Virus record (IMG/VR): IMGVR_UViG_3300008448_000046
Span: 56,388 to 76,387 of that record
Strand: one strand, 5' to 3'
Length of the DNA: 20,000 nucleotides
Source: an uncultured virus (IMG/VR IMGVR_UViG_3300008448_000046)
Taxonomy: Duplodnaviria; Heunggongvirae; Uroviricota; Caudoviricetes
In this document: piece after piece, positions 1 through 20,000 of the stretch
How positions within the stretch are numbered: the stretch's first letter is position 1
How the letters are laid out: each line of letters opens with the position of its first letter
The notes under the pieces: model-generated
Seen by the model: the letters and a program-made list of their open reading frames with translations, nothing else
The model's database searches: none
What the model was told of the DNA's origin: nothing
Position numbers and translations under genes: made by a program

Positions 1-637
1 GAGGAGTAGCAAATGCACGACTAGCAGACTTAGGATCAAAATCATAAAGATCTTTTTTGCTGAAAGAAAGGAAACCAACGACATCCTTATTGATCTTATT
101 TTCAGTAGCCCAACCAAAGTAGTCGTCCCAGTCTACACGCATTTCCAAGTGAACAAAACGGTTCGCCAATGGAGCAGGCATACGATAAGTAACACCCTTG
201 TCGCTTTCGCGGTTACCAGCGGCAACTAGAAAAACATTGTCAGGCAATTCATATGTGCCAACACGACGATTAAGAATCAACTGATAGGCAGCAGCCTGTA
301 CTGTGGGCGCCGCAGAATTCATTTCGTCTAGGAACAAAATGACATTTTTATATTTTGATGCTAGTGCTTTACTGGGCAATTCAGATGGGGGAGCCCATGC
401 CATTGTACTATTGTTAGAATCAAAGTACGGAATACCTTTGATGTCAGTCGGCTCCCAGAGGCTCAAACGAACATCAATTACATGAGCATCAAGCTCGACG
501 CCCAACTGCTTAATAATGTCCGACTTACCGATACCCGGAGGTCCCCAAAGGAATACAGGACGCTTGTGCTTGAATGCTTTACGCAAACCTTTTTTAGCAG
601 CATTGGGTCCAACTTGTCGAGATGAGATTTCGCTCAT
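1..637 (-). CDS. MoxR-like AAA+ ATPase (partial, 3' end runs off the window)
   Basis: Not in the ORF track. Manual translation from ATG at 637 gives MSEISSRQVG..., Walker A GPPGIGKS, Walker B ILFLDEMN, then AAGNRESD and PAPLANRF. SD-like AAGGA lies upstream. Confidence 0.9.
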   Translation of the reverse strand, partial: MSEISSRQVGPNAAKKGLRKAFKHKRPVFLWGPPGIGKSDIIKQLGVELDAHVIDVRLSLWEPTDIKGIPYFDSNNSTMAWAPPSELPSKALASKYKNVILFLDEMNSAAPTVQAAAYQLILNRRVGTYELPDNVFLVAAGNRESDKGVTYRMPAPLANRFVHLEMRVDWDDYFGWATENKINKDVVGFLSFSKKDLYDFDPKSASRAFATP

Positions 638-683
638 TTATTATCCTTTAAAAAAATTGTGGTTAAATTGTGTTACAGTCAGT

Positions 684-712
684 ATTATATGACAGAGTTA
701 GGCAACTGTCAA
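684..712 (-). promoter_or_regulatory. Consensus sigma70 promoter for the AAA ATPase gene
   Basis: Minus strand reads TTGACA (712-707), 17-nt spacer, TATAAT (689-684) in an intergenic gap. Confidence 0.9.
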
Positions 713-719
713 ATACTTT

Positions 720-1115
720 TTAGCCATTTTGGACTTCTTCTCTGTTTTTCATAGCTTTAACCAATCCGTATTTTCGAATGTCGTCCGAAAACATGTAAAG
801 TTCAAAAGCTTTTTTTTCAGAAAAAACAACCAAATAACTGTTAGTAAGATAATAAGGACAATCAATATATCTATCAAAAAATATGATTGTTTGGGGACTT
901 AGTTCGATTGGTTCAGTGAACTTAACTTCGTAACTTCTTAACTCTAGCTCTTTGGTTAAGAAATCGTATCCTTCATCGGATAATCTCAATCCGCCTTCTT
1001 TTTTTGAACGGTGACTTTGCCACCATTTGAACATATGAATTTTTATGTTAGCAGGATCACAAGATTTTTCTTTTTGTTTAAGAAAAATTTTTGTGTATGT
1101 TTCCTTGGCTATCAT
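720..1115 (-). CDS. Hypothetical phage protein (131 aa)
   Basis: ORF in operon orientation with an ATGA overlap to the upstream gene. Confidence 0.8.
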   Translation of the reverse strand: MIAKETYTKIFLKQKEKSCDPANIKIHMFKWWQSHRSKKEGGLRLSDEGYDFLTKELELRSYEVKFTEPIELSPQTIIFFDRYIDCPYYLTNSYLVVFSEKKAFELYMFSDDIRKYGLVKAMKNREEVQNG

Positions 1116-1396
1116 TTAACTGGATCGCCGGATGTTAATTTATAAACTTGAAAATCTTTACAATTAAACATTTGATTTAATTTTTTAGCAAGATTGTGTG
1201 CATGTCCGGGGTTACTAAAACTGACTTTTTTATATTTTGGTCCAGGGTAACTAGTTAAACTATTAAAACTTTTTAAATTGAAAGGACTACCTTTATAGAA
1301 GACAGCCCAAACTGCTTCTGCTTCTAAAATTTGATCGCATTTATAATTTTTTTTATTTACTTGTTCCAGAAGAACTTTTGGTTTTGGTCTCGACAT
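1112..1396 (-). CDS. Hypothetical basic phage protein (94 aa)
   Basis: ORF with a GGAG SD, preceded by an ATAAATA late-type motif and a hairpin. Confidence 0.85.
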   Translation of the reverse strand: MSRPKPKVLLEQVNKKNYKCDQILEAEAVWAVFYKGSPFNLKSFNSLTSYPGPKYKKVSFSNPGHAHNLAKKLNQMFNCKDFQVYKLTSGDPVK

Positions 1397-1429
1397 ATAT
1401 ACGTCTCCGAAATGTACGTATATATTTAT
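1395..1429 (-). promoter_or_regulatory. Late-promoter-like ATAAATA overlapping a hairpin that covers the translation start
   Basis: Perfect 10-bp inverted repeat ATATATACGT (1395-1404) / ACGTATATAT (1416-1425). ATAAATA on the minus strand at 1429-1423. Confidence 0.65.
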
Positions 1430-1440
1430 CCATTTTTTAG

Positions 1441-1677
1441 TTAAAAACCACCACCGTCCATTTTTATAGTAACCGATTCTCCAGATGTTTTTTGTAGTGC
1501 AGAAAGAACTTCTGTATAGTCTTGCAGCAGTTTAGCACTAATTTCACCTAAACAAAATGCTAAATTTTTAGCAGTTTTTATATCTAACTTAATTTCTCTT
1601 TGTTGGCTTAGTTCTGCAGCCCTTACCTGTTGTATAAACTGCTGAATAGGTAATGTGTTAATAGTATTATTTTGCAT
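1441..1677 (-). CDS. Hypothetical phage protein (78 aa)
   Basis: ORF in operon orientation overlapping the upstream gene end. Confidence 0.75.
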   Translation of the reverse strand: MQNNTINTLPIQQFIQQVRAAELSQQREIKLDIKTAKNLAFCLGEISAKLLQDYTEVLSALQKTSGESVTIKMDGGGF

Positions 1678-2137
1678 GACTAAGTACCTGTTTCATTTCT
1701 AATTCAGTTTTAAAAGGTCCTCTGGATTCATATCTTTCAATAGTGATTAGTTTAGGACAGAACGATTTTACCCATCCTTTATCAAATCTAATGGTATAAT
1801 ATCCTGCACAGTATAAACTTTTACTTTGACTACTCTTTGTAAACAAAGGTAATTTTCTCTTAATATCAAAAAGAGGATTGTATGGATGACATGGTGTAGG
1901 AAATCCGTAAACATCTCTTACTTCTATTGAAGAGATTTTAGTTTTGATAGATTTTCCAAAGAAATCTTTTCCAAAAATTTTAGTTAGTTCGTCTTTACGA
2001 TTAAAATATTTTTCGCCGTCTTTGGAACTTAACATAAACTTGTTGTTTTCTTTTTTATGTAAGATAGCAACCTTTTCACCATCTTTTTCTATTATCCAAT
2101 ACTTTCCTTCTATAATGGGTTTAGCTTTTAAATTCAT
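1667..2137 (-). CDS. Hypothetical phage protein (156 aa)
   Basis: ORF with AAGGA SD in operon orientation. Confidence 0.8.
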   Translation of the reverse strand: MNLKAKPIIEGKYWIIEKDGEKVAILHKKENNKFMLSSKDGEKYFNRKDELTKIFGKDFFGKSIKTKISSIEVRDVYGFPTPCHPYNPLFDIKRKLPLFTKSSQSKSLYCAGYYTIRFDKGWVKSFCPKLITIERYESRGPFKTELEMKQVLSHAK

Positions 2138-2154
2138 TTGTATCCTTTATAGAT

Positions 2155-3159
2155 TTAAATTAGTTCAACTTCTTTACTAGTATATTTGGCAGCGAATGGT
2201 TCTGCATATTGTTGAATGTTGTCTGAAATTTTTTGTAAGTCAAATAAATTACAAAATTTTAACATTCGAATTCCAACTTGGTCAATTTTCTTAGGAGAAC
2301 TAGTCTGTGCATGAATAGTTTCTTTAATCAAAGATCTAATATGATCAGGTTGTGCAGTTAGATCACAGAGCTGTACATTTCTATTATAGTCGTCGAGCAC
2401 TCTATGTTCAACACCGTTATGATCCATCCAACGTTGTAACATGAGATTGTTCCACGCGAATCCTTTTGAGTTTCTATCTTCAAACGCTTCTGTTAGTCCT
2501 ACTTTATTTTTTGTTCCTTTAACGCGAACTCCTGGGTATGCTGAAAACACATTATCGCTTGTATCACCTCGCATACATTTTTCGAATAGCAGCCATTGTG
2601 GATTAGGTGCCGGCTTCGGCTGCTTAGTTTTTTTATCAATTACTTCTTTTCCTCGATCGTCAAAATATCCTTTGTGCGTAGTAGTTACATTTGCTACGCC
2701 GTTGTATTGCCGAACAGTTGGAGAAATTAGTTGTGCAAAGTCGCTGTCAGTGCTAATAATAACATGACTGTCGTGAGGATGACTTTGTATCCATCCTGCA
2801 ATAAGATCATCTGCTTCTAACTGTGGGTGTTGTAACACAGTACAATTAGATTTCTCAGTAATGAATTCCTTAAACTTATCAAAGGTTTCCCAAAAGAGTT
2901 TATCTTCTTCTGCTTCTTTTGGAGTCATAGCAGCTCGAGTTTCGGCTCTATTAGCCTTATAGGGCGTATAAACGTCTTTACGCCATGATCGACCTTCAAG
3001 ACAGAATACAACATGCTTGCCCTCAAAATCTTGCCAGGCCTTTTTAATACTGTTAAAAGTAATATGGAGAGCCATACCAAGTTTAGTATCAGCATCTCCA
3101 CGAACTACGTGCCTAGCACGGAAAAATGTATTAGCAGTATCTACTAGAATATATGTCAT
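2155..3159 (-). CDS. rnh: 5'-3' exonuclease / T4 RNase H-like flap endonuclease
   Basis: FEN/PIN-fold acidic motifs LVDTAN, YKANR, EADDLI, STDSDFAQL and RGDTSDNV. Confidence 0.88.
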   Translation of the reverse strand: MTYILVDTANTFFRARHVVRGDADTKLGMALHITFNSIKKAWQDFEGKHVVFCLEGRSWRKDVYTPYKANRAETRAAMTPKEAEEDKLFWETFDKFKEFITEKSNCTVLQHPQLEADDLIAGWIQSHPHDSHVIISTDSDFAQLISPTVRQYNGVANVTTTHKGYFDDRGKEVIDKKTKQPKPAPNPQWLLFEKCMRGDTSDNVFSAYPGVRVKGTKNKVGLTEAFEDRNSKGFAWNNLMLQRWMDHNGVEHRVLDDYNRNVQLCDLTAQPDHIRSLIKETIHAQTSSPKKIDQVGIRMLKFCNLFDLQKISDNIQQYAEPFAAKYTSKEVELI

Positions 3160-3605
3160 GAAACTTCTAATTTGCCTTTTGAAATTGGAACAACGTTAAT
3201 ATATCCGGCTCCTCGAGTAATATCTTGACCTTCTTCGGCTAAGATATTACGAGCAAGGTCACGGAACCATAAATCAACAACAAGCTCGTCTGGATCACCA
3301 TCTAAACCATAACCCGCTTGTCTTAATTGTACAATAAAGTATTCGTTCCAGTCAAGTTCAAAAAAGCCATTTCTAGGATTTTCTGGATTGACCTTAGTAT
3401 CTAAAACAGCAATATAAGGTTCTTGGTTAGCAGTAGCTCGTTCTTTTGGCGTCATTTTAGCCAATTCTTCTTGTTGACGAGCTTCTTCTTCTGCCTTTTT
3501 AGCTGCTTCTTCGCTAGCTTTAGCTTCAGCTAAACGAGCTAATGATTCAGCTCTTTCTTTTTCTAATCGTTCGATGCCCGTTATTTTTTTAATAAAGTTT
3601 TTCAT
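3156..3605 (-). CDS. Hypothetical protein with an N-terminal charged coiled coil
   Basis: Likely start is ATG at 3605, a TAATG overlap with the queE stop. Ala/Glu/Lys-rich helix followed by a globular region (NGFFELDWNEYF). Confidence 0.8.
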   Translation of the reverse strand: MKNFIKKITGIERLEKERAESLARLAEAKASEEAAKKAEEEARQQEELAKMTPKERATANQEPYIAVLDTKVNPENPRNGFFELDWNEYFIVQLRQAGYGLDGDPDELVVDLWFRDLARNILAEEGQDITRGAGYINVVPISKGKLEVS

Positions 3606-4462
3606 TAGGTTCCCCATTCGTTTTTAAATAACGGCACTTGAAGTCGATCACTGTACCGCCATCCTTTTTGCATTGCCATCTGTGCCACTGTTCTATTATT
3701 AAGATTGTACACCCGTTCAACACCCCCGACAGGCATAAGATAAATGTGACCTTCGAAACCGTTATCGCGATATTCTTGAACTGCCTGTTCTGCATCTTTA
3801 AGATCCTCTTCAGTGGCGACTACGAATTTTAGATAAGTGTGTCCTAGTTCTTCATATTCTCTAACGATATCTGGACGTATAGCGTCTTCTTTCTTCTCTC
3901 CGCTTACACCTAGTTTTGGACTCACGCTAAACGTAAGATTGTGATACCCTTGTTTGTGTGTCCACTTTTCTAAGTACTTTCTAAAATCTTTAGATATTTC
4001 TTGAGTACCATTTGTTTCAAATGTTATATCTTTTAATTTTTTCATTTTATCGTGACTTAACAAATCTGGATAAGCACGTTGCCAACCTAGCAAAGGTTCA
4101 CCGCCTGTAATAACAAGATGCTCACTGCGCCATTTATTATAAGGAAGTAATTCCATTATTCTATCAACTATAGCATCTACAGTTAGCATAGGGCTTAGAT
4201 CTTTAAATGCTGGATGCCAACTTGCATAACTATCACAGCCTGTAGTAACTAACGGCAGTTCTTCGTACTTATGAAAAGATTCAATATTGGCATGTGTATA
4301 TGCAATATCATCTGCTTCAATACTAATCTCACCGCGTGGCATACCAAATCCGGCGCATTTAAAATTACAACCGTATGTACGTAAGAAAACAGAAGGAACA
4401 CCCATAAAGCGTCCTTCGCCTTGTATGCTATAAAAAAGCTCTGCTATTTTTATTTTACTCAT
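3605..4462 (-). CDS. queE: 7-carboxy-7-deazaguanine synthase (radical SAM, QueE-like)
   Basis: ELFYSIQGEG...PSVFLRTYGCNFKC...GCDS, VITGGEPLL, FETNGT, SVSPKL and C-terminal RLQV are QueE family signatures. The gene clusters with folE. Confidence 0.88.
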   Translation of the reverse strand: MSKIKIAELFYSIQGEGRFMGVPSVFLRTYGCNFKCAGFGMPRGEISIEADDIAYTHANIESFHKYEELPLVTTGCDSYASWHPAFKDLSPMLTVDAIVDRIMELLPYNKWRSEHLVITGGEPLLGWQRAYPDLLSHDKMKKLKDITFETNGTQEISKDFRKYLEKWTHKQGYHNLTFSVSPKLGVSGEKKEDAIRPDIVREYEELGHTYLKFVVATEEDLKDAEQAVQEYRDNGFEGHIYLMPVGGVERVYNLNNRTVAQMAMQKGWRYSDRLQVPLFKNEWGT

Positions 4463-4808
4463 CTTTTTTCTTTCTAATATAACTTTCTCTTAATTTGTCT
4501 ACATATTCTATAGAAGATTTTAAAACTTCAGAATAATTAAGAGCTTGTTGTGTTGTAAGAGAAATCGACGACTCTGTCTCTATATAGCCCTTAGTTAATA
4601 ATATCCAAATTTGTTTTAGTCGATTAATAGACCACCATTTAGATTTAACTGTGGTATAGATTGTAATATCTATACCTATGTCGCTGGCTTCTACCCAAAG
4701 ATCGTGAGAATGATTTGCATCGTGACAATTACAGGCAATACGGTAAGACACTGAGTCCCCCCATTCGCCCGTTTTATAAATTCCTTCTGCAGGTATCTGC
4801 GGTGTCAT
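4455..4808 (-). CDS. Hypothetical protein (117 aa) with a CxC...H motif
   Basis: Coupled ORF. ACNCHDANHSH may bind metal (inference). Confidence 0.75.
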   Translation of the reverse strand: MTPQIPAEGIYKTGEWGDSVSYRIACNCHDANHSHDLWVEASDIGIDITIYTTVKSKWWSINRLKQIWILLTKGYIETESSISLTTQQALNYSEVLKSSIEYVDKLRESYIRKKKDE

Positions 4809-5110
4809 TGCTTTAATACCTCTAATGTGGCTATCTTAGCTATTTTCTCTCCAAAGTCTTCATCCTTACCAATAACATACATCTGATTATGACTACGATC
4901 ACTGTTACGATCATGATATCTAAATTCTACTACTTTACCGCCAACAGCATTGTATACAGTAAACTGTAAAACAGCATCGCTATTCAATTGACGAGTTTCA
5001 TAAACACTGTTAGGAATACCAATGCCTAAAGATTGTGATTTTTCCATACCGGCGTCCCACGCTTCCTTAGACCAATCTCTGAATTTTTTCTTAAACCATT
5101 TTTTAATCAT
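4805..5110 (-). CDS. Hypothetical phage protein (101 aa)
   Basis: Coupled ORF overlapping both neighbours. Confidence 0.75.
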   Translation of the reverse strand: MIKKWFKKKFRDWSKEAWDAGMEKSQSLGIGIPNSVYETRQLNSDAVLQFTVYNAVGGKVVEFRYHDRNSDRSHNQMYVIGKDEDFGEKIAKIATLEVLKQ

Positions 5111-5321
5111 CGTTCATTCCTGCAATAAATTCGCTAACGCGACGTTCTGCTTCTTCTCTATCAACAGCCATTAATGTTACTGTCAATACATTGTTTTTGT
5201 CAAGCTTAACATCATACGGCATCTTGCCATTAAGAACAAATCCTTCGGAGACATTACGTACTACTTTGTACTCTCTAAGATTTTTCATCCTATGAATAAC
5301 ATCTTCGACTTTTTTGTCCAT
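5103..5321 (-). CDS. Hypothetical phage protein (72 aa)
   Basis: TAATG-coupled ORF. Confidence 0.72.
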   Translation of the reverse strand: MDKKVEDVIHRMKNLREYKVVRNVSEGFVLNGKMPYDVKLDKNNVLTVTLMAVDREEAERRVSEFIAGMNDD

Positions 5322-5509
5322 TACTCTCTTTCCATTGATGAAACTTCAGTAACTATAGAAACTACCTGTTCTAAATTTTGACAAAGTACTTTAGCAGTTG
5401 CCCAGTCGCCGTCGGAATTACGTCCCGACACTTCTACCATAAATCCGTTGTCATACATATTGATAGTAAAACTATCTCCTACTTTTGCTAGCTTGTCGCC
5501 TATATTCAT
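5321..5509 (-). CDS. Hypothetical phage protein (62 aa)
   Basis: Strong AAGGAG SD upstream, coupled to the downstream gene. Confidence 0.75.
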   Translation of the reverse strand: MNIGDKLAKVGDSFTINMYDNGFMVEVSGRNSDGDWATAKVLCQNLEQVVSIVTEVSSMERE

Positions 5510-5510
5510 T

Positions 5511-5789
5511 TTATTTCTCCTTGTTTAATAAATTACGATAGTTGCATAGATCATCTATTAACGGCGAATGCCCCCATAATAAAAATTCTTCGGCAGTCCA
5601 TCCAATATAGTAATCGTTAGCTTCTCTTCTTTCGGGCCACCAGTCGACAGGAAATTCCTCATCTCCTAGTAGATCCCATTTTTCTCCATTTATAATTTGA
5701 AAACTAAATTGTTCTTCAAGTGTTCCTGTTAAACAAAGATACTGATCTTCATCTACTTCTATTATATCATCTTTGTTAATTAAAGTCAC
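5511..5789 (-). CDS. Hypothetical acidic protein (start uncertain)
   Basis: Fills the gap after folE. The GTG start has no clear SD, and an out-of-frame ATG sits at 5806. Confidence 0.6.
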   Translation of the reverse strand: MTLINKDDIIEVDEDQYLCLTGTLEEQFSFQIINGEKWDLLGDEEFPVDWWPERREANDYYIGWTAEEFLLWGHSPLIDDLCNYRNLLNKEK

Positions 5790-5810
5790 ATTTAAGTTTC
5801 TTTCATTTTA

Positions 5811-6575
5811 TTATCTTGGAGCAAAATCTTGTTGTAGTTTGATGTTATCAAAGAATTCTTTTTTAGTGCCTTGATCATCTTTGAACGCACCTTTTAATAC
5901 TGTAGTCTGTGTAAGACTACTATGTGCCATAATACCTCGATTCTCACAGCAGCCATGTGTGGCCTGAATGTACACACCTACATCTTTAGCGTCAGTAGCT
6001 CGACTAATTTCTCTTGCAATATCGTTGGCCAGTTCTTCTTGTAGAGTACCGCGTCTAGCACACCATTGAGCGATTCGAGTGTACTTAGATAAGCCAATAA
6101 GTTTATTAGCAGCAATGATACCAATATATGCTACACCATTAACTGGTTGATGATGATGACTACACATACTTCTTAATTCGCTACGTACTACTAACATTCC
6201 TTCATATCGTTCTTCTGAATCGTTAGGAAATGCTGTACAGTCCGGCGCCGGGTCATATCTTCCTGCCATTATTTCGTTGAAATACATTTTAGCAAGCCTG
6301 CGGGCTGTGCCTTTACTGTTAGGATCGTTTTCGCGATCAATCAGCAGTGTGTCTAGTACACCTTCAAATGCTTCTGTAGCTTCATTAATTAAGTGCTCTT
6401 TGTCGCTGTCATGAAGATAGTCGCTGATATTGTCTCCTGCCCAGAAACGCTTTCCTTCTCTTTTCATTTTAGCACGTAGTACAGCAGATAATGTTGATTC
6501 TTGGTAGCCACCATCTCCGGCCATAGCATCTAAGCCAGTCTCGTCGTTGCTTTCATACATTTTGTTATATACCAT
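5811..6575 (-). CDS. folE: GTP cyclohydrolase I
   Basis: TARRLAKMY, SMCSHH (Zn ligands), GLSKYTR, LQEE, HGCCENRG. AAGGA SD. Confidence 0.95.
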   Translation of the reverse strand: MVYNKMYESNDETGLDAMAGDGGYQESTLSAVLRAKMKREGKRFWAGDNISDYLHDSDKEHLINEATEAFEGVLDTLLIDRENDPNSKGTARRLAKMYFNEIMAGRYDPAPDCTAFPNDSEERYEGMLVVRSELRSMCSHHHQPVNGVAYIGIIAANKLIGLSKYTRIAQWCARRGTLQEELANDIAREISRATDAKDVGVYIQATHGCCENRGIMAHSSLTQTTVLKGAFKDDQGTKKEFFDNIKLQQDFAPR

Positions 6576-6593
6576 AAGTTTTCCTTTATTGCT

Positions 6594-6622
6594 ATTTTAC
6601 AATGTTATTTAGGTTTAGTCAA
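6594..6622 (-). promoter_or_regulatory. Sigma70-type promoter upstream of folE with an embedded CTAAATA
   Basis: TTGACT (6622-6617), 17 nt, TAAAAT (6599-6594). CTAAATA at 6612-6606 lies in the spacer. Confidence 0.65.
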
Positions 6623-7402
6623 CCTTAAAAGAGTATTTTTCTTTACGGCTGCATCAAGAGTATTTAGGTTTACACTATGATCATCTGCATATTTTAATAG
6701 TGCTTCTGTATCTTTAGGAAAACATGCTCCACCGAACCCATAATACTTGTCAGGCCCGGGCACTTGCATATGACTATCGCCTATGCGCTTGTCCATATTA
6801 ATCAAATTAGACAGTTGCCTCCAATTGTAACCTTTCTTATCGGATAATTGATATAGTTCATTCATAAAGACAACTTTTGTAGCAAGGAAACTGTTAATGG
6901 AATATTTGACAAATGCTGCTTCACCGATACCGCATAGTTCAATATGCCTAAGTTCGGTTTGCAGTTGTTTAATAATTCTTATTGCTTCTCTTTGATAAGC
7001 ACCAACAGTGCCGCCAACTATAGTCCATTCTGCTCTAGCAAAGTCTGTTATACCAGATGAGGCTCTAAGAAATTCTGGAACGTAAACTAAATTAGGTAAC
7101 AGTTTACCCCAGTCTTCGTAAAAGTCTGGCGGCGCAGTTACTTTACTAATAATAGTTCCAGTAAATCCAAATTGCAATTCTTTTAAAACACTCTCAATAA
7201 TACTAGTATCACATTGTCCGTCTGCACCTTGCGGACTTGGGACACATATAAACACACAAGAACATTCTTTTTTTAGATCATAGTAAGTTGTGTTCCATCC
7301 CTTGGCTGGATCAATAATAACTGCTTGAAATGGAGGCACTATGCTTTGTGCTATTGCTTCTCCAACATAGCCATGACCAATAATTCCTATTTTTTCATAC
7401 AT
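6605..7402 (-). CDS. UDP-glucose/GDP-mannose dehydrogenase family protein (short form)
   Basis: Rossmann GHGYVG, ICVPSP, PEFLR, KYSINSFLATKVVFMNE, DKRIG and GFGGACFPKD with the catalytic Cys. At 265 aa it lacks the usual C-terminal domain. Confidence 0.88.
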   Translation of the reverse strand: MYEKIGIIGHGYVGEAIAQSIVPPFQAVIIDPAKGWNTTYYDLKKECSCVFICVPSPQGADGQCDTSIIESVLKELQFGFTGTIISKVTAPPDFYEDWGKLLPNLVYVPEFLRASSGITDFARAEWTIVGGTVGAYQREAIRIIKQLQTELRHIELCGIGEAAFVKYSINSFLATKVVFMNELYQLSDKKGYNWRQLSNLINMDKRIGDSHMQVPGPDKYYGFGGACFPKDTEALLKYADDHSVNLNTLDAAVKKNTLLRLTKPK

Positions 7403-7626
7403 TACAAATACTCGCTTAATAATATTTCACATAATACACGATCTTTTTCTGATTTAAATGTAAATGTCATAAAGTGTGTAGTAGGATGACTAGTATATCT
7501 GTGACCAGGTAATCCAAATACTTCCATTACCTTAGCACAGATTTCAGTCCACGGCATATCAGGGTGCTGCCAATTGATCCATACTGTGTGTGGATTTTTT
7601 ATAGTTTCCTTTTTCGGGTATAACAT
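7402..7626 (-). CDS. Hypothetical phage protein
   Basis: ATG at 7626 follows GAGGTGGAG inside the HIT gene 3' end. Its stop is coupled (TAATG) to the dehydrogenase start. Confidence 0.7.
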   Translation of the reverse strand: MLYPKKETIKNPHTVWINWQHPDMPWTEICAKVMEVFGLPGHRYTSHPTTHFMTFTFKSEKDRVLCEILLSEYL

Positions 7627-7963
7627 GTCTAACTCCACCTCTTGGATCCTCCATATCGCCTATACGTCGTGGTATCATGTGTACGTGGGGATACATCACT
7701 GTTTGTCCAGCTGCTTCTCCAACATTTTGGCCGATGTTAAAAGCATCCCACCTTTCAGCTTCAACACCCTCGTGTCCGAACTTGTAGGCTGCTTTGTAGC
7801 ATTCCCAGAGATTGTTCCAGTTTTCTTGGGTAGGCACAAATAACAAATGCCCTTCGGTAACTGCATAAGCGTCTCTGAAGACCCAGAAGTCTTTGGTTCT
7901 GTACTCGATTTCTGTCCACGGTGCTCTTTTTTCATTTAAGGCCTTTTCAATATCTGTCAGCAT
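7559..7963 (-). CDS. HIT-family nucleotide hydrolase
   Basis: DAYAVTEGHLLFVP, FNIGQNVGEAAGQTVMYPHVHMIPRR. The first His of the triad is replaced by Tyr. Confidence 0.9.
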   Translation of the reverse strand: MLTDIEKALNEKRAPWTEIEYRTKDFWVFRDAYAVTEGHLLFVPTQENWNNLWECYKAAYKFGHEGVEAERWDAFNIGQNVGEAAGQTVMYPHVHMIPRRIGDMEDPRGGVRHVIPEKGNYKKSTHSMDQLAAP

Positions 7964-8327
7964 ACTCGTTCCAAACCATATTCATTAATGTAGAATAATT
8001 ATCCCAGGCCTTTTTAACAGCAGGGTTATTATTTCTTGCTTTAATCTCAATCATTTCTTTACGCTTTATATGATTGATGTAATCTTGATCTCCACGAGAT
8101 TTAACAATTACGTCATTCATTCTTTGATCAATTTCGGCTAAGGCATGAAAGTTATCTTTAGGTATTAGAATATCATAACACTCTAAATCTTCTGTAGCAA
8201 AATAAAAATCATGTGCATCCTGATAAGTGCTAACCTGTGGTGGTTTAGCCTTTCTAATAGTGCGTGAACTAGGCCTCAATTGAATATCCCAATTACAGCA
8301 GAAACGATCTAGTTCTTTATTATCCAC
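7947..8327 (-). CDS. Hypothetical protein with a C-terminal NPAVKKAW helix motif
   Basis: Coupled ORF in operon orientation. Confidence 0.75.
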   Translation of the reverse strand: MDNKELDRFCCNWDIQLRPSSRTIRKAKPPQVSTYQDAHDFYFATEDLECYDILIPKDNFHALAEIDQRMNDVIVKSRGDQDYINHIKRKEMIEIKARNNNPAVKKAWDNYSTLMNMVWNEYADRY

Positions 8328-8865
8328 GCCAAAAGTTCTCCCAAGGATATACTATCCAGCAATCCTCTTCAGCCTTGTTAATTTCATTAGCTGAGTAATC
8401 TACTTCTTCTTTGCTGGCAAGATTATTATGAATTACAGCAAAACGAACATTATTGTTCCAAACAGTATCCCAAGCAAAGTGATTTGGTAAACATCCGCTA
8501 GGCCAATCTTTCTTAATCCACGCTATAGTAGCACCGGTGTCGTTGATGTCGTCAACAATAAGAATTTTTTTTCGATAAGCAGGATCAGTTTGAGTACCTG
8601 ACTCCCCTCGTACTTCTTCAGGAACATAACCAAATGCATCTTCGGCCATACCTAAGTCGCTGACACAATCTCCACCGTCGCGTAAACTGACCTGTAATGG
8701 TCGCATAGGAACATCAAGATATTGACTAAGCATTACTGCTGGAACAGCACCTCCTCTTGTAATACCTACAATATAATCCGGACGCCAATTATCATTGTTA
8801 ATTTGTTTAGCTAGTTCAAGAACGTGTCCTTGAACGTTTCTCCAAGTTAAGTAAATTTTTTTCAT
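8320..8865 (-). CDS. Type I phosphoribosyltransferase (xanthine-guanine PRT-like)
   Basis: DYIVGITRGG, PRPP-binding loop ILIVDDINDTGAT, and a Gpt-like C-terminal WIVYPWE. Likely start is ATG at 8865 (ATGA overlap). Confidence 0.9.
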   Translation of the reverse strand: MKKIYLTWRNVQGHVLELAKQINNDNWRPDYIVGITRGGAVPAVMLSQYLDVPMRPLQVSLRDGGDCVSDLGMAEDAFGYVPEEVRGESGTQTDPAYRKKILIVDDINDTGATIAWIKKDWPSGCLPNHFAWDTVWNNNVRFAVIHNNLASKEEVDYSANEINKAEEDCWIVYPWENFWRG

Positions 8866-9074
8866 CGTACACCGTTTGCTAAGGTTGTCCAAAGCTTTCC
8901 AATTTCCTCTTTGCTAAGGAAAAAATCGTAAGTGCTAGTATTAGTTAATTCACCTTCGTCGTTATACTGTTCTCCAGTAAACATAAGATGGTTAAAGCCG
9001 TCTGGCTTTACACAGTTGTTAATTTTTAACCGAAGCTTCCATGCAGCTTGATCTGTTATTAATTGTTCAATCAT
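8862..9074 (-). CDS. Hypothetical phage protein
   Basis: Likely start is ATG at 9074 (ATGA overlap, AGGGG SD). Confidence 0.7.
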   Translation of the reverse strand: MIEQLITDQAAWKLRLKINNCVKPDGFNHLMFTGEQYNDEGELTNTSTYDFFLSKEEIGKLWTTLANGVR

Positions 9075-9439
9075 TTTGACCCCTTTAAAGTTTCCCAAGT
9101 TTTATATTCTGCTAACGCTTTGTTGTATTCATCATTAATCTTCTTAAGTTTTGAATACTTCTCTTCCATTATAACATCTCTTGTAGGAATGTTCAACATA
9201 GTTTCTATTCGTTTTAATCTATTATGGAGGTCTTCACCATTCCATTCTATTCTGCCGTTAATTTTGATACTAGGGTCGTCGCTATTTGGAATTTCCATAA
9301 CAGGTTTGCCCTTACTGTTATTGAATTGAGTAGTTGTACTTGTACTTGTAGTAAACGAACCTGTTCCACCGCTTCCACCGTTACCAGCAGACACATAAAT
9401 TTGGCCAGTAGTTGTGGTAGGTATAGTAAACGTCGTCAT
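9071..9439 (-). CDS. Hypothetical protein with a Thr/Gly/Ser low-complexity N-terminus and helical C-terminus
   Basis: Likely start is ATG at 9439, right after the upstream TAG stop, with AAGGA SD. The longer track ORF overlaps the neighbouring gene. Confidence 0.75.
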   Translation of the reverse strand: MTTFTIPTTTTGQIYVSAGNGGSGGTGSFTTSTSTTTQFNNSKGKPVMEIPNSDDPSIKINGRIEWNGEDLHNRLKRIETMLNIPTRDVIMEEKYSKLKKINDEYNKALAEYKTWETLKGSK

Positions 9440-9440
9440 A

Positions 9441-9836
9441 CTACTTGTATCCTTTACGTTCTCTTTCTTTTCCGTCAAAATCTTCTTTAACCATTTTATA
9501 AACTTCTTTAAATTTTCGATATGCGATTTCCAGTCCAGGATATTCTTTACACATTTCTTGAACACGTTCGTAATCTGGAAATCTACCATCAAACTCGTCT
9601 TTATAAAAATTACTAAAAGTAGTAAAAGAATCAATACCAGATAAATCTACTGTTTCTATATTGCCTATTGTATAAGATCCTGAATTATAAGGTGTACCTG
9701 TTAATGTTATAATGTCTGATGTAGTCAAACTTGGAAGACTATTCATATCCCAAGTAACAGTAATGTCCTCGGGCTTTAACGGCTCAAGTTCATCTAAGGT
9801 TATTGTATAAATTGGTTCCTGCGAAGTATTGCTCAC
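9441..9836 (-). CDS. Hypothetical protein with a Thr/Ser-rich N-terminus and helical C-terminus
   Basis: GTG start with a GGAGG SD inside the glycosyltransferase 3' end. Confidence 0.75.
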   Translation of the reverse strand: MSNTSQEPIYTITLDELEPLKPEDITVTWDMNSLPSLTTSDIITLTGTPYNSGSYTIGNIETVDLSGIDSFTTFSNFYKDEFDGRFPDYERVQEMCKEYPGLEIAYRKFKEVYKMVKEDFDGKERERKGYK

Positions 9837-10887
9837 GTAATGCCTCCGTTTGTTTATGCAACATTGGCAGTCTAGTTTCGTAAAAAGTCATATGATCTAT
9901 TATTGTTTTTACCAACATTTGCCTATGGTCCAAATAATTGTCCCAAGTATCTGTCCAGTTGCTAGGATATTTGAATGTGTCAAAATACATTTCTGTATAT
10001 GAAAGTCTGTCTGGAACCATAGGAATAGCATTGAGTACGCATCCTTCATAACAGCTGATGCCTAGGGTTTCTTGTAGGTTAGCACTAAACACAATCTTAG
10101 CTTCGCCTAATAAGTTATGATATTCGTTTTTTGTTAATTCTTGTTCTTGACAAATTACAAATTCATATTGTGGTAACAGTTCTTTTAAATCTCTAAAAAT
10201 ATTGACCTGCTTCTCGGGAGCCAGTCTGTGAGGAAAGAGAATTAAATCACGCTTAGGCATTCCTTGATATTGTGTGAAAATGTCATGAAAATATTCCATA
10301 GGCCATCCTGTGCGTACAACATTAGGCCAATCACCCTTTAACGCATCCTGCAAATCATCTTCTAGCCATGGATTTTCCGTCAGCCCGTTGTTCAATAAAT
10401 TGCGTACAAACATATCAATATGAAAGTTTGTAGCAAAGTAATTATAATCAATAGCATAAAAAAATGACTTCTCGGCATGTCTTACCCAAGGTTCGTTACC
10501 AATTAGACGACCTAAGAAGTCCTGAGGGTCATAACTGCCGGCATGCCATAGTGCGTGTATCTTAATTGGAACACTAAGCAGACTGCTCATATACTTTAAA
10601 TTAATGATACCGGGATGCCAGGCATCAGTAAACACAAAGTGATCAAATGATTTTATCTTACCGGTAGTAAACAGTCTACTAATCTCTTCAGTTTGACGAG
10701 ACTTATAGACATTAGTGCCGCCAAAATTAAGGAAGGCGCCAGGAGTAGTGGCACTAGGAATATCCTCAGGGCCAGATATAACTTGAACATCATAACCTTT
10801 CTTTTTTAAAATACTAGGTAAATGAGATTTCCATTGGGCAGTATACCTTGTTTCTACTGCCTCAAGATCTACTATATAGACTGTCAT
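9790..10887 (-). CDS. GT-B fold glycosyltransferase (GT4-like)
   Basis: ILFPHRLAPEKQ and SANLQETLGISCYEG match the GT4 EX7E donor-binding region. Also WHAGSYD. 365 aa. Confidence 0.8.
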   Translation of the reverse strand: MTVYIVDLEAVETRYTAQWKSHLPSILKKKGYDVQVISGPEDIPSATTPGAFLNFGGTNVYKSRQTEEISRLFTTGKIKSFDHFVFTDAWHPGIINLKYMSSLLSVPIKIHALWHAGSYDPQDFLGRLIGNEPWVRHAEKSFFYAIDYNYFATNFHIDMFVRNLLNNGLTENPWLEDDLQDALKGDWPNVVRTGWPMEYFHDIFTQYQGMPKRDLILFPHRLAPEKQVNIFRDLKELLPQYEFVICQEQELTKNEYHNLLGEAKIVFSANLQETLGISCYEGCVLNAIPMVPDRLSYTEMYFDTFKYPSNWTDTWDNYLDHRQMLVKTIIDHMTFYETRLPMLHKQTEALREQYFAGTNLYNNLR

Positions 10888-11126
10888 TATCTTGTATAGT
10901 GTTTTTTATGACCGTTATATGATCCAGGTCTGTCGTTTTTCCATCTACGAGGTCTAGTTGATTGCAGATATTGATTCCAGATAGTGCTTGATTTGTTATA
11001 TAGATCTGCCGGATTAAAAGGCAGCAATTCGAATCTGCAAAAATTATGATAAGCTTCTAGATCATCGAAAATTTTTGTTACTTCAGGTTTCATAACAAAA
11101 TATTTTTTAAGACGTTCTTGAGACAT
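10887..11126 (-). CDS. Hypothetical phage protein (79 aa)
   Basis: AAGGA SD, TAATG-coupled to the glycosyltransferase. Confidence 0.75.
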   Translation of the reverse strand: MSQERLKKYFVMKPEVTKIFDDLEAYHNFCRFELLPFNPADLYNKSSTIWNQYLQSTRPRRWKNDRPGSYNGHKKHYTR

Positions 11127-11148
11127 ATTTTTCCTTAGTTGTTAATTA

Positions 11149-11544
11149 TTAATATTTGATAAAACTACCATTTTCTCCATCTTCGGAGACTTCAATCCAA
11201 ACTTCTCTGCCTGGATACTTATTGGAAATCATGTCATACAATTCATCTGACATCATTTCGCAACTTTTATGATCTAGCGACAATACAGCTTGTTCGCTAT
11301 TATACAATTTTTCAAGCCATCTTTTAAATTGGATAAACTCGATATCTCTGTCGTTATGAGTAACGCTGATCCACACACGAAAGTGAAAAATATGACGGTG
11401 AGGATGAGCAAGGAACGATACATCATATTCATCTCCTGTTGCTAGGTTAGTGTCTGTGGCTGCTGCCGGGTAACAATGGATCCCTTCCTTACGAAAGGTA
11501 ACCCAAATCATTTTATTTGGACGTACATCTTGTTTAATAATCAT
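11149..11544 (-). CDS. Divergent QueD / 6-pyruvoyl-tetrahydropterin synthase-like T-fold protein
   Basis: GIHCYP...HPHRHIFHFRV (His Zn ligands), SCEM and EVSEDGENG parallel the QueD H...HGH...TxE...VxE pattern. It clusters with folE and queE. Confidence 0.7.
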   Translation of the reverse strand: MIIKQDVRPNKMIWVTFRKEGIHCYPAAATDTNLATGDEYDVSFLAHPHRHIFHFRVWISVTHNDRDIEFIQFKRWLEKLYNSEQAVLSLDHKSCEMMSDELYDMISNKYPGREVWIEVSEDGENGSFIKY

Positions 11545-12083
11545 TTAACGATCTCGTCATTATTGTATTGCGACCAGTCTGTAAATTTGTTACGATTCAT
11601 TAGCGTATGTAGACTGTGTGACCATACGCCAGGATTAGTTGCTTTAAAATCTTTATCATCAATTTTAACCATTGTGTTATAGTTCCATAGTTTTATATAT
11701 GGAATCGGCACACGAATTTGAGGAATAAAATTATCATATTCACAGTAACCTGATTCATGGAATTCCTCTACTTGATTTATAGGAATATCAAGAGAACACA
11801 GATAATCTTTTCTGAGGAAATAAAATATCATTTCTTCCCATAATTTATGTTCCTCGTATGTTTGAGGATTGAAACTATGATTAGCCCCAAAGAAAATATG
11901 CTTGATGTGATATGATCTATCTAGTTTTGAATTTTCTTCATTAACGATATTTTCTATATCGTCTATGTTGTGTACTCCAGTAACAAACATTGTACGCATT
12001 CCGAATGCAGGAGTGTGTTCAACTTCATTTCCGATGAAAAAATTTACATCGTTTTTAATACCGTCTTTATAATTACGCTGCAT
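11541..12083 (-). CDS. Hypothetical enzyme-like protein coupled to the QueD-like gene
   Basis: Motif-like segments GNEVEHTPAFG, HIFFGANHSF and KIDDKDFKATNPGVW. No family confidently recognised. Confidence 0.8.
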   Translation of the reverse strand: MQRNYKDGIKNDVNFFIGNEVEHTPAFGMRTMFVTGVHNIDDIENIVNEENSKLDRSYHIKHIFFGANHSFNPQTYEEHKLWEEMIFYFLRKDYLCSLDIPINQVEEFHESGYCEYDNFIPQIRVPIPYIKLWNYNTMVKIDDKDFKATNPGVWSHSLHTLMNRNKFTDWSQYNNDEIVK

Positions 12084-12588
12084 TTTTTCTATTTTCTATT
12101 TCGAACTTAATAATGTTTTCAACTAATTGATTGAGTGTAATGTCTTGTTTGTGTGCTAACTCGTATAATTTTAGCATTAAATTCTCTGGTAAGTCAAGTT
12201 CAATCATTACTCTTTCATCATAAGGTTGTCCATTAACAATGGCCTCGGCCTTTTCTAAGAAATCTTCAGCAATATCCAAATCAGTGTAATTAACATCGTC
12301 CCATGCTTGATTAAGATCAACACCACGACTACTAGCTTCGTCGTCGTGTGCAAATTTATAATTGGGATTAATTAATCTGTAGGCACGTTGATTTTTATAA
12401 TCATATACACTAACTTCATAAAATTCTTGAGTTTTGGTATCGAATACAATACTAACACTATGTCCGTCGTGGTCACCGTTCCATGAGTCTAATCTATAAG
12501 CATCGGAACCGTAGCATTTCCACATGTATTGACTACCTTCGGTGATACGGTAATCAACAACTTCCATAAAATCTTTAATTGTGATCAT
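12073..12588 (-). CDS. Hypothetical protein with a C-terminal ribbon-helix-helix-like domain
   Basis: C-terminal VMIELDLPENLMLKLYELAHKQDITLNQLVENII fits the RHH pattern. Confidence 0.7.
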   Translation of the reverse strand: MITIKDFMEVVDYRITEGSQYMWKCYGSDAYRLDSWNGDHDGHSVSIVFDTKTQEFYEVSVYDYKNQRAYRLINPNYKFAHDDEASSRGVDLNQAWDDVNYTDLDIAEDFLEKAEAIVNGQPYDERVMIELDLPENLMLKLYELAHKQDITLNQLVENIIKFEIENRKNAA

Positions 12589-12829
12589 TTTTACTTTCCT
12601 CGTACTGTTTAAAAAGTTTAGTTACAGGTTCCATTCTTTCTTGAAAAATATCCGGACTTGTTTGAGATGTTTTATTCATATCGTAATGATCAGGATAGTG
12701 TCGTAGACACCATCTTGCTTCATCTCTGATAATTTTAGGAACTCGGGGAGTATGCTGCGGGTTACACAAGTTTACTAAAAGCTCTCTTGTTCTAAGCACA
12801 GCTCGAAATCTTTCGTCTGGTAAAGTCAT
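12575..12829 (-). CDS. Small protein resembling the BPSL0761 family
   Basis: MTLPDERFRAV...TRELL...IRDEARWCLRHYP resembles my recollection of that family. Function unknown. Confidence 0.6.
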   Translation of the reverse strand: MTLPDERFRAVLRTRELLVNLCNPQHTPRVPKIIRDEARWCLRHYPDHYDMNKTSQTSPDIFQERMEPVTKLFKQYEESKNDHN

Positions 12830-14358
12830 TCAAATAATGTATCAAAGGTTGTTTGAACAGGTTCGGTTAGTTTAGGAATTTTAATATTAGCAACGTTGGC
12901 GTCAATATCGAATAGTTTATCTGCATAGGTATGAGCGTTTACAGTTCTTTTTCCTGTTGCTCCTCTAGTGCCAATAATACTCATCCAATATTTGGAATAA
13001 TCTTCAATGATTTTATCTGACTTTCCTTTGTCGCTTGTAGAAAATATTTCGTTAACAATGTCCTTATAATAAACTCTATCAAAGCGTTCGTCAACTAACA
13101 TTGACGGAATTTTCCCCAAATCATATTGCCGATTGGCTTCTTGTACAGCATTAATATGCGCCCAAACATTATGCCCCATTTGAATGGCATAGCTAAATGA
13201 ATCCCAACTAGTACTGCCTTCTTTACCAATTTTGTTTAAATCACCAGGTGCATATATACATACATCTTTTATACTACATTGATCAATAATTGGACTAGAT
13301 TCAAAATTTTCAAAAACTGCATCTTGGATCACTACGTCTTTGAATAGTCTAGTATCGTTGGCATACTTTTTGTCGTCAACTGACGGAACCATTCTATATA
13401 CCCATTTAGTTCTATCTTCGATTTCTGTTTGAACATAAATTTGACCGTTTGCGGTTGCAAGGAATGGACTTGCACAGTCAAATGATATAGTAAAGTTTTC
13501 GTTATGGTGTTTTCTTATAGCACGTTGTAAATCAGTTAGTAAGGTAGCCCATTCTAGTTTACTGGTTCCTAAAAAGTGCATCCAGTCTTGTTGATCTTTT
13601 TCTAGCAAGCCGTCGAATCTTAAAGAGTTGATTCTTTTTAGAACTAGATGTATATCACACATGTTTTGACCGCCCATGGCCCAACCGTTAAATGCACGGT
13701 CACTGTACTGCTTAGGGTCACAATACTTTTTCATACGCTGATACCAATCTTCGGCATCTGCGTGATTTTCGCCTTGCAGAACATTTAAGAATTTACAATT
13801 ACCATTTCTGTTGTTTACGAAGTAATCATTATTGATATACGTTCCTTGCACTGCTTCTGCATATGTAGTAATACCGGTAGCCTTTTGTCCTTCCGGACTA
13901 CGAGCGACCCATGCTGGAATATCAAGGCACATACCGTAGTCCATAAGTGTATCCATCCAATTTAACACTTGACTGCGTTTCTTTTGTGCTTTAGGACAGT
14001 TAGGATCTTTCCAATCTGCTTCCCAGACACCTTTACCAATTTGGAAACCGCCCGAGTCACCTAGTACCCATGAAGTACTGCGGTCACGATTACGAAACAT
14101 GTCTTCACTTTCGTCTTGTTTGTTAAGATCTAAGTTAGCATGACCTGCTGAATACAGACAGTGATCATAATAAAATAATCCTTTTTCTGGTTCAAGATAA
14201 TTTAAACTTTCTATACCATTGACAAAACTTTTAGGAATACGTGCAGGGTCAACGTAATTTCCGTACCGTTGCTTACCAATAAAGGTTGCGTAAAACCCGC
14301 TAGTTGCCGGCAAAAAATATGCATAATCGTTTTGAGATGCAGTTAAATTTTTATTCAT
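12826..14358 (-). CDS. TGT-fold guanine transglycosylase, probably a DpdA-like DNA 7-deazaguanine insertase
   Basis: DSGGFQ, LDIP, VLQG, GWAMGG, HFLG and SFDCASP match TGT catalytic motifs. No CxCxxC zinc site. It co-occurs with folE, queD-like and queE next to replication genes. Confidence 0.8.
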   Translation of the reverse strand: MNKNLTASQNDYAYFLPATSGFYATFIGKQRYGNYVDPARIPKSFVNGIESLNYLEPEKGLFYYDHCLYSAGHANLDLNKQDESEDMFRNRDRSTSWVLGDSGGFQIGKGVWEADWKDPNCPKAQKKRSQVLNWMDTLMDYGMCLDIPAWVARSPEGQKATGITTYAEAVQGTYINNDYFVNNRNGNCKFLNVLQGENHADAEDWYQRMKKYCDPKQYSDRAFNGWAMGGQNMCDIHLVLKRINSLRFDGLLEKDQQDWMHFLGTSKLEWATLLTDLQRAIRKHHNENFTISFDCASPFLATANGQIYVQTEIEDRTKWVYRMVPSVDDKKYANDTRLFKDVVIQDAVFENFESSPIIDQCSIKDVCIYAPGDLNKIGKEGSTSWDSFSYAIQMGHNVWAHINAVQEANRQYDLGKIPSMLVDERFDRVYYKDIVNEIFSTSDKGKSDKIIEDYSKYWMSIIGTRGATGKRTVNAHTYADKLFDIDANVANIKIPKLTEPVQTTFDTLFE

Positions 14359-14813
14359 TTTAATTCTAACTTATCTAATAAATTGCCTACTTTAACATCT
14401 ATTTGACTAGTTGCTGCTAGATTACTAGGACCACCACTGATACTTTGCCCACCAATTATAGTTCCAGGGGGAATAGTTCCAGGCAATACATTAGGCCACT
14501 GAGTCTGATTAGGCGTGTATGGAGTTCCAGTACCTGTAGTAGTTTTTGTAGTATATGTAGATCTATATGCGCCTGCACTTTCCAGTTGCTCTATTCTTCT
14601 ACTTAGATGTCTCATATCTTCGACTACTCTACGTAGTGGTCCTTTAGTCAAACCACTAGGATCATTTTGCGCATTAACCATAGCACTAATAAGAATCAGA
14701 TTCTTTAATGCACGTTGTACTGCTGGATTATCTGAACTCATCGCTGTATCAAATAAGTCCACAAATGTCTCTAAATCAAAATCTGCTTGATCTTTTTCTC
14801 TCATTCCACTCAT
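14355..14813 (-). CDS. Hypothetical protein with a helical N-terminus and Thr/Pro/Gly-rich linker
   Basis: Coupled ORF with ATGA overlaps on both sides and a GGAGG SD. Confidence 0.75.
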   Translation of the reverse strand: MSGMREKDQADFDLETFVDLFDTAMSSDNPAVQRALKNLILISAMVNAQNDPSGLTKGPLRRVVEDMRHLSRRIEQLESAGAYRSTYTTKTTTGTGTPYTPNQTQWPNVLPGTIPPGTIIGGQSISGGPSNLAATSQIDVKVGNLLDKLELK

Positions 14814-15073
14814 AACAATCCTCCTGCCCTAGCAATTCCAATTAGACCAACTATGATCCAAAATCCATTTAAAAGTGTATATGCTTTGTCTTTCTTTATA
14901 GTTGCACAATACGTTAAAAGTACAGCATCTATAGTGTTAAAAATCCAAACAAACATAAAAGGACTTGCTGGCCCTAACCATGATACTAATGTAAAACTTA
15001 TAATACGCATTACTACTCCAATCATTTCCATTTGAGGAATATGATCTTTAACATAGTTTAATACGAATGTCAT
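14810..15073 (-). CDS. Small membrane protein (about 3 hydrophobic helices)
   Basis: Hydrophobic stretches MIGVVMRIISFTLVSWL, FMFVWIFNTIDAVLLTYCA and LLNGFWIIVGLIGIA. Confidence 0.75.
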   Translation of the reverse strand: MTFVLNYVKDHIPQMEMIGVVMRIISFTLVSWLGPASPFMFVWIFNTIDAVLLTYCATIKKDKAYTLLNGFWIIVGLIGIARAGGLL

Positions 15074-15082
15074 CGTTATCCC

Positions 15083-15814
15083 TTATTTTGTCTGTGCTGG
15101 GAGAATGTAGTTGTAGTTTACCAGACCACTGTCTACACTGATCATCATAGCTCCAGCATCGCTAATCATCAGTTTTTTGTCTCCGCTTAGATTTAAAATA
15201 CTTAACACTTGCGACACTGGCCATGCCCATGTCTGTTTTAGTTTACTTTCTATATCTGATTGGAATACAAAGCTTCCTGCGTGAGTGCCTGCATCACCAA
15301 AGAATAACACTAAATTGTTGTTTTCAGTTTTTACTTGGAAAGTCGACTCTTCACTATGTGCTTGAGCTTGATACTTTAGTCTTTGAATTGAACTAATGCT
15401 CGGTTCAATACTAACATCCCAATTGGCCCCTTTGAATTTAACTGTTTTAAGTTTTTCGTTAATAATGTCGGCGTTCATAAAACGATAATCGTTTTTAAAG
15501 TCACCAGTTGTATTTTCAAAGTGAATGCCTGTTGGAATTTCTTCGCCATTACGCACAGCTCTAGTTAATTCGATTTTAGCATCTTCTTTGTATTCCTCAT
15601 AGTTTAAGTGAAGTTTTAGTTTATCAAGATTAGGCATTCCAAAAACTCCTTGGAACTCTTCAACCGGCTCATGTGATTTTGCAGAGAGTATAACTGATCT
15701 ATCTTCAGCCATTGCTTCAATGGCAGTCTCAGTCTCAGTTCCTGTAATTTTTACCAAAGGTAAAATAGACAGGCTATGTGTATGTGCTACGATGTCTGTT
15801 AAAATATCTTTCAT
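15083..15814 (-). CDS. Probable DNA polymerase sliding clamp (gp45/PCNA-like)
   Basis: 243-aa acidic protein directly downstream of polB. The alternating helix/strand two-domain pattern ends in YNYILPA, reminiscent of PCNA/gp45. Confidence 0.7.
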   Translation of the reverse strand: MKDILTDIVAHTHSLSILPLVKITGTETETAIEAMAEDRSVILSAKSHEPVEEFQGVFGMPNLDKLKLHLNYEEYKEDAKIELTRAVRNGEEIPTGIHFENTTGDFKNDYRFMNADIINEKLKTVKFKGANWDVSIEPSISSIQRLKYQAQAHSEESTFQVKTENNNLVLFFGDAGTHAGSFVFQSDIESKLKQTWAWPVSQVLSILNLSGDKKLMISDAGAMMISVDSGLVNYNYILPAQTK

Positions 15815-15832
15815 TTTATTTTCCTTTTCTGA

Positions 15833-15862
15833 TTGTATTTAGAATTTTCAACTAAAATCAAA
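15833..15862 (-). promoter_or_regulatory. Possible composite promoter upstream of the clamp gene
   Basis: TTGATT, 18 nt, TACAAT, overlapping CTAAATA (15842-15836). Confidence 0.45.
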
Positions 15863-18517
15863 TAAATTGTTAAACGTATTATTTTGTTCAGTTGATCGAA
15901 CATCCCAATTTAGGACCCCGATTAAGTTTTCTAGCTTGTTATCTATAATAGTTGCTTCCATTTCTAAATGATCAAATGGCAGCTCCTGGAACCACTTAGG
16001 CAATCGTAGTTCATCTGTAGGATAAGCTACTGATGTAAACCCTAATGGATTTTCTTTTAATTTGCATACAATGACTTTCATTCCGTCGACAATCTGCATA
16101 GAATATTTGTCATCGTACATACGCTTTAGCGTATTCCAATTTATGCTTGCACGAACATGTCCAGGCATATTAGCTTTACCCTGCCGCTTTTCTTTAGCTT
16201 CATAGTCAGTAATATTGTTAGCACGTTTTGGACTACCTTTTTCCCAACCAGGACGAGATTTAAATTCAGTCCTAAATTTAGAAATATGCTCTAGCACTTG
16301 TTCTTCATTGGCACCTGTTAATACTTTTTCAAGTACATCGCTCAGAAAGTTCTGAATAAATTCTGGCGTATCGCTACGTTTAAGATCCAGACCCATGGCT
16401 TTAATCTTACCAGGCTTTCCATCTGTGTCTGTGCGCTTGCCTTCTTTATCGTAATACAATACTGCATAACGTTTCTTAGTAATGAACAATGCTTTTGAAC
16501 CAACAATTTCTCGACCAGCTTTAATTACTTCGCCTCTGGATTTAGGACAATGAAATGTATTTTCCATAAATCCGGCAAATGTATTGTTTACCTCTTGGCC
16601 AATCTGATCGTAAAGCTGTACTACTGTTTCTTTGGTCCACGGGATCGCGCCCGAGTCGATATCTTTTTTAAGCGACCGATAAGCAGAAAAATAACAGCTA
16701 TCAGTATCGCCGTAGATAATAGCTTTTCCAACATGATCATATTCTCCAGTAATTATTTCGTTGACTTTACTTGCCATGTGTTTGGCAATTTGCCGTCCGG
16801 TAAGCGTCGTTGATTGACCGATTCTTTTATCGAAAAACCTACAGCCAGGATTAAGAATAGCACCATACAAACTATTAAGATTAATCTTCTTAACCAACTG
16901 TCGCTTATCCCAATATTCCTCTTCAATTTTGTTACTAGCATTTATACACTCTTTAAGTTTAGCCTGCATTTCTTTACGTTCTGCATACCAACGCTTTAAC
17001 AAACCTGGAATAATACCTTCTTTTTCATAGGTAAAAATAGTTCCATTTGCAGACATCATCCACGGTTGATTACTGTCGTAGATTAATTTATAAATTTCTG
17101 CACCACTCATGACAACTTCTTCACCGTTTTCAAAGTCAATAGTGATAGCCGTCGCTTTGTCTTTTTTAATTACAGATTCAAATTCTAAACTACCAAACAT
17201 GCCTTCCCATGCTGCTGCAAATGATTTCTTTTTAAGAGTCATTTGTTCATGGACGTATGTTTCTGTATATACAGGCCTTAGTTGTCCAACAATAGTTTCC
17301 GGACCCATGTTTAATGCTCTAATAGCACTAGGATAAAGACTGTTAATATCTAATGAACCAACCCAGTCTTGCAAGCCTTCTTTAGGATATGCAACATAAG
17401 CACCTGCTGCTTGTGTATCTTCATCTTCATCACGCCTTGGTCTATTAGGCACCTGAAAGCCACGTTGATGTGCTTCATTAATGATAGCCTGCTCTGTAAC
17501 TGCTACTGCACCCATAGTAGTCTGCAGTAACACAGTACATTCATGTGCAAGTGTGTTGGCTAGATCTATAAATTTTAGTTTATTGTCTAGTTTATTCAGT
17601 AGTGCTACGTCTTGTCTGTTATAGACAATAAATTTATGAAAGTCATTGTTGTATAATTGATCTAAGGTACCTTCATAAACAGTCTTGGTTTCACCGACTT
17701 CCATTTCTCCAATAGCATCAAGTCTATAAGAATGCCTTTCTTCATAGGTGTATTTTCTATAAAGTTCAAGACTGTCTAAATGAACTCTCCCTATCAGATC
17801 ATAGGTCACGGCAGATTTACCGTATTTTTCGTATTCTCGTTTTTTAGGATACTGTCCGAACAGACAGAATCTTTTAGTATCTTCCTTACTTAGTACACGA
17901 GTAACACGATTAACAGTATAAGGAATATCATATCCTTCACTGTTCCATCCACTTAAAATGTCTGCATCTTCGATAAGATCAAGAAATGTTTCTAACATAT
18001 CTCCTTCGTTTTCAAAAAGATGTGTATCAGGTACGTCTTTAATAAGATCTCTAGCTTGATCTATTTTTAAAGTTTTAGGTGGAATAGCTAAAGTGATTAA
18101 TTGATTAAGCCATTTTAAGTATACAGTGATTGCCGTAATAGGCATAAAAGCATCTTCCGGAGTACTGTATCCTCTTTCAGGGTCGAAGTCTACCTCGATG
18201 TCAAAGAATGCAATGTTTAGTTTTGGTGCATCTTGATTAAGGTAGTTCTCACTAAGACATACAAATACTGGATTGATGTCTGCTTCATAAAGTTTTTTAT
18301 TACTGTGGATAGCCATTTCCTTACGGAAATCTTTTGAATTTCTACAAACTACGCGAGACAGCGGGTCTCCGTAAATGCTTGTAAATTTACCACGAGGATC
18401 GGGATAGTAAAAAGTATAACGAACTGGAAAATCTTTAAATTCTCTTTTTCCCTTGTTGTTTCTTTCTACTATTTTGATGACATCAGAATCTCTATCAAAA
18501 TAAGCGTCTACGTACAA
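15848..18517 (-). CDS. polB: Family B DNA polymerase with a 3'-5' exonuclease domain
   Basis: Exo motifs FDIEVD, GWNSEGYDIPY and YNRQDV. Pol motifs SLDINSLYPS, KINLNSLYG, YGDTDS and KKRY. TTG start with AGGAG SD. Confidence 0.97.
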   Translation of the reverse strand: MYVDAYFDRDSDVIKIVERNNKGKREFKDFPVRYTFYYPDPRGKFTSIYGDPLSRVVCRNSKDFRKEMAIHSNKKLYEADINPVFVCLSENYLNQDAPKLNIAFFDIEVDFDPERGYSTPEDAFMPITAITVYLKWLNQLITLAIPPKTLKIDQARDLIKDVPDTHLFENEGDMLETFLDLIEDADILSGWNSEGYDIPYTVNRVTRVLSKEDTKRFCLFGQYPKKREYEKYGKSAVTYDLIGRVHLDSLELYRKYTYEERHSYRLDAIGEMEVGETKTVYEGTLDQLYNNDFHKFIVYNRQDVALLNKLDNKLKFIDLANTLAHECTVLLQTTMGAVAVTEQAIINEAHQRGFQVPNRPRRDEDEDTQAAGAYVAYPKEGLQDWVGSLDINSLYPSAIRALNMGPETIVGQLRPVYTETYVHEQMTLKKKSFAAAWEGMFGSLEFESVIKKDKATAITIDFENGEEVVMSGAEIYKLIYDSNQPWMMSANGTIFTYEKEGIIPGLLKRWYAERKEMQAKLKECINASNKIEEEYWDKRQLVKKINLNSLYGAILNPGCRFFDKRIGQSTTLTGRQIAKHMASKVNEIITGEYDHVGKAIIYGDTDSCYFSAYRSLKKDIDSGAIPWTKETVVQLYDQIGQEVNNTFAGFMENTFHCPKSRGEVIKAGREIVGSKALFITKKRYAVLYYDKEGKRTDTDGKPGKIKAMGLDLKRSDTPEFIQNFLSDVLEKVLTGANEEQVLEHISKFRTEFKSRPGWEKGSPKRANNITDYEAKEKRQGKANMPGHVRASINWNTLKRMYDDKYSMQIVDGMKVIVCKLKENPLGFTSVAYPTDELRLPKWFQELPFDHLEMEATIIDNKLENLIGVLNWDVRSTEQNNTFNNLFDFS

Positions 18518-18529
18518 ATATATCTCCTA

Positions 18530-18577
18530 TGCGATTTTCGGCTCGCAAATACCAACAGATCCATTTATGGCTGGAAC
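18530..18577 (-). promoter_or_regulatory. Tandem RNA hairpins in the polB leader (candidate translational operator)
   Basis: mRNA sense UCCA-gccauaaa-UGGA and UGCGA-gccgaaaa-UCGCA, the second immediately 5' of the SD. Confidence 0.55.
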
Positions 18578-18587
18578 AACCTTCTTA

Positions 18588-18851
18588 TTAGTCTTTAGGA
18601 AGATTATTGGTTATACCAAGTATAGCTTCAACTTCTTCCCACTCTTCTTCGTGTACCTTCCAGTTATCCTTGTGTGCAATTTTAATTGCTTTTGTGATTA
18701 CTGAAGGTTTAATATTTAGTTCCTCTGCAACTGCCTTAACAGTTTCTTTCAATCCTTCTTGCAGATCTTCAACTTCTCTAAGTACTTGAAAGCCTTCGTT
18801 GATTAATCTTTCAAGTTTAGCTTTTTCTTCTGGTCCATACATTCTTGCCAT
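18588..18851 (-). CDS. Small dsDNA-binding protein (T4 DsbA / GapR-like)
   Basis: 87 aa, helical. LKETVKAVAEELNIKPSVITKAIKIAHKDN...EEVE resembles T4 DsbA. AAGGAG SD. Confidence 0.65.
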   Translation of the reverse strand: MARMYGPEEKAKLERLINEGFQVLREVEDLQEGLKETVKAVAEELNIKPSVITKAIKIAHKDNWKVHEEEWEEVEAILGITNNLPKD

Positions 18852-18878
18852 AGTTTTTCTCCTTGCCTAGACTGAGTA

Positions 18879-18907
18879 ATTATATGTTATTAAAAAGTAA
18901 ATGTCAA
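18879..18907 (-). promoter_or_regulatory. Consensus sigma70 promoter heading the replication/modification operon
   Basis: TTGACA (18907-18902), 17 nt, TATAAT (18884-18879). Confidence 0.9.
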
Positions 18908-18912
18908 CTGTT

Positions 18913-19398
18913 TTATTTTATGCAACCAACCAAATGTAATCTTGGATGTTCACTGAAATTGGCAAAAGTATGTTCGAGTGTTGTATCAGTCCAATAAATT
19001 TTGCCTGCTTCTAAATTAAACATAAAGCCTTTTCTAAAAACAAAAAGTGCGCCTGGATTGGTTATAATCGGTACGTGTATTCTAGTAGAATGATCCTTGT
19101 GAATAGTATAACAACTTTTTGGTTCTACCCACATTAGCCTAGTTCTAAATAAGTTATATTTGGTTACTAATTCTTCAATAATTGTGTTTTTATAAATGTC
19201 GTGTAAAAAACAGTAGTCCCATTCTGTTCGTCCGTTTTTAAGACTTTCGCAAGGTTCAGTTTGACTAACAGCATCTCGTCTATATTGAATCCCAGTTTGT
19301 TGACTCCAATTTGATACTACCCAACTTATTTCTGGTTCTAATTTATAGTAACAATTTAACAACGGTTCTGTATCTATGGATTCTAATGTTTTCAGCAT
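18913..19398 (-). CDS. 2OG-Fe(II) oxygenase, aspartyl/asparaginyl beta-hydroxylase-like
   Basis: RTRLM...CYTIHKD (HxD), RIHVPIITN, EHTFANFS (distal His) and RLHLV (2OG-binding Arg). Confidence 0.8.
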   Translation of the reverse strand: MLKTLESIDTEPLLNCYYKLEPEISWVVSNWSQQTGIQYRRDAVSQTEPCESLKNGRTEWDYCFLHDIYKNTIIEELVTKYNLFRTRLMWVEPKSCYTIHKDHSTRIHVPIITNPGALFVFRKGFMFNLEAGKIYWTDTTLEHTFANFSEHPRLHLVGCIK

Positions 19399-19418
19399 AT
19401 TGTAATTATGTAAATCGA

Positions 19419-19424
19419 TATTTA
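19419..19424 (-). promoter_or_regulatory. TAAATA late-promoter-like motif upstream of the oxygenase gene
   Basis: TTAAATA about 20 nt before the ATG. The gene has no obvious SD. Confidence 0.4.
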
Positions 19425-19434
19425 ACCAAAAATA

Positions 19435-19463
19435 TTGTATTCGATATCAAAATCATGTATAAT
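19435..19463 (+). promoter_or_regulatory. Sigma70-type promoter for the plus-strand gene
   Basis: TTGTAT (19435-19440), 17 nt, TATAAT (19458-19463). Confidence 0.7.
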
Positions 19464-19495
19464 ACAAACTTCTTAAACGAACTATGGTGGACTTT

Positions 19496-19813
19496 ATGAA
19501 AAAAACTGTATCGTTGATTGTGCTTGCTTTTTATACAACTACCGGTCATGCTTTTAATGATGATCCAAATGCACTGTTTAGCACTAACAATAACTATACT
19601 ACTAACTCTACTATTCAGTGGTTTCCAGTAGATAATGTTCAAAAGACCTGTGATACAGAATCTAAGAAGCGTGGATATGGCGGAATTAGTTGGTCAGTGA
19701 AGGCTTGTAGTTTTTTTAATGGTAACCGTTGTGATATCTATACTTCAAAACAGTTAAACATGCACACACTTGGACATGAAGTAAGACATTGTTTTCAAGG
19801 TAGTTGGCATTAA
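19496..19813 (+). CDS. Small exported protein with an HExxH motif (putative minimal zinc metallopeptidase)
   Basis: ATG at 19496 follows a GGTGGA SD. Signal-peptide-like MKKTVSLIVLAFYTTTGHA, then LGHEVRHCF. Four Cys. Confidence 0.7.
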   Translation: MKKTVSLIVLAFYTTTGHAFNDDPNALFSTNNNYTTNSTIQWFPVDNVQKTCDTESKKRGYGGISWSVKACSFFNGNRCDIYTSKQLNMHTLGHEVRHCFQGSWH

Positions 19814-19838
19814 AAAAGCGCCCCTCGGCGCTTTTTTA
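19811..19838. terminator. Bidirectional intrinsic terminator between convergent genes
   Basis: TAAAAAAGCGCC-cctc-GGCGCTTTTTTA is a perfect 12-bp inverted repeat with U-tracts on both strands. Confidence 0.92.
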
Positions 19839-20000
19839 TTTGAGTCCTGATAAAAACTTAATTGTATCTAGTTCTACTGATTCTGCTGCGGCTTTTCTTG
19901 GAACTATTTGGCCTTGCGTATTCAAAATTAATCCAATTTTCATCAATCTTTGATTTAGCATAACTAGATCATAACCACTAAAATCGCCTGCAAGTTCTTG
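19836..20000 (-). CDS. C-terminal fragment of a protein entering from the right edge
   Basis: Open frame QELAGDFSGY...ESVELDTIKFLSGLK* ending at TAA within the terminator. Confidence 0.7.
   Translation of the reverse strand, partial: QELAGDFSGYDLVMLNQRLMKIGLILNTQGQIVPRKAAAESVELDTIKFLSGLK

Follow-up and report, generated by a model that had tools for sequence, protein, structure and literature searches.

Described clamp-binding and DpdA3 systems

A phage DNA-modifying enzyme that binds the replication clamp is already known, namely the α-glucosyltransferase of T4 with gp45. The binding was reportedly described by Sommer et al. in 2004. It was found that the enzyme co-purifies with gp45, and the pull-down has been repeated (PMC13216743). 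Through this physical tie to the clamp, modification was proposed to be coupled to replication. The available text of that report describes no polymerase-like tail motif for the enzyme and attributes the α/β ratio to expression level and enzymatic activity and not to clamp affinity alone (PMC13216743). The gp45-binding epitopes of T4 and RB69 follow divergent linkers and are interchangeable, and a gp55 epitope that had been internalised was still functional (PMC2988020).

DpdA enzymes are regarded as inserting 7-deazaguanines into DNA after replication, and the DpdA3 subfamily reportedly replaces every guanine, with an efficiency that is left without explanation in the available text of that paper (PMC10516641). 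The DpdA3 of phage PA5oct is listed there together with FolE, QueD, QueE and DpdL (Cui, Hutinet et al. 2023, PMC10516641), and in phiST the DpdA3 gene has CDG pathway genes to one side and the polymerase genes to the other; the phiST DpdA3 query gives an alignment of about 260 residues (Data S13, header row, PMC10516641). DpdA3 enzymes expressed alone in E. coli did not work (Cui et al. 2023, PMC10516641, discussion). The word "clamp" has no occurrence in the main text of the same paper. It was reported elsewhere that PA5oct DNA resists several restriction enzymes, which the authors read as modified G (PMC12191111). The sequence-only reading of the present DNA knew of no description of a clamp-tethered DpdA, and literature searches likewise turned up none.

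The transglycosylase and its pathway genes

The window analysed here is a stretch of 20,000 nucleotides from an uncultured virus (IMG/VR record IMGVR_UViG_3300008448_000046, positions 56,388 to 76,387). It carries the following genes, given in positions of the window:

3605..4462, minus strand: QueE-like radical SAM enzyme (7-carboxy-7-deazaguanine synthase), by NCBIfam QueE models and Pfam Radical_SAM (2.7e-6)
5811..6575, minus strand: GTP cyclohydrolase I (FolE), first step of 7-deazaguanine synthesis (Pfam PF01227, 3.4e-39)
11149..11544, minus strand: DpdL homologue, predicted 7-carboxy-7-deazaguanine decarboxylase of the dDG pathway
12826..14358, minus strand: DpdA3-like DNA guanine transglycosylase (P0001, 510 aa), with a TGT-fold catalytic domain at about residues 1-462 and a disordered tail

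P0001 has no match in Pfam (E 0.01), PHROGs or NCBIfam, and a phmmer and profile search of the PDB gave no meaningful match; the canonical TGT model, Pfam PF01702, was touched by only two of the 54 family members, at E 0.043 or weaker. The family is abundant, with more than 7,900 matched clusters at 90% identity. Comparison of the predicted structure identified a TGT-type TIM-barrel fold, and the matches listed were tRNA-guanine transglycosylases only. When the family alignment (A1) was compared with E. coli TGT by hhalign (probability 88.4%, E 2.8e-6), GDSGGFQ (D101) was paired with TDSGGFQ (D89 of E. coli TGT), LDIP (D146) with FDEC, GWAMGG with GYAVGG, and SFDCASP (D294) with MFDCVMP (D264), and D101, D146 and D294 are invariant in the alignment of 54 sequences. 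In the E. coli enzyme we take D89 to be catalytic and D264 to be the nucleophile, in addition to a substrate-pocket Asp and a GG motif. Canonical TGTs carry a Cys3-His zinc site after the barrel. No invariant or near-invariant Cys was observed in the 54-sequence alignment, and the hhalign alignment stops upstream of the zinc-site region.

Among described phages, P0001 was compared with the PA5oct homologue QCG76197.1 (33.8% identity, 98% coverage, E 1e-79), which is entered under DpdA3 in Data S1 (PMC10516641). The DpdL homologue shares 54% identity (E 5e-44) with QCG76199.1 of PA5oct, the DpdL of the same data set (PMC10516641). Together these results support the identification of P0001 as a DpdA3-type transglycosylase from an uncultured relative of PA5oct and Rak2-like jumbo phages. 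The TGT/DpdA assignment first made from the letters alone is backed by fold, catalytic Asp residues and the published DpdA3 listing of the PA5oct homologue. The window resembles PA5oct in having FolE, a QueE-like gene and a DpdL homologue, all of which share a gene array with P0001. FolE matched the NCBIfam FolE model at 4.6e-41, under the curated cut-off, and the best five NCBIfam matches of the QueE-like protein were all QueE models (E 3e-16 to 3e-10), also under the curated cut-offs. No QueD was recognised in the contig, which at 76 kb is a genome fragment. The inserted base is presumably a 7-deazaguanine.

The clamp and the polymerase

Upstream of the transglycosylase gene on the same strand lie the two replication genes to which its tail is compared:

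15083..15814, minus strand: PCNA-type sliding clamp (P0003, 243 aa), by structural model and Foldseek
15848..18517, minus strand: T4-type family-B DNA polymerase (P0002, 889 aa; Pfam DNA_pol_B 1.8e-37, PHROG 262 8.7e-202)
15851..15877, minus strand: polymerase tail TFNNLFDFS, residues 881-889, putative clamp-binding epitope by homology with T4/RB69 gp43

A probable clamp gene had been placed between the transglycosylase and polB, and the protein encoded there was indeed found to have a PCNA-type fold. Its model (pLDDT 91.5, pTM 0.88) shows the two-domain fold of a clamp protomer. Foldseek gave at least 500 matches at E ≤ 0.001, and all of those listed were PCNA, viral PCNA-type clamps or the 9-1-1 clamp; the best was yeast PCNA (E 5e-11, TM 0.62-0.70), and yeast, archaeal and ASFV PCNA together spanned E 5e-11 to 3e-9 and TM 0.58-0.70. 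Homologues in phages PAC2 and Phosso are annotated as PCNA or sliding clamp. In PA5oct the clamp is EST35_0314, and the DpdA3 and the C-terminal part of the polymerase are EST35_0316 and EST35_0313. Unlike T4 gp45, P0003 is PCNA-like by fold and has no Pfam match to gp45 or PCNA models at E 0.01; its sole family match is PHROG 12062, of unknown function. The clamp gene was found in 204 of the 212 homologue loci, and the complete 372-kb relative G001 has a clamp-loader-like gene of the DNA_pol3_delta2 type (PF13177, 44.5 bits).

The polymerase ends in ...STEQNNTFNNLFDFS (translation of 15848-18517, minus strand). Its thumb region aligns to residues 723-851 of RB69 polymerase, the alignment ending short of the tail (851 of 903). 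The pattern [FY]xx[LMF]F was observed within the last 12 aa of 180 of the 192 related polymerases with a complete tail. By analogy with T4 and RB69, the polymerase tail of this lineage would bind P0003.

The C-terminal motif of the transglycosylase

P0001 ends in ...KLTEPVQTTFDTLFE (translation of 12826-14358, minus strand, 510 aa), and three elements were distinguished in its C-terminal region:

12829..12972, minus strand: disordered C-terminal tail, residues 463-510, a linker with two short helix-prone motifs
12829..12855, minus strand: terminal motif QTTFDTLFE, residues 502-510, putative clamp-docking peptide (21.3 bits on the polymerase-tail PSSM)
12907..12927, minus strand: weaker internal copy YADKLFD, residues 478-484 (5.9 bits on the PSSM)

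In the model of P0001, pLDDT falls below 50 at residues 466-481, 483-486 and 491-510, with short helices at 478-482 and 504-509, and the tail region differs in length and sequence from homologue to homologue. This arrangement is like that of the T4/RB69 gp43, gp55 and gp33 epitopes, in that a short hydrophobic-acidic peptide ends a divergent flexible linker, one phage has the epitope on its DNA polymerase and on further proteins that act on DNA, and the cognate clamp is encoded nearby (PMC2988020). It differs in the client, which is a base-exchange enzyme rather than a polymerase or transcription factor. The internal copy YADKLFD aligns with STxFANLFDE of the homologues, directly past the conserved GTRGATGKKTVNAST, at the position where most homologues have their sole copy; the nearest homologues keep the motif terminal, with ends such as NNFADLFD, TTFEDLFE and TFANLFDE.

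The polymerase tails of related loci were made into a PSSM, which was run against all 23,867 positions in the 76 ORFs of the 76-kb contig. The polymerase tail scored 29.3 bits and the P0001 tail 21.3 bits, the next-best site reaching 10.1 bits. Among these 76 non-overlapping ORFs, an xLF[DE] end with a hydrophobic residue three positions earlier was found in P0001 and the polymerase only. The sequence-only reading had described the shared tail pattern as Q..TFxxLF[DE]. The F-x-x-L-F-[DE] core is common to both proteins beyond chance and across homologues takes the form [TSN]-F-x-x-L-F-[DE], but the Q varies among P0001 homologues and was rejected as part of the motif. In eukaryotes, the DNA-modifying and repair enzymes DNMT1 and UNG2 are PIP-box clients, which a short motif within a disordered region tethers to PCNA. 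QTTFDTLF resembles the PIP-box pattern Qxx[h]xx[aromatic][aromatic]; unlike in the PIP box, the Q is not conserved in the homologues, and PIP-box membership is not claimed.

Conservation among homologues

The C-termini of the homologues, whose alignment had been proposed as a check on the tail, bear out its conservation. The strict motif [FY]xx[LMF]F was found within the last 70 aa of 169 of the 212 distinct homologues; among 2147 other ORFs with a length of 150 aa or more, it occurs in 48 (80% versus 2.2%). It recurs in several deep clades of 50%-identity representatives. It is terminal in 41 homologues and internal in 128. An acidic extension of about 35 aa follows the internal motif in most homologues, and this segment is itself conserved (e.g. 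EEFTExE...L..LE and DDSGLDE..L..LE) and has no counterpart in the polymerase. Most homologues thus depart from the strictly C-terminal T4 epitopes, and binding is putative here. Sixteen of the 212 match neither regex, and inspection revealed no LF motif in five phage homologues (L089, L090, L091, L094 and L097); three of these (L091, L094 and L097) have a tailed PolB and a clamp beside them.

The motif is restricted to few families. Among the 109 families with at least four members in these loci, three had any member at 12 bits or more on the PSSM, namely PolB (204/220), the DpdA3-like family (92/212) and a MutH-like nuclease family of about 193 aa (3/7), and no member of the remaining 106 reached that score. 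The polymerase tail and the DpdA3 motif of one genome were also found to resemble each other more than shuffled pairs do (mean BLOSUM 13.51 versus 11.99 ± 0.34); none of 5000 shuffles reached the observed value for 177 distinct pairs, a small effect calculated with phylogeny ignored. Both proteins end in FFEF in L159 and L235 and both carry NFFE in L030, and in Vibrio phage 2.275.O an end DLFDW is paired with DLFGW.

Bacterial homologues gave a different picture. In 18 of 19 loci from the genome collection, neither a P0003-type clamp nor a T4-type PolB was found within 10 kb, and the motif was absent from all 16 complete bacterial homologues among those 18; in the one locus where PolB and clamp are present, the homologue carries an IFE motif internally, with an acidic tail behind it. 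The TGT-domain protein of Vibrio phage GR7B, a weak match (E 2e-3), has a Lys-rich tail without the motif. Three representative clades that were tail-less by regex (A3-A5) were used as queries for viral loci, and their best relatives had 28-38% identity; since these clades have no close viral relatives, the scans merely widened the diversity of tailed loci. A DNA pattern for FxxLF[DE] followed by a stop occurred in five large related records at the background level given by the reversed-pattern control. Among 500 ORFs of G001, no additional clear terminal-tail protein was found with a generic PSSM that gives this phage's own divergent polymerase tail only 8.9 bits.

The putative DpdA3 of Campylobacter phage CP220 (CPT_0056, picked by accession numbering alone) has 258 aa, lacks such a tail and shows no likeness to CP220's own polymerase tail. 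In the CP220 search, the A1 profile of the P0001 family had no match at E ≤ 1 and Pfam TGT had none. Given these short phiST/CP220-type members and the absence of a profile match, P0001 and its PA5oct homologue were placed in a long, tailed branch. Because CPT_0056 has no polymerase-like tail, tethering is not a general property of DpdA3, and clamp tethering was rejected as the cause of complete replacement in all DpdA3 phages.

Proposed mechanism and alternatives

It is probable, from the analogy with T4 and RB69, that the tail peptide of P0001 docks on the PCNA-like clamp of the phage and keeps the enzyme on newly replicated DNA; in the sequence-only reading, likewise, the enzyme would ride the clamp at the fork. 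TFDTLFE is a peptide of the kind that ends the T4-type polymerase of this phage, and it would dock at the hydrophobic ligand site of P0003, the DpdA3 motif presumably binding the same clamp site as the polymerase tail. The clamp-held enzyme would then stay on newly replicated phage DNA and swap guanine for 7-deazaguanine supplied by FolE, the QueE-like enzyme and DpdL, and modification would be co-replicative. The proposal has a close parallel in the T4 α-glucosyltransferase, which is likewise tied physically to the clamp (PMC13216743), the reaction there being hmC glucosylation and not guanine base exchange.

The shared peptide might dock on another part of the replisome, such as the single-strand-binding protein, the helicase or the clamp loader, so that DpdA3 would still be coupled to replication through a different hub. 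The occurrence of the motif in the polymerase and a DNA nuclease-like family shows merely a common partner, and even for the T4 gp43 tail two sites on gp45 have been reported (PMC2988020). Yet the homologous T4/RB69 polymerase tail binds the clamp (PMC2988020), in 204 of 212 loci a clamp gene separates the transglycosylase and polymerase genes, and the motif is hydrophobic-acidic, as clamp ligands are, which makes another hub unlikely. Slightly less likely again is a motif that serves DpdA3 itself, in self-association, in turnover control or in autoinhibition with the acidic extension as a DNA mimic, its likeness to the polymerase being convergent. The 128 internal motifs and the conserved acidic segment behind them would suit such a role; it accords poorly with the co-variation within genomes, with the absence of the motif from the 16 complete bacterial homologues, which lack a phage clamp or polymerase in the vicinity, with its location in a region modelled as disordered, and with a sequence that is kept while the motif shifts between internal and terminal positions.

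A substrate other than DNA, in particular tRNA as for canonical TGT, would make the tail unrelated to DNA modification. Although the listed fold matches are all tRNA-guanine transglycosylases, this is improbable in view of the DpdA3 listing of the PA5oct homologue (PMC10516641), the restriction resistance of PA5oct DNA read as modified G (PMC12191111), the pathway genes in the same array, the absence of an invariant Cys for the TGT zinc site among 54 sequences and the linkage to PolB and clamp in 204 of 212 loci. That the two tails are alike by chance is the most improbable of all: five to six informative positions are all that this short motif offers, but chance is contradicted by the conservation data, in which its frequency is 80% against 2.2%, and by the 21.3 bits against 10.1 and the three families among 109. 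Docking on the clamp is retained as the preferred reading.

A broader version of the clamp-docking proposal is put forward tentatively. For long tailed DpdA3, docking might make the guanine-to-7-deazaguanine exchange not only co-replicative but dependent on the phage's own clamp; the peptide might serve this phage group generally as an address label, one that a mobile MutH-like nuclease uses too; and the acidic extension behind the internal motif might be a further, so far undescribed element of regulation or docking.

Implications

A polymerase-type clamp-docking peptide on a large DpdA3 branch offers a concrete mechanism that is testable in cultured phages such as PA5oct. It also suggests that heterologous tests of these enzymes be run with their own clamp and clamp loader; if the broader version is true, clamp dependence could account for the failure of DpdA3 enzymes expressed on their own in E. 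coli. Base-exchange enzymes would join the clients of the clamp "toolbelt" known from T4-like replisomes, and co-replicative exchange, if true, would help these jumbo phages attain very high replacement levels.

The shared C-terminal tail and the clamp

The window makes up the final 20 kb of the 76,387-bp virus record, and its GC content is 34.7%. Three of its ORFs are considered here:

12826-14358, minus strand: P0001, a DpdA3-like DNA guanine transglycosylase of 510 aa, with the C-terminus KLTEPVQTTFDTLFE
15083-15814, minus strand: P0003, 243 aa, lying between P0001 and P0002
15848-18517, minus strand: P0002, a family-B DNA polymerase (PolB) of 889 aa, with the C-terminus EQNNTFNNLFDFS; its longest ORF begins with TTG

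A sequence-only reading had proposed that P0001 and the polymerase share a putative clamp-binding tail and that P0003 is probably the clamp. The translated ORFs agree with its coordinates and sequences for both tails, and the sharing was confirmed with a position-specific matrix that was derived from polymerase tails at related loci and run across 23,867 positions, covering all 76 non-overlapping ORFs of the contig. The polymerase scored 29.3 bits and the P0001 terminus 21.3 bits, versus 10.1 bits for the next best site, and these two are the only ORFs among the 76 with such a tail at the terminus. The clamp assignment was borne out by structure, the P0003 model being confident (pLDDT 91.5, pTM 0.88) and its Foldseek matches (at least 500 at E ≤ 0.001) being PCNA-type clamps throughout the list, yeast PCNA included (E 5e-11, TM 0.62-0.70). 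Two phage records annotate their P0003 homologues as PCNA or sliding clamp, and a clamp-loader-type gene is found in the complete 372-kb relative (G001).

Outside the window, three radical SAM genes stand in a row on the same contig (G000:C1:41703-45566), and one of them has a SPASM domain; the first ends in KQFSYLFEQDDIPL, a weak look-alike of the motif that is probably due to chance. The contig also holds a single giant ORF of 4599 aa (G000:C1:14444-28243), and G001 holds two of about 4040 aa (C1:223339-235464 and C1:149557-161697).

Identity of the transglycosylase

P0001 has no match in Pfam, PHROGs, NCBIfam or PDB sequences. AlphaFold2, given an alignment of 54 sequences, models it with confidence (pLDDT 90.2, pTM 0.87), and every one of the listed Foldseek matches is to a tRNA-guanine transglycosylase (E 3e-7). 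When its profile was compared with E. coli TGT, the probability was 88.4% (E 2.8e-6), with GDSGGFQ (D101), LDIP (D146), GWAMGG and SFDCASP (D294) of P0001 aligned to TGT motifs including D89 and D264; D101, D146 and D294 are invariant across the 54 sequences. The nearest cultured relatives are the PA5oct group (33.8% identity, 98% of P0001 covered, E 1e-79), Vibrio phage 2.275.O and Sinorhizobium phage Phosso. The PA5oct homologue QCG76197.1 is listed as DpdA3 beside FolE, QueD, QueE and DpdL (Data S1, Cui, Hutinet et al. 2023, PMC10516641), and several restriction enzymes fail on PA5oct DNA, which the authors read as modified G (PMC12191111).

Pathway genes of the window and further ORFs inside the deazaguanine array
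3605-4462: QueE-like radical SAM enzyme, below curated cut-offs
5811-6575: FolE
6605-7402, minus strand: short UDP-sugar dehydrogenase-like ORF, inside the array
7559-7963, minus strand: HIT-family ORF, inside the array
8320-8892, minus strand: xanthine/guanine-type phosphoribosyltransferase, inside the array
9790-10887, minus strand: 365-aa ORF, inside the array, 40% identity (E 2e-89) to the PA5oct gene that lies immediately downstream of DpdA3
11149-11544: DpdL homologue, 54% identity (E 5e-44) to PA5oct DpdL

Since the PA5oct protein is listed as DpdA3, and FolE, a QueE-like enzyme and DpdL are found in the window, the most fitting place for P0001 is in the DpdA3 branch, among its long members, and the surrounding deazaguanine module is of the phiST type, which contains DpdL. 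The phosphoribosyltransferase could serve as a salvage route for excised guanine.

Conservation and specificity of the motif

Four viral-contig scans, three phage records and the window together gave 284 loci and, from these, 212 distinct complete homologues; of the 212 loci concerned, 204 have a clamp and 192 have the polymerase tail in full. The motif is kept in the family: its strict form, [FY]xx[LMF]F, occurs within the last 70 aa of 169/212 homologues (terminal in 41, internal in 128) versus 48/2147 of the remaining distinct ORFs with 150 aa or more. A looser pattern alone is fitted by 27 homologues, some of them spuriously, through a stretch within the domain's final helix, and neither pattern by 16. 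Inspection shows a degenerate motif in the corresponding position in most of these 16 (F..HF, F..NF, VFDFGED), and two (L091, L097) have no copy at all; L089, L090 and L094 passed the loose pattern yet are without the motif on inspection, which makes five motif-less phage homologues in all. At L091, L094 and L097, a tailed PolB and a clamp are found alongside the motif-less protein. The motif also reappears in several deep clades when the family as a whole is viewed through its 50%-identity representatives (963 hits).

When all neighbouring ORFs were clustered without bias, 109 families had four or more members, and only three of these included any member at 12 bits or more: PolB (204/220), the DpdA3-like family (92/212) and a sporadic family of about 193 aa (3/7). 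In some relatives the last of these is found downstream of DpdA3, at a distance of a few kb (L006:10512-11087, L012:8931-9506, L018:13788-14369, L042:11735-12331, L152:11557-12141, L146:6908-7492); it has no member in the window. BLAST with one member gets back six of the seven, five with F/Y/NxxLF tails such as STYVSLFEETV and PHFDNLFEPA and the sixth ending in MKALFEAAA. Its likeness to MutH is weak and sub-threshold (E 0.006-0.018), and it may represent a clamp-docked or mobile nuclease.

Tail architecture

Residues 466-510 of P0001 are modelled with pLDDT < 50, and two short helix-prone segments within them (478-482 and 504-509) fall on YADKLFD and TFDTLFE. Two architectures occur among the close homologues (about 80% identity): in one, a variable linker leads to the motif as the protein end (NNFADLFD, TTFEDLFE, TFANLFDE); in the other, the motif directly follows the conserved GTRGATGKKTVNAST, as in STQFANLFDE, and precedes an acidic extension of about 35 aa. 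This extension has a conserved pattern of its own, EEF[TS]ExE...L..LE or DDSGLDE..L..LE (e.g. L005:10001-11452, L001:5998-7620). In P0001 itself the internal copy is worn and the terminal one strong, which looks like a short linear motif that has changed place.

Co-variation with the polymerase and distribution

Within a genome, the polymerase tail and the DpdA3 motif resemble each other more than they do in shuffled pairs, with a mean BLOSUM score of 13.51 versus 11.99 ± 0.34 and 3.15 versus 2.86 ± 0.06 identities; values as high as those observed came up in 0 of 5000 shuffles (177 distinct pairs), though the effect is modest and the statistic takes no account of relatedness. Both proteins end in FFEF at L159 and L235 and both carry NFFE at L030, and in Vibrio phage 2.275.O the polymerase ends in NNTDLFDW and the DpdA3-like protein in NNNDLFGW.

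A clade called tail-less by regular expression comes from genome records of bacteria, for the most part Alphaproteobacteria, with contigs of up to 1.58 Mb; its homologues L310-L327 come from records such as Sphingomonas, Azospirillum and Novosphingobium. The P0003-type clamp and T4-type PolB are both absent within 10 kb in 18 of the 19 bacterial-record loci, and the motif is found in 0/16 complete proteins of those 18. At the sole locus with PolB and clamp, the protein carries an IFE motif in an internal position, with an acidic tail behind it.

Putative clamp docking and its scope

The polymerase tail would be a clamp-binding epitope by homology with T4/RB69; the alignment with RB69 polymerase itself stops short of the tail. 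According to PMC2988020, the C-terminal clamp-binding epitopes of T4/RB69 gp43, gp55 and gp33 swap for one another, the linker ahead of the gp55 epitope is divergent and tolerates changes, and that epitope still supports activation when moved to an internal position. Since the P0001-type tail has all the sequence-level properties of these clamp-client epitopes, docking on the clamp is regarded, with reasonable though not firm confidence, as the most likely function of the DpdA3 tail. Several observations count against this reading, besides the short RB69 alignment: the motif of most DpdA3-like homologues, unlike the T4 epitopes, is internal and precedes a conserved acidic segment, five phage homologues are without the motif, three of them next to a tailed PolB and a clamp, and no further clear clamp client was found in G001.

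Clamp tethering as a property of DpdA3 in general was considered and rejected. The P0001-family profile found no DpdA3 in Campylobacter phage CP220, and the CP220 protein that matches the listed DpdA3 accession, by numbering only (L339:10676-11452, 258 aa, half the length of P0001), has no docking tail and no likeness to the end of the CP220 polymerase, TETLEEW (L338:1757-4405). The short CP220 protein thus argues that the putative tethering is limited to the long jumbo-phage branch. Vibrio phage vB_VcorM_GR7B encodes a TGT-domain protein (L332:5674-7290) that is weakly P0001-like (E 2e-3) and has a long Lys-rich tail with no LF motif, which may offer another means of remaining on DNA.

No literature linking DpdA to a sliding clamp was found in open-access papers and bioRxiv, in line with the earlier statement that no description of a clamp-tethered DpdA was known. 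Each component is known: the DpdA3 subfamily (Cui, Hutinet et al. 2023, PMC10516641, whose main text uses the word 'clamp' 0 times), clamp-binding tails (PMC2988020) and clamp binding by an enzyme that modifies phage DNA, namely T4 alpha-glucosyltransferase, whose binding to gp45 was reportedly described by Sommer in 2004 and whose pull-down with gp45 is repeated in PMC13216743. The proposal that the base-exchange enzyme rides the clamp is partly supported, and co-replicative base exchange would follow from such docking.
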